Positions 1-64,000 of a stretch of DNA of 64,000 nt are shown one piece after another. The DNA comes from Promethearchaeota archaeon (GTDB lineage: Archaea; Asgardarchaeota; Lokiarchaeia; Sigyniarchaeales; SOKP01). Below the pieces are notes generated by a model, which worked only from the letters and a program-made list of their open reading frames with translations, was not told the origin of the DNA and made no database searches. The position numbers and the translations under genes were made by a program. Numbering within the stretch: the first letter of the stretch is position 1; each line of letters begins with the position of its first letter. The stretch is taken from NCBI GenBank assembly GCA_019058365.1, contig JAHPZE010000004.1:96001-160000 (forward strand). The letters are read 5' to 3'.

Positions 1-8
1 TAGAGAAA

Positions 9-1133
9 ATGTGCAGAGTAGCTATCAAAATGATGAAGGTTGCAACGCCTGATCCAGATTTTAAGAATTTACCGGGTTCATTTAAAAACTATCCCGTGGT
101 GAGGGGTTTATTTGATAATAATTTAAAGTATTTGCAAATAGAAGATTCCTTAAATTATGTCAACGATTTGATTAAAATTTGTAAAGAAGATGAGATGGCA
201 ATTTCCCAATCTGGGAACTTTGCATCAAGTTACTCTAAAACGTACATTTTTAATTCTAATGGTTTAAATGTTTCCAGAAAGGAAACAAGTTGTTTAATAT
301 CTTCAAATATCATAGTTAAGAATAAGGTAAGTAAAGAAACATCTTCTGGTTATGAAAGACAAATAGAGAGAAGTCTAAGTAGGTTGAACGCTATAAATGT
401 TGCAAATCTGGCGCTAGAAGATGCTAAAGGGAATCTTAATAGAAAGAAAATTAAAAATATGAATGTGCCGGTAATATTAACTCCAAAGGGTGTAATTAAT
501 TTAATTTTAAGACCTGTTGCTACAGCCATTAATGCAGAGACTTTTCAATATAAAAGAAGCTTCTTAGTAGATAAAAGGGGTGAAAAAATAGGTTCAGAGT
601 TTTTAAATATAGAAGATAATGGATTGATTCATAATGCAGCTGGTTCTCAGATATTTGATGATGAAGGAGTCCCCTGTAAAAATAAAAAGATCTTAGAGAA
701 TGGAAATTTTCTAAAAACTGGATTATTACACAACAGTTATACTGCCGGAAAAGAAGGTGTAGAAAGTACCGGAAATGCTTCTCGGAGTTCTTATATATCA
801 ATCCCATCAATAGGGATTACAAATTTTATTATGAAACCAGGAGATATAAACTTTGAAGAAATTATAAAGGATACAAAAAAAGGAATTATATTAAATTATA
901 CAGGAGATTCTCCTAATATCTCAACTGGTGATTTTTCTGGATTAATTCTTCATGGAAATCTAATTAAAGACGGAGAGATAGAGGAGTCACTGAATGAAAC
1001 AATGATAGGAATAAATTTGATAGATTTATTTCAAAATATTGATGCTGTTTCAAAAGAATTTAGGGTTTATGGTGCATTTCAAGCTCCATGGGTAAGAATA
1101 AAATCTGTGAGCGTAATTGGAGGAGCAAATTAA
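9..1133 (+). CDS. TldD/PmbA family (PmbA/TldE-like) protein, probably 5'-truncated by the window edge
   Basis: FDDEGVP, STGNASR and NISTGDFS motifs typical of the PmbA C-terminal domain; the frame is open to the window start. Confidence 0.85.
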   Translation: MCRVAIKMMKVATPDPDFKNLPGSFKNYPVVRGLFDNNLKYLQIEDSLNYVNDLIKICKEDEMAISQSGNFASSYSKTYIFNSNGLNVSRKETSCLISSNIIVKNKVSKETSSGYERQIERSLSRLNAINVANLALEDAKGNLNRKKIKNMNVPVILTPKGVINLILRPVATAINAETFQYKRSFLVDKRGEKIGSEFLNIEDNGLIHNAAGSQIFDDEGVPCKNKKILENGNFLKTGLLHNSYTAGKEGVESTGNASRSSYISIPSIGITNFIMKPGDINFEEIIKDTKKGIILNYTGDSPNISTGDFSGLILHGNLIKDGEIEESLNETMIGINLIDLFQNIDAVSKEFRVYGAFQAPWVRIKSVSVIGGAN

Positions 1134-1648
1134 TTAGTGATATTTAGCCGTAGATACATAATATTAAAATATTCTTCAGTTTTATTATTTATTTCCCACA
1201 ATTCGGCAATAATTTTCTGATTTACTCCTGCTTCTGCAAATGATATAGAATAATTCCCATAAATTTTCCCTTGATTAGGCTTCAAAGTAAAATTACCTAG
1301 TGTGAGATATAATGTTCCATTTGAGCCAGATGAGCTCAATATAGTATTACTATTACCTTTCTTTATTTTAAATCCGAATGTAAAATTTCTATCTAAATGA
1401 TTTCCAACAGTTAAATGAAATGAAATAGTCTCATTAACAGATGCTTCAGTTGGGTAGTTTTCTGCTTTTTTATCTTCATTTAAAATTCCAAAAGTAACAT
1501 AACCTGGTTCAGGATTCACTAAATAGTATATAATAAAACCTGAAACGATAATGATCCCAATAATCAGACTAATTTTAAGTACTATCTCAAAATGTTTATT
1601 AGAGATTTTTAACTCTTTTTTTTCATTTTTCTTAGTTATCTCGTTCAT
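1130..1648 (-). CDS. DUF1616-type membrane-anchored protein
   Basis: One TM helix then FGILNEDKKAENYPT...VGNH; ATG at 1648 preferred over TTG at 1666. Confidence 0.65.
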   Translation of the reverse strand: MNEITKKNEKKELKISNKHFEIVLKISLIIGIIIVSGFIIYYLVNPEPGYVTFGILNEDKKAENYPTEASVNETISFHLTVGNHLDRNFTFGFKIKKGNSNTILSSSGSNGTLYLTLGNFTLKPNQGKIYGNYSISFAEAGVNQKIIAELWEINNKTEEYFNIMYLRLNITN

Positions 1649-2711
1649 TATCTTTAAACCAAGCAATAGTTTTCTTTAATCCTTCTTCTAGTGACGTTAT
1701 CGGTTCCCAATTGAGAATGGTTTTCGCTTTTGTAATAACAGGGCACCTATATGTAGGGTCATCAATAGGTAATGTTTTAAAAACTATTTTTGAATTGGAG
1801 TTGGCTAATTCTTTTATAATACGAGCAATTTCTAATATAGTATATTCTTTATTATTACCTAAATTAATAACTTCCCCTATAGCTTCATCTTTATATACCA
1901 TTTTTAATATGCCTTCAATTTCATCTACAACGTAAGTAAAAGATCTCGTTTGTGAACCATCTCCAAATACAGTTATATCTTCGTCATGAAGTGCTTGATG
2001 GATAAAATTAGGAACAACTCTTCCAAACGCTGGACCATGTCTTATCCTAGGTCCTGAAGTATTAAAAATCCTTACTATTTTCGCTCTCATTTTATGTTGA
2101 AGTTCATAAGCTTTAATAAAAGCTTCTCCAGCTCGTTTTGATTCATCATAACAACTTCTAGGGCCAACAGGATTTACATTTCCAAAATAACTTTCTGGTG
2201 TTGGAATAGCTTCTTTTGGAGGATTTCCATAGACTTCAGATGTGCTTGTGTAAAAGAAAATTGCATTATGGAATTTAGCAATTCCTAAAGAATTCAATGT
2301 TCCTAGTGTATTACTTCTGAGTATAGATATAGGTTCTTCCTGAAATTCAAACGGAGATGCTCTACTGGCCATATGCATAATTATATCAATTTTTTTGATA
2401 TCTGCTACACATATGCCTAATGGGTGATAACTCATCCCAAAATATATTGGATATGAAATATCATGATTGATAAAACGAAAATTGTCGTTTTGCATTAAAT
2501 GTAATATATTTTCAGGTTTCCCAGAGGATAAATTATCTAAACAGATACAATGTGCCCCCTGTTCAATTAAAACATCACAAACCCAAGAGCCCAGAAAACC
2601 TGCGCCCCCGGTTACTAAAATTGTTTTTCCTTCAAAAGTTATATTATCATTTCTAAGTCTTTTTATTATCTCTTGAATGTCTTGGCTAATATCATAATTC
2701 AAATTTAACAA
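1632..2711 (-). CDS. UDP-glucuronate decarboxylase-like NAD-dependent epimerase/dehydratase
   Basis: VTGGAGFLGS, STSEVYG, GPRSCYDESKR, GDGSQTRSF motifs. Confidence 0.9.
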   Translation of the reverse strand: MLNLNYDISQDIQEIIKRLRNDNITFEGKTILVTGGAGFLGSWVCDVLIEQGAHCICLDNLSSGKPENILHLMQNDNFRFINHDISYPIYFGMSYHPLGICVADIKKIDIIMHMASRASPFEFQEEPISILRSNTLGTLNSLGIAKFHNAIFFYTSTSEVYGNPPKEAIPTPESYFGNVNPVGPRSCYDESKRAGEAFIKAYELQHKMRAKIVRIFNTSGPRIRHGPAFGRVVPNFIHQALHDEDITVFGDGSQTRSFTYVVDEIEGILKMVYKDEAIGEVINLGNNKEYTILEIARIIKELANSNSKIVFKTLPIDDPTYRCPVITKAKTILNWEPITSLEEGLKKTIAWFKDNERDN

Positions 2712-2878
2712 CCTTAGAACGTATTATTATAGTTTTTCTTATTAATTGTATTAAATAAATTTTTCTTTAAGCTAAAAACTGTTTTAAAAGATCTAGTTAT
2801 AGGAACTAGCAATAATTTTATAATTTTAAAAAGGGAAAACAGTTAAAAGACATACGAAAAAATAACAAAAAAGGATAT

Positions 2879-3463
2879 TTAATTTGACTTAGAACCACAA
2901 TATTGACAGAATTTTAATTCTAACGGATAATGTTTTCCACAATTTGAACATCTCTTTAATGAATTTTTAAGAATTTCTCTCCCCAACATTTCAAAAGCTT
3001 TTTCAACATTTTCACCTGTTTTTGCCGAAGTACTTAACATTTCTCCTTGAAATTTAAACTTATCAAAAATTTCTAGTGCTTTTTCTCTTTTTACTTTTCT
3101 CACTAAATCACTCTTCGCTTCGATTAATATTTTTGTTTTGGGAGAATTAGGTACAGAAGAAATTACATTGATCCAATCATATAAATCATTTAAAGAGTCT
3201 TCATTTGTAATATCATATAACATTAAAGCTCCAGAAGCTCCAGATACATAAGAAGGAAAGAGGAGTCGAAATTTCTTTTCACCAGCGAAGTCCCAAATAT
3301 TAAGCAGGATCTCAGTATCATCTACAACTACTTTTTTTGTTTCAAAATCAACACCAATCGTAGATAATGTAGATCTTTCGAATTTACCCGTAGCAAAGCG
3401 GCGAAGCAAACTGGTTTTTCCTACATTTTTAGCTCCAGCAACAACAACCTTAAATTTTATCAT
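2879..3463 (-). CDS. Rab-like small GTPase with C-terminal zinc ribbon
   Basis: GAKNVGKTS, TIGVDF, WDFAG, SAKTGENV; C-terminal CSNC-x10-CQYC. Confidence 0.9.
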   Translation of the reverse strand: MIKFKVVVAGAKNVGKTSLLRRFATGKFERSTLSTIGVDFETKKVVVDDTEILLNIWDFAGEKKFRLLFPSYVSGASGALMLYDITNEDSLNDLYDWINVISSVPNSPKTKILIEAKSDLVRKVKREKALEIFDKFKFQGEMLSTSAKTGENVEKAFEMLGREILKNSLKRCSNCGKHYPLELKFCQYCGSKSN

Positions 3464-3597
3464 ATCCTCTCTCGCTCAACTTTTTTTGAATATGTATCCT
3501 TACTCAATAAAATTCAATAATATTATAAATTATTATTGAAAATATTAAAAATCTTTTTTATTGTTTTAATAAATTAGGGATTTTATATTATTCGAAT

Positions 3598-5943
3598 TTA
3601 GGACTTATTTTTGTATTCATATCTGCCAATTTTATAAATTTGTTGAGCGATTTTTTTACCAACATTCTCAATTTTCGTTAAATCTGGAATATCAGCTAAG
3701 AAAATATTTTGTAATGTTTTTAATTCTTTCAATAAGCTTTTTGCCCGAAGAGTATTTACACCAGGTATTCCCGCTACAATATATTCTAATAGGCGAGACG
3801 TATCAATAGGCGCTTTATCAAATCTTAATTTTGATGACGATTTGGTAACTGATTGTTCTTTTTTTGCTAATTGATATAAAAATTTTGCTGTCTCTATAGA
3901 ATCTTCTGTTCTATAGATTGAGATGCCTAAGTTAACTAATATAGCAGTTATTGCTCCGTAAAGAGCATTTTCACTAATAGTTGAATCTTTAAAAGGATCA
4001 CCTTCTAAAATTAATATTGGCCTTGAAAAATGTTCCCCGAGATCGCTTAATTCGGTAAATAATCTTCCATCAATGATAGAATCATTAAAATCTTTACTCG
4101 ATTTTCTTTCAACCCCGACTCTTTCTGAAATAACGTAATCCGCAACTGCTAATTGCTCTAATTTTAAATTTATACCTATTAGTGATAAAGTTCTTACTAC
4201 TGAAGAAGCGGTTTCACGATTATCACAGATGATCTCATAATTATCAGCATCTTCAATCTTCTTTATCGAACTTAGATCTGGACTATCTATTTCAATTGAT
4301 TCAATTTCTTCTTCTTTTTCATTAATTATGAAATTTAGGAGATTAGATTGTTCTGATTTTGATATTAACTCAGAATTTTTAATTTTTTCTAAACTTTCCT
4401 TCATATTCCTTTCTTTAGCTTTTTCTGCCCAATAATATCCTTCATCTCGAGTACCTTCTGCCATTAATACAAAAACCTTACCCTCCTTTTTTCTACCTGT
4501 TCGGCCACGACGTTGAATAGAACGTATAGCACTCGGAACAACATCATAAAAAATTACTAAATCACATTCTTCAATATCTAATCCTTCTTCAGCGACACTT
4601 GTCCCAACTAAAGTATTATATATTCCCTCCTTGAATTCATTAAGCAACGTTATTTGTTCTTTTTGTGTTAATCCTTTATCTATTCCTCTCGTTGCTTGTC
4701 CTACGAACTTATGCATTTTAATTATCTCATCTTCTTCAAAATATTTTACTATATTATTAACAGAATCCCTAAAATGACAAAAAACTAGAATCCTCGAATC
4801 AGGATTTTCTTTTATTTGATTAATTAAAAGTGCTTTTAACTTCTCTATTTTTGGGTGGACTAATCCTCTAGAATAGAGATCTTCTGTTAACTTTTTAGCT
4901 TGTTTAAAATCTTTATCAATAAATAATTCTTTTAATGATTTGTTTGCTGTATTATTTTTAATCTTCTCTTCGTTCTTGTTAAAATAATCTTTAAGAGCGC
5001 TTATACCTTGAGTTTCTATTAATTCAGTCATATGTGATAGTCTGATGGCATTAGCTGACACCTTTTTAGCATTAAACATATGGAATTTTTCATCATTATC
5101 TCTTGCTGTAGAAATTCTTCGATTTATTATATTATCTAGCTTTAATAAATCCTTTCTAGTGATTTTATGTATATCATAAGAGCCTAATAAATCGTTTTCT
5201 TTTAAGATTCTATAACATGATTTTAATTTCTCTTCTAGTATCATTTTAACTTCTAAAAATTCAGAGGGGAGCTTAACTTTTATCCATTCATTATCTACTT
5301 TATGAATATATGGCTTAACATCTAAATCCTTCTCTGTCCTAATTTCGATATGGTTAATAAATAAATTTTTTTTAATCTCATTAATTTTACCTTCAGTTGA
5401 GCCAGGACTCGCAGTAAGTCCTAAAATTCGAGAATTCTTTGAGATATCAATATATTTCTTAGCGAGAAAACAATAAGCATAATCTCCTATTGCTCTATGA
5501 CACTCGTCAAAAATCATTAAGGAAACATCTTTAATCGAATATAATCCTGAAATAAGGTCATTTTGAAGTACTTGAGGTGTCATAAAAGCAACTTTTATGT
5601 TTACCCAAAGACTTTCTCGTTTTTCAGGAGCAATTGACCCCGTAAGAGAGATAAGTGATTCTTCAGGAAGATTAGTTAATTCTAAAAATGACTTATAGTG
5701 TTGTTCTACTAAAGGTTTAGTAGGTGCTAAAAGGATTACTTTTGAATCTTCGATTTCTGTTAATCTTTGTACAGTAAGCATTAAAGCTATAACTGTTTTG
5801 CCTAAACCTGTAGGAATGACAACTAAGCAGTTCTTATTTAGACAATTAATAAAAATATTCTCTTGGTATTCCCGTCGAGATATCAAATTTTGCTTAATAA
5901 GAGGGTGAGAAATAAATTCTTCGTTTGGAGTTACGAAAATCAC
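3598..5943 (-). CDS. hef: Hef (FANCM-like) DEAH helicase / ERCC4 nuclease
   Basis: PTGLGKT, DECH, QRRGRTGR helicase motifs; ERKSxxD ERCC4 nuclease; C-terminal HhH pair. Confidence 0.95.
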   Translation of the reverse strand: MIFVTPNEEFISHPLIKQNLISRREYQENIFINCLNKNCLVVIPTGLGKTVIALMLTVQRLTEIEDSKVILLAPTKPLVEQHYKSFLELTNLPEESLISLTGSIAPEKRESLWVNIKVAFMTPQVLQNDLISGLYSIKDVSLMIFDECHRAIGDYAYCFLAKKYIDISKNSRILGLTASPGSTEGKINEIKKNLFINHIEIRTEKDLDVKPYIHKVDNEWIKVKLPSEFLEVKMILEEKLKSCYRILKENDLLGSYDIHKITRKDLLKLDNIINRRISTARDNDEKFHMFNAKKVSANAIRLSHMTELIETQGISALKDYFNKNEEKIKNNTANKSLKELFIDKDFKQAKKLTEDLYSRGLVHPKIEKLKALLINQIKENPDSRILVFCHFRDSVNNIVKYFEEDEIIKMHKFVGQATRGIDKGLTQKEQITLLNEFKEGIYNTLVGTSVAEEGLDIEECDLVIFYDVVPSAIRSIQRRGRTGRKKEGKVFVLMAEGTRDEGYYWAEKAKERNMKESLEKIKNSELISKSEQSNLLNFIINEKEEEIESIEIDSPDLSSIKKIEDADNYEIICDNRETASSVVRTLSLIGINLKLEQLAVADYVISERVGVERKSSKDFNDSIIDGRLFTELSDLGEHFSRPILILEGDPFKDSTISENALYGAITAILVNLGISIYRTEDSIETAKFLYQLAKKEQSVTKSSSKLRFDKAPIDTSRLLEYIVAGIPGVNTLRAKSLLKELKTLQNIFLADIPDLTKIENVGKKIAQQIYKIGRYEYKNKS

Positions 5944-6134
5944 CAGTAAATATAGAAATATTTTAGCTTTTGATTATAAAATTTAATTGAAATATTTAAA
6001 ATAACAGACTATATAAGATCATTAAAAAATGCCTAAATTCTTAAATTGAATTAACAATAATTTAATAAATTAAATTAGTTAAAGAAGAAAGTAATATTTA
6101 ATTCGTATCGCTTATTATTCTTAAATACAAACAA

Positions 6135-6238
6135 GCGCGGGTGGTCTAGTGGCATGACGACAAGTATTTTACATATCGCATCTACACCGTTAAACGCTCA
6201 CACCGTGTAAATCAGGGGTTCAATTCCCCTCCTGCGCA
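6135..6238 (+). tRNA. tRNA-Val(CAC) with a 32-nt intron at non-canonical position 28/29 (6162-6193)
   Basis: Acceptor GCGCGGG/CCTGCGC-A, T arm AGGGG-TTCAATT-CCCCT; removing 6162-6193 restores anticodon arm ACACG-CT-CAC-AC-CGTGT. Confidence 0.88.
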
Positions 6239-6349
6239 CTTATAAACCTTATTATCATTTTATACGTATTAAAACTAACTAAAAACCAAAAAAGTTATAT
6301 GAAATCAAATATTTTAAAGTTTTAAATTACTCCTTTTTTAGTCTTAATC

Positions 6350-6652
6350 ATGTCTAGTTTCTTAGAGTCTCGAGAATTACGTAAAGAATATAAGAAAGTC
6401 AGAAACTATGTAAAGATTGGACCGATATTTTTAACTAGATATGAAAAAGCAAGGATCGTGGGGGCAAGGGCTCTACAAATTTCATTTGGAGCTCCTATTT
6501 TACTTGAAAAGCCTAAAGGTTTAATAGATCCAATAAAAATCGCTCAGATAGAGTTAAGATCAAGAATCTTACCATTGACTATCAGACGTGAAAATCCCAG
6601 TGGAGAGTACCAAGATATAGCCATAAATAAACTGATTTTGAAAAAAGATTAA
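6350..6652 (+). CDS. rpoK: DNA-directed RNA polymerase subunit K (Rpo6/RPB6)
   Basis: LTRYEKARIVGARALQIS...LPLTIRR signature. Confidence 0.96.
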   Translation: MSSFLESRELRKEYKKVRNYVKIGPIFLTRYEKARIVGARALQISFGAPILLEKPKGLIDPIKIAQIELRSRILPLTIRRENPSGEYQDIAINKLILKKD

Positions 6653-6754
6653 GATTATCTTTTGTATTATATATCTCGGCCCGAAGTCTTTCTTTATAGA
6701 AGTTTTATGAATAAAAATTTGTTAACAATATCAATCCTATAAAAATTAAATAAA

Positions 6755-7210
6755 TTATTGAATACGATATTTTCCTCGTTCAGTTAAAAAGTAAACATTT
6801 TTCTCGCCAACCATTTGAGATTCTATATAGCCTTTTGAAATTAAATTCTCAAGAATTTCTTCTAATTCTGCTTTTTTAAAACCAGGTATTCCTAAAGGTA
6901 TTCTTGACTGGTTGGCGATTATAGCAATTCGTTCTAAAAATAATCTTTTATTCATAAATGTTTCAAGGATTGTAATTTCATCATTTGAAAGTCTTTCGAA
7001 TTGATCATGCTCTAAATAGCGCTCCTTTAAAGTTTGTGCGAGATCTCTTGCTTCTGGGCTTATATCTTGCTTTTTCACTTCGACGTGCTTTAATGTAACT
7101 AAATCTTTTGCTACGGGCTTTTTTGATTGTTCATTAACTTTATCTTTATTATCGCTTTCTTTTTGAGATGGTTTATTGTTTTTATTTTCCATATTATTAC
7201 CATAAGGCAT
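6755..7210 (-). CDS. hypothetical protein with C-terminal winged-helix domain
   Basis: LENLISKGYIES...VYFLTERG wing pattern. Confidence 0.6.
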   Translation of the reverse strand: MPYGNNMENKNNKPSQKESDNKDKVNEQSKKPVAKDLVTLKHVEVKKQDISPEARDLAQTLKERYLEHDQFERLSNDEITILETFMNKRLFLERIAIIANQSRIPLGIPGFKKAELEEILENLISKGYIESQMVGEKNVYFLTERGKYRIQ

Positions 7211-7237
7211 ATAATTATAAAAATTTATATTTAAATA

Positions 7238-7825
7238 ATGAAAAGGCTCTTAAAGTTAAAATCTGGAGAAAATATCATTATCAAACATTTAACTAAATTA
7301 GATGTTGATGGTGTTTGGTATAATTTTAATGAAGTAATAGAGGAGGGTAGTTATTTACCGGTATTTTTTCCCGTGAGATCTCAATTAGAGAAAGATTCAT
7401 GGTATCGTAATATTAAAAAAGGAAATGAAATTTGTATTGTAGGTGAAAACCTCGACCTTAAAGCACCTTATAACATTATTGGACAATGTGAGGTTTTAAA
7501 CTCTGACTGGGATGCAGCAGAACATGTTGGAGTTTTAGGTATTGTTATAAGAGATAAGTATAGAGATTTAACTATTGGAAGGAATCTTATTGACTTTGCT
7601 ATACGAGAATCAAAAATATTAAATAATAAAGAAAAAATCATTTTGAGCAGTTTTTCAACTAATAAAAGGGCACTCCATCTATTCAAAAAATTAGGTTTTG
7701 AAGTTATTGGAGTAAGAAAAAAACAATTTCTTATGGATTCAATATATATCGACGAGGTTATGATGGAATTATGGATAGACGACTATCTCAATGAAAATAA
7801 ACAGAACTTTACGATTGATTTATAA
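7238..7825 (+). CDS. GNAT family N-acetyltransferase
   Basis: YRDLTIGRNL acetyl-CoA loop, N-x-RALHLFKKLGF. Confidence 0.85.
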   Translation: MKRLLKLKSGENIIIKHLTKLDVDGVWYNFNEVIEEGSYLPVFFPVRSQLEKDSWYRNIKKGNEICIVGENLDLKAPYNIIGQCEVLNSDWDAAEHVGVLGIVIRDKYRDLTIGRNLIDFAIRESKILNNKEKIILSSFSTNKRALHLFKKLGFEVIGVRKKQFLMDSIYIDEVMMELWIDDYLNENKQNFTIDL

Positions 7826-7897
7826 CAACCTTATATAACTAAACGAGAAGAAGATGTTCTTATATACAACCTTATTAATAAGAATATGCTTTTAAAC

Positions 7898-9340
7898 TCA
7901 GGGATACTTAAATCTCTTCTTGAATTGTTCCCAACTTTGTGTATCTAAAGGATTCTCATTTAAAAATAAGAAATTCAGACTTTTCAAGCTTTCTATGTTT
8001 TCATTGTTAAATTTTGATATTTGGTTTCGGCCTAAATGTAACATAATTAGATTATTTAAACCCTCTAAACCCTCTAATTCCTTAATATTATTGTTATCCA
8101 GATATAATTCTTGTAAATTATTTAAAATTTTTAACCCTTCAATTTTATTAATCCTATTGTTAGATAATTCTATTTTCTTTAAGTTCACTTGAGTATCAAG
8201 GGCCTCAATTTTTCCTATTAAATTATTTGAGAGGTATAACCCCTTCAATTTAATAAGAGATGACAAACCAGCAATTTGATTAATTTTATTATCATTAAGA
8301 TACAACCACATCAAATTTTTTAAATTATTAAGTCCTCTCATCTGTTTAATTTGATTAAACGCAAGATTTAATCTATTTAACTGCTCTAAACAATCTAAAT
8401 TCTTAATTTCTGAAATATTGTTATGACTTAGATTCAATTCTTCTAATTTTGCTAAATTAGTTAAATTGTCAATTTCCTTAATTTCGTTATTATTCAGAGA
8501 TAATTTTTTCAAATGATGTAAAGAATCTAAGTTATGTATTCTACGAATTTTATTATTCGATAAATTCAAATCTTCTAAATTGTTTAAACTCTCTAAATTT
8601 TCGATCTTTCCTAATTTATTATAAGATAAATCTAAAGTCCGCAGTTTTGTTAGAATTTGGATTCCATCTATACTTTCAAGTTTATTGCGCGCTAATTGAA
8701 GATATTCTAAATTAAATAAACTTTTTAGTTCTAAAATATCAGATACTTTATTTAAATTAGAACTCTCACAATTTAAAGCATACATTTTTCCCTTTCTTAA
8801 AGTTACATGATATCCGCATTTTTTTGTATAAAACTCATTTAAAATCAAATTAATACATACTTCAAGAAACGGTTCAGGGATGGCGTCTTTAAGATTAAAA
8901 CTGTAGATTTCTTGTAAAAAATTACTATTTTTATCGCTAATTTCATTTTTAATTAAATTCTTAAGATATTCAATTACTGCTTTTCGAGCTTTCACACTAT
9001 TTATCGAATTTAAGGTTCTTACTGCATAAAGTCGCAATTCTACGTTATCAACTTTGTTTAGCGTATATTCCAACAAGGAGAGTAATTTCTTGTTGTTCGA
9101 ATACTTTTCTTTTAAAATTTGTCCAGCAATTAATCTAATTTGAAGATTTTCATCAGATAGAAATAATTGTTCAAAAAATTTGAAGTTCCTACCCTCTTCA
9201 ATTATACCATAGCTTTTTAGAGCTTTTTGTCGTATGATTGAATCACTTGAACTGTCAATCCATTCCCTTAAAAGAGCTAAATTTTCTTTCTTTCCTATTT
9301 GCTCTAACTTTTCTTTTATGAAATCTGGATTTAGTTCCAT
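7898..9340 (-). CDS. SDS22-like leucine-rich repeat protein with helical (HEAT-like) N-terminus
   Basis: About 12 LxxLxLxxNxIxxIxxL repeats. Confidence 0.88.
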   Translation of the reverse strand: MELNPDFIKEKLEQIGKKENLALLREWIDSSSDSIIRQKALKSYGIIEEGRNFKFFEQLFLSDENLQIRLIAGQILKEKYSNNKKLLSLLEYTLNKVDNVELRLYAVRTLNSINSVKARKAVIEYLKNLIKNEISDKNSNFLQEIYSFNLKDAIPEPFLEVCINLILNEFYTKKCGYHVTLRKGKMYALNCESSNLNKVSDILELKSLFNLEYLQLARNKLESIDGIQILTKLRTLDLSYNKLGKIENLESLNNLEDLNLSNNKIRRIHNLDSLHHLKKLSLNNNEIKEIDNLTNLAKLEELNLSHNNISEIKNLDCLEQLNRLNLAFNQIKQMRGLNNLKNLMWLYLNDNKINQIAGLSSLIKLKGLYLSNNLIGKIEALDTQVNLKKIELSNNRINKIEGLKILNNLQELYLDNNNIKELEGLEGLNNLIMLHLGRNQISKFNNENIESLKSLNFLFLNENPLDTQSWEQFKKRFKYP

Positions 9341-9454
9341 TTTAATTAATTATTAATTCAAAATATTCGATATTGGCTTAAGATTTTATAAATGATAGAA
9401 AGAGTAAAAATCTAATCAACAACAATTCATTGATAAAAGTAAATTTTTCGCAAT

Positions 9455-9715
9455 TTACATCTTATTAAGTGTTTTTGAATCGTCTATAATATCAACATCT
9501 TTTTCCTCTTTGCCTTCAACCTCTTCCTTTAATGTTTTTGAAGGTTTTGATTCATCAAAGGGAGTATTACATATCCAACACACATTTTCAGAATCAGTTA
9601 GAGCCGTAGAACACTTTAAACAGTAAAATGTCTTGCATTCAGGGCAAACATAAGTATTTCTTAAGATTTCGCTTTTACACACAATACAAATTTACTTTTC
9701 TTTAGAAGCTGAAAC
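9455..9715 (-). pseudogene. C-terminal remnant of a Cys-rich zinc-finger protein
   Basis: Frame reads VSASKEK*ICIVCKSE...CPEC..YC..C...CWIC with an in-frame TAA at 9692-9694 and no upstream gene body. Confidence 0.65.
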
Positions 9716-9741
9716 TAATTAGTACGCAATTTCAAAACATC

Positions 9742-9831
9742 AATACAATAAAAAAAGAAAAATAAAAAACTTATAATATTTATTCCCATGAATTTTGAAT
9801 GAAACCACTTAACGGGTTAGAAGCATCTGTG
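9742..9831 (-). repeat. orphan copy of the lokiactin 3' end (HRCF*) plus terminator region
   Basis: Ungapped 75/90 match to 15890-15979 (45/46 in the T-tract part). Confidence 0.9.
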
Positions 9832-10036
9832 GGAAACTAGTGGCAATGGAAATAGAGCTTTTTGAAACAACAGCTGAATCGACGAATTTAACTGGCTCAT
9901 GAATCATCTTATTCATAATTTGACAATATAATAAATAAAGATATCAATTATAGATATATTAATTAAGTTCATTTTAGATATAACTTAACATAGAAAAAGA
10001 CAAATTAAAAAAAAAGGAATTATTTGGTATATATTA

Positions 10037-10672
10037 ATGGATTATAATGAATTTCAAGCTCAAAGCATTAAATTAACTGAGGCTCTTAAAAAATACTTAA
10101 ATAAAAAAAATTTTCTTTATTATTTCGAAGATAGCATTCCTGATAGAGCTCTAAGAAGACCCGACATTATAGGACAAGAAAATAAAGAAATGGTATTTTA
10201 TGAGATTAAATCTGGAAAACACATCAATTTTTTTGGAGTTTTAGAGCAATTAAATCAATACATTCAAGAAGGAAAATATAAGAAAGGGTATTTGGTTATT
10301 TCTAAAGGGGTTAATATACCAACTAGAGCTAAGAAATTATATAAAGAGCAAGGATTTGGTATATTGGAATTAGATATAAGTAAAGTTGAACCAGAACCTA
10401 AAAAGATCTTAGAATCAGAGGATCATACGAAAAAAAGTAAAGAATTCATAGAATATAGTAAATATAGGAGTGAATGGGCACAAAAACACCCTGGAAGTTT
10501 ATCTTATCTCAAAGAGATCCTAATTTTTGTATTATGTGGAGAATTTTTAGTCAATGGAATTTGGGACTTAGTTTCTACACAAAATCTTATTTATTTATGG
10601 GTGGTAATCCCAACTAGTATTATTTTAGTTTTAGTATTTTTTTATCTTTACAGAAAAGAAAATAGAAACTAA
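10037..10672 (+). CDS. PD-(D/E)XK nuclease-like protein with two C-terminal TM helices
   Basis: RRPDII...FYEIKS motif; two hydrophobic C-terminal segments. Confidence 0.6.
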   Translation: MDYNEFQAQSIKLTEALKKYLNKKNFLYYFEDSIPDRALRRPDIIGQENKEMVFYEIKSGKHINFFGVLEQLNQYIQEGKYKKGYLVISKGVNIPTRAKKLYKEQGFGILELDISKVEPEPKKILESEDHTKKSKEFIEYSKYRSEWAQKHPGSLSYLKEILIFVLCGEFLVNGIWDLVSTQNLIYLWVVIPTSIILVLVFFYLYRKENRN

Positions 10673-10777
10673 TAGCAAAACGAATTGAAATGGCTGAAAA
10701 ACCTTATAATAAGGATGTCTTAAAAAGGAATTCTCATTTATTAGTAATCATCTATAAATAATAAGCTAGAAAATATT

Positions 10778-11407
10778 ATGAAAATAAAATATTTTTCACA
10801 ATTGTGGTATTCCGAAGATGAAACACTATGGAAATATTATTTAGAGCAATATAAAAAGCGAATCAATAAATCAAATCAAATTAAATTTGATAGATACTTG
10901 GAAAAATTAGAAGAAGAGATGTTAGAGAAATTTTCGCCTGAAAAATGGTATGATTTTCTATTAAATTTCTATTTCAAGTGGAAATATACTCAAGTGAATC
11001 GATATATAAGTCTAACAAATCATATTAAAAAATATAAGCGAGAAAATAATTTAGAAGAACTTAATGCTATAAAAACTGAGTTTTTACTTGCTGATAAAAC
11101 TAAATTAAAAGAATCACTTGAAATATTATGTAAAATACATGGATTAGGTCCGTCGGGAGCTTCAGGATTATTAGCTTTATTATACCCAACACTCTATGGG
11201 ACGATTGATCAATTTGTTATTAAGTCATTACAACAACTTGATGATTTTCCAGAGCTCAAATTCATCAATCCAGATAATCCGAGTGTTGAAGTAGTTGTTT
11301 TCATTATTGAAAAACTACAAAAAAAGGCAGAGGATATGAATAGATTGTTTAAGACCAATTTTTGGACACCTAGAAAATTAGATAAGGTAATGTGGGCATC
11401 CAGATAA
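10778..11407 (+). CDS. helix-hairpin-helix (DNA glycosylase-like) hypothetical protein
   Basis: KIHGLGPSGASGLL HhH motif followed by TID; C-terminal RKLDKVMW. Confidence 0.55.
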   Translation: MKIKYFSQLWYSEDETLWKYYLEQYKKRINKSNQIKFDRYLEKLEEEMLEKFSPEKWYDFLLNFYFKWKYTQVNRYISLTNHIKKYKRENNLEELNAIKTEFLLADKTKLKESLEILCKIHGLGPSGASGLLALLYPTLYGTIDQFVIKSLQQLDDFPELKFINPDNPSVEVVVFIIEKLQKKAEDMNRLFKTNFWTPRKLDKVMWASR

Positions 11408-11517
11408 TTAATTTTTAGCATGAAATTCTTTATTTAGAAATTAGAATAGAATTTATAATTAATTCCGGTGGGAATAACGAAAAGACTTTTTTTAATTTTA
11501 AAAAAGCTGCTGGAAGT

Positions 11518-11706
11518 ATGATATTTCAGGGTTATTTCTGGAAATTATCTAATAATAAACCTTATCAATTTCAAATGAATAATGTAAGAGATAACGCAAT
11601 GTATAGCTCAAAAAAAATGAGTCCTCCAAACCTATCACCTGAAATAAGAAAAGAGAAACTGAAAAAAGGTCTTAATATTTTAGAAGAATTTCTTGAATTA
11701 ATTTGA
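11518..11706 (+). pseudogene. probable gene remnant
   Basis: 62-aa ORF with coding-like but interrupted upstream sequence, inside an accessory island. Confidence 0.3.
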
Positions 11707-11761
11707 AAGACCGTAGGATAAGCCATTAATTATAAAGGATATGTTTGGTTAGCTTTACAAA

Positions 11762-11854
11762 TAATTAGAAATAAAATAAAAAACCTATATAATTTATCCC
11801 CTTTTGACTTTTAGCAAAATTTAAGATGTTCTAAAAACATCGGTTGATGACTTG
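11762..11854 (-). repeat. second orphan, more diverged copy of the actin 3' end (QVINRCF*) plus terminator region
   Basis: 11831-11854 minus strand CAA GTC ATC AAC CGA TGT TTT TAG vs actin QVIHRCF*; same 29-nt spacing to the GGG..AAAT/T-tract motif. Confidence 0.8.
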
Positions 11855-11860
11855 ATAAAT

Positions 11861-14800
11861 TTAAAAACAATCTAAAACAATCTGGACATCATCATAATCG
11901 TTCTTTTTCAAATCTTCTTCTTTAATGTAAAAATGAAGTCTCCCCCCACCACCCCATCTCCAATTAAGTTGCTCATCATCTCCTAATTGAAGAAGATGAA
12001 TTTGATTAAGGAAAAATGGACCCTCTTGAATCATATCAGCATAGCCAAATAATGCATGATTACTAAACATATGATTATATTCTAAAATTTTACTTCGAAT
12101 TTTTGAATAATTTCCATCAAAAATAGATTCTTCATTACAAGTAAACTTATCTCCTTTCATGAAAAGCAACAATTGAATAGAATCGGAGGGTAGATGGATA
12201 TCAGGATAAAAAGAAATATAACATGTAGGAAATGTATAATTTTTGTTTGATGAAGGATTGTGAGTTTTAAGTAAAACCGATTTATCAACGGCATAATATA
12301 TAACCCTCCATGCACCCTTATTTTTCGGATATTCAATTCCCCAATCTTCTTGTAAAGGATCATAAAAGAAGTAAAGAAATCCCGTATGTGAATGAAATTT
12401 ACTACATTCAAAATCTTTTAAATCTTCTAAATTTAATTGCATTAAAAAACTTAAAGGTCGGTTTTTCCAATAAGGCCACTCGAACTCTGGGGGTACATCT
12501 GGATTTCCACCTAATTTTGAAAATCCTATATTCCGCGGTGATTCTTTCCCAACATAAAGTTTATCTATTAATAACCTCCATTTAACTGCACTCATTATTT
12601 CGTCTTCATAACTACTAAGTTTATTTTTTTTTAATATAGCTCGAAATTTTTCTTTCCAATTTTTTTCATTTCCAGAGGTTTTATATTTTGTAATTTTCAT
12701 TAATGCTGTCTTATTTATTAAATCTGAATCACTACCAATTGTTAATTCTACAGGTAAACTATATATATTCATAGGAGGAATCAATAATGAGTGATTACCT
12801 CCTATATCTAGAAATTTTAATGATTTAAGGTTGTTTGTCGATTCAGGAAGTGAAGTTAATTTATTATCAAATAAATCTAATCTTTCAAGTAAATTTAAAT
12901 TACCAATAGTGTCAGGTAGAGATGTTAAATTGCAATGAGTTAAATCGAGGGCATTTAAGTAAACTAAATTTCCAATTGATTCAGGAAGATAAGAAATATT
13001 ACTGTATCCTAACCAAAGTCTTACAACATGGTTGTTTTTAACTTTGTAAGCATTAAACATCTCATCATGATATCCATAATCAATGATTAGTTGTTCATAG
13101 ATTAGAGCTTGTAGATCTTTAAGAGCTTGAGCTTCAGGAATGGGAAGTGTTTTCTGAAAAAAATTAAAAATAAATTTATCTATTCGATTTCCAAATCCGT
13201 GATATTCGTATCCTTTAAGTCTAATACTTGTGAATATCTGTTTTAATAAATCCAATTGTTGATCTGCGAGTAGTTCAAATAAATCTTCGACTGTTAATAG
13301 AGCTAACCAACCATAAACTTTGATATTAACTATCTCATTATAATCTTGACTCTCAATGAAAGTTCTAATTAGTTTTTGAACAGGATGAGATATACTCATA
13401 CCAATTTTTATCATAAATGCTTCAACTAGGTCCCAAGGATTCTCAAATATTTCAGAATGGAAAATTGTGTAATAGAAATTTCTAATAAATTTTATCATTA
13501 AATCTTCAGAAAGTTTAAAAAGATCTTCTTTTTCTAAATAGTGATATAATTTTAGCCATACCAAGCTTTCAATTTGTCTTTTTTCGCTTTTTTTTAATAA
13601 TTCGATAATTATTTGCTTTATAAGTTTAGAATAATTCTCTGGAAAAACAAATCTCTCAAATTCTCGTTTTTGAAGCTTTTTTACAGCTTCAGTAAACATA
13701 TCTACAGAATAAAGTTTATAATCATTCCAGATATCTTCGAAATCTTTTATATCTAAAAAGTGGAATAGCCTATTATTAAATAGAAAAATTATTTCATCAA
13801 GGTTGGATTCCTTTAAAGCATTAATTATATTTTGTTTAATACTTAAGGATTTAAGACTTTTTATCTTATCTAATTGATTTTCTTCTAATCTAATGAATTT
13901 AAGGTTTTTTAATTTAGATTTTAAATCTGGTATAAATAGGAGCTTATTTTTTCTTAAATCAAGTTCACAAAGATTATGCAAATTTCCTATAGAACTAGGA
14001 ATTGTTAAAAGTCGATTAAAATCCAAATGTAATTTTTTAAGCGAACTCAAATTCCCTATTCTATCTGGAAGTTCTTCTATCTCATTAAAACTTAAATCTA
14101 ATATTTGAAGTTTCTTTAAATTCTCAATTGAAGAAGAAATTTTTACAATTCTATTTGTATTCAAATTTAATTCTTCAAGTTTGGTTAAATCACCTATCCA
14201 ATCAGGGAGAATAGAGATTTTGTTTTCACATATATTTAATTTTCTAAGATTTTTCAGATTTTTAACCCATTCCGGTACCTTTTCAATGTTATTCCATCTT
14301 AAACTTAATTCTTCAACCCAAATTAATTCACCTAACCAATCAGGAAAAATTAGACCTATCGTGGCCATAAAAGATAAACTTTTTAGATTTTTTAGATTTT
14401 TAAGTAAATTTGGGATGTTTTTTGTCTTATAACTGTAATCTAAATGTAATTCTTGAAGCCAAGTCAATTTACCGACAATCTCAGGAACCTCTGGAAGTGT
14501 TTCTAAACATAGAGATAAGGATTTAAGTTTTTTTAAATTAATTAATGAATCTGGTAATGCTTCTAATTTTTCATTATGACTTAAATCTAGTATTTTTAAA
14601 TTAACAAGATTTCCTATTGAATCTGGAAGAATCTCGAAATCATATTCTGAGTAGACTTTTAAACTTTCAAGAGATTTAATATAACCTATTTCTTTTGGTA
14701 CTTTTAATCTTCCATAACCCGAACCTACAATTCTGATTGTTAATTCTTTTAAGTCTAAAGATTTTAAATCTTCTTTATCAATAACATCAATACAATCTTC

Positions 14801-15709
14801 ATAGATTAACCAATTTATCATCTCTTCAGCCTCATCGATACTTTTTAATTTTTCTACAGAATATTGTCTTAAAATTTCTTTTGCATGAATCACTCCTCTA
14901 AATTTGAGTTCTTCTAAGAGTCGAACAGCTTCTTCAATACCAGCATTCAAAACTGGTTCATAATTAAAATCTTCAAAAATTTTATTAATTTCTCCTTCAC
15001 TTATGTTTTTAAAGTATCCATTATCTATAAGAAACCAAAAGGACGAAGGCTCTCCCAGTTTTAGTCTTCTAATTTTTTCTTTCTCTATCATCTCTCTAGC
15101 ATCTGGGTCCCCAATTTCATCAAGTTTTACTAGTATAGAATTTACCACTTCAATATTTTTCGATTTAAAAAGTGCGTTTTTTAAATTTGGATTACTATTA
15201 ATGAAAATTTGCTTTATACAATCTGAATCAAGATATAAATCAAAAAAAGTGTCTTTATTGTAAAATTTTTTATAAAGTAAAAAATCAATCAAATGTAAAC
15301 AGCCACTTTTCAATCTTTTCATTAATTCACCCTTTATAACTTTTTGAGCTATTGGATCGCCTGATATCTCTAATTTGTGTAATAATTGGAAAGCATGTTC
15401 CCCATAAATTAATCTTGTATCATAATTGTTTTTTGCCCATGGATTTAAGTTACTACATAATTTTTCATACCAATATTCAGGGATAAATGATCTTCTTTTA
15501 ACTAATCGTCTTTCTTCTTTTTCCTTTTCATCAATTTTTTCGAGAGCATCATCTATAGAATCAACATTATAAGAAGATTTAACTTCATCAATTGAAATAT
15601 CCATATATTTAAAACTACGCATTTTATATTGTTCTTTTTTAATATAAATCACTGGTTTATTATCTTCTAATTTCACAGTAAGAAATTCATTAATATTGCA
15701 TTCCTTCAA
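11861..15709 (-). CDS. large LRR protein with C-terminal YwqG/DUF1963 domain
   Basis: Plant-like LRRs (LPxSIGNLxxL); C-terminal SKLGGNPDVP..EWP, LYFFYD, WGGGGRLHFYI. Confidence 0.85.
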   Translation of the reverse strand: MKECNINEFLTVKLEDNKPVIYIKKEQYKMRSFKYMDISIDEVKSSYNVDSIDDALEKIDEKEKEERRLVKRRSFIPEYWYEKLCSNLNPWAKNNYDTRLIYGEHAFQLLHKLEISGDPIAQKVIKGELMKRLKSGCLHLIDFLLYKKFYNKDTFFDLYLDSDCIKQIFINSNPNLKNALFKSKNIEVVNSILVKLDEIGDPDAREMIEKEKIRRLKLGEPSSFWFLIDNGYFKNISEGEINKIFEDFNYEPVLNAGIEEAVRLLEELKFRGVIHAKEILRQYSVEKLKSIDEAEEMINWLIYEDCIDVIDKEDLKSLDLKELTIRIVGSGYGRLKVPKEIGYIKSLESLKVYSEYDFEILPDSIGNLVNLKILDLSHNEKLEALPDSLINLKKLKSLSLCLETLPEVPEIVGKLTWLQELHLDYSYKTKNIPNLLKNLKNLKSLSFMATIGLIFPDWLGELIWVEELSLRWNNIEKVPEWVKNLKNLRKLNICENKISILPDWIGDLTKLEELNLNTNRIVKISSSIENLKKLQILDLSFNEIEELPDRIGNLSSLKKLHLDFNRLLTIPSSIGNLHNLCELDLRKNKLLFIPDLKSKLKNLKFIRLEENQLDKIKSLKSLSIKQNIINALKESNLDEIIFLFNNRLFHFLDIKDFEDIWNDYKLYSVDMFTEAVKKLQKREFERFVFPENYSKLIKQIIIELLKKSEKRQIESLVWLKLYHYLEKEDLFKLSEDLMIKFIRNFYYTIFHSEIFENPWDLVEAFMIKIGMSISHPVQKLIRTFIESQDYNEIVNIKVYGWLALLTVEDLFELLADQQLDLLKQIFTSIRLKGYEYHGFGNRIDKFIFNFFQKTLPIPEAQALKDLQALIYEQLIIDYGYHDEMFNAYKVKNNHVVRLWLGYSNISYLPESIGNLVYLNALDLTHCNLTSLPDTIGNLNLLERLDLFDNKLTSLPESTNNLKSLKFLDIGGNHSLLIPPMNIYSLPVELTIGSDSDLINKTALMKITKYKTSGNEKNWKEKFRAILKKNKLSSYEDEIMSAVKWRLLIDKLYVGKESPRNIGFSKLGGNPDVPPEFEWPYWKNRPLSFLMQLNLEDLKDFECSKFHSHTGFLYFFYDPLQEDWGIEYPKNKGAWRVIYYAVDKSVLLKTHNPSSNKNYTFPTCYISFYPDIHLPSDSIQLLLFMKGDKFTCNEESIFDGNYSKIRSKILEYNHMFSNHALFGYADMIQEGPFFLNQIHLLQLGDDEQLNWRWGGGGRLHFYIKEEDLKKNDYDDVQIVLDCF

Positions 15710-15889
15710 ATCTAATTCTGACCCTTTTTATATTATAATTCTTGTCTTATAATTGTATATGACACTCAAAATTATAAATTATTTTGATCCTATGAGCCTT
15801 TTTAATTTTTATATTAAGGAGTTTCAAAAACCTCAAAAATGTCCCAAATTTTCATATGTATTGAAGTAAGTTAAATTCTAATTAGTAAA

Positions 15890-15935
15890 AATACAATAAA
15901 AAAAGAAAAATAAAAAACTTATAAAATTTATTCCC
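15890..15935 (-). terminator. T-rich putative terminator downstream of lokiactin
   Basis: Minus-strand oligo-T runs 30-75 nt after the stop codon; conserved in the orphan copy. Confidence 0.6.
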
Positions 15936-15964
15936 GTTTAATTTGGGTTAATCTTCTTTGCGGA

Positions 15965-17110
15965 TTAGAAGCATCGGTGAATCACTTGTGGACCCATTTC
16001 CTTGTATTCTCTGCGTGTAACCCACATACGATGGAACGTTTTGAGGGACGAGAGAATGCTTCCACCAATCCATACTGAGTACATACGCTCTGGAGGTGCG
16101 ATAATCTTTACATCAACACTTTCAGGAATTTGCTCCTTAATTTCCTTAGTCAACCTTTCTTTGATACCAGGAAACATTGTGGAACCACCAGAAAGCACGA
16201 TATTGCTGTATAAATCTCTTCGAAGATCAACATCACATTCTGAAATGGCACCTACTATAACATCATCAAGAGGTTCTAATTCTTTACCAATTACACTCGG
16301 ATTAAAGAAACATTCAGGAGCAAGGAATCTTTCGACACCAACATTTATAGTTTCTCCATCAGGAAGCATATAGCTCTTTTCCATCCCAGCTACTTTCTTA
16401 GAAAGCATCATTTCTTTTTCAGGATCAATTGCCACATAGCATAATTTTTCCTTGATATCTCGAACTATTTCTTTTTCTGCTGATGTTGTAAAAGAATATC
16501 CCTTTTGTCGAAGAAGTCTCTGCAAATAGGTTGTAATATCTCGGCCTGCTAGATCGATTCTTTGGATAGCATGGCTTAAGGCGAATCCCTCGAAAATTGG
16601 TACAACGTGGGAAACTCCATCACCAATATCTATAACACATCCGGTAGTACGACCAGAAGCATAAAGACTCAATACTGCTTGCATTGCTACATAAAGAGCA
16701 GGGGTATTGAAAGTCTCAAACATAATTTCAGCCATTTTTTCACGGTTTGGACGTGGATTTAATGGTGCTTCAGTCAAAAGAACCGGGTGTTCACTTGGAT
16801 CGATACGCAAGTCAGTATAAAAAGTGTAGTGCCAGATTTTCTCCATTGCAGTCCAGTCTTCAATGATACCATGTTCAACAGGGAACATTAACTTTAAAAC
16901 GCCCTTTAATTGCATAGCTTCCTCACCAATATAGTACTCCCGAGTATAGTGCTCAACATCAGTCATGATACTTTCATACTTAGGATAACCAATTAGTGTA
17001 GGGAAAACTGACCTTGGTTGATCCTCACCAGCAAATCCATTCTTGGAGATTCCGGTACCATTGTCAACAACCAGGGCTTTTGCATTCAAAAAGCTTTCTT
17101 CCTCTGCCAT
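15965..17110 (-). CDS. lokiactin (bona fide actin homologue)
   Basis: [52 protein letters not shown]-terminal HRCF. Confidence 0.97.
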
Positions 17111-17572
17111 ATTTCTAATTCAGCTCTTAATTTTAATTATTTTTTTTATTCGGTTAATTTCTTCGATTATTTTAATTTAAATATTTTCTTAAAAAACTTA
17201 TTGCTAATTTTTTCTTATTATTTATCTTTAAATTGATAAATTTCAAGATTAAAATTAACATAATAATAAAGAAACTTCTTTATAAATTTTTTGAATACAA
17301 AACAAAAAATCATTATAAATGTATGTAAAATCGCTTTTAAGTATATGTACAAATTTGGTTATTTTTCAGTCGTTTAGAACAACAAATTTCAAGTTCAATT
17401 TCAATTAGTTAATTTTGTCATCGTAGTTTTGAAAACAAAAATAGAAGATATAGTAAATTTTCTACTGAAAAATCGATAATAAACTTATTATTGATGAAAG
17501 ATCTAAATATTACATGATAATAAAGAGGGGTTTCCCATTTTATATAAATTTAGTTAAAAAGTAGTTATAAAT

Positions 17573-18547
17573 ATGCCTGAAAGTGGAACAATATTATATG
17601 ATTTAAACAAGGTTTTTATTCCTTGTCGAACAGTGTTAGAAATGGAAGCCCTAACTTCTCTTTTTCTAGAATATTATAATTATGATGAAATCAAGGAATT
17701 ACCACAAAGTCAACCATCAAGTGAAAAATTAATAGAAAAATTTCACGTGATAGATTGCGAACCCCTTGAACATATCATTGAATATTTTATCGAAGTCATC
17801 GTAAGTAAACTAAAACCAATTGTTATGTATGCCAGAGAACATCACGATAGATTTAGGATGGGAAATGTGGAGGCATATACAAAGACAAGATTATGTTTAT
17901 TTTTAGCCTTACATCGATTAAAGGTGAAGTTCTTAGTTATTAAGAATTTTATGGATAAATTTAAAGAGAAAAATTTCAACTTAGATGCCTCTGAAGACCA
18001 AAAGTACTTAGGAGCACATACATTTCTTTCTGCTTTTTATGAGTATTATTATGAGAAGAATAAAATGAATCTTAAACTAATGCTATCTTCAAAGAGGATG
18101 TCAGAGAGAGTAAGTGAATTAATGGATACTTCTAAAACTATAACAAATGAAGATATTATCAACGCAATTACTTTTAAAAAGTTCCTCGACGATAAGAATA
18201 GGATCAAATTTATTATGAAAGAGATAAAAGCCTCTTTATTTGTTTGTAGAATAATGTTTGCACAAATGGATGTGTATAATCCCTTTACGATAGCAGGGGA
18301 AGCAATGATTGATGCAGAGGAGATGATGATTAGCCAAGATTTCATTCCAGAATTAATTCCAGCAATCTCACAATGGTATGCTGAAAAACATATGTCGCAA
18401 CTGGAAGATTGTTTTAGAGCCTATGAATTTATGATGCATAGAGTCTTAGAGGGTATAAATTATGCTGTTAAAATAGCTTCGGGAGGACAAATTGACCTTG
18501 AATTAGATAGTGCTATCTATAACACTGGAAATATCTTTGAGCTATAA
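17573..18547 (+). CDS. hypothetical helical protein
   Basis: 324-aa ORF with normal composition, divergent from actin. Confidence 0.75.
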   Translation: MPESGTILYDLNKVFIPCRTVLEMEALTSLFLEYYNYDEIKELPQSQPSSEKLIEKFHVIDCEPLEHIIEYFIEVIVSKLKPIVMYAREHHDRFRMGNVEAYTKTRLCLFLALHRLKVKFLVIKNFMDKFKEKNFNLDASEDQKYLGAHTFLSAFYEYYYEKNKMNLKLMLSSKRMSERVSELMDTSKTITNEDIINAITFKKFLDDKNRIKFIMKEIKASLFVCRIMFAQMDVYNPFTIAGEAMIDAEEMMISQDFIPELIPAISQWYAEKHMSQLEDCFRAYEFMMHRVLEGINYAVKIASGGQIDLELDSAIYNTGNIFEL

Positions 18548-18645
18548 TTTTAAATATCGAACTTAAAAATTGGACTCGAAATATCATATATAACTGAGAC
18601 TTTATTTTTAATTCAATAAAAAAAGGATTAAGAATATTTGTTAAC

Positions 18646-18795
18646 ATGAAGACTGAAACATTAGAAATGAAGCGTGAAGTTTGGGAATATTTCAGACAAT
18701 ATAGGCAAGCACCTATAAAAAAACGATATTTAGAAAAACAAAATGCCCTTGATATGAATCTGGTAACAAAGCAATATAAAAAAAGTGATATTTAA
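18646..18795 (+). CDS. possible 49-aa small protein (not in ORF track)
   Basis: ATG...TAA, MKTETLEMKREVWEYF..., fills an intergenic gap. Confidence 0.3.
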   Translation: MKTETLEMKREVWEYFRQYRQAPIKKRYLEKQNALDMNLVTKQYKKSDI

Positions 18796-18839
18796 AAAAA
18801 AAACGCTTTAATCCAAGTACAACTGAAAATTTTAGAGTT

Positions 18840-19949
18840 CTATTTATTCTTTAAGGTATGTTCTGCCCTTTCAATTTTCTTATTACTCCATTCCTTTACT
18901 TTAGCCAACATTTCCATTTTATTATTTGGTCTATTTAATTCAATTGGTTCTTTTATGTATCCTTTATTTAAGGCATTATTATAAACTTTTTCACCAATTT
19001 TTGTCCTAATTATTGCAGTTGTTAATTTTTCTGGTGAACCAAGACCACCAAAAGAAATATCCGCATAAATATTGGAAAAATCAGGACATGCATAACAAGC
19101 CGGTCGTCCAATGTCGTGTAAATCTGAAAATGGAATGTTCAAATTAGTCCCATTTTTAAAGTATAATATAAGCTCTTCTCGCACGTTCATACTTTCAACA
19201 TCTTCAAATGAAAAATTGAATTTTTTTTCTAGGTTTTTCCTATCTTCATCATTGAATGAGAAGTTCAGATAACAAAACAGACCAAATGTGTACTTAACAA
19301 TATGTGCGGGTAGAATACTTAATTCTTGCATTTTTCTAATTGAATTAATTTGACATGGAGTACCGACAACAGCTACATTTAATAAATCAGAACTCCTGAC
19401 TTTTTTCAACGCTATATTAGAAGCTATGAAGGTATTATATTTTTCTAGTCCCACTACTTGGCTAGAAAAGTCAAAATGAGAACCAGCAGCTTCAATTAAA
19501 TCTTCTTTATTTGTTGCTAAAAATGAAGTGCGATTAAAAGGGCCTTTCCTTTTACAGACAATTGCTCCATCAATTAATTTATTTTCTAATAAATAATTTA
19601 AAATTGCTGTAACCACACCACCATCAGTTGCTCTTTTTCTAATTTCTTCAGAGGAAGCATGACAAGAAGCTATTTTTAGCTGATTTCCTATAGGAGCATC
19701 ATAACTAAATTTTTTATTTAATTGATCATTAAGTACATGAGTTTGAGGACATATAAAATAACAAATACCACACTTAAGGCATTTGTCTTTGTTTATGTAT
19801 TTGGGGGGTCCTGATTCTGACATTTCAATAGCTTTAATTTCACCAGCTGAACAAAAACTAACACACCCACCACATTCTCCACATAATCCTTTTTCATGAA
19901 CTTCTATTATCAAATCCTCAAATGTTTTTGAGACTTTACTAGTAGCCAA
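18840..19949 (-). CDS. FrhB/FdhB family F420-binding subunit with N-terminal ferredoxin
   Basis: Two CxxCxxCxxxC motifs; DGGVVT, VGTPCQ, GLFC, ADISFG. Confidence 0.9.
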   Translation of the reverse strand: MATSKVSKTFEDLIIEVHEKGLCGECGGCVSFCSAGEIKAIEMSESGPPKYINKDKCLKCGICYFICPQTHVLNDQLNKKFSYDAPIGNQLKIASCHASSEEIRKRATDGGVVTAILNYLLENKLIDGAIVCKRKGPFNRTSFLATNKEDLIEAAGSHFDFSSQVVGLEKYNTFIASNIALKKVRSSDLLNVAVVGTPCQINSIRKMQELSILPAHIVKYTFGLFCYLNFSFNDEDRKNLEKKFNFSFEDVESMNVREELILYFKNGTNLNIPFSDLHDIGRPACYACPDFSNIYADISFGGLGSPEKLTTAIIRTKIGEKVYNNALNKGYIKEPIELNRPNNKMEMLAKVKEWSNKKIERAEHTLKNK

Positions 19950-19997
19950 TTTTTTTTCACCTATTATTGGTTAATTTTAAAAATTTATATTTTTTAT

Positions 19998-20837
19998 TTA
20001 ATATTCATTTGGCATTTTTTTAAGTTCAGCAAGAGAAAAGACGGGACCATCAGCGCACACAAATTTATTTCCTATATTACATCTTCCACATTTCCCAATT
20101 CCGCACTTCATTCGCATTTCTAAACTATTTAGGATTTGTTCATCTTTCCAATTTAATTCTTCCATAACTGCGATCGATGTTTTAATCATTATTGGTGGTC
20201 CACAGATAACAGCGACAGCGTTATCAGAACTTGGAGCAACTTTTTTAACTATGGGTGCAACAAATCCTACATCTTCAGTCCATCCTTCTGCTTCACGATC
20301 AATAGTTAAAACTACCTTAATATCATCTCGTTTCTTCCATTCATCTAAAATATCTCGATACAATACTTCTCCAGGATCACGATTTCCATAAATTACTGTT
20401 ATATCACCATAATCTTTTCGATTTTTTTCATCTAGTAAATAAATTACTAGTGATCTTAGAGTTGAGAATGCAAATCCTCCTCCAATGACCACAATATTCT
20501 TGCCTTTCATATCTTCGACTGGCCAACCATTTCCACAAGGACCTCTCACACCTATCGTATCTCCAATTTCACAATTATGAAAACTACTAGTTACGGTTCC
20601 CATCTTTTTAATTGTAAATTTGATAGTACCTTCTTCTGTGGGTGATGAAGCGATCCCTATTGGACATTCTCCTTTCCCTATTAAACTAATTTCGGCAAAT
20701 TGTCCTGGTATATAGTTAAATTTCTCGTAATCTTCTTCCTTTTTAAATTCTAATTCGATAGTTTTAATATCATTTACTTTATTTTCAGAAACTATCGATT
20801 TAACTTTAGTAAGATACGGAATATAAGGATTAGGCAA
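19998..20837 (-). CDS. FAD/NAD(P)-binding oxidoreductase, FlxA/AsrB-like
   Basis: PGQF, RGPCGNG, CGPPIM, MKCGIGKCGRC 2Fe-2S motif. Confidence 0.9.
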   Translation of the reverse strand: MPNPYIPYLTKVKSIVSENKVNDIKTIELEFKKEEDYEKFNYIPGQFAEISLIGKGECPIGIASSPTEEGTIKFTIKKMGTVTSSFHNCEIGDTIGVRGPCGNGWPVEDMKGKNIVVIGGGFAFSTLRSLVIYLLDEKNRKDYGDITVIYGNRDPGEVLYRDILDEWKKRDDIKVVLTIDREAEGWTEDVGFVAPIVKKVAPSSDNAVAVICGPPIMIKTSIAVMEELNWKDEQILNSLEMRMKCGIGKCGRCNIGNKFVCADGPVFSLAELKKMPNEY

Positions 20838-21891
20838 CTATTTTCTCATCCTCCTTTTTTTCTATATTTATTATTTTATTTAATATTACTCGAAGGTCAT
20901 TATTAGCAGGACATACAATAACGCATCTACCACAACCAACACATCCCAATAAATCATAATTTGTGGGATAATAACTGAATTTATGCATAATTCGATTTCG
21001 ACACCGTTGGATTTTTGTATCTCTAGGATTATGACCACTTGTTTCCATTGTATAAAGACACGATTGGCAGGTATCCCATATTCTAATTCTTCTACCACGA
21101 TTATTATATTGATCAGTTTCATCAATCACATCAAAACACGTACAAGTTGGGCATAAATAGGCACAAGAACCACATCCTATACATGCTTCACTAATTTCAT
21201 CCCATACAGGATCTTCAAAACACGTTGATAAATTCTCAACAACTTTATCAACATCGATTTTTGTAGTAATTAATTCTTCTGCTTTTTTGGCCAATTCCTC
21301 AGCTTTTTTCAGATCATTTTTGGTCGCAGCAGAAAGCCATGACAACTTCTGAATTACAGCTTTCCCTTTATCGCTGATTCCTTCAACTAAATAAGTCTCT
21401 CCTAAATCAGTTAGAAATACGTCCATATTCTCTTTATTGAAAGGATTTCCACCAACAGATGTACAAAAACAAGTTGTTCTTGGAGTGTTACAGCCGATTC
21501 CGATAATTAAAGCATTTTCTTTTTTTTTTAGATAGATTTCATCTTCCACGTTTCCATGAAATGAAAAGAATTTTGCCATTAATTCAAAACTATACGCATC
21601 GCATGGACGGATGCCAAATATTAAGATTTTTTGATCTAGATCTTGTCTATCAGTAATTTCAACATTCTTCTCATCTAAAGTGTATTCAAATAACACTTCT
21701 TCTTGAGGAAATAAAACTGATTTCGGTGGAATTTTAGAATTCAAATAATCTAAAACTATATCTTCTGGCTTTTCAATTTTTTCGAAAACGATATTTCCCT
21801 TCTTGTTAATAGGAGCATAAAAATCATACTCTCCTACAACTTCATTATATAATTTTCCAATTTGATCCTTTTTTAATATTTTCTGATCCAT
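20830..21891 (-). CDS. 4Fe-4S protein, FlxB/AsrA-like
   Basis: GIRPCD, CFCTS, CIGCGSCAYLCPTCTCF, CVGCGRCVIVCP. Confidence 0.9.
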   Translation of the reverse strand: MDQKILKKDQIGKLYNEVVGEYDFYAPINKKGNIVFEKIEKPEDIVLDYLNSKIPPKSVLFPQEEVLFEYTLDEKNVEITDRQDLDQKILIFGIRPCDAYSFELMAKFFSFHGNVEDEIYLKKKENALIIGIGCNTPRTTCFCTSVGGNPFNKENMDVFLTDLGETYLVEGISDKGKAVIQKLSWLSAATKNDLKKAEELAKKAEELITTKIDVDKVVENLSTCFEDPVWDEISEACIGCGSCAYLCPTCTCFDVIDETDQYNNRGRRIRIWDTCQSCLYTMETSGHNPRDTKIQRCRNRIMHKFSYYPTNYDLLGCVGCGRCVIVCPANNDLRVILNKIINIEKKEDEKIVA

Positions 21892-21907
21892 TTTTTAACT
21901 CACCTTT

Positions 21908-22918
21908 TCAATCTTCCTCCAACATAAATTCCTCTTCATCCTCCATTTCAAAATCCATCATTGGGGGAAGAGTCTCTGCATTCAGGCCTGAAGTGTAATC
22001 AAATCTTTCTTTCGTAATTTTTTCTAATTTTCTTGTGATAAAATTCAGATCTATACCAACGGGACATACTGATGAGCATGCCCCGCACGCTACACATCTA
22101 CCTGCCAAATGTTGTGCTCTAATTAAGTGAAATGTAAATATGTCTTGGTACTCAGTTGTTTTACCAAACCATATAGGCATATTTTGATCAACAAAACAAA
22201 GATTACAATAGCACACAGGACATGCTTGACGACAACTGTAACAAAGAGTGCATACTTGCAAAATATCTTTAATATAATCCCATTTTTCCCTAGCAGATTT
22301 AGCTTCAAATTCAGCGATATCTGAAAATTCGTCATGTATGGATTCAAGTTCTTTACATTCACCTATACAATTAGCCTCAGTAGCAGAAGGAGATTTTACT
22401 TGACACACCTTACATAGTTCATTAATGTATTGATCATAGGGAAATTTTTTCTCCCAGTCTATCCCTTTTACGATAATATCATCTCCAGATATAGAAACAT
22501 CTAGAATCTCCTTTTCTCCAATTTCCATATCGATTTTACTTCTGTTTACAATTCCGTTGCAATTAAACCCTATCATCTTTATATTATCCAGATCTACTTG
22601 TTTCTCTACAGCTAAAAGATTTATTGCCCGACCAACACAACCTTTAGCAACAATTCCGATTCTCAAAGACTTTCCTTCTGAATCACAAAGTTGTGGCATT
22701 AAAGGGGCTAAATATCTAGCTAAATTCATATAACATAAGTTATTCCAAATTAATTTATCTACATCTTCTTCTTTTCTGATAATAATTGGTATAGAACTTA
22801 AGGGTATAGTACCTTGAGAATAACCAATTACTACATCAACTTGATTTTCGCTAAGCAACTTTTTAGCATTTTCTCTTATTGAACTTGTAATTTCCTTATT
22901 ATCTGTTTCGATTCCCAT
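21908..22918 (-). CDS. 4Fe-4S protein, FlxC-like
   Basis: CTLCYSCRQACPVCYC and HLAGRCVACGAC motifs. Confidence 0.85.
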   Translation of the reverse strand: MGIETDNKEITSSIRENAKKLLSENQVDVVIGYSQGTIPLSSIPIIIRKEEDVDKLIWNNLCYMNLARYLAPLMPQLCDSEGKSLRIGIVAKGCVGRAINLLAVEKQVDLDNIKMIGFNCNGIVNRSKIDMEIGEKEILDVSISGDDIIVKGIDWEKKFPYDQYINELCKVCQVKSPSATEANCIGECKELESIHDEFSDIAEFEAKSAREKWDYIKDILQVCTLCYSCRQACPVCYCNLCFVDQNMPIWFGKTTEYQDIFTFHLIRAQHLAGRCVACGACSSVCPVGIDLNFITRKLEKITKERFDYTSGLNAETLPPMMDFEMEDEEEFMLEED

Positions 22919-22920
22919 TC

Positions 22921-23373
22921 TTAACACCACTCCTTTTGAAATTTAGTATTTGGTCCTAATGCTTTAACAATTTTCGTCGCTTTCCTAACCAACACAGCAA
23001 AGCGTTCACCCTCCGCGGCAGAAGCCCACATAAATTGAACTCTCCCGGGTTCAATCCCAAAAAATTCTAAGAGTTCTTTTAATATTGCAAAACGCCTTCG
23101 AGCAACTAAATTACCGCTGATATAATGACAATCTCCCGGGTGGCAACCACTCACTAAAATTCCATCCCATCCATCAATCAGACTTTTTACTATGAAATAG
23201 GGATTGACGCGTCCGCTACACGGGACACGAACGATTCTTATGTTAGGCGGATACTGAATTCTACTCACGCCCGCTAGATCTGCGCCCGCGTAAGAACACC
23301 AATTACATAAAAACGCAATGATCTTTGGCTCCCAATCCTTCTCACTTTTCTTTTCCAAAACTGTTTCAGTCAT
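22921..23373 (-). CDS. mvhD: MvhD/FlxD 2Fe-2S subunit
   Basis: FLCNWCSYAGADLAG, CSGRV, GCHPGDCHY. Confidence 0.93.
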   Translation of the reverse strand: MTETVLEKKSEKDWEPKIIAFLCNWCSYAGADLAGVSRIQYPPNIRIVRVPCSGRVNPYFIVKSLIDGWDGILVSGCHPGDCHYISGNLVARRRFAILKELLEFFGIEPGRVQFMWASAAEGERFAVLVRKATKIVKALGPNTKFQKEWC

Positions 23374-23395
23374 TTTTTTTAACCTAAATTTTTTT

Positions 23396-26300
23396 TTAGC
23401 CAATGCGGCCAGTTATCATAGCATATATTTGTTCGGCTGTAAAGCCTAATATATCGATTGCACTACATCGACAATTCCCACTACAAGCTCCGCACCCTTT
23501 ACATAAAGCTTGATTAATTGATGCTACTAATCCAAATCTTCTATCTTCAATTAGCTCTATTGCATTGTACGCACAATTCTCTACACACATACCGCATCCT
23601 ATACAACGAGCCATATCAATTACTGCTGTTTTACCTTCTGCTTCAATTTCTTCTTTAGAAAGAATTGTACATGCTCTTGAAACAGCAGCATTAGCTTGTG
23701 AAATTGAGTCTTCAATAGTTTTCGGACAGTGAGCTAATCCCGCAACGAATATTCCTTCTGTAGCGAAGTCTACTGGACGAAGCTTAACATGGGCTTCTAA
23801 ATAAAAATTATCATCATTTAAAGGTACTTTTAGCATTTTAGCAAGTTCTTCATTTTCCTCGTAAGATGCAACAATTCCAGCACTTAATACTAATAAATCT
23901 GCGGGGATTGATAAGTTTCCCGCTTTTGTAGTTGTAACTTTTACATTTAATGAAGAATCCTCAGTAATAATTTCTGGAGGATTATTTTCATCATATCGAA
24001 GGAAAATGACACCTTCTTCTCTTGCTTTTCTATAATATATTTCTTTAAATCCATAAGTTCTAATATCTCGAAATAGAATAGTAACTTCAGTTGATGGATT
24101 TAATTTCTTGACGAGTAAGGCATTTTTTATAGCTTCTGCGCAACACATTTTACTACAATAAGGATGTTCATCGTTTCTTGAGCCAACACATTGAATCATA
24201 ACAACTGACTTTTTATTCTTAATAACGCTATCTGTGTTTAGCATCTCTTCAAACTCTGATTGTAAAATTACATTTTTATTTTGACCATAGAGAAATTCTT
24301 TTGGTTTATATTCATTAGCCCCTGTAGCTACAATAACAACTCCATGATCAAATTCTGCTCTTTCTTTTTTCGAACCATGCATAACTGAAGTTTTAAAGTT
24401 ACCTATATATCCATCTAAACTTTCTATTTCAGCATTAGTATAAACGTGAATAAATTTATTAGACTTAACTTGATCTATTAGATCTTTTAAATAAGCTTGA
24501 ACATCTCCTCCTTCAAGGGTATGATAAATATGTTTGGCAAAACCTCCTAATTCTGTTTCTTTTTCAACTAAGTGAGTTTCGATTTCTTGGTTTGCTAAAT
24601 TAAGAGCAGCAACCATACCACTTATTCCTCCACCAATTACCATTGCCTTTTTTGTTACTCCTAACTTTATTCTATCAATTGGAGCGATTCTTCTTGCCTT
24701 ATTCACAGCCATCCTCACAAGGTCTTTTGCCTTTTGAGTAGCCTCCTCAGGTTGTTTCATATGAACCCAACTACACTGATCGCGAATATTCGCCATTTGA
24801 AATAAATATCTATTCAACCCTGCTTCTCTAATTGTCTCTTGAAATAAGGGTTCATGAGTTCTAGGAGTGCATGATGCTACAATAACTCGATTAAGATGAA
24901 ATTCTTCTATTTTTTCTTTTATTATTCCTTGAGTATCAGCAGAACATGTATATAAGTTACGATCTGACATAACAACATTTGGGAGCGTTTTTGCATATCT
25001 AGTTACTTCTGGAACATCCACATATCCCCCTATATTAATTCCGCAGTGACAAATAAATACACCAATTCTAGGGGGTTGTCCTGCTACGAAAATTTCTGGA
25101 GGTAATGTTTTTTCTGTAATTAAGGTTCCTCTCTTTTCATATAATATTTGATGAACACATCCAGCTGCCGCACTTGCTTGAGTTACTGTCTCAGGGATAT
25201 CTTTTGGTTGAGAAAAAGCACCACATGCAAAGATACCGGTTCTTGAGGTTTGTACTGGATTAAAAACATCCGTTTTAGCAAATCCAAATTCGTTTAATTC
25301 AATACCAAATTTCTCAGCAAGATATTTTGCATCATTTGGTGGATTTAATCCGACACCAAGGACAACCATGTTATATTTTTCTTCAATCACTTTCCCATCC
25401 TCAGTTTCATAATGGAGTATTAAATCTCTTGTCTCAGGAACTTCGGTAACCGAAGAAATTCGGCTTCTAATATACCGGACACCGTATTCTCCTTGAGCCC
25501 TAATAATATATTTATCAAAATCTTTTCCATAAGCTCTTATATCCATACTGAAAATGGTAGGTTTTACTTCATGTTGATGCTCATGAGCAATCACAGCTTC
25601 TTTTGCTGTATACATGCAACACACAGAAGAACAATACGGTTGCCCCTCTCCCGTATAATCTCGAGATCCAATACATTGAAGGAAAGCAACTTTTTCTGGA
25701 ATATCGCCATTAGAAGGTCTGAGTACTCTTCCAGTATATGGTCCACTCGCGCTTAATATACGTTCAAACTCTATACTCGTGACTACATTTTTATATATTC
25801 CATAACCATATTTGTTTGCTTCTCGAGGGACAAATTCATCAAATCCAGGAGCCAGAACTATTGCCCCTACATTAATATCTACTTCTTCATCCTCTCGTTC
25901 ATATTCTACTGCTTTTGCTTTGCAAACCCCAGCACACACTCCACATCCAATGCACATATCTTTATTGATTGCATAAACGAGTGGAACAGCTTGAGGATAT
26001 TTTACAGAAGTAGCATGATATTTAGCTAATCCTTCATTAAATACATCAATTGCTTCTACTGGACAATTTCGACCACACACACCACATCCAGTACATATAT
26101 TTGGATTTATATATAAAGATTTTTTTTTTACTTTAACTGTGAAATTGCCTGCTTCTCCTGAAACATCTAAAATCTCACAATTAATACTTAAATCAATATT
26201 CTGATGTCTGCCGGTCTCGACTAGCTTAGGGCTGACTATACACATCGCACAGTCATTTGTGGGAAAAGTTTTATCCAATTGGGCCATTACGCCACCTATA

Positions 26301-26413
26301 CTTGTTGACGACTCAATCAAGTAAACTTTATAACCCGAATCACCTAAATCTAGCGCTGCTTGAGAACCTCCAATACCAGCGCCAACAACCATTACTGCTC
26401 CAACTTTTTCCAT
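23396..26413 (-). CDS. hdrA: heterodisulfide reductase subunit A, tandem (fused) form
   Basis: LDKTFPTNDC, QCIGSR, GVFICHCG, ASCTPRTHE, EAHVKLRPV. Confidence 0.93.
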   Translation of the reverse strand: MEKVGAVMVVGAGIGGSQAALDLGDSGYKVYLIESSTSIGGVMAQLDKTFPTNDCAMCIVSPKLVETGRHQNIDLSINCEILDVSGEAGNFTVKVKKKSLYINPNICTGCGVCGRNCPVEAIDVFNEGLAKYHATSVKYPQAVPLVYAINKDMCIGCGVCAGVCKAKAVEYEREDEEVDINVGAIVLAPGFDEFVPREANKYGYGIYKNVVTSIEFERILSASGPYTGRVLRPSNGDIPEKVAFLQCIGSRDYTGEGQPYCSSVCCMYTAKEAVIAHEHQHEVKPTIFSMDIRAYGKDFDKYIIRAQGEYGVRYIRSRISSVTEVPETRDLILHYETEDGKVIEEKYNMVVLGVGLNPPNDAKYLAEKFGIELNEFGFAKTDVFNPVQTSRTGIFACGAFSQPKDIPETVTQASAAAGCVHQILYEKRGTLITEKTLPPEIFVAGQPPRIGVFICHCGINIGGYVDVPEVTRYAKTLPNVVMSDRNLYTCSADTQGIIKEKIEEFHLNRVIVASCTPRTHEPLFQETIREAGLNRYLFQMANIRDQCSWVHMKQPEEATQKAKDLVRMAVNKARRIAPIDRIKLGVTKKAMVIGGGISGMVAALNLANQEIETHLVEKETELGGFAKHIYHTLEGGDVQAYLKDLIDQVKSNKFIHVYTNAEIESLDGYIGNFKTSVMHGSKKERAEFDHGVVIVATGANEYKPKEFLYGQNKNVILQSEFEEMLNTDSVIKNKKSVVMIQCVGSRNDEHPYCSKMCCAEAIKNALLVKKLNPSTEVTILFRDIRTYGFKEIYYRKAREEGVIFLRYDENNPPEIITEDSSLNVKVTTTKAGNLSIPADLLVLSAGIVASYEENEELAKMLKVPLNDDNFYLEAHVKLRPVDFATEGIFVAGLAHCPKTIEDSISQANAAVSRACTILSKEEIEAEGKTAVIDMARCIGCGMCVENCAYNAIELIEDRRFGLVASINQALCKGCGACSGNCRCSAIDILGFTAEQIYAMITGRIG

Positions 26414-26426
26414 CTTTTTATCTCCT

Positions 26427-27188
26427 CTACAGTTTGTAAAATGTTGGTGTAATTCCTGATAATTCTCCGAAGTCGACTTGACCTCGACTTTTTAAAGTCA
26501 CTATATGTTCTAAAACTATACTTGGGTCTATCTTTAATTCTTTTGCTAAGTCTTTTACAGACATAGATTCTTTTTCTAATGAAACTAAAATTCTATGTCG
26601 ATTATATTCATCTCTTATTGCTGAATCAAAAATCTCATTAAATCTATCAAGTGATATAGTTTCTCCGTATACATTTTCTTGTTCTGTAATTTTTCGTTCT
26701 CTTCCAACAAGTGCTCTCATTCTATCACTTCCTGCAGCATCTTCAATAGCTTTTAATTTTTCAAGAATTTCATCATCTGGATTATCTCCACCCGCTGGAG
26801 ATGGACCAAGTGTCTTAATTTGATCTGTAAATTCTGTAATAACTTGAGCATATCTAGCACCTTCTGAAGCAGATACCCAATCCAATCTTATTCTATCCTC
26901 AAAACCAATCAGTGTTAGGAATCTTTTAACCATATCAAATTTCTTCTCTGCCTCGTAATTTCCTTCAAGATAATGACAGTCTCCTAAATGACACCCTAAA
27001 ACTATTACACCATCAGCTCCAACTCGGAGCGCTTCAAAAATAAATTTTGGGTCTATTCGACCACTACACATAACTCTTATAACTCGTATATTTGGGGGGT
27101 ATTGCATTCTGCTAACTCCCGCTAAATCTGCTCCCGCATAAGAACACCAATTACATAAAAATCCTAAAATTTTCGGTTCAAAACCCAT
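26427..27188 (-). CDS. mvhD: MvhD with C-terminal winged-helix extension
   Basis: MvhD motifs plus MSVKDLAKELKIDPSIVLEHIVTL; ATG at 27188 follows GGAGG. Confidence 0.9.
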   Translation of the reverse strand: MGFEPKILGFLCNWCSYAGADLAGVSRMQYPPNIRVIRVMCSGRIDPKFIFEALRVGADGVIVLGCHLGDCHYLEGNYEAEKKFDMVKRFLTLIGFEDRIRLDWVSASEGARYAQVITEFTDQIKTLGPSPAGGDNPDDEILEKLKAIEDAAGSDRMRALVGRERKITEQENVYGETISLDRFNEIFDSAIRDEYNRHRILVSLEKESMSVKDLAKELKIDPSIVLEHIVTLKSRGQVDFGELSGITPTFYKL

Positions 27189-27192
27189 GATA

Positions 27193-28875
27193 TTAACTAC
27201 CTCCAAATGCATATATTTCAGATAATATTTGCTCATCTGTAAAATGCCTTATTATTATAGCGTGATTAGTACAAGTCGCTCCGCAAACACCACATCCCTT
27301 GCAAAGAACTTGAGTTATTTCAATCTCGTCATCTTCATTCTTACTTATAGCTTTATATGGACATACTGTTATACAGACTTCACATCCAGTACATAAATTC
27401 TTATTATATTCAGGTAGAAACGATGTTGCACCCTCTACTTCTATAGTATCGTGAGATATAATTGTACTTGCCCTTGCTGCTGCCGCATAACCTTGAGTTA
27501 TGGATTCTGTAATATCTACTGGCCATTTTGCTGCTCCACATAAAAAAATTCCATCTGTAGCGAAATCCATAGGGCGAAGTTTCACATGAGCTTCTAAAAA
27601 GAATTTATTCTCTTCTAATGGAACTTTTAGCATTTGAGCTAATTCTTTATTATCATCATTGGCGATTAATGGTGTTGATAAAACAAGGAGATCATAAGGA
27701 ATACTCATTTCATCTCCTATATATTCATTAAATACTTTAATTACATCCTCTTCTACAATTGGTTCTTTTTCGAGTTTGTAGCTAATAAAGACTACTCCTG
27801 CTTCCCTTGCTCTTCTATAATATTCTTCATAATATGTTCCAGGAGTATATAAATCTCTAAACAATATTGTTATATTCGCTGAGGGATTTTTTTCTTTTAT
27901 GATTAAGGAATTCTTTAAAGCAGTCATACAACATACATTTGAACAGTAACCTCTCTCTTCATTACGAGCTCCTACACATTGTATCATTACAATATTCTGA
28001 GCATTTACATCAATATTTCTTAATTTGCTTTCTAATTCATATTGAGTAATTCTTATTTTACCATCATAACCAAATTTTCCAATGGGGGTTAGTAGAGAGG
28101 CACCAACAGCAACTATAATAATACCTATAGTCAAATCAGTACTTTTGCCATTTTGCTCAACTTCAATCTCATAATTACCTACAAAGCCTTCAATATTCTT
28201 TACTTTTGCTGAAGTATAAACAGTTAAATTAGGATTACTTTCAATCCTTTTCTTTAAGCTTTCTAGAAGTTCAGAGGCATCTTGATTTGTAGGGAATAAC
28301 TTATTAATGATATTCAACTTGCCACCTAATTCATTTGCTTTTTCTACTAAATGCGTTTCAAATCCCTGATTTGCTAAACTAAGAGCGGCAGTCATTCCTG
28401 AAACACCTCCACCAATCACTAGTGCGGTAGATGTTGCTTTCACTGTAATGTTTTCTAGTGCTTCAAGTTTCGATGCTTTTGCTACACCCATACGAATTAC
28501 GTCTTTAGCTTTTTCAAATGCTTCTACTGGATATTTCTGGTGAACCCACGTGTCTTGATCACGAATATTGACGAACTCAAATAAATACTCATTGACCCCT
28601 TCTTCTTTGATGCAATCACGGAATAGAGGTTCATGAGTCCTCGGAGTGCATGAAGCGACAACAACTCGATTCAGATTATGTTCTTTAATCCCCTTTTTTA
28701 TCTGAGCTAATCCTGTTTCTGAACACGTATATAAATTATCTTCAGTAAATACAACATTGGGTAAAGATTTAGCATATTTTGCTACTTCTTTAACATCTAT
28801 AAGACCTCCGATGTTTGAGCCACATGAACAAACAAAAACTCCGATTCGGACTTCATCCTTTTCTTTTTCAGCCAT
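27193..28875 (-). CDS. hdrA: heterodisulfide reductase subunit A (second half-module)
   Basis: GVFVCSCG, ASCTPRTHE, GGGVSG, EAHVKLRPM. Confidence 0.92.
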   Translation of the reverse strand: MAEKEKDEVRIGVFVCSCGSNIGGLIDVKEVAKYAKSLPNVVFTEDNLYTCSETGLAQIKKGIKEHNLNRVVVASCTPRTHEPLFRDCIKEEGVNEYLFEFVNIRDQDTWVHQKYPVEAFEKAKDVIRMGVAKASKLEALENITVKATSTALVIGGGVSGMTAALSLANQGFETHLVEKANELGGKLNIINKLFPTNQDASELLESLKKRIESNPNLTVYTSAKVKNIEGFVGNYEIEVEQNGKSTDLTIGIIIVAVGASLLTPIGKFGYDGKIRITQYELESKLRNIDVNAQNIVMIQCVGARNEERGYCSNVCCMTALKNSLIIKEKNPSANITILFRDLYTPGTYYEEYYRRAREAGVVFISYKLEKEPIVEEDVIKVFNEYIGDEMSIPYDLLVLSTPLIANDDNKELAQMLKVPLEENKFFLEAHVKLRPMDFATDGIFLCGAAKWPVDITESITQGYAAAARASTIISHDTIEVEGATSFLPEYNKNLCTGCEVCITVCPYKAISKNEDDEIEITQVLCKGCGVCGATCTNHAIIIRHFTDEQILSEIYAFGGS

Positions 28876-28876
28876 A

Positions 28877-30187
28877 CTATCTACAACCTCCTTTAATCAC
28901 TTCTGCTGCTCTTGCTGCTGTCCCACTTGCTTCAGCAACCGAGCGAGGTATATCCATTGGTTCACGAGCACAACCACATGTGAAAATACCTTCTACACTC
29001 GTTTCTACCGGAAAAAATGGATCAGTTTTTATAAAATTATATTTATTTAATTCAATTCCTAATACATCTGCTAATCTCTCAATCCCTTGTGAAGGAATAA
29101 TGCATGTTGCTAAAACTGCTAAATCTACTTTCATTTGTTTTATTTCTGATGTATTAAGATCTTCATAAGTAATAATAGGACTTTCATCCTCATCTACATC
29201 AATATGTGAAACTTTACTTTTAATATATTTGATATTATATTCATCCTCTCCTCTATGGAGAAAAGATTGAAACCCTTTCCCTCCCGCTCTCATATCAATA
29301 TAAAAAGCATATGATTCTAAATCATTATTATGTTCATAGGCTATCATTGCTGCTTTTGTACAATACATGCAGCATATAGAAGAACAGTACTTTTGATCTC
29401 TATCTGAACGTGAACCTATGCATTGTAGAAAAGCAATTTTTTTAGGGTCCACCCCATCAGATAATCTTCTTAAATGCCCTTCGAGTGGACCAGAAGCACA
29501 AATTAACCGTTCAAATTCTAAGGAAGTTACCACATTTCTATATTTCTTATAACCATAATTAGCAAGAGGATTGATATCTTCAAATAACCCATATCCTGGT
29601 GCGACAATTATACAACCAACATTATCAATTTCTAAAATTTCGTCTTTTTGTGTAAAATCAATTGCTTCTGCACCACAATTCGTAGCGCATAATCCACAAA
29701 TTCCATAATTTAGATATACGCATGAATTTTTATCAATAATATAAACAGGAGGAACTGCTGAAGGAAAAGGAATATACACAGCTGCCCTATTTTTCAAGTT
29801 TGCATCAAAATAATTTGGAACACCTCGCACAGGGCAAATTGTAGCACAATCTCCACAATTTGTACAAACATCTTCCTTTACATAACGGGCACGTTTAAGA
29901 ACTTCTACAGTAAAATCTCCACTTGTGCCCTCTATTTTTTGTACTTCTGAAAGAGTATAAAGACTAATATTAGGATGCCTATAACATTCTGATAATTTTG
30001 GTGCTAAAATACAAATTGAACAATCTAACGTGGGAAATGTCTTGTCTAATTGTGCCATTTTTCCTCCAATAACAGGACTTTTTTCTATTAAATGAACTTT
30101 TATTCCCATATCTCCTAAATCTAAAGCTGCTTGAATACCAGCAATACCTGCTCCAATAATAAGAGCACTTTTAGAATTTTTTTCCAA
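28877..30187 (-). CDS. hdrA: heterodisulfide reductase subunit A (first half-module)
   Basis: GAGIAG, LDKTFPTLDC, QCIGSR, YCSSICC. Confidence 0.92.
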   Translation of the reverse strand: MEKNSKSALIIGAGIAGIQAALDLGDMGIKVHLIEKSPVIGGKMAQLDKTFPTLDCSICILAPKLSECYRHPNISLYTLSEVQKIEGTSGDFTVEVLKRARYVKEDVCTNCGDCATICPVRGVPNYFDANLKNRAAVYIPFPSAVPPVYIIDKNSCVYLNYGICGLCATNCGAEAIDFTQKDEILEIDNVGCIIVAPGYGLFEDINPLANYGYKKYRNVVTSLEFERLICASGPLEGHLRRLSDGVDPKKIAFLQCIGSRSDRDQKYCSSICCMYCTKAAMIAYEHNNDLESYAFYIDMRAGGKGFQSFLHRGEDEYNIKYIKSKVSHIDVDEDESPIITYEDLNTSEIKQMKVDLAVLATCIIPSQGIERLADVLGIELNKYNFIKTDPFFPVETSVEGIFTCGCAREPMDIPRSVAEASGTAARAAEVIKGGCR

Positions 30188-30203
30188 TCATATCACCTTT
30201 TAT

Positions 30204-31307
30204 TTATTTCTTCACTTTTAGTGAAGTCATTTTTTTTAACCAATTGATTTTTTTAGGTCGCCATTCTGATATTTGATTTGCTGGAATAATATATCGCTCG
30301 ATATAACCTGTCGCAAGTAAAGAATCTATTAAACTACGTCCCTTCTCAGTTCGAGTAAGTATCATTGAATAACCAGTAGGAGCTCCAGAGGCTCCGATAC
30401 TAAGATCTGAAAATTTCCCTACAAATTCATCACATTCATGACAATGATTCCTTACAGCATCGTCAAGATCTTTAATATTTACTTCTTTAACAGAGTCGTC
30501 TTTTGATGTGACAAAAAAATTCTTCTTAATATTTGTTTTTTTTATCTCTGAAGGATTTATTTGTGATTTTGACTTAAGAGTATCCATTAATTTATCATAA
30601 TCAAAATTTTCAAAACAAAAAAGACCAATTACGATACTTATAACATGTGCAGGTTTAATATTCAAAAGCTTCATCTTACTAATAGCTCTACATTGGCATG
30701 GTGTACCAATAAAAGCAATTCGCAATTGATCGGCATCATAAATACGTTTCTTTTGGGAAATAATATCTTCTGCTATTTGAGTTAAATCTTTTAATGGTAA
30801 AATATTAGATGAAATCGAATATCGAGTTCCTGCTGATCTTACCAATTCATCTTTACTGTATATTATTTTAGGTATTGGTTTATAATTTTCATCATATTCA
30901 GATACAATTGCGGCATCAATGTTATTAGTATCAAACAAATATGTTAAAAGAGTTGATACAATGCCTCCATCTTGTCCAACTTTTTTGATCTGTTCATTAG
31001 TGGTTTTAGCAGCAAAAATATCAATTATATTTCCGATCTCATCTTTAACTAAGTGGATTTCTTTCAATCTATCTAATAAAGGTTCTGTTTGTGGACAAAT
31101 ATAATAGCAATACCCGCATTCTTTACAATTCTCAACACTTTTATCAGTTTTAAACTGGGGGGTATAATTTTTCATCTCAATTACATTGAATGCTTGGTTT
31201 TCACAATATGCTATACAAGCGCCACAAGCACAACATCTATTAACCGAGATTACATCATTTTCCAAATGTTTGAATGTTTTTATATCTGCTAATCCCATTT
31301 CTATCAA
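30204..31307 (-). CDS. second FrhB/FdhB family subunit with N-terminal ferredoxin
   Basis: GQDGGIVS, GTPCQ, GLFCFENF. Confidence 0.9.
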   Translation of the reverse strand: MIEMGLADIKTFKHLENDVISVNRCCACGACIAYCENQAFNVIEMKNYTPQFKTDKSVENCKECGYCYYICPQTEPLLDRLKEIHLVKDEIGNIIDIFAAKTTNEQIKKVGQDGGIVSTLLTYLFDTNNIDAAIVSEYDENYKPIPKIIYSKDELVRSAGTRYSISSNILPLKDLTQIAEDIISQKKRIYDADQLRIAFIGTPCQCRAISKMKLLNIKPAHVISIVIGLFCFENFDYDKLMDTLKSKSQINPSEIKKTNIKKNFFVTSKDDSVKEVNIKDLDDAVRNHCHECDEFVGKFSDLSIGASGAPTGYSMILTRTEKGRSLIDSLLATGYIERYIIPANQISEWRPKKINWLKKMTSLKVKK

Positions 31308-31354
31308 TTCCTATTTTTAAGTTTATAAATTAATATTATAGCTTTGCCTATATT

Positions 31355-32218
31355 TTAAAATCCTTCCAATAATTTTGTAGGTCGAACTCGATGAAAATTC
31401 AATCCTAATTCTTCAGGTTTGAACCCAAATGCGAGGGCTACTAATTCTGAGAGATAAAAAACAGGGAAATCATATGCATTTTCTTTTCCCTTACTCAGCT
31501 CTCGTTGATTAAAATCAAATTGTTGAAAACACGCAGGGCATACAAGACTAACACAATTCGCACCAGCTTCTTGAATTGATTTATATTTGTTATCTATCAT
31601 TTGTAGAGAAATTTCTTTATCTGATTTATCAAGAGGATTTCCACAACATTCCATTTTTAATTCATAATCTATGGAATCTGCTCCTAAAACTCTAACTATT
31701 TCATCAATAGTAATTGGCTCAAAAGGATCATCCCAATTAATAATCTCAGAAGGTCTTAAGTAATGACATCCATAATGAACCGCTACTTTAAATCCATTTA
31801 AAGGATGTACCACATTCTCTCTCACTTTATCAAGATTTTCATAAAGAACTTCGGCAAAATGTTTTACTTTTGTTTTTCCGTCATATTTTTTGCCAATATT
31901 TTTTAAGATTTTGTTTACTTCATTCTTTACTTCAGAATCTTTATTTATATGGTAATTAACTCCTTTAAGAGTTTCAACACATCCAGAACAAAAAGAGATA
32001 ATTCCCCCATTATTATTTGATAAACTTAAATTTCTTGCTCCTAAAGCTAACCATGTCTTATGATCTATAAGTTCTATACCCGTAGGATCAGGACAACAAC
32101 TAAATCCCTCAACATCATTTAATGAAATCCCAAGTTTTTCAAATACTTTCCTTGATGATGCTTCTAAAAATGGTAATCTTGCAGGAATCACACAACCGAG
32201 AAAAAGATCATAACTCAT
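31355..32218 (-). CDS. hdrB: heterodisulfide reductase subunit B
   Basis: Two CCG-type domains (FLGC..SCC; HYGCH..CCG..CPAC). Confidence 0.93.
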   Translation of the reverse strand: MSYDLFLGCVIPARLPFLEASSRKVFEKLGISLNDVEGFSCCPDPTGIELIDHKTWLALGARNLSLSNNNGGIISFCSGCVETLKGVNYHINKDSEVKNEVNKILKNIGKKYDGKTKVKHFAEVLYENLDKVRENVVHPLNGFKVAVHYGCHYLRPSEIINWDDPFEPITIDEIVRVLGADSIDYELKMECCGNPLDKSDKEISLQMIDNKYKSIQEAGANCVSLVCPACFQQFDFNQRELSKGKENAYDFPVFYLSELVALAFGFKPEELGLNFHRVRPTKLLEGF

Positions 32219-32221
32219 TTT

Positions 32222-32719
32222 TTATACCCCCTCCTTAGGAATATGGTTTTCAAAATTAGTAGCTTTTAAAATTTTCTTTATTTCATCAGAGGATGCTGTT
32301 TTTATTGAAGGAAGTCCTAATTTTTCTCTTCTCGTTATAATTGCCTTAGAATAGGGAATTGCTACTCCATTTTCTAAAACTGCTCTCCCCTGTGAAATAA
32401 ATGCTTCAGGAACATTGCCAGTCTTGAAACACTTATTTTTTATTAATGTAAAAATTTCAGTAAGCTCAACCTTTTGAGGACATAGCTCAACACATGTCTG
32501 GCAGGTTGAACAAAGCCAAGGATTAGGATCTTGCTTTTTTATCAACTTATCTTGCAACCCTAAAATCGCTTCTTCTATAATCTTTCTAGGATTATAACCA
32601 CCTTGAGTTATCAGAGCTACGGGGCAACCACCACTACACGTACTACACTGATAGCAGTAGCTTAAAGAAGCATTATGTTTCAATACCTCATTTCGAAACT
32701 CAAAATTTATTACAGACAT
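32222..32719 (-). CDS. hdrC: heterodisulfide reductase subunit C
   Basis: CYQCSTCSGGCP and WLCSTCQTCVELCP. Confidence 0.93.
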   Translation of the reverse strand: MSVINFEFRNEVLKHNASLSYCYQCSTCSGGCPVALITQGGYNPRKIIEEAILGLQDKLIKKQDPNPWLCSTCQTCVELCPQKVELTEIFTLIKNKCFKTGNVPEAFISQGRAVLENGVAIPYSKAIITRREKLGLPSIKTASSDEIKKILKATNFENHIPKEGV

Positions 32720-33285
32720 GTCGAAAAGTTTTTTTATCAATCTACTAGATGGTTAGAAAAATAATAGAGATTTAATAAATTTTTTAGAAAATTTCAATAA
32801 CTAAATGCTTTAAATTTGTTTTATATTATCAAAATCACACTTTAATAATATAATTACAACCATAATAATATGCTTCTCGTGTATTTCTTTTAATGTCAGT
32901 AAAATAATCCTCAATATTTTATCGGAAAAATAAAAGATCTATAGATCCAATGATCAAGAGTGATCAAAAACCAATCTAAAATTCTCTCTCTTTAGAATAA
33001 ATTTTTTGCGTTCCATTATAATAATCATTTTGATCGAGATCGTTGTTTTTTATGTACACTTTTCGAAAATGTTAATGATTATCCTAATCACATGATCAAA
33101 ATCTGCATCAATGTGTTAAAAACGGCACTACATGATCTAATTTTTGCGAAACTATCATTATTAAAACATAAAACGACGGAAAACGATCAAGTTTAAATAT
33201 GAAAAGTGATATTATTATTTTAGTAATAAAATATAATTGTTAAAACAAGAAATTTTATAAAAAATTAATAGATTGTTTATAAGAA

Positions 33286-33555
33286 GTGATGCAAAAAATG
33301 TGTAATAATTGTAATTGTGAAGCATATGACCAATGTTCCATTGTTGGTTATATGCCAGTTGGATTCTGCTGTACCAAATGCTATCTTTACAACGAGCAAC
33401 ATACATGTTTAGAATCGAGGTCAAAGGGAAAAGCTTCTAAGGTTGAGCCTGTGAGCGCCAAAATCGAGGATGGTGTTTTGAAAGTTGTCGTTATGAAGGA
33501 TAAAAAAGAAGTTCCTTTAGTGATTGACTTAGATAAACAATTTGGTTCTGAATAG
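33286..33555 (+). CDS. small Cys-rich hypothetical protein
   Basis: CNNCNC...C...CCTKC...C N-terminus. Confidence 0.7.
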   Translation: MMQKMCNNCNCEAYDQCSIVGYMPVGFCCTKCYLYNEQHTCLESRSKGKASKVEPVSAKIEDGVLKVVVMKDKKEVPLVIDLDKQFGSE

Positions 33556-33615
33556 AAATTTTGTAATTCATTTAATTTACTTTTTGTTACATCCTGGCAT
33601 TCTGAGAAATAGGAA

Positions 33616-33699
33616 AAAGGTCAGCTCTCTGATACCTCCTTGAAGAAGGGTTGAACAGTGATTGAGGTGAGTATTCAACGGAAAGGGTCAGGGAACTGG
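33616..33699 (-). repeat. copy 1 (most diverged, promoterless) of the structured RNA element
   Basis: Shares CTCCTTGAAGAAGGGTTGAACA, ATTGAGGTGAG and TCAGGGAACTGG with 42342-42424 and 44052-44134. Confidence 0.9.
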
Positions 33700-34020
33700 T
33701 GGTAGAATTGTGTGTTCAAGTAATTCGGATTTATAAGAGAACCTTTTACCCTCAATAAGAAATTTGGAAATATGTAATTGATTCTATTGAAAAGAAAAAA
33801 AAATGAAAAATTTAGCTTTTTTGATCTGTTTGTGTTGATTTTTACTTGATTGAAAATTATATAGACAATTGCTTAATATTTAGGACAGATTTTTTCAAAA
33901 TTGCTATTATCAAATTATCTTTATCTAAAGATCCTTAGCCCTTTTAGAGATTCTTGTTAATATAAAGATTTTAAAAACTCTTTGAGTGATTAAATTTATA
34001 TATAATAAGGTTATATAAAT

Positions 34021-34424
34021 ATGTTAGAGATCATAGCTAAAAATTCAGAAAAATTTACAAAAGATTATGGGAAAAGGATTTTTGCAAAAGATGAGGGAAT
34101 TGAAGTTGATTTACAAATTAATAATTTAGCTGACTTCAAGTAGCCTTCAAATTTGAAATGGTGGCATCCTCTAGCCCCAATATAAAAAAAATCGAAAATC
34201 TTGAAACTCTAACAAATTTAGAATATTTAAGACTTAATAGGGGAAGAATCTCAAAAATTGAGAATCTGGAAAATCTTACGAACTTGAAGTTCTTGGATCT
34301 TAGCATCAACATTATCTCTGAAATTGGAGGGTCGGAAAGTCTCAAGAACTTAAAAGTTTTACGATTTGGGAACTCATTTGAGTTAAGTGGAGAAAATGTT
34401 ATTAAAGAAATTGAAGGAGCATGA
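34021..34424 (+). pseudogene. frameshifted, truncated SDS22-like LRR gene (paralogue of 37574-38362)
   Basis: ATG 34021 frame stops at 34143; LRRs continue in another frame; LRFGNS..GENVIKEIEG resembles LLFGDG..GGNPISEIRG. Confidence 0.65.
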
Positions 34425-34512
34425 TAAAAGATCCTAAGATTTCTTTTTCCTAACAAAGTAAATCTCTCTATCATTAACGTTTTTAATATCAACAATGACT
34501 ATTTATATTCGA

Positions 34513-35004
34513 TTATGCCCTCTCTCTGTCTTTTTTTTCTACACTCAATTTAAAAATTTTACCTAATTTATAATCAAGGTAAAGATTCCTTCTTCTCAGT
34601 TCTTCACTGTTAGCGAATATTATCTTATCGAGAGATTCTTGACTTAGATTTAGGAGTTGTTTTAATTTTTCTTCTGTTATTTCTGATACTGTTTTAAAAA
34701 TCTCATACATATTATCAATAGCTTCTTTCTCAAAGTTATTCAGATCTCTTAAAAATTTAACGTCTTTTAATTCAGCAATTAATTGCCTTCTTATCCCCTC
34801 AATATCAATATTTAACTTTTCTTTAATCTTTTCTGAATTTTTATTAATGTACCTCTTAATGATTTTGTTAGCATAATAGCTTAATGAAACATCTTTTCTA
34901 TCACATATTTTTTTCAAAAGAATATATTCAATTTCATCCATTCTCACACTTAATACCTTTTTCTCCCTTACTTTTTCATCGTCATCCTGACTCATATTAC
35001 TCAT
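34513..35004 (-). CDS. ribbon-helix-helix (CopG-like) domain protein
   Basis: KVLSVRMDEIEYILLKKICDRKDVSLSYYANKII pattern. Confidence 0.6.
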   Translation of the reverse strand: MSNMSQDDDEKVREKKVLSVRMDEIEYILLKKICDRKDVSLSYYANKIIKRYINKNSEKIKEKLNIDIEGIRRQLIAELKDVKFLRDLNNFEKEAIDNMYEIFKTVSEITEEKLKQLLNLSQESLDKIIFANSEELRRRNLYLDYKLGKIFKLSVEKKDRERA

Positions 35005-35401
35005 TATGGAGATCTTTTAAAATTAGTAATTTAATTTGAAAGTCATAATATTTCATTAATTATATTATAATCATTTTGAATTAATTATTTATATTTAACG
35101 AATCATTTTGCATCAAACTTTTATAATTCTGTTAGCTTTAATTATTTAAATAAAAAAGAAATTAAATTAGTTAATAATTCGTTAAATTACAGGGTATTAA
35201 AACAGAATTTATAAATACTATAGATTTTTATATTAAGCTTTCTCAATTTCAATCGAATATAAAAAAACATATTAGAAATAAAACTGTCGGAACAATAAAG
35301 CTAAAAAATTATGAATAATTTTAAATAATTAGTACATTATTTAGAACTAAAAGAGTCTATGGGTATTTATTATAAATATTACTAAAAAAACGGTTTAGGT
35401 C

Positions 35402-36094
35402 ATGTTAAAAAGAATGAGAATACCTGAAGATGATTTAAAAATATTAGAAAAATTTGTTCAACTACCATCTGAGCAACAAGATTTCATTTTACAAGAACTT
35501 ACGGAAATTTCTCCAACAACTCCATTAAATATTATTGAAAAAAGAATCTCAAATAAATCGGACTACAAATTTGAAGATATCCATGAATTCTTTAAATTTT
35601 TAATCAACTTCTACATAAACTTCTTCTATTTTAAAGACTCAATTGATAATTTTAATGAGGAAGTTATTATACCTTCAATCATTCTACACAAATCAAAATT
35701 GAAATTAGCAGAACAAGATTATGAAAATATTAAATTAGTATCAGCAAAAATTTTAAGTTTAGATAAAAATATAGGGATAATATCAAAAATACCATATTTA
35801 TCTGAGGAAAATCCAAATAACTATATGAAATCTCATATTATTACGGATTTAAGATATATTTTTTATAACGATCCTAGTGAAATTCCAGATTATGCATTGA
35901 TAAAACATACTTTTAAGATTGATTATATTAAATCAAGAAAAATAGAAGAAGCATTTTATACTTTAAATTTAAATGATATAATTGAATTGAAAAAAAATAT
36001 TGAAAGAGCGATTGAAAAAGAAGGCTCGTTAAAAGAATTATGTAAAAAAAATAAAATAAATTTATTAAAAGAGGAGGATGTCAATGGATTATAA
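35402..36094 (+). CDS. hypothetical protein, candidate prokaryotic COMMD-like
   Basis: Helical N-domain plus C-terminal three beta strands and a long helix (ITDLRYIF..IKHTFKIDY..FYTLNLNDIIELKKNIERAIEK). Confidence 0.5.
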   Translation: MLKRMRIPEDDLKILEKFVQLPSEQQDFILQELTEISPTTPLNIIEKRISNKSDYKFEDIHEFFKFLINFYINFFYFKDSIDNFNEEVIIPSIILHKSKLKLAEQDYENIKLVSAKILSLDKNIGIISKIPYLSEENPNNYMKSHIITDLRYIFYNDPSEIPDYALIKHTFKIDYIKSRKIEEAFYTLNLNDIIELKKNIERAIEKEGSLKELCKKNKINLLKEEDVNGL

Positions 36095-36497
36095 AACTAT
36101 CAATGAATCTATCTATAATTTAAAAGATTTAAGAATAGGAACTTTAGATATTTGGAGATCAATTTCCGAAACTAATAGAAATATCAAACATACAACAAGT
36201 GAAATACTAACATGTAAAAGTTATAAAAATTCAGAATCAATAAACGAAAAAGTAGATGTTAATAAAAAAGAAAATGATGATTCAAACCAAGATTTTCCAA
36301 TTCTGAAACCAGATAATCAAGAGCTCGTTAAAAGATATGCTGGAAAATATATTGGAATCATCGAAAATAAACTTGTTGCTGTCGATACAAATATCCGTAA
36401 ATTAAAAGAAAAGGCAAAAAAGGTAATGAAAAAAGGTCAACGATGTTATATTGAATATATTGATGATGGTGTTTCAATATATGGACTTGGTATTTAG
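36078..36497 (+). CDS. DUF5678-domain protein
   Basis: KRYAGKYIGIIENKLVAVD...YIEYI. Confidence 0.7.
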   Translation: MSMDYKTINESIYNLKDLRIGTLDIWRSISETNRNIKHTTSEILTCKSYKNSESINEKVDVNKKENDDSNQDFPILKPDNQELVKRYAGKYIGIIENKLVAVDTNIRKLKEKAKKVMKKGQRCYIEYIDDGVSIYGLGI

Positions 36498-36957
36498 ACA
36501 AGAAGAAGCAATAATAAAAGAAGATCGTTTTAAAGATGTAACACCCCAAAAAAGGAAAGAATTTGGGAATTCATCTAAGTATAGAATTAATTTAATTTTT
36601 AAGAAAAATTCAGATTGGGAAGAAGAATTTCCTGTTAAATTTAAATTTGACACAGGAGCTTTTCTTTCTTTTGCTCCAAAGAAACTAATGGAAGATTTTA
36701 GTATCCCAACAGAATTTAGTATGGAAGTTACAGGTATACATCCTGAAAAAAAATGTCGTGTTTTAGTTAAAATCGGAAAAATGCTGTTTAAAATATTAGA
36801 TGATAATGAATTAGAATCCGATGAATTTGAAGCATGGTTTGCATTTCACCCTTTTGAAAAAGGAATGCATTTACTTGGAATGAAAAGTATTATTGAAGAA
36901 ATCGAGTTTCATCAAGATCCTAAAAGAAAAATTTTAATCTTAAAAACAGTTCAATGA
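36481..36957 (+). CDS. clan AA (retropepsin-like) aspartyl protease
   Basis: FDTGA catalytic motif and LLGM; start overlaps the upstream gene. Confidence 0.8.
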   Translation: MDLVFRQEEAIIKEDRFKDVTPQKRKEFGNSSKYRINLIFKKNSDWEEEFPVKFKFDTGAFLSFAPKKLMEDFSIPTEFSMEVTGIHPEKKCRVLVKIGKMLFKILDDNELESDEFEAWFAFHPFEKGMHLLGMKSIIEEIEFHQDPKRKILILKTVQ

Positions 36958-36972
36958 ATTTTTGAAGATTAA

Positions 36973-37509
36973 ATGATCTAATTAAAGACAAAAGATAAAG
37001 GAAATAACGTAATTTATATTTCAATAAGTCGAGATATTTTTATCTTAAGTATTTCATTTTCAATCATATTTCTCATTTTAGAGTTTGTTAAAGATTTATT
37101 TGATGTCGCTTTTATTAATCTAAATTTCACTCCTTTAATTGTAGGAGGTTCAGTAATCAATTTATCCATAATATTAATTTTTATTCTAATAAAAGGAAAT
37201 AAAATGAATGGTTAAAATCCGAAGAGAGACGATTAGAAACTTGGATATTTTTCTTATTAGCTATTTTGGTTGAATCCATATTAAATATAATTTTAACAAC
37301 TGTTAATATAATATTATCATTTTCTTTCGGGAAATTAATCAAATTTCTTATACTAATTTCAATCATAGTATTATCTGCATTTTATTTTAAAAAAAATGAT
37401 ATTTAAAGGAAAAAAAAATAAAATCAAGGAATTTTTTCACATTTATTTAATTTTACTAGCTCCTTGGATTATTGAGATTGGAGTAATTTCCGATTTTTCT
37501 CACTTTTAG
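36973..37509 (+). pseudogene. degraded multi-pass membrane protein gene
   Basis: Consecutive hydrophobic segments spread over shifted frames with internal stops. Confidence 0.45.
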
Positions 37510-37573
37510 AAAATCTCTAAGTTTTTGGGGCACTTAAATTTAAATATGAAGGTTTTATATAGATATCTTTGGA

Positions 37574-38362
37574 ATGATGGATGAAAATTCAAAAGAATAT
37601 GTTGTTAATCGAGGAAAGAAATATTATGTTGAGGATAATAGGTTAGACCTAACTAGTAAGACAGATATTGTACTTTCTGAGGTGGAAGGGCTCGAAGATT
37701 TAGTAAATCTGGAGGTGTTATCTCTCAAGGAGAATAGCATTCATGAGATTGAGAATCTTGAAAACCTTACGAGCTTAAAGGCTTTAGATCTCAGCATGAA
37801 CTACATTACTGAGATTGAAGGTCTTGAAAGATTAACGAAATTAACAAGTTTATTATTTGGTGATGGGGATGAAGGTGGCAATCCTATATCAGAGATTAGA
37901 GGACTTGATACGCTAACGAGTTTACGATATCTATACTTCGATTCTAACGAAATATCAGAGATCAAAGGGCTCGAAAATCTTAAGAGTTTGGAGTTCTTAA
38001 GTTTATTTGATAATAAAACTTTAGAGCTTAAAGGTCTTGAAAATTTAACAAACTTAAAGAAATTAATTCTAAGCAATAATAAGATTACGAAGATGCAAGG
38101 GCTAGAGACTCTTGGAAAATTAGAATATTTGGATCTATCATATAATAATATAGTAGAGATTAAAGAACTTGAAAATCTAATGAATCTAAAAGAATTGGAT
38201 TTGAGTTATAATAAAATTTCAGAAATTAAAAGGATAGAGCATCTAGTGAATTTAGAGAGATTTAGCATTTATGATAATCCGATTAGGAGGATCTCAGGGA
38301 TTGATTCTCTAAAAGGGCTAAGAATCTTTGGAATAGATAAGCTTTTACAGGACGACCAATAA
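37574..38362 (+). CDS. SDS22-like LRR protein
   Basis: About 9 LxxLxLxxNxIxEIxGLE repeats. Confidence 0.9.
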   Translation: MMDENSKEYVVNRGKKYYVEDNRLDLTSKTDIVLSEVEGLEDLVNLEVLSLKENSIHEIENLENLTSLKALDLSMNYITEIEGLERLTKLTSLLFGDGDEGGNPISEIRGLDTLTSLRYLYFDSNEISEIKGLENLKSLEFLSLFDNKTLELKGLENLTNLKKLILSNNKITKMQGLETLGKLEYLDLSYNNIVEIKELENLMNLKELDLSYNKISEIKRIEHLVNLERFSIYDNPIRRISGIDSLKGLRIFGIDKLLQDDQ

Positions 38363-38437
38363 AGATTAACGAATAATTTATTTAAGTGATCGTAAAAACC
38401 ATAATTAAAAGAATTTTATATGAAATTATTTATTATA

Positions 38438-39733
38438 TTAATGGAAAATATGTTCAAGTATCATTCTAAGATTTTCTATCTCTTTTATAAGCAATTCTTC
38501 TTTTGGTATTAATTTATAATTATGTGTTCCAATATCTCCCAAAGAGATCAACCTTTTTGCTTGTTGCATAAAAGTTTTATTAATAAAGTTAAGATCTTGT
38601 GCTATTTTTGGTATCTCTTTGAGACGTTTATATTCACCCTCCTCATTCTTATATTTATCTAATTTGTGTTCCTGTTCTGCCTTAAGATAAAATGCAGCTT
38701 CAATGATTTTTCGCATTAGAATTTGTGTCGCAACCTTACAATCATGATTATATACAGTTTCAAGTTCATAAATTAGGTTTTTTATATCTTTTGGCATCTT
38801 TTTTTTATCTGAATCATCAAAAAAATATATAAAATCTCCGGGATATTTTTGAGGTTTCTTAATTTCTTTATATAAATCAGAATCTAATCTTAAATCTAAC
38901 TCGAAAATAGAGAGATTTAACATTATTTGCAAAAAAATAAATAGCTGTTCAATTGATTTGCGATCATACTTTAACCAACTTCTTAAAAAATTAGAAATTG
39001 CAATTTTCCCGAGTTTATATAATTTATTTTCCTCAATATTAAATCTTTTTAATAAATCTATATTAAATGTGATTACTTCAAGTGTTTCCAAATCATCAAT
39101 CCTTTTTTCGATTAATCTCTCTAAGATTAAAGTTAACCTATTACTTTCATCTTTGAAATACTTGATATCATCATATAAGTCTGATAGAATGAGTTTTATC
39201 AATAAATAATGAAGAGTTTGTATAAATTCAGAATTTGAAAAATTTTCAAGGATATTGGCTTTTTTTAATTCTTTATTACATCGATCATTTAGTTTAAGAA
39301 TCATTAATCTATCCTTCTCAAGCTCCATCTCCTTAATTTGATATACTAAAAAGACGTATTTTAAATAAATAATACTATTAAAATCATGTTCACTAAAAAT
39401 TATATCAATTAAATCCATTAACATTGAAAACAAATCAGAGGAATTAATTGTTTCATATTTGTTTAAATATCTTAAGCAATCTAGTCTATGATTTAAATCA
39501 TCTTCTAGATGCGTTTTAAAAGGTTGTTTCAACGAAGATGTTAAGGATTCAACTAAATCTGTATCTTTAAAGTTCTGACCAATTATGTGATGCTTATCTA
39601 CGTTTTTTATTATAGAATATAGAAATGGATTCTCTAAAAAAATAGAAGTTTCATTAATTTTCGTGACAATATCTATATCATTTAGTAGATCTAACAAAGA
39701 AACATCAATATTATCAATTCTAATTCTGTACAT
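38438..39733 (-). CDS. Argonaute-associated protein with C-terminal DUF4145/HEPN-like domain
   Basis: ATQILMRKIIE...LISLGDIGTH pattern; ATG overlaps the Ago stop codon (TAATG). Confidence 0.7.
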   Translation of the reverse strand: MYRIRIDNIDVSLLDLLNDIDIVTKINETSIFLENPFLYSIIKNVDKHHIIGQNFKDTDLVESLTSSLKQPFKTHLEDDLNHRLDCLRYLNKYETINSSDLFSMLMDLIDIIFSEHDFNSIIYLKYVFLVYQIKEMELEKDRLMILKLNDRCNKELKKANILENFSNSEFIQTLHYLLIKLILSDLYDDIKYFKDESNRLTLILERLIEKRIDDLETLEVITFNIDLLKRFNIEENKLYKLGKIAISNFLRSWLKYDRKSIEQLFIFLQIMLNLSIFELDLRLDSDLYKEIKKPQKYPGDFIYFFDDSDKKKMPKDIKNLIYELETVYNHDCKVATQILMRKIIEAAFYLKAEQEHKLDKYKNEEGEYKRLKEIPKIAQDLNFINKTFMQQAKRLISLGDIGTHNYKLIPKEELLIKEIENLRMILEHIFH

Positions 39734-41148
39734 TATAAAAACCAAGGTGTATTTTTCAAATTATCATGAGGTTTTATTTCATACTTACTGAATTTTGCTA
39801 TTTGATGGGCAAATATTAAAGATGCTGGTAACCGAAGTTCATTATGAGTAACTGTTTGATAGTGAAGTCCTGTTAGTGTAAATATATCTTGGCAAGCATC
39901 ATAAAAAGACCTATAACAATCCTTATTTATTCTCATATTTATTAATAAAGGGCGAGGAGTGCCCATTTCATGAGGTTTAGATCTGATTTTTCTTGCTCTT
40001 GCATAATTATAATCTCCAGTTGTACATAGATATCCAAAAACTTCACTTAATTGAGAACAAATACCTCTGTCTATATTTTTATTCATTTTATCTAAATTAA
40101 AAGATCTTAGAATGTTTTTATCGAATATCTCCACTAAACAATAATTCCTTATACTTGTATCTTTAAATTCCTTCTCAAATCCCGCAAGTTCTTCTTTTCC
40201 AAATACTCCTAATTTTTGAATTGTTAATTTTTCTATTGGATTTGAACTCCTTTCTTGATGTGAGAATAATGTCTCATGGATGATTTTGCGAATTATGATA
40301 TTAGGTACAAATAATCCTGAAGTAGTCATTTTAAAATCATCTTTATGGAGTTCTAATTCCATATCAAAATAAGTATTTGAATAATAACCCATAAACCTTC
40401 CAATATTGTTGAATATTGAAACAAAACCAGTGGTATACCCTCTTTCTTCATTTCTAGAAAATCTAATAGCAAGTGTAATATCTACATTGTGAGGGTTTTT
40501 TAGTAACCAGGGAATACCACCTGCTTTAGAATAAATCGAAATGCAAATGTTCCATAAAATATAAGGCAAACCTTTAGAATCACTAATCTTTGTTAAGACA
40601 CCCCCATAAGTATCTCCTTGATAAAGTGAGAGATATTGTATAGGATAACCCATTTTGAGACAAAGTCTTTTTAGTTTATAATAATTATTAGTATTTCTTA
40701 TTGCTCTATAGTCTTTTCCTACTGCTAATACAACATATTTTGTGTTTACAGGCTGTTTTTCTACTGGATAAATACTTGCTAATTCATTAATTATAATATC
40801 TTCTCTACCATTTTCATAGATAATTACATCTTTCTTATCTTTAGGGATATCCAATTCATCTAATTTGAAAAATGTCTTTAATCCATGAAAATATGTTCCA
40901 TATCCATTTTTTATATAATTGAGTAATTTTAGTGAATTATCTATCGCAGATTCATCTTTCAAGCAGATAAGAATTAATTTTAATTTATCAAATAATCTAA
41001 TTTTAGCGTTAAAATCATATGGGCCAAAATTTTGAATTCCTTCCATAGCGTCATTTATTTTTTCTCGTTGACCTGTTTGAAATAAAAGATTTGGTTCAAG
41101 AAATTTAACAATTTTTTTTGATTTTAAATAACTCGTTTGAATTTGCAT
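39733..41148 (-). CDS. ago: MID-PIWI prokaryotic Argonaute, catalytically inactive (split/pseudo-short type)
   Basis: EPNLLF..GPYD, YYKLK..PIQ, N..IYSKAGGIPW, PRPL, RLPASLIFAHQIAK, terminal PWFL. Confidence 0.92.
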   Translation of the reverse strand: MQIQTSYLKSKKIVKFLEPNLLFQTGQREKINDAMEGIQNFGPYDFNAKIRLFDKLKLILICLKDESAIDNSLKLLNYIKNGYGTYFHGLKTFFKLDELDIPKDKKDVIIYENGREDIIINELASIYPVEKQPVNTKYVVLAVGKDYRAIRNTNNYYKLKRLCLKMGYPIQYLSLYQGDTYGGVLTKISDSKGLPYILWNICISIYSKAGGIPWLLKNPHNVDITLAIRFSRNEERGYTTGFVSIFNNIGRFMGYYSNTYFDMELELHKDDFKMTTSGLFVPNIIIRKIIHETLFSHQERSSNPIEKLTIQKLGVFGKEELAGFEKEFKDTSIRNYCLVEIFDKNILRSFNLDKMNKNIDRGICSQLSEVFGYLCTTGDYNYARARKIRSKPHEMGTPRPLLINMRINKDCYRSFYDACQDIFTLTGLHYQTVTHNELRLPASLIFAHQIAKFSKYEIKPHDNLKNTPWFL

Positions 41149-41152
41149 TGTA

Positions 41153-41854
41153 TTAGCATTCCCTCTCTTCTATGATTTTTTTAAAAGTCATTATTGTAAA
41201 ATCAAGATGATATTTTTTACCACCACAGAAAAACGAAATTTTAGATATTAAATTTTTAAAAAATACATAATCTTCAATCCTTTTAGACGATCTTGGTAAT
41301 TTTTTATCCTCAATTGAGGAATTAAATTCTACATCATAGATTAGATCTATAAACATATAGACTCCAAATTCTTCATCTACAAAGAATTGAAACTTAAACC
41401 CTACTATTGAATTCCCCAAATTAGGAATAAAAACAGCATTTTCTTTATATTCAACCTCACAATCAATTAAAGGTTCTCTACTTAAAGTACATAAAAATGC
41501 TTCTTTTAATATATTCGGGATAATAAGGTTTTTATAAAAGAAAGTGTTCTGAAAAGTGCAATTGTAATTTATTACTTCTAAATTTTCTAGTTCTGAATAG
41601 TTAATGTGATTAGGATTTAATAATTCCTCTGTTTTCTTAATAAAATTTGTAATAGATAAATCTTGATCAATTCTAAAAAACCATAGATCATCCAAAATTT
41701 GTGTAAATATTATTCCATTCTTACATAATTCCATTTTAACTCTATTATAATTATTAAAATTGCTTCTTGTTAAGCCGTCTATCTTCAAAGATTCTAACTG
41801 ATCAAAAACAGGACCATCTAGTTTAAATAAATCTAAAGCAATTTCTACAACCAT
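41153..41854 (-). CDS. Argonaute N-L1(-L2) partner subunit (AfAgo-N/Aga1-like)
   Basis: N-terminal IALDLFKL strand; L1-like GFKFQF...VYMFIDLIY; ends 4 nt upstream of ago. Confidence 0.65.
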   Translation of the reverse strand: MVVEIALDLFKLDGPVFDQLESLKIDGLTRSNFNNYNRVKMELCKNGIIFTQILDDLWFFRIDQDLSITNFIKKTEELLNPNHINYSELENLEVINYNCTFQNTFFYKNLIIPNILKEAFLCTLSREPLIDCEVEYKENAVFIPNLGNSIVGFKFQFFVDEEFGVYMFIDLIYDVEFNSSIEDKKLPRSSKRIEDYVFFKNLISKISFFCGGKKYHLDFTIMTFKKIIEEREC

Positions 41855-41992
41855 ATTATTATTGAACTTTATTAAATTGCGTTAAAATATTTTTATCTTC
41901 TTTTACTTAATAAACAAAATTGTAACGATTTCATTATTTAATAAAACTTATTATTTTCTGGTTATTTGTCATTCCAAAAATGAGGATTTAAA

Positions 41993-42309
41993 ATGGATTA
42001 GTTTAAAATTATAGCGAGGGTAGCAAAATTGGAAGAGTCTAAAATTTTTGACGAAGTTTTTGTTTTGGAATGTCAGTATCTCTTGTATAAAGTCACATCT
42101 TATTGAAAAGTTCTTAAATTTATAAAAGTAAAAATTACAAGTTAGTATCAGGTAATTCTATACTTATTCAAGAAAATTATGGTATTAGCAAAAGCACCGC
42201 ATCGCAATATTTGACTATTTTAGAGCACTATCACCTAATTAAAAGGTAGAGACACGGAGTAAACAAGATTATTAAAATATCTGATTTCGGTAAACTTTTT
42301 ATTGAGTAG
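41993..42309 (+). pseudogene. decayed winged-HTH transcription regulator divergent from the Ago operon
   Basis: YGISKSTASQYLTILEHYHLIKR*RHGVNKIIKISDFGKLF; several stops and a frameshift. Confidence 0.7.
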
Positions 42310-42341
42310 AGGTTTAAAAAATTCAGTTTAAGAAAAATTAA

Positions 42342-42498
42342 AAAGGTCGGTTCCCTGATATCTCCTTGAAGAAGGGTTGAACAGTAATTGAGGTGAGCAT
42401 TCATCGACGAGATCAGGGAACTGGAAAATTAATTAAGCGTTAATTAATGTAAAAAATTTATCAAAATAAAACAAAAATCTATGCGTTTTCTAAATACT
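42342..42498 (-). repeat. copy 2 of the RNA element with promoter region and orphan 3' end (YLENA*) of the 92-aa gene
   Basis: Ungapped 147/157 match to 44052-44208. Confidence 0.93.
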
Positions 42499-42523
42499 TT
42501 TTCTTGAATAGATTTAAAAATAT

Positions 42524-42591
42524 ATATTTTTAAAGAAAAAATTAGATTATTTAGAAAAAAAAAAGTTTTTTAAATTTAAATAAGGTATTAA
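42524..42591 (+). repeat. duplicate of intergenic segment 46648-46715
   Basis: Ungapped 58/68 match. Confidence 0.7.
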
Positions 42592-42618
42592 CCTAAATTT
42601 ATCAAATATTCAAACTTG

Positions 42619-43872
42619 TTATTTCCATTCCAGAGATTTTATAACAGAATCCATAATATGTACATAACGGCAGTAATCTTGAAATGTACCCTGGAAACCA
42701 AATGTAAACAGAAATTCTATTGGTTTCTTCAATGTTGGATGGATAAGAGTGATGCTATACTTTCTGGTCCAGTAACCCATCCAATATGTCAAGGCTAGTT
42801 GGCTAGCACCACCGTGAAAAATCAGGTGAGCACCCATAACTTCGGCATCCAATCGCGAAATATGCTTCTTTGAATAGTCCAACAGGGCATCATATAATTT
42901 TCTATCATCTGTGGAAACAATATCCATCGATTTGAACTTGGCCAGCTCGGATTCATCGATGCTGAAGTGTATATTCATATAAAACTTCTGTTTGGCCTTT
43001 TTAAATTTAATTTCGAGACCATTTCCGATTTCTCCCAGATAAGAGGTTCCTTTTTGTGTAATCTTCCATCCTGATGCATAGAGGGTAAAAGGGGCTCCTT
43101 TACAGACTCCTTCGAATTTAAATTCAGGTTTTGAGGGTATTATTTCGATTTTAGAAACCGCTGGTGCCACAGTCTTTTTTAAAAAGTTGATTATCTCATT
43201 TACATCGAACGTCTCTACCGATTTACATCCTGCAAGGGCAGGAAACTTTTGGTGAACTTCTGGTTCTGCAGGAATTTTGATTTCAACGATTTTGTCTTGT
43301 CCGTAATTTTGAAGCAACTTCTCAGCTTCATCAGAGCAATAAGGAGATTCTGCGTAAATTTTATTGGTGAATAATATAGCTCGTTCGGAATTAGCTAGTC
43401 CCTCGTCGATAACAGTCTGAAATTGACCGCGATCTTTCAATAAAATCCTATATTCAGCAAACCAGACGTTATAACCACTTGATATTAATTGATCAACGAT
43501 CTACCTAGCGATGTAAACATTCTGGCTTTTGTAACTGATAAAAAAATCGTATTTTTTGCCAGAAACCCCTGAAACTATTTTTTGTGAATTTTTATTAATA
43601 GAGTAATTGAGTTCCAGATTAAGGAGATATTGAACCAAATTCTTTTTCTTCATTCCGCCAGCAACTAGCAAAGGGGTATATCCATTTTTGTCCTTTGCGA
43701 AAATATCCGCACCTGAACCGACCAAAAATTTAGCTATTTCAATATTTCCATAGTATGCAGCTGCATGCAAAAGCGTGGATCCGAAATGGTTTCTTCTATG
43801 AATTATTTCCGGATTTTTGGCAACCATTTCCCTAATGAGTGAATATTGACCATCCCTAACAATGTCCCACAT
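42619..43872 (-). pseudogene. ankyrin-repeat/TIR fusion gene interrupted by one in-frame TAG (43501-43503)
   Basis: TLLHAAA/TPLLVA ankyrins; YDFFISYKS..AR*IVDQLISSGYNVWFAE..SPYCSDE TIR domain continues in frame. Confidence 0.85.
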
Positions 43873-44051
43873 AGTATCTATTAATCACCGGTTGATTCAT
43901 ACAATCATGAAATCTGAAACTATGATTATATTGAACATTTCTAAAAATCTAATACATAATAATGACAAAAATGTCTTTATACAAGATGTTCAAATATTTA
44001 AATCTAAATAAATATGATGTATCAATCACTCAAGAAGAAAAATAATAATAT

Positions 44052-44134
44052 AAAGGTCGGTTCCCTGATATCTCCTTGAAGAAGGGTTGAACACTGATTG
44101 AGGTGAGTATTCATGGACGAGATCAGGGAACTGG
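44052..44134 (-). ncRNA. putative ~83-nt structured small RNA (intact copy 3)
   Basis: 10-bp closing stem GUUCCCUGAU/AUCAGGGAAC, internal hairpins, upstream TATA-like box, downstream T-rich tract. Confidence 0.6.
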
Positions 44135-44137
44135 AAA

Positions 44138-44175
44138 ATTAATTAAGCGTTAATTAATATAAATAATTTATCAAA
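44138..44175 (-). promoter_or_regulatory. TATA-like promoter with overlapping palindrome ATTAATTAA-GCG-TTAATTAAT
   Basis: TTTATA ~23 nt upstream of the element on the minus strand; perfect 9-bp inverted repeat. Confidence 0.5.
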
Positions 44176-44188
44176 ATAGAAGAAAAAT

Positions 44189-44467
44189 CTATGCGTTCGC
44201 TAAATACTCATTTAGCACAATGTTTAAATCTACTTCTGAGTTCTGGACCTTCTTTAAGAGATGTCTGAGCCCATAATCATTCAATAATAACTCAATCAGA
44301 TTCTTATAAATTGCTGTAATATTATCTTTACCAGCTTCATAATAGAAATCATTCTTACTAAGAGTAAGATCCAAAATCTCATATAAGCCTTTTATGGCAT
44401 CCTTTATATTTTCGAAGTTTTTCTCGGCTTTTTCTTTCGATCTAATTTCATATTTTGAACTATTCAT
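44189..44467 (-). CDS. small helical hypothetical protein with strong RBS
   Basis: 92-aa ORF, GAGGTGA upstream of ATG; its 3' end is duplicated at 42479-42498. Confidence 0.8.
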   Translation of the reverse strand: MNSSKYEIRSKEKAEKNFENIKDAIKGLYEILDLTLSKNDFYYEAGKDNITAIYKNLIELLLNDYGLRHLLKKVQNSEVDLNIVLNEYLANA

Positions 44468-44751
44468 TCTAACTTACTCACCTCAATTAATATATGTAAA
44501 TGATCATATAAAAATGTGACGCTTTCCGATAATCTGTCCGACTCAAACCGAACACCTCCATCATGAAGATAGTCACTCTTCGGTGCAAATAATTAAATTA
44601 ATTGTTTTAAAGTAGTTACTTATGGATCAATCATTTATTGGTATGCCAAAATACATAAAAATAGATAACGAATATCGATTAAAAGTCGCAAAATCATTCA
44701 ATTAATATTGATTTTTGATCAGAAATACAAAAATAAAAATAAAAAATGTTA

Positions 44752-46248
44752 TTAATGATGAATAGGGTGTCCTTTTTTATGGATGGATTTGCCGACTACT
44801 GCTTCACAACCTTCAAGTACCATTTCAGAAATTGTAGGGTGGCTATGTATGGTTTCTGTAACATCATGAATAGTTAAGCCATGTTGCATTGCTAAAGTAA
44901 TTTCGGCAATTAATTCTGGGGCTTCTGTTCCAATACAGGAGGCACCAAGAATTTTATGAGTTTCTTTATCAGCTAGTATCATAATAAATCCTTCTTCTTC
45001 GCCCATACATTTAGCTTTACCAAGGGATTGGTATGGAAATTGTCCCATTAATACATCGTAACCTAAATTTTTTGCCACATTTCTTCGATATCCCACAGAA
45101 CCTATATTTGGAGAAGTAAATATTGTTGCTGGTACCACTGTATAATTCGTTTTCATTTCATGTACAGGAAATCCACCAATGCTTGCCAAAGCATTCGCTA
45201 CAGCAATATCACCTTCATAACTTGCTACATGGGCAAGCATAATTCCACCGGTTACGTCCCCTATAGCATAGATTCCTCTTACTGCTGTCTCTAATGTATC
45301 AGGATTAGCTTTAATAGCACCTCGATCAGTTTCAATGCCAAGTTGTTCAAGTCCGATATTTTTGGATTCTTTTGCCCGGCCTATAGAAACCAAACAAAGG
45401 TCAGCTTCAAATATATTTTTTTCCGCACTGCTAATTTGGTCTCTAGGGATATCAGCAGAGCAAGTTGTGGCTCTCACACCAGTACTAATATTTTCTACTG
45501 ATAATACATTTTGCGAAGTATGAATCTCTATTCCATTTTCTTCAAATTTTTTCTGAAGTACTTTAACAATCATCGGTTCTTCTGTGGCAATTGGTGAGGA
45601 TAAATATTCTAACATAATAACTTTACTCCCATAAGTTGCGAAGATATTTGCAAATTCACATCCAATTACTCCAGCTCCTATAATCAGTAATTTTTCTGGA
45701 AGAGACTTAAAGTTTGGATCTAAAATATCATCGCTTGTCAGAATTCTTTCATGGTCGATATTAAATGTAGGAATCAAAGCTGGAGATGATCCTGTAGCAA
45801 TAATTACTCTTTTTGCTTTTATTGTAGTATTATCTTTACCTTCAATTGAAATTTCAAAACCTGTATCCATATTTCCTCCAAGAATTGTCCCGAATCCATA
45901 ATAAACATCATTTTTCCATCCTTTTTCTAATGCTTCAATTCCTTCCACTAATTCCTGAACAACCTTGTTTTTTCTTTCTACTGCCTTTGCAAAAGATAAT
46001 TTATAATCTGAGATTTCTATCCCAAATTCATTTGCTTCGTTAATTTTTTCGATTAAATGAGCAGAGGCATATAAGGCTTTTGTAGGAATACATCCCCAAT
46101 TAAGACATGTTCCTCCTAGCTTTTCTTTTTCAATTAGAGCTACTTTTGCTCCATATTGAGCTGCTCTAATAGCTGCATGATAACCCCCAGGTCCTGCTCC
46201 GATAACAGCTAAATCATATAAAATATCACTCATATTTTCATCAATCAT
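44752..46248 (-). CDS. lpdA: dihydrolipoamide dehydrogenase
   Basis: GAGPGG, GGTCLNWGCIPTK, HSHPTISE. Confidence 0.95.
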   Translation of the reverse strand: MIDENMSDILYDLAVIGAGPGGYHAAIRAAQYGAKVALIEKEKLGGTCLNWGCIPTKALYASAHLIEKINEANEFGIEISDYKLSFAKAVERKNKVVQELVEGIEALEKGWKNDVYYGFGTILGGNMDTGFEISIEGKDNTTIKAKRVIIATGSSPALIPTFNIDHERILTSDDILDPNFKSLPEKLLIIGAGVIGCEFANIFATYGSKVIMLEYLSSPIATEEPMIVKVLQKKFEENGIEIHTSQNVLSVENISTGVRATTCSADIPRDQISSAEKNIFEADLCLVSIGRAKESKNIGLEQLGIETDRGAIKANPDTLETAVRGIYAIGDVTGGIMLAHVASYEGDIAVANALASIGGFPVHEMKTNYTVVPATIFTSPNIGSVGYRRNVAKNLGYDVLMGQFPYQSLGKAKCMGEEEGFIMILADKETHKILGASCIGTEAPELIAEITLAMQHGLTIHDVTETIHSHPTISEMVLEGCEAVVGKSIHKKGHPIHH

Positions 46249-46792
46249 AAATATAATATTTTGTTCAAATTAAGTTCAGAAATAAAAATTAACAATAATT
46301 TAAGTTTAAAATCTTCTATGAAAATAAAATTAATCAAAATATTAAATTCTTTTTAAAAATAAATAATGAATTTTTGTAAATTAATCACCGTTATTCTAGA
46401 AAAACGTATAATGAATGATCATATTTGATGTATAGTACAAAAAGCCATTTAATTATTTTTTAATAATCTGGAAAAAATAGAATTTAATCTATTATATAAA
46501 AATCAAACCTAGACTCATCGTTTTTTAATAAAGGGATAATTAATTAATTTCTGTAAATATTTGGTAAAATCTGTAAAAAATTTGTAAGGAATATAAAAAT
46601 TTAAAAGTATAATCAATAAGAATTATGATACTTTGGATCAAAACTAAATATTTTTAAAGAAAAAAACAGATAATTAAAAAAAAGAAAAGTTTTTTGCTTT
46701 TAAATAAGGTGTTAATATAAATACAATTTATTTTAATTAATAAACAATAAATTTGAATAAAATACTAACAGGTATAATAATTATACCCTATT

Positions 46793-47374
46793 TTGAAAAA
46801 AATTCAATTTATTACCCCAACCATGTATAAAAAAGAAGAAAATAACAGATCAAAAATTGCTTTTAAACTGTGCATTTTTGGAGCAGGAGGCGTAGGGAAA
46901 ACAACCTTAATAAGAAGATTCCTTACAAAAATATTTGAGAAGGATATAAAAATGACCATAGGTGCAGATTTCAGTATCAAAAACGTAGAAGTAGAAGGAA
47001 AGCAAGTGACATTTCGTATATGGGATTTTGCAGGTGAAGAACGCTTTAGAGTACTTTTACCAAGCTTTGCTAAAGGAGCAGATGGAGGTATCTTTATGTT
47101 TGATATCACTAGATATTCAACTATAAAAGAAATTAATGATTGGCTCTCAATTTTTGAATATTTTGTATCCGAAACAAAAATGAAAATACCCATTATAATG
47201 GTTGGGGGAAAATCAGATCTTGAGGGTAAAAGATCAGTTGAATCTGAAGATGCATTGGAATTATCAAGAAAATTAAATCTACAAGGGTATTTTGAGTGTT
47301 CGGCTAAAACAGGCTATAATGTTGAGGAAATTTTCAATTATATAGCAAAAATAATGTTAACAAATACTGATTAA
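46793..47374 (+). CDS. Rab-like small GTPase
   Basis: GAGGVGKTT, TIGADF, WDFAG, CSAKTG (start may be ATG at 46823). Confidence 0.92.
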   Translation: MKKIQFITPTMYKKEENNRSKIAFKLCIFGAGGVGKTTLIRRFLTKIFEKDIKMTIGADFSIKNVEVEGKQVTFRIWDFAGEERFRVLLPSFAKGADGGIFMFDITRYSTIKEINDWLSIFEYFVSETKMKIPIIMVGGKSDLEGKRSVESEDALELSRKLNLQGYFECSAKTGYNVEEIFNYIAKIMLTNTD

Positions 47375-47387
47375 AATTAAAACTCGC

Positions 47388-47918
47388 TTATGTTCTTTTA
47401 ATAACTTTTACTAATCCTTTTTTTCTAAGTTGGTCCATCATTTTTTCAATTTCTTTTACACTCATTTCGGCAATACTAGCTACTTGTTCAAGAGTATTCA
47501 TCCCATCGCATATCTTTAAAACTTTAAATTGATCTTTATTAAGCATCCCAAATTGTACGGCCATCGGAGGGATATCTTTTACCACTATCGGAATTCTTAC
47601 CTCTCCTCCTTCTTCAATGACTTTAGCACCAATTTCTTCGGTAGTTGGTGATTCCCCAAAAAAAGCTTTTACTCCAGTAATGTCATAATTATCATTTATA
47701 TAAATATAGATTGTATGCTCTTGTCCGGATAAATCATCTGGATCTTCGACATCCGGATGAGGATTAGAATGTTTATACTCCTTAGTATAGATACTCATCT
47801 TTAACCCGTTTATAATCTCTTGTTTGTCGATATTGAGGGCTACCATATCGTCACATATATCACACCAAGCCCACGCTTCTATTAATGAGAAGTATTTCCT
47901 TACTTTATTTTCTGGCAT
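47388..47918 (-). CDS. hypothetical protein with CxxC/His N-domain and C-terminal wHTH
   Basis: WCDIC..H..H; CDGMNTLEQVASIAEMSVKEIEKMMDQLRKKGLV. Confidence 0.7.
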   Translation of the reverse strand: MPENKVRKYFSLIEAWAWCDICDDMVALNIDKQEIINGLKMSIYTKEYKHSNPHPDVEDPDDLSGQEHTIYIYINDNYDITGVKAFFGESPTTEEIGAKVIEEGGEVRIPIVVKDIPPMAVQFGMLNKDQFKVLKICDGMNTLEQVASIAEMSVKEIEKMMDQLRKKGLVKVIKRT

Positions 47919-48165
47919 CGTAGTTCTGATTAAAGTTGATTTAATAATTTATTAAATTATATTATATGCAAATTAAGATGTTTTTTAATTTAAAATTTAA
48001 TTTCCTTGTTTTTTCTATAATGAATAAATCAATTTAAATCAACCAGTTAACCATTCAAAACTTCTTAATTTATTTCTATTTAGTTTAAATCAGAAAACCA
48101 AAAATAATTAAAGTTATTATATATTTTAAAATCTAAGTTCTATTAAAGAAATAATTAAATCACTT

Positions 48166-48342
48166 ATGAGCACTTACAAGAAGAATATTTGCTTTGGGTG
48201 TGGGCGCCCAATAGCCCCCTACGAAGCAGCAGTTCACTTTCCTTGCCCTTCGTGCGGAGATGTAACAATCTGGCGATGTGAGCGGTGTAGAGAGATGGGG
48301 AAGGAATATCGTTGTTTGAAATGTGACTTTTTAGGACCTTAA
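48166..48342 (+). CDS. DUF1610/HVO_2753-type zinc-finger protein (58 aa, missed by ORF track)
   Basis: CFGC..FPCPSCG..IWRCERCR..YRCLKCDFLGP; conserved archaeal position upstream of aEF-1beta. Confidence 0.9.
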   Translation: MSTYKKNICFGCGRPIAPYEAAVHFPCPSCGDVTIWRCERCREMGKEYRCLKCDFLGP

Positions 48343-48368
48343 GATAATTAATAAATGGTTAATTTAAA

Positions 48369-48635
48369 ATGGGAGAATTTGTTGCATTAATTGATGTTAT
48401 TCCAGAAGATATCGATGTAAACTTCGAGGAATTTGTTAATAAGTTAAAAAAAGTTTTACCTGATACATCTATTATAGAAACTTATGAGATAATGCCTGTA
48501 GCATTTGGTTTGAAAAAAGCGAGAGTACGAGTAAGATACCCCGAAGAATGGGGTGGAACAGATAAACTTGAAGATTTATTTAGACAAGTTGATGGGATAC
48601 AAGGTATTGAAGGTATCGCTTTTTCAAAAGCATAG
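48369..48635 (+). CDS. ef1b: translation elongation factor aEF-1beta
   Basis: DVIPED, PVAFGLK, GGTDKLE. Confidence 0.92.
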   Translation: MGEFVALIDVIPEDIDVNFEEFVNKLKKVLPDTSIIETYEIMPVAFGLKKARVRVRYPEEWGGTDKLEDLFRQVDGIQGIEGIAFSKA

Positions 48636-48657
48636 GAATGATAATTTCTAATTTCTG

Positions 48658-50523
48658 TTATACTATCCTTTTAAATAATTTATCTAATTCTTTATAAGAG
48701 AAAAATCTTAAAGTAGGTCTTCCATGGGCACAATGATAAGAATCTTTACATTTCGCTAATTCAATCAACAGATTTCTTATATCCTTTAGGGAGAGATCAT
48801 CGCCTCCTCTAATACTTTTATGACAAGATAAATAATTAATTATATCTTCTTTAACTTCTGTAAAGCTTTTTTCTTTTCCAATTTCTGTTATATCGCTAAT
48901 TATATCTTTTATAATATGAATATCTGGAATTTTTCCCATAATAATTGGTATTTCTCTTAAAATGAACGTGTTTCCGCCAAAATGATCAAAATTAAATCCT
49001 AACTTTCTAATTTCAGGTAGATTAGCTTCTAAGAATATCTTCTCACTTGGAGATACATCAATTTTTAGAGCTGATATTAATCTCTGTTTACTCATTTTTG
49101 AAGTTTCGTACGCTTCTGAGAATTTTTCTTTATTTATCCTTTCTGAAGCTGCATGCTGATCTAAAATAAATAATCCCTCTTCATTATTTTCGTTGATTCC
49201 TTCTAAAACAACATATATTTTATTATTTAGCTGACCTGTTTGAGAAATTAAGCGTATTTTGGGAAAGTTCTTTGAAATTATATATTTTTCTCGTAGAAAT
49301 GTCTCAGGTGACATTTTTTTTTGAACTTCATCATCAACCATCTGATCACTTAAAATTAATTGGACACTTGCTTCAGGTATTTTATATTCTTCTGAAGATA
49401 TTTCTTCATTTTTACGTATTTTCTTTTGCGATTCACTTAATTCCTTTGAAATTTGAGTTAATTTTTTCTCTTCTTTGGGTATAAAATCTTCTAAATCCGT
49501 GGATAAATATTTTGCCTCCTTGGTTATAAACTTATCTTCTACAATACTTTGAATAACGTTATATACTTTATTATATATAGATTCCTCTTTTTCAAATCTT
49601 ACATGAAGCTTCTTTGGGTGAACATTGAAGTCAATTACAGAAGGATCAAGCTCAAGAAATATAACAAAGAAAGGATATTTGCTTACCATTAGTGTTCCTT
49701 CATATGCTTCATTAATAGCTCTAAAAAGTACGTCACTAATAATATAGCGGTTGTTAATAAATAAGCTGGAATACGATCTGTTTTTTTTAGCAATTTGCGG
49801 ATGTCCTAATAGACCATAAACCCGTAATTTTATATCATTCTCCGTGTAATCAAATGGTTCCATGAAATTTGCGATTTTTTTTCCATAGATATGAAATACA
49901 GTTGTTTTTAAATCATTTAAAGCAGGACAGTTGAGGATGTCTAAATCATTATGGCGATATATGAAATGAAGTTTTGGGTATGCTAAAGAATATCTCTGGA
50001 CAATATCTGTAATATGACTCAATTCTGTTGCATCTGTTTTAAGAAACTTTTGTCTTGCTGGTAGATTATAAAATAGATTTTTCACTTGAATATTTGTTCC
50101 ACTAGGACAAGAGACTTTTTTATGATCTATGATTTTACTTCCTTCAATATGTAACTCTACACCTTTCTCTTCATACTCAACTCTAGAAATTATATCAACT
50201 TTGCTTACAGCTGCGATGCTGGCAAGTGCTTCTCCTCTAAAACCTAACGTAGAAAGGGTTTGTAAATCATTTATACATCTAATTTTACTACTTGTATGTC
50301 TCTCAAAGGCCATAATAATATCTTCTGATGGGATACCAATACCATTATCTATAACCTGGATTAACGATTTTCCAGCTCTCTTCACAATAATTTTTATTTC
50401 TGATGCTTGTGCGTCGATACTATTTTCAATAAGCTCTTTTACGATATTAACAGGTCTATCAACAACTTCTCCTGCTGCAATTTTATCTGCGTCAATAATT
50501 TTTTCAATTTTACTTACTTTCAC
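48658..50523 (-). CDS. mutL: DNA mismatch repair endonuclease MutL
   Basis: IAAGEVV, GFRGEALASI, DQHAASERINKE, CAHGRP. Confidence 0.96.
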   Translation of the reverse strand: MKVSKIEKIIDADKIAAGEVVDRPVNIVKELIENSIDAQASEIKIIVKRAGKSLIQVIDNGIGIPSEDIIMAFERHTSSKIRCINDLQTLSTLGFRGEALASIAAVSKVDIISRVEYEEKGVELHIEGSKIIDHKKVSCPSGTNIQVKNLFYNLPARQKFLKTDATELSHITDIVQRYSLAYPKLHFIYRHNDLDILNCPALNDLKTTVFHIYGKKIANFMEPFDYTENDIKLRVYGLLGHPQIAKKNRSYSSLFINNRYIISDVLFRAINEAYEGTLMVSKYPFFVIFLELDPSVIDFNVHPKKLHVRFEKEESIYNKVYNVIQSIVEDKFITKEAKYLSTDLEDFIPKEEKKLTQISKELSESQKKIRKNEEISSEEYKIPEASVQLILSDQMVDDEVQKKMSPETFLREKYIISKNFPKIRLISQTGQLNNKIYVVLEGINENNEEGLFILDQHAASERINKEKFSEAYETSKMSKQRLISALKIDVSPSEKIFLEANLPEIRKLGFNFDHFGGNTFILREIPIIMGKIPDIHIIKDIISDITEIGKEKSFTEVKEDIINYLSCHKSIRGGDDLSLKDIRNLLIELAKCKDSYHCAHGRPTLRFFSYKELDKLFKRIV

Positions 50524-50724
50524 AATTTTCTGACAGTTTTCCTAATTTTTTTAAATGCTATGATAAGATTATTAAACTAATATATTTCTCATTACAATCA
50601 AATTTAAAATATAACACTATTAAAGTTTAAATAAAATTTAGATCTAAGAGTGGTTTTAATTTAACCTTTAAATTGAAGGTAAGTCTTTTAAATTTCTTTT
50701 AATACTTTAATATAATTCGATCTA

Positions 50725-51663
50725 GTGCAAATTATGAGTAGTCAAAATACAATGAACGAAGAGGAAAAATATCCACTTCATTTGTATTTTATAGGTTTTT
50801 TCATTGTTATCACTATTGCTCTTATTTTATTAAGAATATTATTATATTCCTTTGAAATTTCTAAATGGATTCAAAACACGAAGGATATTGATTTTAAAAT
50901 ACTTATAGCAGGTATGGATAATGGTTTGATTAATTTCTATGACCCTGTTGCAATTTCAGATTGGCCTCCTTATTATCTTTATTTTTGGTATTTCATATTT
51001 TATCCAATATATATAATACCTTATAATACAATGATAGGGATTTATATTTGGGATGTTTTTAGATTGTTTTTAACGATTATAGTCATAAAAGAGTCACCAA
51101 AAGTATTTAAGAGTAAAAAAGATTTGCTAATTTTTTATTTAATGTGCATTATCGGCTTCAGTATTGATGCTTATTATAATAATGTTAATTTTTTAATTTT
51201 ATTCTTATTATTTAATTCATATGTGTATTTCGAAAGAGATAAAAAATGGATTGCAGGGATTTTATTTACCCTTGCTACGTTTAAGATTACAGCACTATTA
51301 TTTCTTCCCGTTTTACTTATCGCTAGAAAAATAAAATGGAAGGATCTTCTCTACTACTTAGTCCCTTTTTTTATAATTTGTATTCCTTATATAATATTCC
51401 CTAATTATTTCTTACAAATGTTTCATAATTGGTTTCATAGTGATGAACAAATACAGGGGTTTTTGATCTTGGATTCAATTATGTGGAAAGCTTTACAACC
51501 CTCACATTTAATGTTCATCGGCTTATTATTGATTATATTTTTAGAGAATCTTAAGAATGAGGATCGAAAAAATTTATACAGGGTTATTCTTGTTTCAATA
51601 ATATCAATTTATTATATTTATCTAACAACGATAGTTTTTATTATTCCAATAGTTCTTGGTTAG
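50725..51663 (+). CDS. GT87/DUF2029-like multi-pass membrane glycosyltransferase
   Basis: DIDF, PPYYLYFW, ATFKI motifs; many TM helices. Confidence 0.65.
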   Translation: MQIMSSQNTMNEEEKYPLHLYFIGFFIVITIALILLRILLYSFEISKWIQNTKDIDFKILIAGMDNGLINFYDPVAISDWPPYYLYFWYFIFYPIYIIPYNTMIGIYIWDVFRLFLTIIVIKESPKVFKSKKDLLIFYLMCIIGFSIDAYYNNVNFLILFLLFNSYVYFERDKKWIAGILFTLATFKITALLFLPVLLIARKIKWKDLLYYLVPFFIICIPYIIFPNYFLQMFHNWFHSDEQIQGFLILDSIMWKALQPSHLMFIGLLLIIFLENLKNEDRKNLYRVILVSIISIYYIYLTTIVFIIPIVLG

Positions 51664-54515
51664 TCAAGTTTTTCTATTTTATTTTTAAGTTCAATTAATT
51701 GGTTCTTTATTTTTTCTGGAACATCTGATTTCAATTCTATTTTATTAATGAAATTGACTAACTCTGTAATTTTATCCTTTTTATCAATAGGTTCAAATAA
51801 ACTTGTCTGTATATATTTTATCTTTTTAGGAATTTTATTCCCCTTAGATTCAATATTAAATGCTAATTCTTTAACATTTTCTTTTTTTTCATCCAGATCC
51901 TTTCTAATTTTGCTTAAATCTTCACTATATTCACTCAGCGATTCTTTAATAGCCTTTAATTCAGTGTTTAATTTATTAAGCTCATTTTTTTTTTCATTAA
52001 TAATTTTATCATAGTGCTTTCCTGTAGAGATATTTTCCCCATTTTCTCTTACTGTTGTTCTAAATGAATCTTTTTCTTCTATTTGTTCAAGGATTTCAAA
52101 TGCTCTTATTATCACATCATCTGGAATCCCTGCTAATTTAGCTACATGAATACCATAGGATTTATCTGTACTTCCCGGTTTTAATGTTCTCACAAAATTT
52201 ATACTGCCGTCGTCATTTTCAATAATATCTAAATGATAATTTTTTACTCCTGGTAAATTTATTTCTGTTAATTGATGATAATGGGTACTAAATAAAGTTT
52301 TAATTTTTAACTCATGGAGTTTTTCAAGAGTAGCCATTGCTATACTCTGACCATCACTAGTGCTTGTTCCCCTTCCTAATTCATCTATTATTATAAGGCT
52401 TTTTGGTGTAGCATAATTTAAAATTTTAGCTGTTTCAGTCATCTCAATCATAAAAGTGCTTAATTTTCGAGCTAGGTCATCTGAAGCCCCTATTCGTGTA
52501 AAAATTTGATCAATAATTCCAATTGTGGCGGATTTTGCTGGAACAAAGCAACCCATCTGCGCTATAATACATATTAAGGCTACCTGTCGTAAATATGTAG
52601 ATTTTCCAGCCATATTAGGGCCAGTAATAATTAATAATTGATCATTTTCATTATCTAAATAACAATCATTAGGAATAAATTGCTCATCCATATTTATTTG
52701 TTCAACTACGGGATGTCTACCATCCTTAATTATGATTTTGTTTTCTTTATAGATAATTGGTCTACAATAATTATAATTTTCTGCAACTTCAGCAAAACAT
52801 GCGAGAACATCAATGATTGCTATATTTTGCGCAGTTTCAAGGATATTTTTAGTTTCTTTTTCAACTTTTTCTCGAATAGTATTGAAAATTTCATATTCTA
52901 AGTCATTGATTTTTTCTTCAGCATTCACAATTTTATCTTCAAGTTCTTTTAATTTTTTAGTTGTATATCTTTTTGCATTTTTGAGCGTTGCTCTTTCAAC
53001 GTATTCTTCGGGAACCTTTCCGATATTGCTCAGAGTTCTCAATGTAATTTCGATATAATAACCAAGGATATTGTTAAATCCAACTTTTAACCCTGTTGTT
53101 AAGTTCCACCGCTTCTTCTGCTCTTGTTCATATTCTAAAACATATTTTTTTCCATTATGAATTATATCCCTAAGCTGATCTACTTCATTGTTAAAACCAT
53201 CTTTTATAAGATTCCCTTCTCTGATTGTGGTTGGGGGATTATCTTTTATTGAGACATTAATTAAGTTTTTTATATCATTAAAAGCTCCAATTTTTGAAAC
53301 AAATTTGAAAATTTCAGGAATCTCTGCTTTTTCCAATAATTCTTTAATTTTTGGAATTATTTCTAATGAATTTTTAATATTAATTAAATCTCGAGCATTT
53401 GTACGGCCAATATAATTAATTCTATTAATGAATCTCTCAAGATCACCAATAACTCTCAAATCCTCTCTTAAATCTGATCTTAAAAAGATATCATCCTTAA
53501 ATTTCTGAACTACATTAAGTCTCTGATTTATTTCATCAACATCTGTTAAAGGTTGGAGAATAAACTTTTTTAATAAACGTGCTCCCATGGGTGTATATGT
53601 GTGGTTGAAGATAGAATATAATGTAGAATCTTTTCCTCTCTCCCATAAAGAATTAATCAATTCTAAATTTCTTTGAGTAATATAGTCTAAGTGTAATATA
53701 TTTTTTTCTTGGATGAGATTAATTTTATAAATATTAGGGATTATGTCTCGTTGGGAGTCCTTTAAAAAAGCTAATAGCCCTCCAATAGCTTGAATTGCCA
53801 TCTCTTTTCCTTCTAGACCAAAGCTATTCAGATTTGTAATTTGAAAATGACGTGTAATTAGCGTATAAGCCTCATCATATAAAAAAACATGATCTTCATA
53901 GGTTTTTATGATTGCTTTTGTTAGATCTGTTAAAAGTATAAAAAGTCTTTCGTCTTTTTTTAGTTCGGGAGGAACAATTAATTCAACTGGATCAAATTGA
54001 GAAAGCAAGCTAAGTAATTTTTCCTGTGGATCTTGTTCTTTACTTAAGAATTCTGTTGCAACGAATTCTCCTGTAGATATATCAGTAAAAGCAACGCCAT
54101 ATCCATTTCTTTCTTTTACCATAGACCCAATATAATTATTTTCATTCGATTTTAACAAATTTGGTTCTATTATTGTACCTGGTGAAAGTATTCGAGTTAC
54201 TCCTCGTTTAACAATTCTTCCCTTCACTGTAGCAGGATCTTCTAATTGATCGACTATGACTAACGTTTCACCAAGATTCATAAGATTGTTAAAATAATTA
54301 TGACCCGAATGGTGCGGAATTCCTGCCAAAGGAACCTCTCCTCTTTTCGTAAGAGTTATTCCTAAAAGTTTTGAAATTCTTTCTGCATCATTATAGAAGA
54401 ATTCATAGAAATCACCCATTCGATATGCAATGAGATCCTCTGGAGGAAACCTTTTACGAATAGAATACCAATGTTTCAACATAGGAGTTAGTTTCTTAGG
54501 GTTTATTTCCTCCAT
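51660..54515 (-). CDS. mutS: DNA mismatch repair protein MutS (MutS1)
   Basis: MGDFYEFF, TGPNMAGKSTYLRQ, DELGRGTST, SYGIHVAKLAG. Confidence 0.96.
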   Translation of the reverse strand: MEEINPKKLTPMLKHWYSIRKRFPPEDLIAYRMGDFYEFFYNDAERISKLLGITLTKRGEVPLAGIPHHSGHNYFNNLMNLGETLVIVDQLEDPATVKGRIVKRGVTRILSPGTIIEPNLLKSNENNYIGSMVKERNGYGVAFTDISTGEFVATEFLSKEQDPQEKLLSLLSQFDPVELIVPPELKKDERLFILLTDLTKAIIKTYEDHVFLYDEAYTLITRHFQITNLNSFGLEGKEMAIQAIGGLLAFLKDSQRDIIPNIYKINLIQEKNILHLDYITQRNLELINSLWERGKDSTLYSIFNHTYTPMGARLLKKFILQPLTDVDEINQRLNVVQKFKDDIFLRSDLREDLRVIGDLERFINRINYIGRTNARDLINIKNSLEIIPKIKELLEKAEIPEIFKFVSKIGAFNDIKNLINVSIKDNPPTTIREGNLIKDGFNNEVDQLRDIIHNGKKYVLEYEQEQKKRWNLTTGLKVGFNNILGYYIEITLRTLSNIGKVPEEYVERATLKNAKRYTTKKLKELEDKIVNAEEKINDLEYEIFNTIREKVEKETKNILETAQNIAIIDVLACFAEVAENYNYCRPIIYKENKIIIKDGRHPVVEQINMDEQFIPNDCYLDNENDQLLIITGPNMAGKSTYLRQVALICIIAQMGCFVPAKSATIGIIDQIFTRIGASDDLARKLSTFMIEMTETAKILNYATPKSLIIIDELGRGTSTSDGQSIAMATLEKLHELKIKTLFSTHYHQLTEINLPGVKNYHLDIIENDDGSINFVRTLKPGSTDKSYGIHVAKLAGIPDDVIIRAFEILEQIEEKDSFRTTVRENGENISTGKHYDKIINEKKNELNKLNTELKAIKESLSEYSEDLSKIRKDLDEKKENVKELAFNIESKGNKIPKKIKYIQTSLFEPIDKKDKITELVNFINKIELKSDVPEKIKNQLIELKNKIEKLD

Positions 54516-55184
54516 AATTTAATCATTAGAAAGTTAAATGAGAATAATCATCAATATAATCTATTATAACAGTAATTTAATAATAAACGCATTTGTTAAA
54601 TTTTTAATAACAATAATAATGAAGATAATTTGATTTTTTATTATTCTTAGGAGACCTCCAAAATAATAAGAAATTACCTAAGATTTTAAACTATAATTTC
54701 AGAATTTAACCAATCTTTTGAAATTACGTGCTTTATAATCAAATCTTGGCATTTTAGGTAGTTTTGTCCTTGTTCTATGTTTTTTAAGTATCATATATCT
54801 AAAATCTGCATTCTTCCTGAGGATTTCCGCCTTATCATTTTAAATCTATGATAATAAAATACAATTACGATTAGCTCAAAGAATATCAATGTATCTAAAA
54901 TGTCTCTGAGTCAAGTGAAAATAGAATTGAATAGAGAGATTCATTGACAAATCTGTAAAAGTTACATTAAAAAAATATGTATAAGAAATCCAGCAATATG
55001 ATTCCTATAAAGAAATCATTAAATAATAAGTTATTCTCTTATTATCCTTTATTATTTTTATTTTAACAAATTTAAAATTTTACCAAATTATTAAATACAA
55101 CTTTTGCTTCCATTATTTGGGATATTAAATTTTACTTATTAGATATAAGATATAGTATAAGATTTATAAAAAAGGTAATTAAAA

Positions 55185-58100
55185 TTGTCAGATTCAGTTG
55201 ATAAATCAATAATTTCAGAGCAAAAGTTTGAAACTCTCTTTAAAGGTATGCCTTTTCCTTTATATGTTTGGAAAATAATTGAGAACGATTTGATTTTGGT
55301 TGAGTATAATTATTCCGCTGAAAAAATAACTAATGGTCAAATTAAAAACTATTTAGGATGTAAAGCGTCAGAATTTTATAAAGACCAATTTGAATTATAT
55401 GAAGGACTTTATCAATGTGTAAATTCTCAATGTGATGTTTTCAAGGAAGTTAAATCTATTTGTATAACTTCAGGAGAAGAAAAGTTTTTATCTGTTTATT
55501 ATAATTATATCCCTCCTGATTTAGTTTTAGTTCAAACAGGAGATATTACGGAACGGAAGAAAACAGAACAAAAATTGAAAGCGTCCGAAGAAAAATATAA
55601 GAGTATAGCTGAATTTTTACCAGATATTATCTATGAGATTGATAAAAGTGGGAAGTTGTCTTATGTTAATCCTGAGGGTTATGAAAAATTTAATTATCAA
55701 AAAGATGAAGTCATAGGAAAGATGAGTATGATTCAATTTGTTCTACCTGAGCAAAGAGAAAAATTAATCAGAAACGTAAATAAATTCTTTTCAGGGGAAT
55801 TAATTGAGCCAGATATATATACTTTTCAAAAAAAAGATGGAACCACTTTTTATGGGAGGGTACATTCACGTCCTATCTATAAAGAAGGAAAGATCGTAGG
55901 GATAAGGGGAGTACTTCATGATATTCATGAATTAGTTGAAATTGAAGAAAGATTAAAAAAATTAAATTTGGAATTAGAAAAAAGAGTTGAAGAAAGGACA
56001 AAGGAATTAAGAGAATCCGAAGAACAATATCGTACTATAATAAATTCTTTAGCTGATCCTCTAGATGTCGTAGATAGAGATTTAAAGATTCTCCTGATTA
56101 ATCCTGCTTTTGAATTATGGCTCGATAATTTAGGTATTGAGAAAAATGTTGTAGGAAAGATTATTTTTGAAGCGTTCCCATTCTTACCAAAAGAAATTCG
56201 CGAGGATTATAAGCAAATTTTCGATACTGGAAAACTTCAATCTAGTGAAGGGAGCACTTTTATAGATGATAAAGTAATCATTACTGAAACACTTAGAATT
56301 CCAATTTTTAAGGAAGGGCATGTTAATCAAGTAATGGTTATTACAAGAGATATAACTGAGCGAAAAAGGGCAGAAATGAAAATAAAAGAGTCAGAAGAAA
56401 AATACCGCCTTCTAACAGAAAATATCAATGATCTAATCGCTGTTATAGATGATAAATTCCAAATCGAATATATTAATGAAGAGGTCCATAAGAAAGTATT
56501 AGGTACAACCATAAATGATCTATTAGGAAAAAATATTTTGGATTTTGTGAATCCTGATGATAGAGTGAAAGGGTTTAATTCGTTACTGAATGGCATTAAA
56601 AATAAAGAAGGAATGATGGATATAAGAGTTTTGAATCGAACAGGTCATTACATTTGGTTTGAAGTAAAAGGAAAGGCTTTTTTAGATAATAAAGGAGAAT
56701 TAAAAGGAATATTGATTGCAAGAGATATTACAGAGCGTAAACAAGCAGAAGAAAAGCTTCGAGAGAGTGAAGAACGTTACCGTACATTGGTTGAGACTAT
56801 GACTGACGGGTTAGCTGCCATAGATGAAAATAATAACTTTACCTACATTAATATAAGTTTCAGCAAGATGATTGGATACTCCAATGATGAACTTCTTGGT
56901 ACCCAGGTCTTCAATTATCTTGATAAAAAGAATCAAAGTATAGTAGAAGAACAGTTAAAGCAGCGAAGGAAAGGAGTAACAAAACCCTATGAGCTTGTAT
57001 GGACTCGGAAAGACAGACATAAAGTTTACACAATTATGGCTCCAAAACCGCTTATTGATGTAGAAGGAAATTATGTAGGGGCCTTTGGGGTGATCACAAA
57101 CATTACTGAACGTATAATAGCAGAACAAAAATTGATGGAATCTGAAGCGAAATATCGCAATTTATTCGAAAGCTCTCCTGCTATGATTGTTTTAATAAAC
57201 CCGAATGGAAAGATAATTGACGTAAATCCAGCAACACTGGCACAATATGGATTTGAAAGAAACGATTTTATAAATAAGGATTTTAATGAGCTAAATAACT
57301 ATCTACCGGAGAATTTGCCTTTTTTGGTAAAGAAATTTAAAGAACTATTAATTGAAGGCATCTTGGAACCTATTGAACTTCCATTTTATACCAAAGACAA
57401 AAATATCATTTGGGTTAATATTCAAGGATCTTCAGTAAAGATTGGTGATGAAACTTATATTCAAACAGTAATACAAGATATTAATGAGCGGAAAATGGCA
57501 GAATTAAAAATAAAGGAATCAGAAGAGAAATTAAAAACATTAAATGATACTTTTCTAAAATTCACAGATGATCCCCTTAAAAATATACAATTACTTGTCG
57601 AAGCAGCAGGAAAACTAATTTCTAGTGAATGTGCTACGTATAATAAACTAATTGATGTAAATGGAAAAGAAATATTAAAAACTATTGCAATATGGCAAGA
57701 ACCAACAGACCTTAAACGCGAAGATAATCCAATTGGGCATATATTTACAGACATAATCAATATGGGTCTCGATGAGATTGTCATATTAAAGGATTTAGAC
57801 AAAACAAAATATGCGAAAACTGATCCAAATGTTCAAAAATATAATTTAAAACAATATTGCGGTATTGCAATAAGACTAAATAATAAACCAATTGCATCCT
57901 TTTGCCTATTGTATACGAAAAATAGAGAAATGAGTGAGGTCGATAAAGATATAATAAGAATTCTAGCTAAATCGGCTTCTATTGAGGAACAACGGTTATA
58001 TTCTTATCAACAAATTAAAGAATCTGAACATAAATTTAAATTAATTTTTGATTCTATCCCAGATCTCTTTTTCTTAATAAATAAAGAGACAAGAATTTTA

Positions 58101-59477
58101 TCATTTAGAGGAAGAGAAGAAGATTTCTATGTACCATCAGAGAAATTAATAAATAGTAAATTAAACGAACTACTTCCGGGAGATCTTGCTGATCGTAATT
58201 ATATTGCTGCTCAGAAAACATTATTAACAAAACAACCTCAGATAATCGAATATGAATTACCAATATATGGAGTAAATAGATATTTTGAGGCACGTCATCT
58301 TTATTTTTCTGAAAATCAAGTGGCTATATTTATACGTGAAATAACAGCTCGTAAAAAAGCAGAACAAGAATTAATTCAATCAGAAGAAAAATATAGACAA
58401 CTATTTGAGAATTCCCCCGAAATAATTGTATTAACAAGCCCAGATGGAGTTATTTTAGACGTTAATTCAGGTATTGAAAAAACTCTCGGTTTTAAAAAAG
58501 AAGAAGTAATAGGACACCCTTATTACAAATTTGGGATATGTGATTCAAATCAAATATCTATAATTAAACACAGATATGAAGATTCATTATTAGGAAAAAG
58601 AAAAAAGTTTGAGGAATTCCAAGTAAAAAGAAAAGATGGCAGTAGTTTATGGGTTTTATATCAGACTACAATTGTCAAATTAGGAAATCAACATTGTATT
58701 CTTACTATGGCACAAGATATCACTGAGATAAAAAAGGCAGAAAAATTAATTGAACAAGAACTTATTAAACTTAAAGAACTTGATGATATAAAAAATGAAT
58801 TGATTACTCGAGCTTCGCATGAATTAAAGACACCATTAACCTCTATTTTAGGTTCTACAGATTTACTCTTAACTTTATATCATGATGCTTACAATAATGA
58901 AATAAAAGAACTTATTAATATGATACATAAAGGAGCAAAAAGATTAGAAAATTTAATCAAAAATACAATAGATATTTCACTTATAGAGTCAAAAACTATC
59001 TCTTTTAGGAGAACAAGGGAGGATATTGGGAAACTTATTAATGAATGTATGGATGATTTGATATATTTAGCTGACAAAAGGGAATTATCATTTGAAATTA
59101 ATATCCAAGAAAATGTTTTTATTCAAATTGATAAAAATAAAGTTATACAAGTAATAAAAAATATAATATCGAATGCTATAAAAAATACACCTCTAAAAGG
59201 AAAAGTTTCAATCAATTTAAAAAGAATGAAAAAATATATAGAGATATCAATAAAGGATACAGGTGTAGGATTTACTGGAACTGAATTACAAAGAATTTTT
59301 CAAAAATTTGGAAAAATTGAAAGATATGGTAAAGATTTCGATGTGGATATAGAAGGTCCAGGACTTGGATTATATCTAGCAAAACAAATCATTGAAATGC
59401 ATAAAGGCAAAATTTGGGCAGAATCTGAAGGATTACATAAGGGAGCAACTTTTATTATCGAATTACCAATTGACTAA
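55185..59477 (+). CDS. multi-PAS/GAF sensor histidine kinase
   Basis: Repeated DITERK..E PAS linkers; SHELKTPL H-box; NAIK, DTGVG, GLGL. Confidence 0.93.
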   Translation: MSDSVDKSIISEQKFETLFKGMPFPLYVWKIIENDLILVEYNYSAEKITNGQIKNYLGCKASEFYKDQFELYEGLYQCVNSQCDVFKEVKSICITSGEEKFLSVYYNYIPPDLVLVQTGDITERKKTEQKLKASEEKYKSIAEFLPDIIYEIDKSGKLSYVNPEGYEKFNYQKDEVIGKMSMIQFVLPEQREKLIRNVNKFFSGELIEPDIYTFQKKDGTTFYGRVHSRPIYKEGKIVGIRGVLHDIHELVEIEERLKKLNLELEKRVEERTKELRESEEQYRTIINSLADPLDVVDRDLKILLINPAFELWLDNLGIEKNVVGKIIFEAFPFLPKEIREDYKQIFDTGKLQSSEGSTFIDDKVIITETLRIPIFKEGHVNQVMVITRDITERKRAEMKIKESEEKYRLLTENINDLIAVIDDKFQIEYINEEVHKKVLGTTINDLLGKNILDFVNPDDRVKGFNSLLNGIKNKEGMMDIRVLNRTGHYIWFEVKGKAFLDNKGELKGILIARDITERKQAEEKLRESEERYRTLVETMTDGLAAIDENNNFTYINISFSKMIGYSNDELLGTQVFNYLDKKNQSIVEEQLKQRRKGVTKPYELVWTRKDRHKVYTIMAPKPLIDVEGNYVGAFGVITNITERIIAEQKLMESEAKYRNLFESSPAMIVLINPNGKIIDVNPATLAQYGFERNDFINKDFNELNNYLPENLPFLVKKFKELLIEGILEPIELPFYTKDKNIIWVNIQGSSVKIGDETYIQTVIQDINERKMAELKIKESEEKLKTLNDTFLKFTDDPLKNIQLLVEAAGKLISSECATYNKLIDVNGKEILKTIAIWQEPTDLKREDNPIGHIFTDIINMGLDEIVILKDLDKTKYAKTDPNVQKYNLKQYCGIAIRLNNKPIASFCLLYTKNREMSEVDKDIIRILAKSASIEEQRLYSYQQIKESEHKFKLIFDSIPDLFFLINKETRILSFRGREEDFYVPSEKLINSKLNELLPGDLADRNYIAAQKTLLTKQPQIIEYELPIYGVNRYFEARHLYFSENQVAIFIREITARKKAEQELIQSEEKYRQLFENSPEIIVLTSPDGVILDVNSGIEKTLGFKKEEVIGHPYYKFGICDSNQISIIKHRYEDSLLGKRKKFEEFQVKRKDGSSLWVLYQTTIVKLGNQHCILTMAQDITEIKKAEKLIEQELIKLKELDDIKNELITRASHELKTPLTSILGSTDLLLTLYHDAYNNEIKELINMIHKGAKRLENLIKNTIDISLIESKTISFRRTREDIGKLINECMDDLIYLADKRELSFEINIQENVFIQIDKNKVIQVIKNIISNAIKNTPLKGKVSINLKRMKKYIEISIKDTGVGFTGTELQRIFQKFGKIERYGKDFDVDIEGPGLGLYLAKQIIEMHKGKIWAESEGLHKGATFIIELPID

Positions 59478-59690
59478 GTATTCAGTAATATGTTTTTTAC
59501 ATTACTAGTTTGTCCGAAAGAAGGTTTTATTAAAAAAAATACGAGAACATTACTAACTACTAATGCTAATAGACTTATTACTAAAATTTTTAAGATTTTC
59601 TTGTTAGATTTTGACATAATTATCATGTAAAATTAATTGAATTTAGCAATCAATAATAAATAGTTCTAAAAAACATTTTTTATTATTATG

Positions 59691-60536
59691 TTATAAATGT
59701 TTTTCAAGCCATACAAACATATCTTGATATACTTGAGCTCTGCCCTTTTCATTCCATAACTCATGGAGAAATCCATCATATTCTCGATAAGTCTTGTCTT
59801 TACTTCCAATTTGTTCGAAAAATTCTTTTGACTTTTCTTTATCTATAATCTTATCATCACCAGCTTGCATTATTAATACAGGGCATAGTAAATTTGATGC
59901 ATTATCGATCGCCCATTTTGAAAATCTATCAATTTCTGTGGCCGATTTGGCTGAAATTACTTCAATTTTGTGTTTATCTACAATATGTTGTCGTAAGATT
60001 TTTAAATCACTTGTTAATTGATTCTGATCAATAATATTATCTAATATCTTATTAGGAGCTAATTTAACAAGAGTTTTTGATAGTGATTTTATAACTTTTT
60101 TTCCCATTGATAGTTTTAAAAACATACCTAAAAGTGGTGAGGAAACTAATACTCCTGATAATTTCGGGTGATGTATTGCATAAATTAAACCAACTAAACC
60201 TCCAAAAGAATGACCCATCAAAAATATTTTTTTTTCTTTAGCAATTTCGCGGATTAAATCCATAAAAAGAAGTGTATCTTTTTGGATGTGATCCATGCTC
60301 TCTATATGGCCGAGTAAATCACCAGTGTTTCTCCAATGTCCCCGTAAATCAAATGCGTAAACGGCATATCCTTTATTTGTGAAATATTCCGCAAGAATTT
60401 TTAATCTATCAGAATGAGTTCCCCATCCATGAATTGCTATGATATAAGCTTTAATTTCTCCAGAGTCAGGCAACCAATATTGATAGAATAATTTTTTCAA
60501 TTCCCTTCCTTCAAAATATCCAGTTTCATTTTTCAT
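59691..60536 (-). CDS. alpha/beta hydrolase (lysophospholipase/monoglyceride lipase-like)
   Basis: HGWG, DLRGH, GHSFGG, HELWNE. Confidence 0.9.
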   Translation of the reverse strand: MKNETGYFEGRELKKLFYQYWLPDSGEIKAYIIAIHGWGTHSDRLKILAEYFTNKGYAVYAFDLRGHWRNTGDLLGHIESMDHIQKDTLLFMDLIREIAKEKKIFLMGHSFGGLVGLIYAIHHPKLSGVLVSSPLLGMFLKLSMGKKVIKSLSKTLVKLAPNKILDNIIDQNQLTSDLKILRQHIVDKHKIEVISAKSATEIDRFSKWAIDNASNLLCPVLIMQAGDDKIIDKEKSKEFFEQIGSKDKTYREYDGFLHELWNEKGRAQVYQDMFVWLEKHL

Positions 60537-60746
60537 ATTTATATCACTTAGACTTTCAAATGAGTATTTTTTGGGTTAATGATAATTTATAATATCCATA
60601 TCTTCTTAATATTATTGCTTTAATGAATTGATAATTAAATTTCCATTTAAAAATAATGCTCATAATAGAAATTTAAAAAAATTTTTATATTATTGGGTAA
60701 ATTTCATAATAAATAATATCTATTCAATTATCTTGGGTTTTATATT

Positions 60747-61334
60747 TTGAGTGAAACAGAAAATATTGAAATCACAATCCATGGTAGAGGGGGAATGGGA
60801 GTTGTTACGTGTGCGGAAATTATTGCAGAAGCTGCTTATTTAAGTGGTAATTTTGTTGATGTACACGCATATCCTTCATTTGGAGCTGAAAGAAGAGGTG
60901 CTCCCGTTCAAGCGTATGCTAAACTCTCTAGAACGGGTACTATATGGGATAGAGCTCAAATAGAAAATCCAAATGTTTTAATAATATTCGATGAGACCGT
61001 TTTAAATCAAGAAATTGCTTTTTCTCTTAGACAAGAGGGATTTTTTATTATAAACTCTGAAAAGGACCCTGAATTTTTTGTTAAGTTATTTGACTTAAGT
61101 AGTGATACCAAAATAGTTGCCGCAGATATTAGTAAACTAGCAATAGAGAAAGATCTAACTATTGAGGGAAATCCAGTAATTAATACTCCTATTCTTGGTT
61201 TACTTTCAAAAGCAATACCTGATTTAAATTTAAACAATTTAAAAACAGTTGTTGTTAAACGTATGGGTGAAAAAATAGGTAAACTCAATTATGAATTAAT
61301 TGAACAAGGCTATAATTTAGCTAAAATTTTATAA
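60747..61334 (+). CDS. 2-oxoacid:ferredoxin oxidoreductase gamma subunit (stand-alone)
   Basis: HGRGGMGVVT, SFGAERRGAPV, NTPILG. Confidence 0.9.
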   Translation: MSETENIEITIHGRGGMGVVTCAEIIAEAAYLSGNFVDVHAYPSFGAERRGAPVQAYAKLSRTGTIWDRAQIENPNVLIIFDETVLNQEIAFSLRQEGFFIINSEKDPEFFVKLFDLSSDTKIVAADISKLAIEKDLTIEGNPVINTPILGLLSKAIPDLNLNNLKTVVVKRMGEKIGKLNYELIEQGYNLAKIL

Positions 61335-61354
61335 TCTTCTTATCCAGAGTGTTT

Positions 61355-63982
61355 TTAGTTCATTGGTAACTTTACAATAAAAGTACTCCCCTTATTTCTA
61401 CCTTTTGATTCTGCTTTAATAGTCCCTCCATGTAAGTCAACAATTTCCTTTGATATAAAAAGTCCAAGCCCTGAACCCTGAATATTGATATATTCTAGCC
61501 CGTTACCATATCTTTCTATTTTTCCAAATCTAGTAAATAGGATATTCATTTCATCTAAAGTCAATCCTACTCCTGTATCAGCTATAGAAATTACAGCCCA
61601 ATTATCAAGTTTCTCCAGTTTAACATTGATTTTTCCTTTAGGAGGTGTATTTTTTACTGCATTTGATAATAAGTTCATAATAACTTGTTCTATTCTAATT
61701 CTGTCAATCTCTAAATACAACTCGTCTAAAAGAACTACATTGAGAGTAAGGTTCCTTTCTTTTGTAAAATGCATCATTTCCCCAGCTGATTCTCTTATCA
61801 GTTTAGATAAATCGCTCTTCTGTTTATCTAATTTGAATTTATCATATTCAATTCTAGACACATCAATTAAATTATCCACTAAATACTTCAACCTCTCTCC
61901 TCCTTTCTCGATTAATTTGATTAATTCCACTTGCTCATTTTCCAATTTTGTGTTGTAAAGACTTGAAAAAAGTTCAGCACCTCCACAAACTGTAGCAAGA
62001 GGAGTCTTTAATTCATGAGCAACTCTAGAAATTAAGTTTTTTCTAATTTGGTCAAGTTCCTTTAATTTGGAAATTTCTTCATTAATTAGAACTTCAGCTT
62101 GCTTTCGCTGTGTTATATCGGTGAATAATGCTTGAACAAAATATTCATTTTCTAATCGAATCAAGGATGCTTGTAAATTTACCCAAATTATGCTCTGATC
62201 TTTTTTTTGCATTTGTAGATCAATTCGATGAACTCTTTCTCCTTTTACGAATCTTTTAAAGAGTTTCATAATAGTTGGTAAATAATTCGGATGTATTACA
62301 GAGATCTTTTGAAATTTCTTTCCCACTAACTCGTCTTTTGAATATCCAAACATTAATTCTGTTGTAGGATTACATTCAATAATTACTCCTTTAGAATTTA
62401 TAACAACAATAGAGAATGGAGTATTTTCATAAAAAAAACGATACTTTCTTTCAGATTCTAAAAATTTCCTTTCTGCTTCTACTTTATCAGTAATATCAAT
62501 AATCGTAATAAAGTCGGCAGATTTTCCTTCATAATTAATAGTTTTTGAAAAAAGTTCTCCATAAATTAATTCTCCTGTCTTTTTAAAACCTCTAAATTGA
62601 TAATGTGTTATAACATCTTTATCCCCTTTCTGCTTTTTACTTGCCTGTTCCGCAACCATTTGTTTATCTTCAGGATGAACCATATCAAGAAATTCTCCAG
62701 GTCCCCAATCTTTCATTTCTTCTGGAGTTCTTCCTCCAATCGCTGCGAATCTTTGATTAACATATTTAAACTTTCCATCTTGTAAAATTCCTATCCCTAT
62801 TAATGATTGTTCAGCAATATTTCTGAATTTTTCTTCAGATTCTTTTAATTCACGTTCTAAAATGAATTTTTCTGTAATATCAATAAAAGTACCATCAATT
62901 CTAATTGGATTTCCCTTCTTATCTCGAATTAAATGAGAGTTTAATTCAACTATAATTTTTCTTCCATCTTTAGTTAATGCTAAACATTCATAATTTTTCG
63001 TCATATCATTTTTTAATATATGTTTTAAATAAACATCCCGTTGTTCTGGATATTGCCAAAAAACTCTAACATTTTTACCTCTCAAATCCTCTGATGGATC
63101 ATAGCCCATAATTATATTATGTGCTTGATTATGATTGAGCATTTGACCATCTATAGTAACTTGATAAAATCCTACATCCAAATTATTAATTAGATTACGA
63201 TATTTTAACTCAGATTCTTTTAATTTTTCTTCAAATACTTTTCCTTCAGTAACATCTTCAGTTTGAACTAAAACTAAATCTGGTCCAACATAACCATAGT
63301 TTACTAAAAGATATTTTTCCTCATTATTAAATTCAAATCGGTATTTCATCTCTCTCAAGATGCGTGTTTTTTCATTAAAACATTTATGTAAGTCATTTAG
63401 AATATCTGGTCTGTCTTTATATTGCTCAGAAGCCTTATGACCTAGCACACTCACAATATTACCATGAGTAAATTTTTCAGCAACTTTATTAAAATCAATG
63501 AACACAAAATCATTATTTATTTTTTTCCATGTATAAGTAGCAATTGGACTTTCTTTATAGAGCGCTCTAAAAAATTCTTCTGAATCTCTTAATCTTAATT
63601 CTGCTTTCTTACGCTCAGTAATATTCTTGCCAAATCCTAATATTGCATAAACTATATTATTTTTTTTTAATGGAATACCATACGTCTCAATATATATGAA
63701 ATTGCCATTTTTTGCTTTTACTTTATATTCCTCGCGTTTTGATTGTTTTCCTGTTTTTGTTATTTCTTTCACGACTCTATATGCTTTTTTTATATCATCT
63801 TCTTCAAGAATATCTAAAAATTTAATATGTGGTATTTCTTCTCTTTCATAACCTAAGGTTAGTAATGTAAGATCATTAGCATCCAGAAAATTTCCAGTTA
63901 AATCATTTACATAAATTAGATCTAAAGAACGATCAAACAAATCCTTATAGGTTCCTCGTATTTCATCCCTATTATACGTCAT
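61355..63982 (-). CDS. multi-PAS sensor histidine kinase
   Basis: Five PAS-like repeats; AHELKTPL, NAVK, DTGVG, GSGLGL. Confidence 0.93.
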   Translation of the reverse strand: MTYNRDEIRGTYKDLFDRSLDLIYVNDLTGNFLDANDLTLLTLGYEREEIPHIKFLDILEEDDIKKAYRVVKEITKTGKQSKREEYKVKAKNGNFIYIETYGIPLKKNNIVYAILGFGKNITERKKAELRLRDSEEFFRALYKESPIATYTWKKINNDFVFIDFNKVAEKFTHGNIVSVLGHKASEQYKDRPDILNDLHKCFNEKTRILREMKYRFEFNNEEKYLLVNYGYVGPDLVLVQTEDVTEGKVFEEKLKESELKYRNLINNLDVGFYQVTIDGQMLNHNQAHNIIMGYDPSEDLRGKNVRVFWQYPEQRDVYLKHILKNDMTKNYECLALTKDGRKIIVELNSHLIRDKKGNPIRIDGTFIDITEKFILERELKESEEKFRNIAEQSLIGIGILQDGKFKYVNQRFAAIGGRTPEEMKDWGPGEFLDMVHPEDKQMVAEQASKKQKGDKDVITHYQFRGFKKTGELIYGELFSKTINYEGKSADFITIIDITDKVEAERKFLESERKYRFFYENTPFSIVVINSKGVIIECNPTTELMFGYSKDELVGKKFQKISVIHPNYLPTIMKLFKRFVKGERVHRIDLQMQKKDQSIIWVNLQASLIRLENEYFVQALFTDITQRKQAEVLINEEISKLKELDQIRKNLISRVAHELKTPLATVCGGAELFSSLYNTKLENEQVELIKLIEKGGERLKYLVDNLIDVSRIEYDKFKLDKQKSDLSKLIRESAGEMMHFTKERNLTLNVVLLDELYLEIDRIRIEQVIMNLLSNAVKNTPPKGKINVKLEKLDNWAVISIADTGVGLTLDEMNILFTRFGKIERYGNGLEYINIQGSGLGLFISKEIVDLHGGTIKAESKGRNKGSTFIVKLPMN

Positions 63983-64000
63983 TTAATAATCTCCTTTTAA

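Follow-up and report, generated by a model that had tools for sequence, protein, structure and literature searches.

Orphan gene ends downstream of lokiactin suggest repeated DNA exchange between Lokiarchaeal lineages

In the genome of a Promethearchaeota archaeon, the lokiactin gene is followed by two orphan copies of its own 3′ end. Sequence comparison suggests that lineages have repeatedly exchanged DNA at this highly variable site and that the orphan copies are the scars left behind. Asgard archaea have large genomes with many genes, and it is an open question how they acquire them. At this locus, new genes arrive beside a core cytoskeletal gene, with mobile-element machinery not in view. 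We analyzed a window of 64,000 nucleotides (coordinates count from its first letter) of the 4.74-Mb genome, here G000, and compared it with approximately 40 genomes of the genus; the other G-numbers denote these relatives.

The repeat unit comprises an actin tail, a 29-nt spacer, and a T-rich terminator motif, and occurs in three direct copies on the minus strand. Copy A (15875–15991, with the repeat proper at 15890–15991) holds the true tail of the lokiactin gene (15965–15991; CCA CAA GTG ATT CAC CGA TGC TTC TAA), a spacer at 15936–15964, and the motif from 15935 downward, then ACTAATTAG. Copy B (11768–11854) consists of the orphan tail QVINRCF* (11831–11854; CAA GTC ATC AAC CGA TGT TTT TAG), a spacer (11802–11830), and a decayed terminator motif. 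Copy C (9742–9843) has the orphan tail PLVSHRCF* (9817–9843; CCA CTA GTT TCC CAC AGA TGC TTC TAA), a spacer (9788–9816), and an intact motif. The first-pass annotation had reported both extra tails with the sequence found here, although tail C is 27 nt long, not 15 nt. It had also recognized the common spacing, and the distance from tail to motif, GGG(A/G)ATAAAT..TATA(A/G)GTTTTTTATTTT, is exactly 29 nt in all three copies. Its statement that the differences are almost all synonymous stands for five of the six changes in B; H>N in B and Q>L and I>S in C depart from it.

These tail-repeat matches are far above chance. Copies A and C share 80% identity over 102 nt, including a 34-nt exact core, and an nhmmer profile of 40 genus actin ends recovered C with an E-value of 1.7e-15 and B with 3e-9. 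Allowing up to three mismatches, the terminator motif was not found outside A, B, and C in the 4.74-Mb genome. Copy A was 87% identical to the actin end of the closest relative, G066. The spacer of B groups with those of G046 and G005 (71% and 70% identity) rather than with the G000 true end (59%), and that of C was of the G007/G009/G045 type. Against the G000 true end, B and C reached only 59–78% identity. Lokiactins ending in QVINRCF, which the first-pass annotation had proposed to look for, were not found among 185k species genomes.

It is very improbable that this array is an assembly artefact, produced by joining a distinct 6.1-kb circle, or sequence from different strains, at the 34-nt A/C repeat. 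Independent k=31 contigs do break exactly in the shared core (9747–9771 and 15885–15920), so the joins at A and C are those of the original assembly only. However, depth was flat in a source-like run (island ~85x, flanks 80–96x), and in two other low-depth samples with strain contigs the island and flanks lay in the same low range. An independent contig crossed tail B with zero differences. Moreover, a mis-join cannot create 70–80% diverged tail copies with non-actin sequence directly upstream, five or more further genomes, each assembled independently, show the same architecture, and the island encodes no replication functions.

The sequences between the copies have the appearance of ordinary cargo. 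Cassette A is a gene for a 1282-aa LRR and DUF1963 (YwqG-like) protein (11861–15709, minus strand; Pfam LRR_14 2e-43, DUF1963 4e-37), bearing out its earlier LRR-YwqG label. It ends 6 nt before tail B and was absent from the actin locus of every other genome examined. A ~70-nt conserved element lies 5′ of this gene (15725–15796, minus strand), with 84–93% matches at many sites in other genus genomes and few in G000. Cassette B (10037–11706) contains three ORFs of 211, 209, and 62 aa on the strand opposite to actin. None belongs to a family in Pfam, NCBIfam, or PADLOC, and the former labels "nuclease-TM" and "HhH" found only weak atlas leads: ORF B1 gave weak PD-(D/E)XK leads, while B2 falls in an unnamed, mostly bacterial family of ~210 aa (atlas score very high). 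Directly after copy C is the break of a membrane and zinc-ribbon gene, ORF406, of which the last 85 codons remain (9455–9716, minus strand; tblastn). The 406-aa gene is intact in G066, its residues 322–406 are 76% identical to the G000 remnant, and DNA homology to G066 begins at window position 9716. The conserved right flank is a 480-aa LRR gene (7898–9340, minus strand).

Comparison of lokiactin-downstream regions across relatives, proposed as a check by the first-pass annotation, revealed both empty sites and variable cargo. In nine genus genomes the site is empty, with actin, 144–166 nt, and then the LRR gene. In 18 or more others, the site is filled by 0.7–6.6 kb of unrelated, ordinary cargo, such that the stretch beyond actin varies between 144 nt and 6.6 kb in ~40 genus genomes. 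The relatives' cargo includes an Fe-S protein, LRR, a ferric-reductase-like protein, AMP-ligase with methyltransferase, SDR, DUF1254/DUF1214, Rieske, and a membrane and Zn-ribbon protein, all ordinary single genes in either orientation. Even close relatives differ: with flanks 85–98% identical, G005 and G046 are empty, G066 carries ORF406, and G000 carries 6.6 kb.

Evidence for exchange extends into the actin gene itself. Lokiactin (381 aa; 15965–17110, minus strand; Pfam Actin E 1.5e-132) is the conserved anchor of the locus, with a protein 100% identical in most genus genomes. Its mosaic 3′ third (approximately nt 810–1146; 15965–16301, minus strand) has all-synonymous divergence at the genus-wide level. 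Within the clade of G000, G005, G066, and G046, actin nt 1–800 share 93–98.5% identity and nt 900–1100 about 79%, which is the genus mean; all differences within this clade are silent. Differences from G000 to the other three rise from 3–4% to 20–27% past nt 810–940 (Fisher p 1e-16 to 1e-23). A paralog was ruled out as the source of this pattern. The actin 3′ segments reach at best about 90% identity to any sampled species, so either the donors lie outside the sample or many small pieces of different origin make up the segment. A silent-site mosaic within a 100% conserved protein is direct sequence evidence of homologous recombination between Lokiarchaeal species of one genus. As the 3′ third of lokiactin has a separate history, caution applies to nucleotide-level actin phylogenies and to actin synteny.

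A second divergence boundary lies at the right edge, in the 5′ half of the LRR flank gene, where identity to G005 drops from 97% to 84% toward the 5′ end. Thus, between G000 and G005, the flanks are 97–98% identical, the actin 3′ end 79%, and the LRR-gene 5′ end 84%, with peaks of mostly synonymous substitutions at both island edges. Such an identity valley at island edges is the signature given for replacement flexible genomic islands (PMC4033161).

Orphan tail and terminator copies were also present in at least five other species (G022, G024, G043 with two, G057, and G061). The eight orphans keep 7, 8, 7, 8, 14, 15–18, 16–23, and 22 actin codons, and six of the eight are nearer to another species' true actin end than to their own. 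For example, the G022 orphan is 89% identical to the G041 end (78% to its own), that of G024 is 82% identical to the G010 end (65%), the first of G043 is 82% identical to the end of its sister G012 (65%), and that of G057 is 86% identical to the G006 end (75%). For the second G043 orphan, the own true end is closest at 84%, and this copy looks like a product of local duplication. Such duplication may seem a general source, with actin duplicated in tandem in situ, eroded to its last codons, and unrelated genes moving in between. G067 indeed has an intact tandem pair with a whole second actin (93% identical in protein, 87% in DNA), G018 has a second actin copy, and the orphan lengths form a series from seven codons up to the full gene. 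We nonetheless regard duplication as an unlikely explanation. Most orphans are nearer to other species' ends, the three G000 copies have three different spacer types, and the all-synonymous actin mosaic and the identity valley at both edges would be left unexplained. Random deletions also would not so consistently spare the terminator and break just inside the coding sequence.

The comparisons support the earlier view that the actin 3′ flank is a hotspot of repeated gain or replacement, given its size range, unrelated cargo, and recurring orphan tails. They likewise support exchange of actin-linked DNA between Loki lineages, as seen in orphans that match other species' ends and in the mosaic of the last 300 nt of actin.

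Our data suggest a route in which the actin-downstream region would be a flexible genomic islet, its content swapped between Lokiarchaeal lineages by homologous recombination with the nearly invariant actin gene as left anchor. An incoming fragment would bring an actin 3′ part, tail, terminator, and neighbouring gene or genes. Homologous crossover would occur inside actin, and an illegitimate join would link the far end of the fragment to the resident gene just before its stop codon. The last codons of that gene, with their terminator, would then be displaced downstream as an orphan tail, and repeated rounds would yield stacked cassettes, the newest adjoining actin. The illegitimate-join step is inferred, as are the order and host lineage of single events. 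The data do not support the view that the tails arose recently in the G000 lineage: because B and C are so distant from their own end (59–78%) while the flanks are 97–98% identical to G005, the tails were not recently displaced in G000. The array instead probably came en bloc from a diverged donor. Entry in one piece would be most likely for copy A, the LRR-DUF1963 gene, copy B, the three ORFs, copy C, truncated ORF406, and the 5′ part of the LRR gene. Through a double crossover, at ~nt 810–940 of actin and within the LRR gene, the array would have taken the place of an empty site like that of G005. We give about even credence to this account as a whole, with an actin-anchored islet exchanged by homologous recombination, tails as displacement scars, and en-bloc entry of the array.

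A different possibility, to which we assign perhaps a quarter of our belief, is site-specific, Campbell-type integration. Circular cassettes with an attP-like tail and terminator of ~100 nt would enter at the 3′ end of actin, either through a recombinase working in trans or through recombination over short homology, replacing the terminal codons and leaving att-like direct repeats, in the manner of tRNA-gene islands or integron cassettes. Direct repeats that include the target-gene 3′ end do flank the inserts (A, B, and C), as integrative elements require; they span ~100 nt across the stop codon, with a 34-nt identical core between diverged arms, and the cassettes are serially stacked. The core identity is not diagnostic, because the core is the terminator, whose sequence is conserved across species as well. 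Among the eight orphans, four break in one 4-nt window, 24–27 nt before the stop, just past a Gly-Pro GGNCC. Random joining would predict a wider spread, and the clustering hints that breaks are favoured at this position or that a defined site exists. No common feature was found in the orphan junction sequences. Independent insertions do not share a single crossover point, though half cluster: the other four orphans keep 14–22 codons, and G067 retains a whole gene. The foreign stretch in actin extends ~300 nt upstream of the tail repeat, well past anything att-sized. The make-up of the cargo, ordinary single genes lying in either orientation, also counts against integration.

Nor was a dedicated enzyme apparent at the locus. 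As the first-pass annotation had noted, no integrase is present in the G000 island, and scans of this island and of insert proteins of 16 relatives found neither integrase nor transposase. G000 encodes only two tyrosine recombinases (PF00589), on contigs C7 and C46 and none on the actin contig; these could act in trans. A search for an excised circle or restored site, in run contigs only, which drop rare variants, returned one 3.8x joint (9769>15962) with a 20-nt side, probably from another organism. The proposed analogy to tRNA-targeting islands and att sites is not supported, given that no integrase was found in any scanned insert, an orphan boundary varying from 7 to 22 codons, and the ~300-nt foreign stretch. 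The scars probably formed without a dedicated mobile-element enzyme.

Orphan gene tails are a scar that can be searched genome-wide, and 12 other ordinary G000 genes have comparable downstream orphan tails with ordinary cargo. The scarred genes (at least 13) include those for actin, RFC, ArsA/Get3, acetyl-CoA synthetase, and a RagA-like GTPase. Among ~36 cargo proteins from 14 similar G000 loci there was neither an integrase nor a transposase, a further point against site-specific integration. At the RFC locus, only the repeat itself is diverged; this counts toward such integration, as a crossover within a short att-like stretch would account for it just as well. It is conceivable, though we hold this loosely, that Lokiarchaeia routinely gain ordinary cellular genes without an integrase, anchored in resident 3′ ends. 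The diagnostic scar of such a route would be an orphan of the last 8–45 codons plus terminator. Among these genes, actin is the most conserved anchor, struck repeatedly across one genus. On this view, the clustering of short actin orphans past GGNCC could reflect events that begin at a specific double-strand break, e.g. from restriction-type cleavage.

Several known systems share parts of this pattern. Integrative elements at tRNA genes or at the 3′ ends of protein genes likewise produce direct repeats that include the target 3′ end, replace the terminal gene part with an incoming copy, and can insert in tandem or serially. In contrast, the actin locus has no integrase found, a variable repeat boundary, cargo that is not a mobile-element genome, and foreign DNA hundreds of nucleotides into the gene. 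Integron cassettes are also small promoter-less or single-gene units stacked at a fixed point, newest first, but the actin locus has no IntI, imperfect inverted repeats of the attC type were not noted, and its cassettes are set apart by copied gene ends with their terminator.

Replacement flexible genomic islands (Lopez-Perez et al. 2014, PMC4033161) place different genes at the same locus in very close relatives, as here, with peaks of mostly synonymous substitutions in conserved flanking genes and no mobility genes. Classical examples are large exposed-structure clusters without duplicated gene ends, whereas the actin islet holds 0–6.6 kb of single assorted genes marked by orphan tails. In the 3′-end displacement of rhs/CDI genes and T6SS effector-immunity modules (Jackson 2009; Kirchberger 2017, PMC5361080), a conserved gene body is the recombination anchor, like actin. 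New 3′ ends and downstream genes arrive by horizontal transfer, and old 3′ ends become same-strand downstream orphans keeping a conserved piece, in serial arrays without integrase; the proposed mechanism is homology-facilitated illegitimate recombination. At the actin locus, too, an intact gene is followed by orphan 3′ ends on its own strand, each keeping part of the conserved coding sequence, and six of the eight point to an origin in other lineages. It differs in that rhs/T6SS systems swap a variable toxin domain, with protein changes under selection, whereas the swapped actin end has no variable protein domain: the protein is unchanged (100% identical), and variation is limited to silent sites and downstream genes. 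The host is also an Asgard archaeon, and no connection between the cargo and the anchor gene is visible. The pattern is best read as import anchored by homologous recombination that displaces the old 3′ end, as in rhs/T6SS systems, combined with en-bloc island replacement.

Lokiactin of G000 occupies positions 15965-17110 of the minus strand of the window (C39:96001-160000) and was identified with Pfam Actin at E 1.5e-132. Read in actin sense, its 3' end is CCA CAA GTG ATT CAC CGA TGC TTC TAA, followed after the stop by a 29-nt spacer and the T-rich motif GGGAATAAATTTTATAAGTTTTTTATTTTTCTTTTTTTATTGT. Two orphan copies of this true end (copy A) occur downstream on the same strand: copy B, with its tail at 11831-11854, spacer at 11802-11830 and a decayed motif, and copy C, with its tail at 9817-9843, spacer at 9788-9816 and an intact motif. 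The identical spacing described in the first-pass annotation was reproduced, as all three spacers measured exactly 29 nt. Tail C was likewise present, at 27 nt instead of the 15 nt first reported. Copies A and C were 80% identical over 102 nt and shared an exact core of 34 nt. A profile of 40 actin ends from the genus recovered copy C with E 1.7e-15 and copy B with E 3e-9; self-BLAST with low-complexity masking overlooked the repeat and was dropped.

Allowing up to three mismatches, the tail-terminator motif was found at only three sites in the 4.74 Mb genome (G000), and it was missing around those actin paralogs and cassette homologs that were inspected, which rules out a dispersed repeat. 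Neither Rfam nor ARAGORN assigned the repeats to an RNA family. Lokiactins ending in QVINRCF, the anticipated source of tail B, were not found; when 185k species genomes were scanned with a degenerate pattern, there were 17 matches, about the number expected by chance and none from Asgard archaea. The Asn in tail B is therefore decay and not an allele. The QIVLDCF* end of the LRR-DUF1963 protein was considered as a fourth tail and rejected: Pfam DUF1963 aligns through its last residue, so this C-terminus is native.

The copies enclose two cassettes. Cassette A, between copies A and B, is a 1282-aa LRR + DUF1963 gene whose stop lies 6 nt before tail B. Cassette B, between copies B and C, comprises three ORFs (B1-B3) on the strand opposite to actin. 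The initial 'nuclease' and 'HhH' labels for cassette B survived as weak leads (PD-(D/E)XK for B1, OGG/HhH for B2), without a family assignment for any of the ORFs. PADLOC gave no matches pointing to a defence function of the cargo. B2 (209 aa, 10778-11407) is a member of an unnamed, mostly bacterial (Bacillota) family of ~210-aa proteins, and may represent cross-domain cargo. G050 has its best homolog, with 54% identity, at another locus that lacks tail repeats. We rejected the idea that the cassettes are common to this locus in relatives, given that placement and an LRR gene in G059 that is only ~30% identical.

Neighboring elements were also recorded. Directly upstream of the LRR-DUF1963 gene, a ~70-nt element (15725-15796, minus) recurs with 84-93% conservation at numerous positions in other genomes of the genus and has only 1-3 weak additional copies within G000; its possible roles are those of a promoter, a leader, or a mobile or RNA element of small size. 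A 75-aa zinc-ribbon ORF at 9455-9716 was rejected as a TnpB remnant: G066 has the complete gene, which encodes a 406-aa multi-pass membrane protein, and the ORF is what is left of its C-terminus. Sequences resembling this zinc ribbon are present in many copies throughout the genus. At 6135-6238 Rfam calls a tRNA (43 bits) where ARAGORN finds none.

We compared the actin locus in ~40 of 54 species-level genomes of the genus. The ancestral order is o19998, o18840, o17573, actin, a 480-aa LRR gene, GNAT and o6755. Nine genomes carry an empty site, with 144-166 nt from the actin stop to the LRR gene (G001, G005, G006, G007, G010, G015, G041, G046 and G050). In others this interval holds 0.7-3.3 kb, and in G000 it holds 6.6 kb. 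A deeper clade has actin inverted relative to both flanks (G013, G018, G019, G002, G043, G047, G048, G060-G062, G065, G067 and G069), and the space past its 3' end is again variable (0.9-4.9 kb). Cargo differs between genomes and is unrelated, including Fe-S, LRR, ferric-reductase-like, AMP-ligase + methyltransferase, SDR, DUF1254/DUF1214, Rieske, and membrane + Zn-ribbon proteins, with no integrase or transposase among the scanned insert proteins of relatives. Gene content after actin thus varies from an empty site to 6.6 kb of unrelated cargo, and relatives clearly do not share one fixed gene order, which the first-pass annotation had named as a refuting observation.

An assembly artefact or a free circle is a highly improbable source of the array. 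Three runs of a single sediment study yielded contigs with this exact sequence. Depth was flat in the source-like run (island ~85x, flanks 80-96x), and island and flank depths fell in the same range in two low-depth samples. One 6.2-kb contig covers 9747-15885, including tail B, with 0 differences. Contigs built at k=31 end at the 34-nt core common to A and C, so this independent support reaches up to the A and C joins, which are those of the original assembly. At the level of contigs, nothing usable pointed to excised circles or to variants with an empty site; a 3.8x joint from 9769 to 15962 has one side too short to count. A mis-join could not generate the divergence of the tails, and the same architecture recurs in other, independently assembled genomes.

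Actin itself is mosaic. Within the tight clade of G000, G005, G066 and G046, actin nt 1-800 are 93-98.5% identical, and nt 901-1100 are only ~79% identical, equal to the genus-wide mean; the proteins are nonetheless identical. Breakpoints map to nt 810-940 (Fisher p 1e-16 to 1e-23). An intrinsic mutation hotspot is excluded because the G045/G021 pair shows no such gradient along actin. Gene conversion from an 84% actin paralog (contig C34) was rejected, as its identity in the mosaic zone is 72-77% and its flank is different. Along the chromosome, G000 and G005 are 97-98% identical in the flanks, but identity falls on either side of the island: the LRR gene has 84% at its 5' end and actin 79% at its 3' end. 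Boundaries of this kind have been described where homologous recombination replaces flexible islands (PMC4033161). G066 is nearest for the left flank and G005 for the right one, making the site a recombination seam as well.

These comparisons also bear on the history of the array. On the left side G066 is the closest relative; its actin and terminator are followed by the 406-aa membrane + Zn-ribbon gene and then the LRR gene. Of the 406-aa gene, G000 keeps only the last 85 codons, starting directly after copy C. Tails B and C are 59-78% identical to the end of any close relative, compared with 97-98% identity to G005 in the flanks, and thus were not displaced recently in the G000 lineage. The array appears to have been built up elsewhere over a more extended period, and most likely reached G000 en bloc, with crossovers in actin and the LRR gene.

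Profile searches revealed additional tail-plus-terminator copies in relatives, one each in G022, G024, G057 and G061 and two in G043; weak terminator-only copies were seen in G016, G023 and G067. The G022 orphan (L089:1232-1339) is inverted, keeps the old orientation and adjoins the GNAT/o6755 flank, the actin itself being flipped, which suggests that the inverted clade arose by recombination between inverted tail copies. Eight orphans retain 7, 8, 7, 8, 14, 15-18, 16-23 and 22 actin codons. The full-length extreme of this series is the second actin of a tandem pair in G067 (L085, G067:C48; 2620-3762 and 5333-6490), with 93% protein and 87% DNA identity and an altered N-terminus. Six of the eight orphans resemble the true end of another species more than that of their own genome, most clearly G043_o1 (82% to sister G012 vs 65% to its own end); tail B of G000 shows 71% to G046 vs 59%. 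Moreover, copies A, B and C represent three different spacer types, each a true end in other species. In-situ duplication followed by decay, by which the tails would derive from the resident gene, is accordingly set against this foreign affinity and seems doubtful to us.

Similar scars were sought at other genes by scanning 2804 long ORFs of G000, using the last 30 nt plus 90 nt downstream as query against up to 20 kb downstream on the same strand. Thirteen orphan-type cases were found, actin included. The 12 further orphans (L096-L108; C12:89448, C12:36925, C16:183806, C16:454258, C16:296207, C16:249422, C34:294070, C34:234815, C46:34914, C4:11065, C51:23546 and C52:38647) consist of the last 17-135 nt of a gene with its downstream flank, lying 0.5-8.6 kb further on in the same strand. 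Targets were ordinary genes (MFS transporter, TPP enzyme, NosD-like, cation-efflux, ArsA/Get3, RFC small subunit, acetyl-CoA synthetase and RagA-like GTPase), and the RFC and ArsA orphans were inspected by eye. Enclosed cargo comprised ABC transporters, CorA, MscS, corrinoid methyltransferase pairs, a sugar transporter with a GH15 enzyme, hydrolases and a SET-domain protein. Among ~36 cargo proteins of these loci, none was a recombinase. The RFC island is missing from that site in G005 and G046, and the acetyl-CoA synthetase island is common to G000, G005 and G046. A control for orphans upstream of the gene gave 8 matches vs 13 downstream, an asymmetry that was not significant. Coding tails of at least 24 nt made up 12/13 downstream vs 1/8 upstream cases, at a threshold chosen after the data were seen.

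A second island in the window (33.6-44.2 kb) is partitioned by three direct repeats (33598-33680, 42324-42498 and 44034-44208; 78-92% identical) and is devoid of mobility genes. The repeated element, 85-165 nt long, has a long-range stem GGTTCCCTGAT...ATCAGGGAACTGG and matches no Rfam family.

We read the actin locus as a flexible islet whose anchor is an Asgard actin of unchanging protein and whose orphan tails are proposed scars of 3'-end displacement; a literature search found no paper on such an actin-anchored islet. Recombination would be anchored in the conserved actin gene and would displace the resident 3' end, an explanation to which we give an even chance. Displacement accounts for the limits of the orphans, variable on the left and set on the right by where the terminator of the gene itself ends, and likewise for ordinary cargo in either orientation, absence of mobility genes, foreign affinity of the orphans and a 300-nt foreign stretch within actin. 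Less readily explained by it is that four of the eight orphans (both of G000, plus orphans of G043 and G061) break within 4 nt of one another, 24-27 nt before the stop. These four breaks fall directly after GGNCC of Gly-Pro codons, which may be a preferred break site, and they keep alive site-specific or Campbell-type integration (att-like or break-site), which we consider rather unlikely.

The first-pass observation holds and has been broadened. Its view of the actin 3' end as a serial hotspot, with exchange of DNA between lineages, stands; its tRNA-island mechanism is not supported, as the defining parts are absent. Displacement has closer company in rhs C-terminal displacement and T6SS effector-immunity arrays, whose proposed explanation by homology-facilitated illegitimate recombination follows the same logic (PMC5361080). 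The likeness to the G000 actin locus lies in anchored recombination that would push the old 3' end aside.

Follow-up and report, generated by a model that had tools for sequence, protein, structure and literature searches.

A candidate structured RNA with a loop complementary to the ribosome-binding region of its neighbouring gene, at a variable locus of a Lokiarchaeia genome

Masking of a ribosome-binding site by an antisense loop is well known in bacteria. Type I toxin-antitoxin pairs such as tisB/istR-1, zorO/orzO and shoB/ohsC have RNA antitoxins encoded next to the toxin gene without overlapping it, and in the hok mRNA the 3' fbi element folds back to pair with the 5' tac element. Genes of structured RNAs are also known in a second capacity, as tRNA and tmRNA genes are integration sites of genomic islands. 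To our knowledge almost nothing has been described of RNA-based regulation in Asgard archaea, and a literature search found no report of a small RNA with a defined target in this group. Among archaea, sRNA162 of Methanosarcina mazei provides an experimental precedent for a small RNA that masks a ribosome-binding site (PMC3510493).

Here we describe a locus in a window of 64,000 nucleotides (the whole stretch of DNA that was analysed), where a structured RNA and a gene for a 92-aa protein appear to form a module. [quoted passage not shown] What is new here is the RNA family, the host lineage, the tight tandem module of gene and then RNA, and a second role in bordering defence cargo. Since the masking mechanism is already well known, the value of the locus lies in the new family and in a first handle in this lineage, not in a new principle.

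Element copies and inserted cargo

An earlier note on this DNA, made from the sequence alone, had reported an element of about 83 nt at 33616, 42342 and 44052. A repeat search and an alignment confirmed that the window has three copies, each 82-83 nt long, oriented alike and sharply bordered, and a search of the whole 4.74-Mb assembly found copies at these three positions and no others. Each copy is followed by a T-run.

44052..44133, minus strand: RNA element copy 3 (primary), with an 11-bp outer stem (P1), an interrupted second stem (P2), an apical loop of ~30 nt, and an ACC tail plus T-run
42342..42423, minus strand: RNA element copy 2, full length, with a single G·U-compatible change in the anti-leader
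33616..33698, minus strand: RNA element copy 1, at the far border of the inserted region and adjoining the 89-aa ORF
42424..42598, minus strand: remnant beside copy 2, consisting of spacer and 92-aa gene end to 42498 and then, at 42516-42598, a copy of 46640-46722

Copy 1 is 87% identical to copy 3, and its upstream flank is of the type found in the related genome G003. Copies 2 and 3 have 160 nt in common at 93% identity (42339-42498 and 44049-44208), a repeat that spans the element, the upstream spacer and the final ~20 nt of the 92-aa gene. Next to it lies a second direct repeat of 83 nt with 83% identity (42516-42598 and 46640-46722), the source of which is the intergenic stretch upstream of a dehydrogenase-like gene. 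Its position beside copy 2 suggests that the whole unit of RNA, 92-aa gene and dehydrogenase gene may have been duplicated and its middle then deleted.

The syntenic order comprises four heterodisulfide-reductase-like/ferredoxin genes, the 89-aa ORF, the element or elements with cargo, the 92-aa gene and a dihydrolipoamide-dehydrogenase-like gene, and in all RNA-positive genomes the element is confined to this one site. Four relatives (G034, G148, G135 and G115) have one element copy in a gap of ~200 nt between the convergent 92-aa gene and 89-aa ORF. In relatives with at least two copies, the copies bound cargo that differs by genome. A full element copy always adjoins the 92-aa gene; truncated copies, which retain only the minus-strand 3' part, always lie beside the 89-aa ORF. 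This ORF is itself conserved across the genus (47-97% identity) and is without a family match. In the window the cargo between the copies amounts to 10.5 kb.

33286..33555, plus strand: 89-aa ORF, convergent with the module, on the far side of the insertion site
33699..42341, strand mixed or unspecified: cargo block 1, with LRR genes, a DUF5678 gene, uncharacterised ORFs, and a Piwi-domain short Argonaute with two partner genes (putative)
42619..43872, minus strand: cargo block 2, with a TIR-like 273-aa ORF and an ankyrin 123-aa ORF, head to tail

Within block 1, co-oriented minus-strand genes of 233, 471 and 435 aa occupy positions 38438-41854. For the 471-aa protein a Piwi domain is weakly indicated (E 1.6e-4 in Pfam, E 1.6e-6 for argonaute in NCBIfam), which suggests a short Argonaute operon. 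The TIR-like/ankyrin cassette of block 2 is also found between RNA copies in G031 (L038:10383-11633). In G003 there are four tandem units with a spacing of ~1.3 kb (L039:5098-10362), in each of which an LRR gene is accompanied by the 3' end of a 92-aa-like gene and by an RNA copy, a series that looks like the product of repeated unequal crossing-over; an additional, inverted RNA copy lies at 18094-18177 of L039.

As at the integration site of a genomic island, direct repeats bound the cargo and an empty site exists in relatives, and the copies are arranged as they would be after cargo had entered the 3' part of a small RNA gene, in the manner known from tRNA genes. Because the repeat of copy 2 runs into the 92-aa gene and then into the copy of 46640-46722, the arrangement points to homology-driven capture, or to duplication followed by deletion, as the probable route of insertion. 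The three copies in this genome are therefore best read as a by-product of cargo insertion and not as three working units. The earlier description of a triplicated unit does not hold in this respect, as only copy 3 adjoins the target gene and the other two mark borders of inserted cargo. In five genomes the locus contigs gave no match to the tyrosine recombinase family PF00589, and the cargo ORFs have no Pfam match of this kind either. The stem ends of the element misfit the R''/R' core of an integron attC site (RYYYAAC ... GTTRRRY), and the cargo, being multi-gene, on both strands and without a detected tyrosine recombinase, does not have the form of an integron cassette array.

The bordering of variable cargo by the copies, the single copy at the empty site in relatives and the invariable position of partial copies on the side of the 89-aa ORF would also be explained if the element acted in DNA only, as an attachment or recombination site or as a homology landing pad. 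One DNA-binding protein would then recognise a single motif both in the element and at the promoter of the 92-aa gene, hence the match to the leader. We consider this unlikely: the search of the locus contigs for tyrosine recombinases found none, and the stems and the conserved loop extend far past the needs of a crossover site. The reading preferred here, a structured RNA acting on the adjacent gene, draws on the module itself, its fold and its loop.

The gene and RNA module and its fold

44189..44467, minus strand: 92-aa gene, presumed target, encoding a soluble three-helix protein of a multi-copy family

The 92-aa protein is charged and hydrophilic, has no membrane segment and is modelled with confidence as three helices (pLDDT 89). 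Searches in Pfam, NCBIfam, Foldseek against PDB and the ESM Atlas features gave no usable match. As the protein is hydrophilic, helical, without a membrane segment and of no known family, the label of a type-I-like toxin-antitoxin system, which had been proposed for the locus earlier, has no support, and a toxin-antitoxin reading is therefore only a possibility. In a variant of the explanation at the DNA level, the 92-aa protein might be its own regulator and read both the promoter and the element motif; against this stands the model, which has no recognisable DNA-binding fold. The protein family is present in 118 of 135 genomes, in multiple copies. Its public relatives all originate from Lokiarchaeia-type (Asgard) assemblies and are all unannotated, and a search for partner genes conserved around the paralogs returned lineage synteny only.

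A survey of 135 genomes of the taxonomic family, in which BLAST was combined with a covariance model derived from 23 copies, detected the RNA in 27, namely in 24 of 54 genomes of the window's genus (own genome counted) and in 3 of 42 of a second genus. Close orthologs of the 92-aa gene (at least 70% identity) occur in 24 genomes, every one of them RNA-positive with the RNA adjacent after the stop codon on the same strand; three further RNA matches are weak or at contig ends. Over all distinct modules (35 of 35) the RNA lies on the strand of the 92-aa gene, 20-80 nt past its stop codon. Metagenomes, with 71 loci, give the same picture: all orthologs of at least 77% identity with enough flank carry the RNA, and ~45 paralog loci (at most 61% identity) carry it in no case. 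Downstream of these paralogs there is also no sequence complementary to their own leader. The distant genus members G006 and G002 have the same neighbourhood, with the dehydrogenase gene followed directly by the 89-aa ORF, and are without both parts. By this comparison of genomes, gene and RNA are thus adjacent and are present or absent together.

In the three genomes of the second genus the syntenic locus is complete. A horizontal transfer of the module into this genus was considered and rejected, since here the similarity of the flanking housekeeping genes (80-91%) equals that of the module; these contigs may have been assigned to the wrong bin.

Comparison of the copies also yields a consensus fold of the minus strand, with an 11-bp outer stem (P1), an internal loop and a second stem (P2) of 3+5 bp with a bulge. 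The distal part is an apical loop of ~30 nt, near-invariant in its 5' part and variable in its 3' part, and the 3' end consists of the ACC tail and then the T-run. In P1 and P2 together 92% of cells are paired, compared with 27-52% when the partners are slid. Double changes occur at four pairs, a count reached by 107 of 500 shuffles; the observed share of paired cells and the covariation score are matched by 9-11 of 500. The co-variation within the stems is thin because the sequence of the element is highly conserved.

For copy 3 the minimum-energy fold has -24.5 kcal/mol (z -3.5) and includes an inner 8-bp hairpin. The minus-strand fold put forward in the earlier note is thus recovered as the minimum-energy fold of this copy, but the inner hairpin exists in the closest relatives only and the conserved fold differs from it.

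The copies that adjoin the gene (primary copies) have 31 G·U cells against 14 A·C, and inside their P1 the numbers are 23 and 2; copies 2 and 3 of the window have one A·C near the stem end. This balance favours the minus strand, which is the sense strand of the gene, as the likely RNA strand, in agreement with the earlier assignment. An RNA of the plus strand was rejected: it folds equally well in this genome, but across genomes most G·U pairs would become A·C. The same asymmetry, together with the wobble-compatible single changes in the loop described below, fits pairing of RNA better than a site that works only in DNA.

Several close relatives contain a truncated variant of the RNA beside the 89-aa ORF (L043:4645-4720, L038:11753-11828, L045:7011-7086 and L052:2168-2243). 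In this variant the 5' strand of the stem is swapped for another sequence, which pairs further 3', so that a closing stem is retained; the anti-leader is degraded.

The element matches no Rfam family at gathering or permissive thresholds. With Rfam 15 at gathering thresholds the window contains one tRNA only, located elsewhere, and at permissive thresholds the region 43950-44250 gives chance matches only (RUF1 with 16.7 bits, gathering 70, and sR3 with 9.5, gathering 41). ARAGORN and the Rfam tRNA model found no tRNA or tmRNA at the element. The Rfam tRNA spans 104 nt on the plus strand (6135-6238, 43.4 bits), was missed by ARAGORN and is probably an intron-containing archaeal tRNA.

Complementarity of loop and leader, and transcript signals

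44097..44109, minus strand: RNA loop segment (anti-leader), with an 11-nt core kept in all modules
44475..44487, minus strand: leader box with the Shine-Dalgarno sequence of the 92-aa gene, complementary to the RNA loop

The two segments form an exact 13-nt inverted repeat, as had been claimed for the ribosome-binding region of the 92-aa gene. This 13-mer occurs three times in the genome, compared with 0.2 occurrences expected: once each in copy 1, in copy 3 and in the leader of the gene. Copy 2 has one transition in its anti-leader that can still pair as G·U, and its exact 13-nt match is kept with an offset of two bases; in this form the claim that all copies keep the match is correct. The heptamer GAGGTGA is not enriched genome-wide (244 sites, 197 expected), so the inverted repeat is not just a common ribosome site. 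The duplex of loop and leader has a computed energy of -21.6 kcal/mol, compared with -10.5 ± 2.5 for shuffled loops. The 3' end of the 16S rRNA of this genome is GGAUCACCUCCU, and it has seven nucleotides, UCACCUC, in common with the RNA loop, which therefore corresponds to a copy of the anti-Shine-Dalgarno sequence with gene-specific flanks. Every ortholog has in its leader the Shine-Dalgarno core followed by conserved extra bases, and every RNA loop has the complementary 11-mer.

Co-variation was followed on a tree of the coding sequences, in 35 distinct modules from related genomes and metagenomes with 23 combinations of leader and loop. In G148 and G135 a change of G to A in the leader is met by C to U in the loop, and their clade includes a sister sequence with the G·U intermediate. 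In G034 a change of U to C in the leader is met by A to G in the loop. Four more single changes in the loop are all G·U-compatible, and the nine internal pairs of loop and leader are free of disruptive changes among the 35 modules; the terminal pair is lost in three lineages. The leader has changed only twice, both times in a way that by its kind breaks pairing, and both changes are compensated, which is the strongest evidence that loop and leader pair as RNA. Complementarity beyond chance and its maintenance by compensation, as expected of a masked ribosome-binding site, are thus both found, and the antisense relation of loop and leader suggested in the earlier note is borne out across genomes.

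44506..44513, minus strand: TATA box of the 92-aa gene, in all orthologs, ~21-23 nt before the leader box

The spacing between TATA box and leader box is 21-23 nt in orthologs and paralogs alike. From this spacing the 92-aa mRNA is predicted to start at or just before the complementary box, at ~44484, and the RNA would therefore pair with the extreme 5' end of the mRNA. A position of the motif at or near the predicted transcript start would also suit a protein that binds to DNA, and one protein that reads both sites could cause changes in the same sense that mimic compensation.

A broader role of the RNA appears improbable. As a general regulator or sponge, its loop would act on many mRNAs with strong ribosome sites or compete with the 16S tail, and the neighbouring gene would be one target among others or a hitch-hiker. 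The heptamer common to loop and 16S end and the 244 GAGGTGA sites would suit such a role; the conserved match, however, exceeds the Shine-Dalgarno core, no leader but that of the 92-aa gene has the full 11-13-mer, the loop co-varies with this leader, and the RNA is found only where a close ortholog of the gene is present. Elsewhere in the genome the leader box has just one 10-nt match (C50:29450 in G000, outside the window). It was rejected as a second target, as it heads an ORF of only 26 codons; the match sits 4 nt (TAGA) ahead of an ATG.

44134..44188, minus strand: spacer between gene and RNA, with T-runs right after the stop codon, a TATA-like box and a palindrome

Under the preferred reading of an RNA that masks the leader of its neighbour, the transcript could arise in two ways. 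The spacer contains a TATA-like box (44156-44163) 22 nt before the outer stem and a palindrome (44139-44157) overlapping it; both had been pointed out earlier, together with the T-rich tract after the copies, and all are present. The box is kept in the closest relatives only, and other lineages have no clear box. T-runs directly after the stop codon are found in most loci, and one metagenome locus has just 20 nt between stop codon and RNA. The T-runs between gene and RNA argue against simple co-transcription; in view of the patchy box, the 20-nt gap and the T-runs, both an independent RNA and the 3' UTR of a read-through transcript are possible, and for this genome a separate small RNA with its own promoter is somewhat more likely. 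The minimum-energy fold of a full transcript of gene and RNA has no fold-back contact, which is weak evidence either way.

Two sediment metatranscriptomes (X1 and X2) were searched as contigs, in small shares and without strand information. Contigs covering the 92-aa gene are found in both runs, and none bridges 44112-44198, so that the runs speak neither for nor against co-transcription. One run contains a single 101-nt contig of a variant element copy, strandless as well. This contig, from X2, corresponds to window positions 44055-44111 and consists of two partial element copies joined through 14 other letters, so that it goes back 57; it may come from a relative with tandem copies or from an RNA that is rearranged or circular. 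Contigs of both runs, which belong to different studies, end at the same position, 44473, which lies 6 nt upstream of the ATG and 2 nt away from the predicted edge of the duplex. The assembly may break off at this point, the transcript may be processed there, next to the duplex, or the mRNA may really begin there; in the last case the complementary box would lie outside the mRNA, as a weak hint only.

It is very unlikely that the element is a plain terminator or spacer without regulation, with the leader match as a relic. The element does sit between convergent genes and has a stem followed by a T-run. Archaeal termination, however, requires T-runs only, several of which are already present between the stop codon and the element, and neither an invariant 11-nt loop nor compensation with a site 380 nt away is expected of a terminator. 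A MITE or other dispersed repeat, which the 11-nt terminal inverted repeats and the three copies in the window might call to mind, can be dismissed, as three copies in 4.74 Mb, at a single locus, in one orientation, at a constant syntenic site in relatives and without target-site duplications are not what such a repeat leaves.

Proposed mechanism and comparison with known systems

We infer the following course of events, with the RNA ends, transcription, repression and the mode of insertion predicted from the comparisons above. A minus-strand RNA of ~85-90 nt would be transcribed from a gene directly downstream of the 92-aa gene and fold into a long interrupted hairpin, the large apical loop of which would display the 11-nt mimic of the 16S anti-Shine-Dalgarno sequence with its gene-specific flanks. 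The partner of the loop would be the ~11-13 nt with which the leader of the 92-aa mRNA begins, a stretch that holds the ribosome-binding site. Pairing would exclude ribosomes from the mRNA and possibly also alter the stability of its 5' end. The RNA locus would in addition attract foreign cargo, each insertion adding a full or partial copy, and in this way three copies would have accumulated here. A further, rather doubtful thought is that the pair is an RNA-controlled addiction or toxin-antitoxin-like module, the RNA gene of which doubles as an integrase-free landing pad for defence islands with short Argonaute, TIR and LRR cassettes and gains a copy with each capture.

The locus offers a compact testable pair, with one structured RNA, one 11-nt contact and one small target gene, and natural compensatory variants of the contact between loop and leader already exist. 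As a recurrent insertion point for defence genes, the small-RNA locus also aids the reading of variable islands in Asgard genomes.

In comparison with the tRNA and tmRNA integration sites, the locus likewise has a structured-RNA gene at the border of variable islands and full and partial direct repeats around the cargo; here, too, it is the 3' part of the RNA that the partial copies retain, and the empty site is seen in relatives. It differs from them in that no tyrosine integrase was found, the RNA is not a tRNA and some of the repeats reach into the neighbouring gene.

The hok mRNA is similar in that an element on its 3' side is complementary to the region of the ribosome site and to the extreme 5' end in the mRNA of the same gene. 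Unlike in hok, T-runs part gene and element at this locus, the computed fold of the full transcript shows no contact, and neither a leader ORF that overlaps nor an antisense RNA like Sok was observed.

With the type I pairs the locus shares a short gene next to a small RNA, a limited complementarity (~11-20 nt) to the mRNA leader, and a patchy distribution of the two-part module in a variable genomic region. The 92-aa protein is hydrophilic and helical, whereas type I toxins are typically small membrane peptides; moreover, the RNA lies in tandem downstream and is neither divergent nor overlapping, and the host is an archaeon.

The comparison with sRNA162 concerns the mode of action. In both cases an exposed single-stranded segment pairs with the ribosome-binding region of an mRNA and is expected to repress translation, for the present RNA on the strength of sequence comparison. 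Sequence and structure of the two RNAs are unrelated. In contrast to sRNA162, the pairing segment would here be an apical loop that mimics the 16S tail, and the target would be the directly upstream gene on the same strand, with which the RNA is jointly gained and lost.
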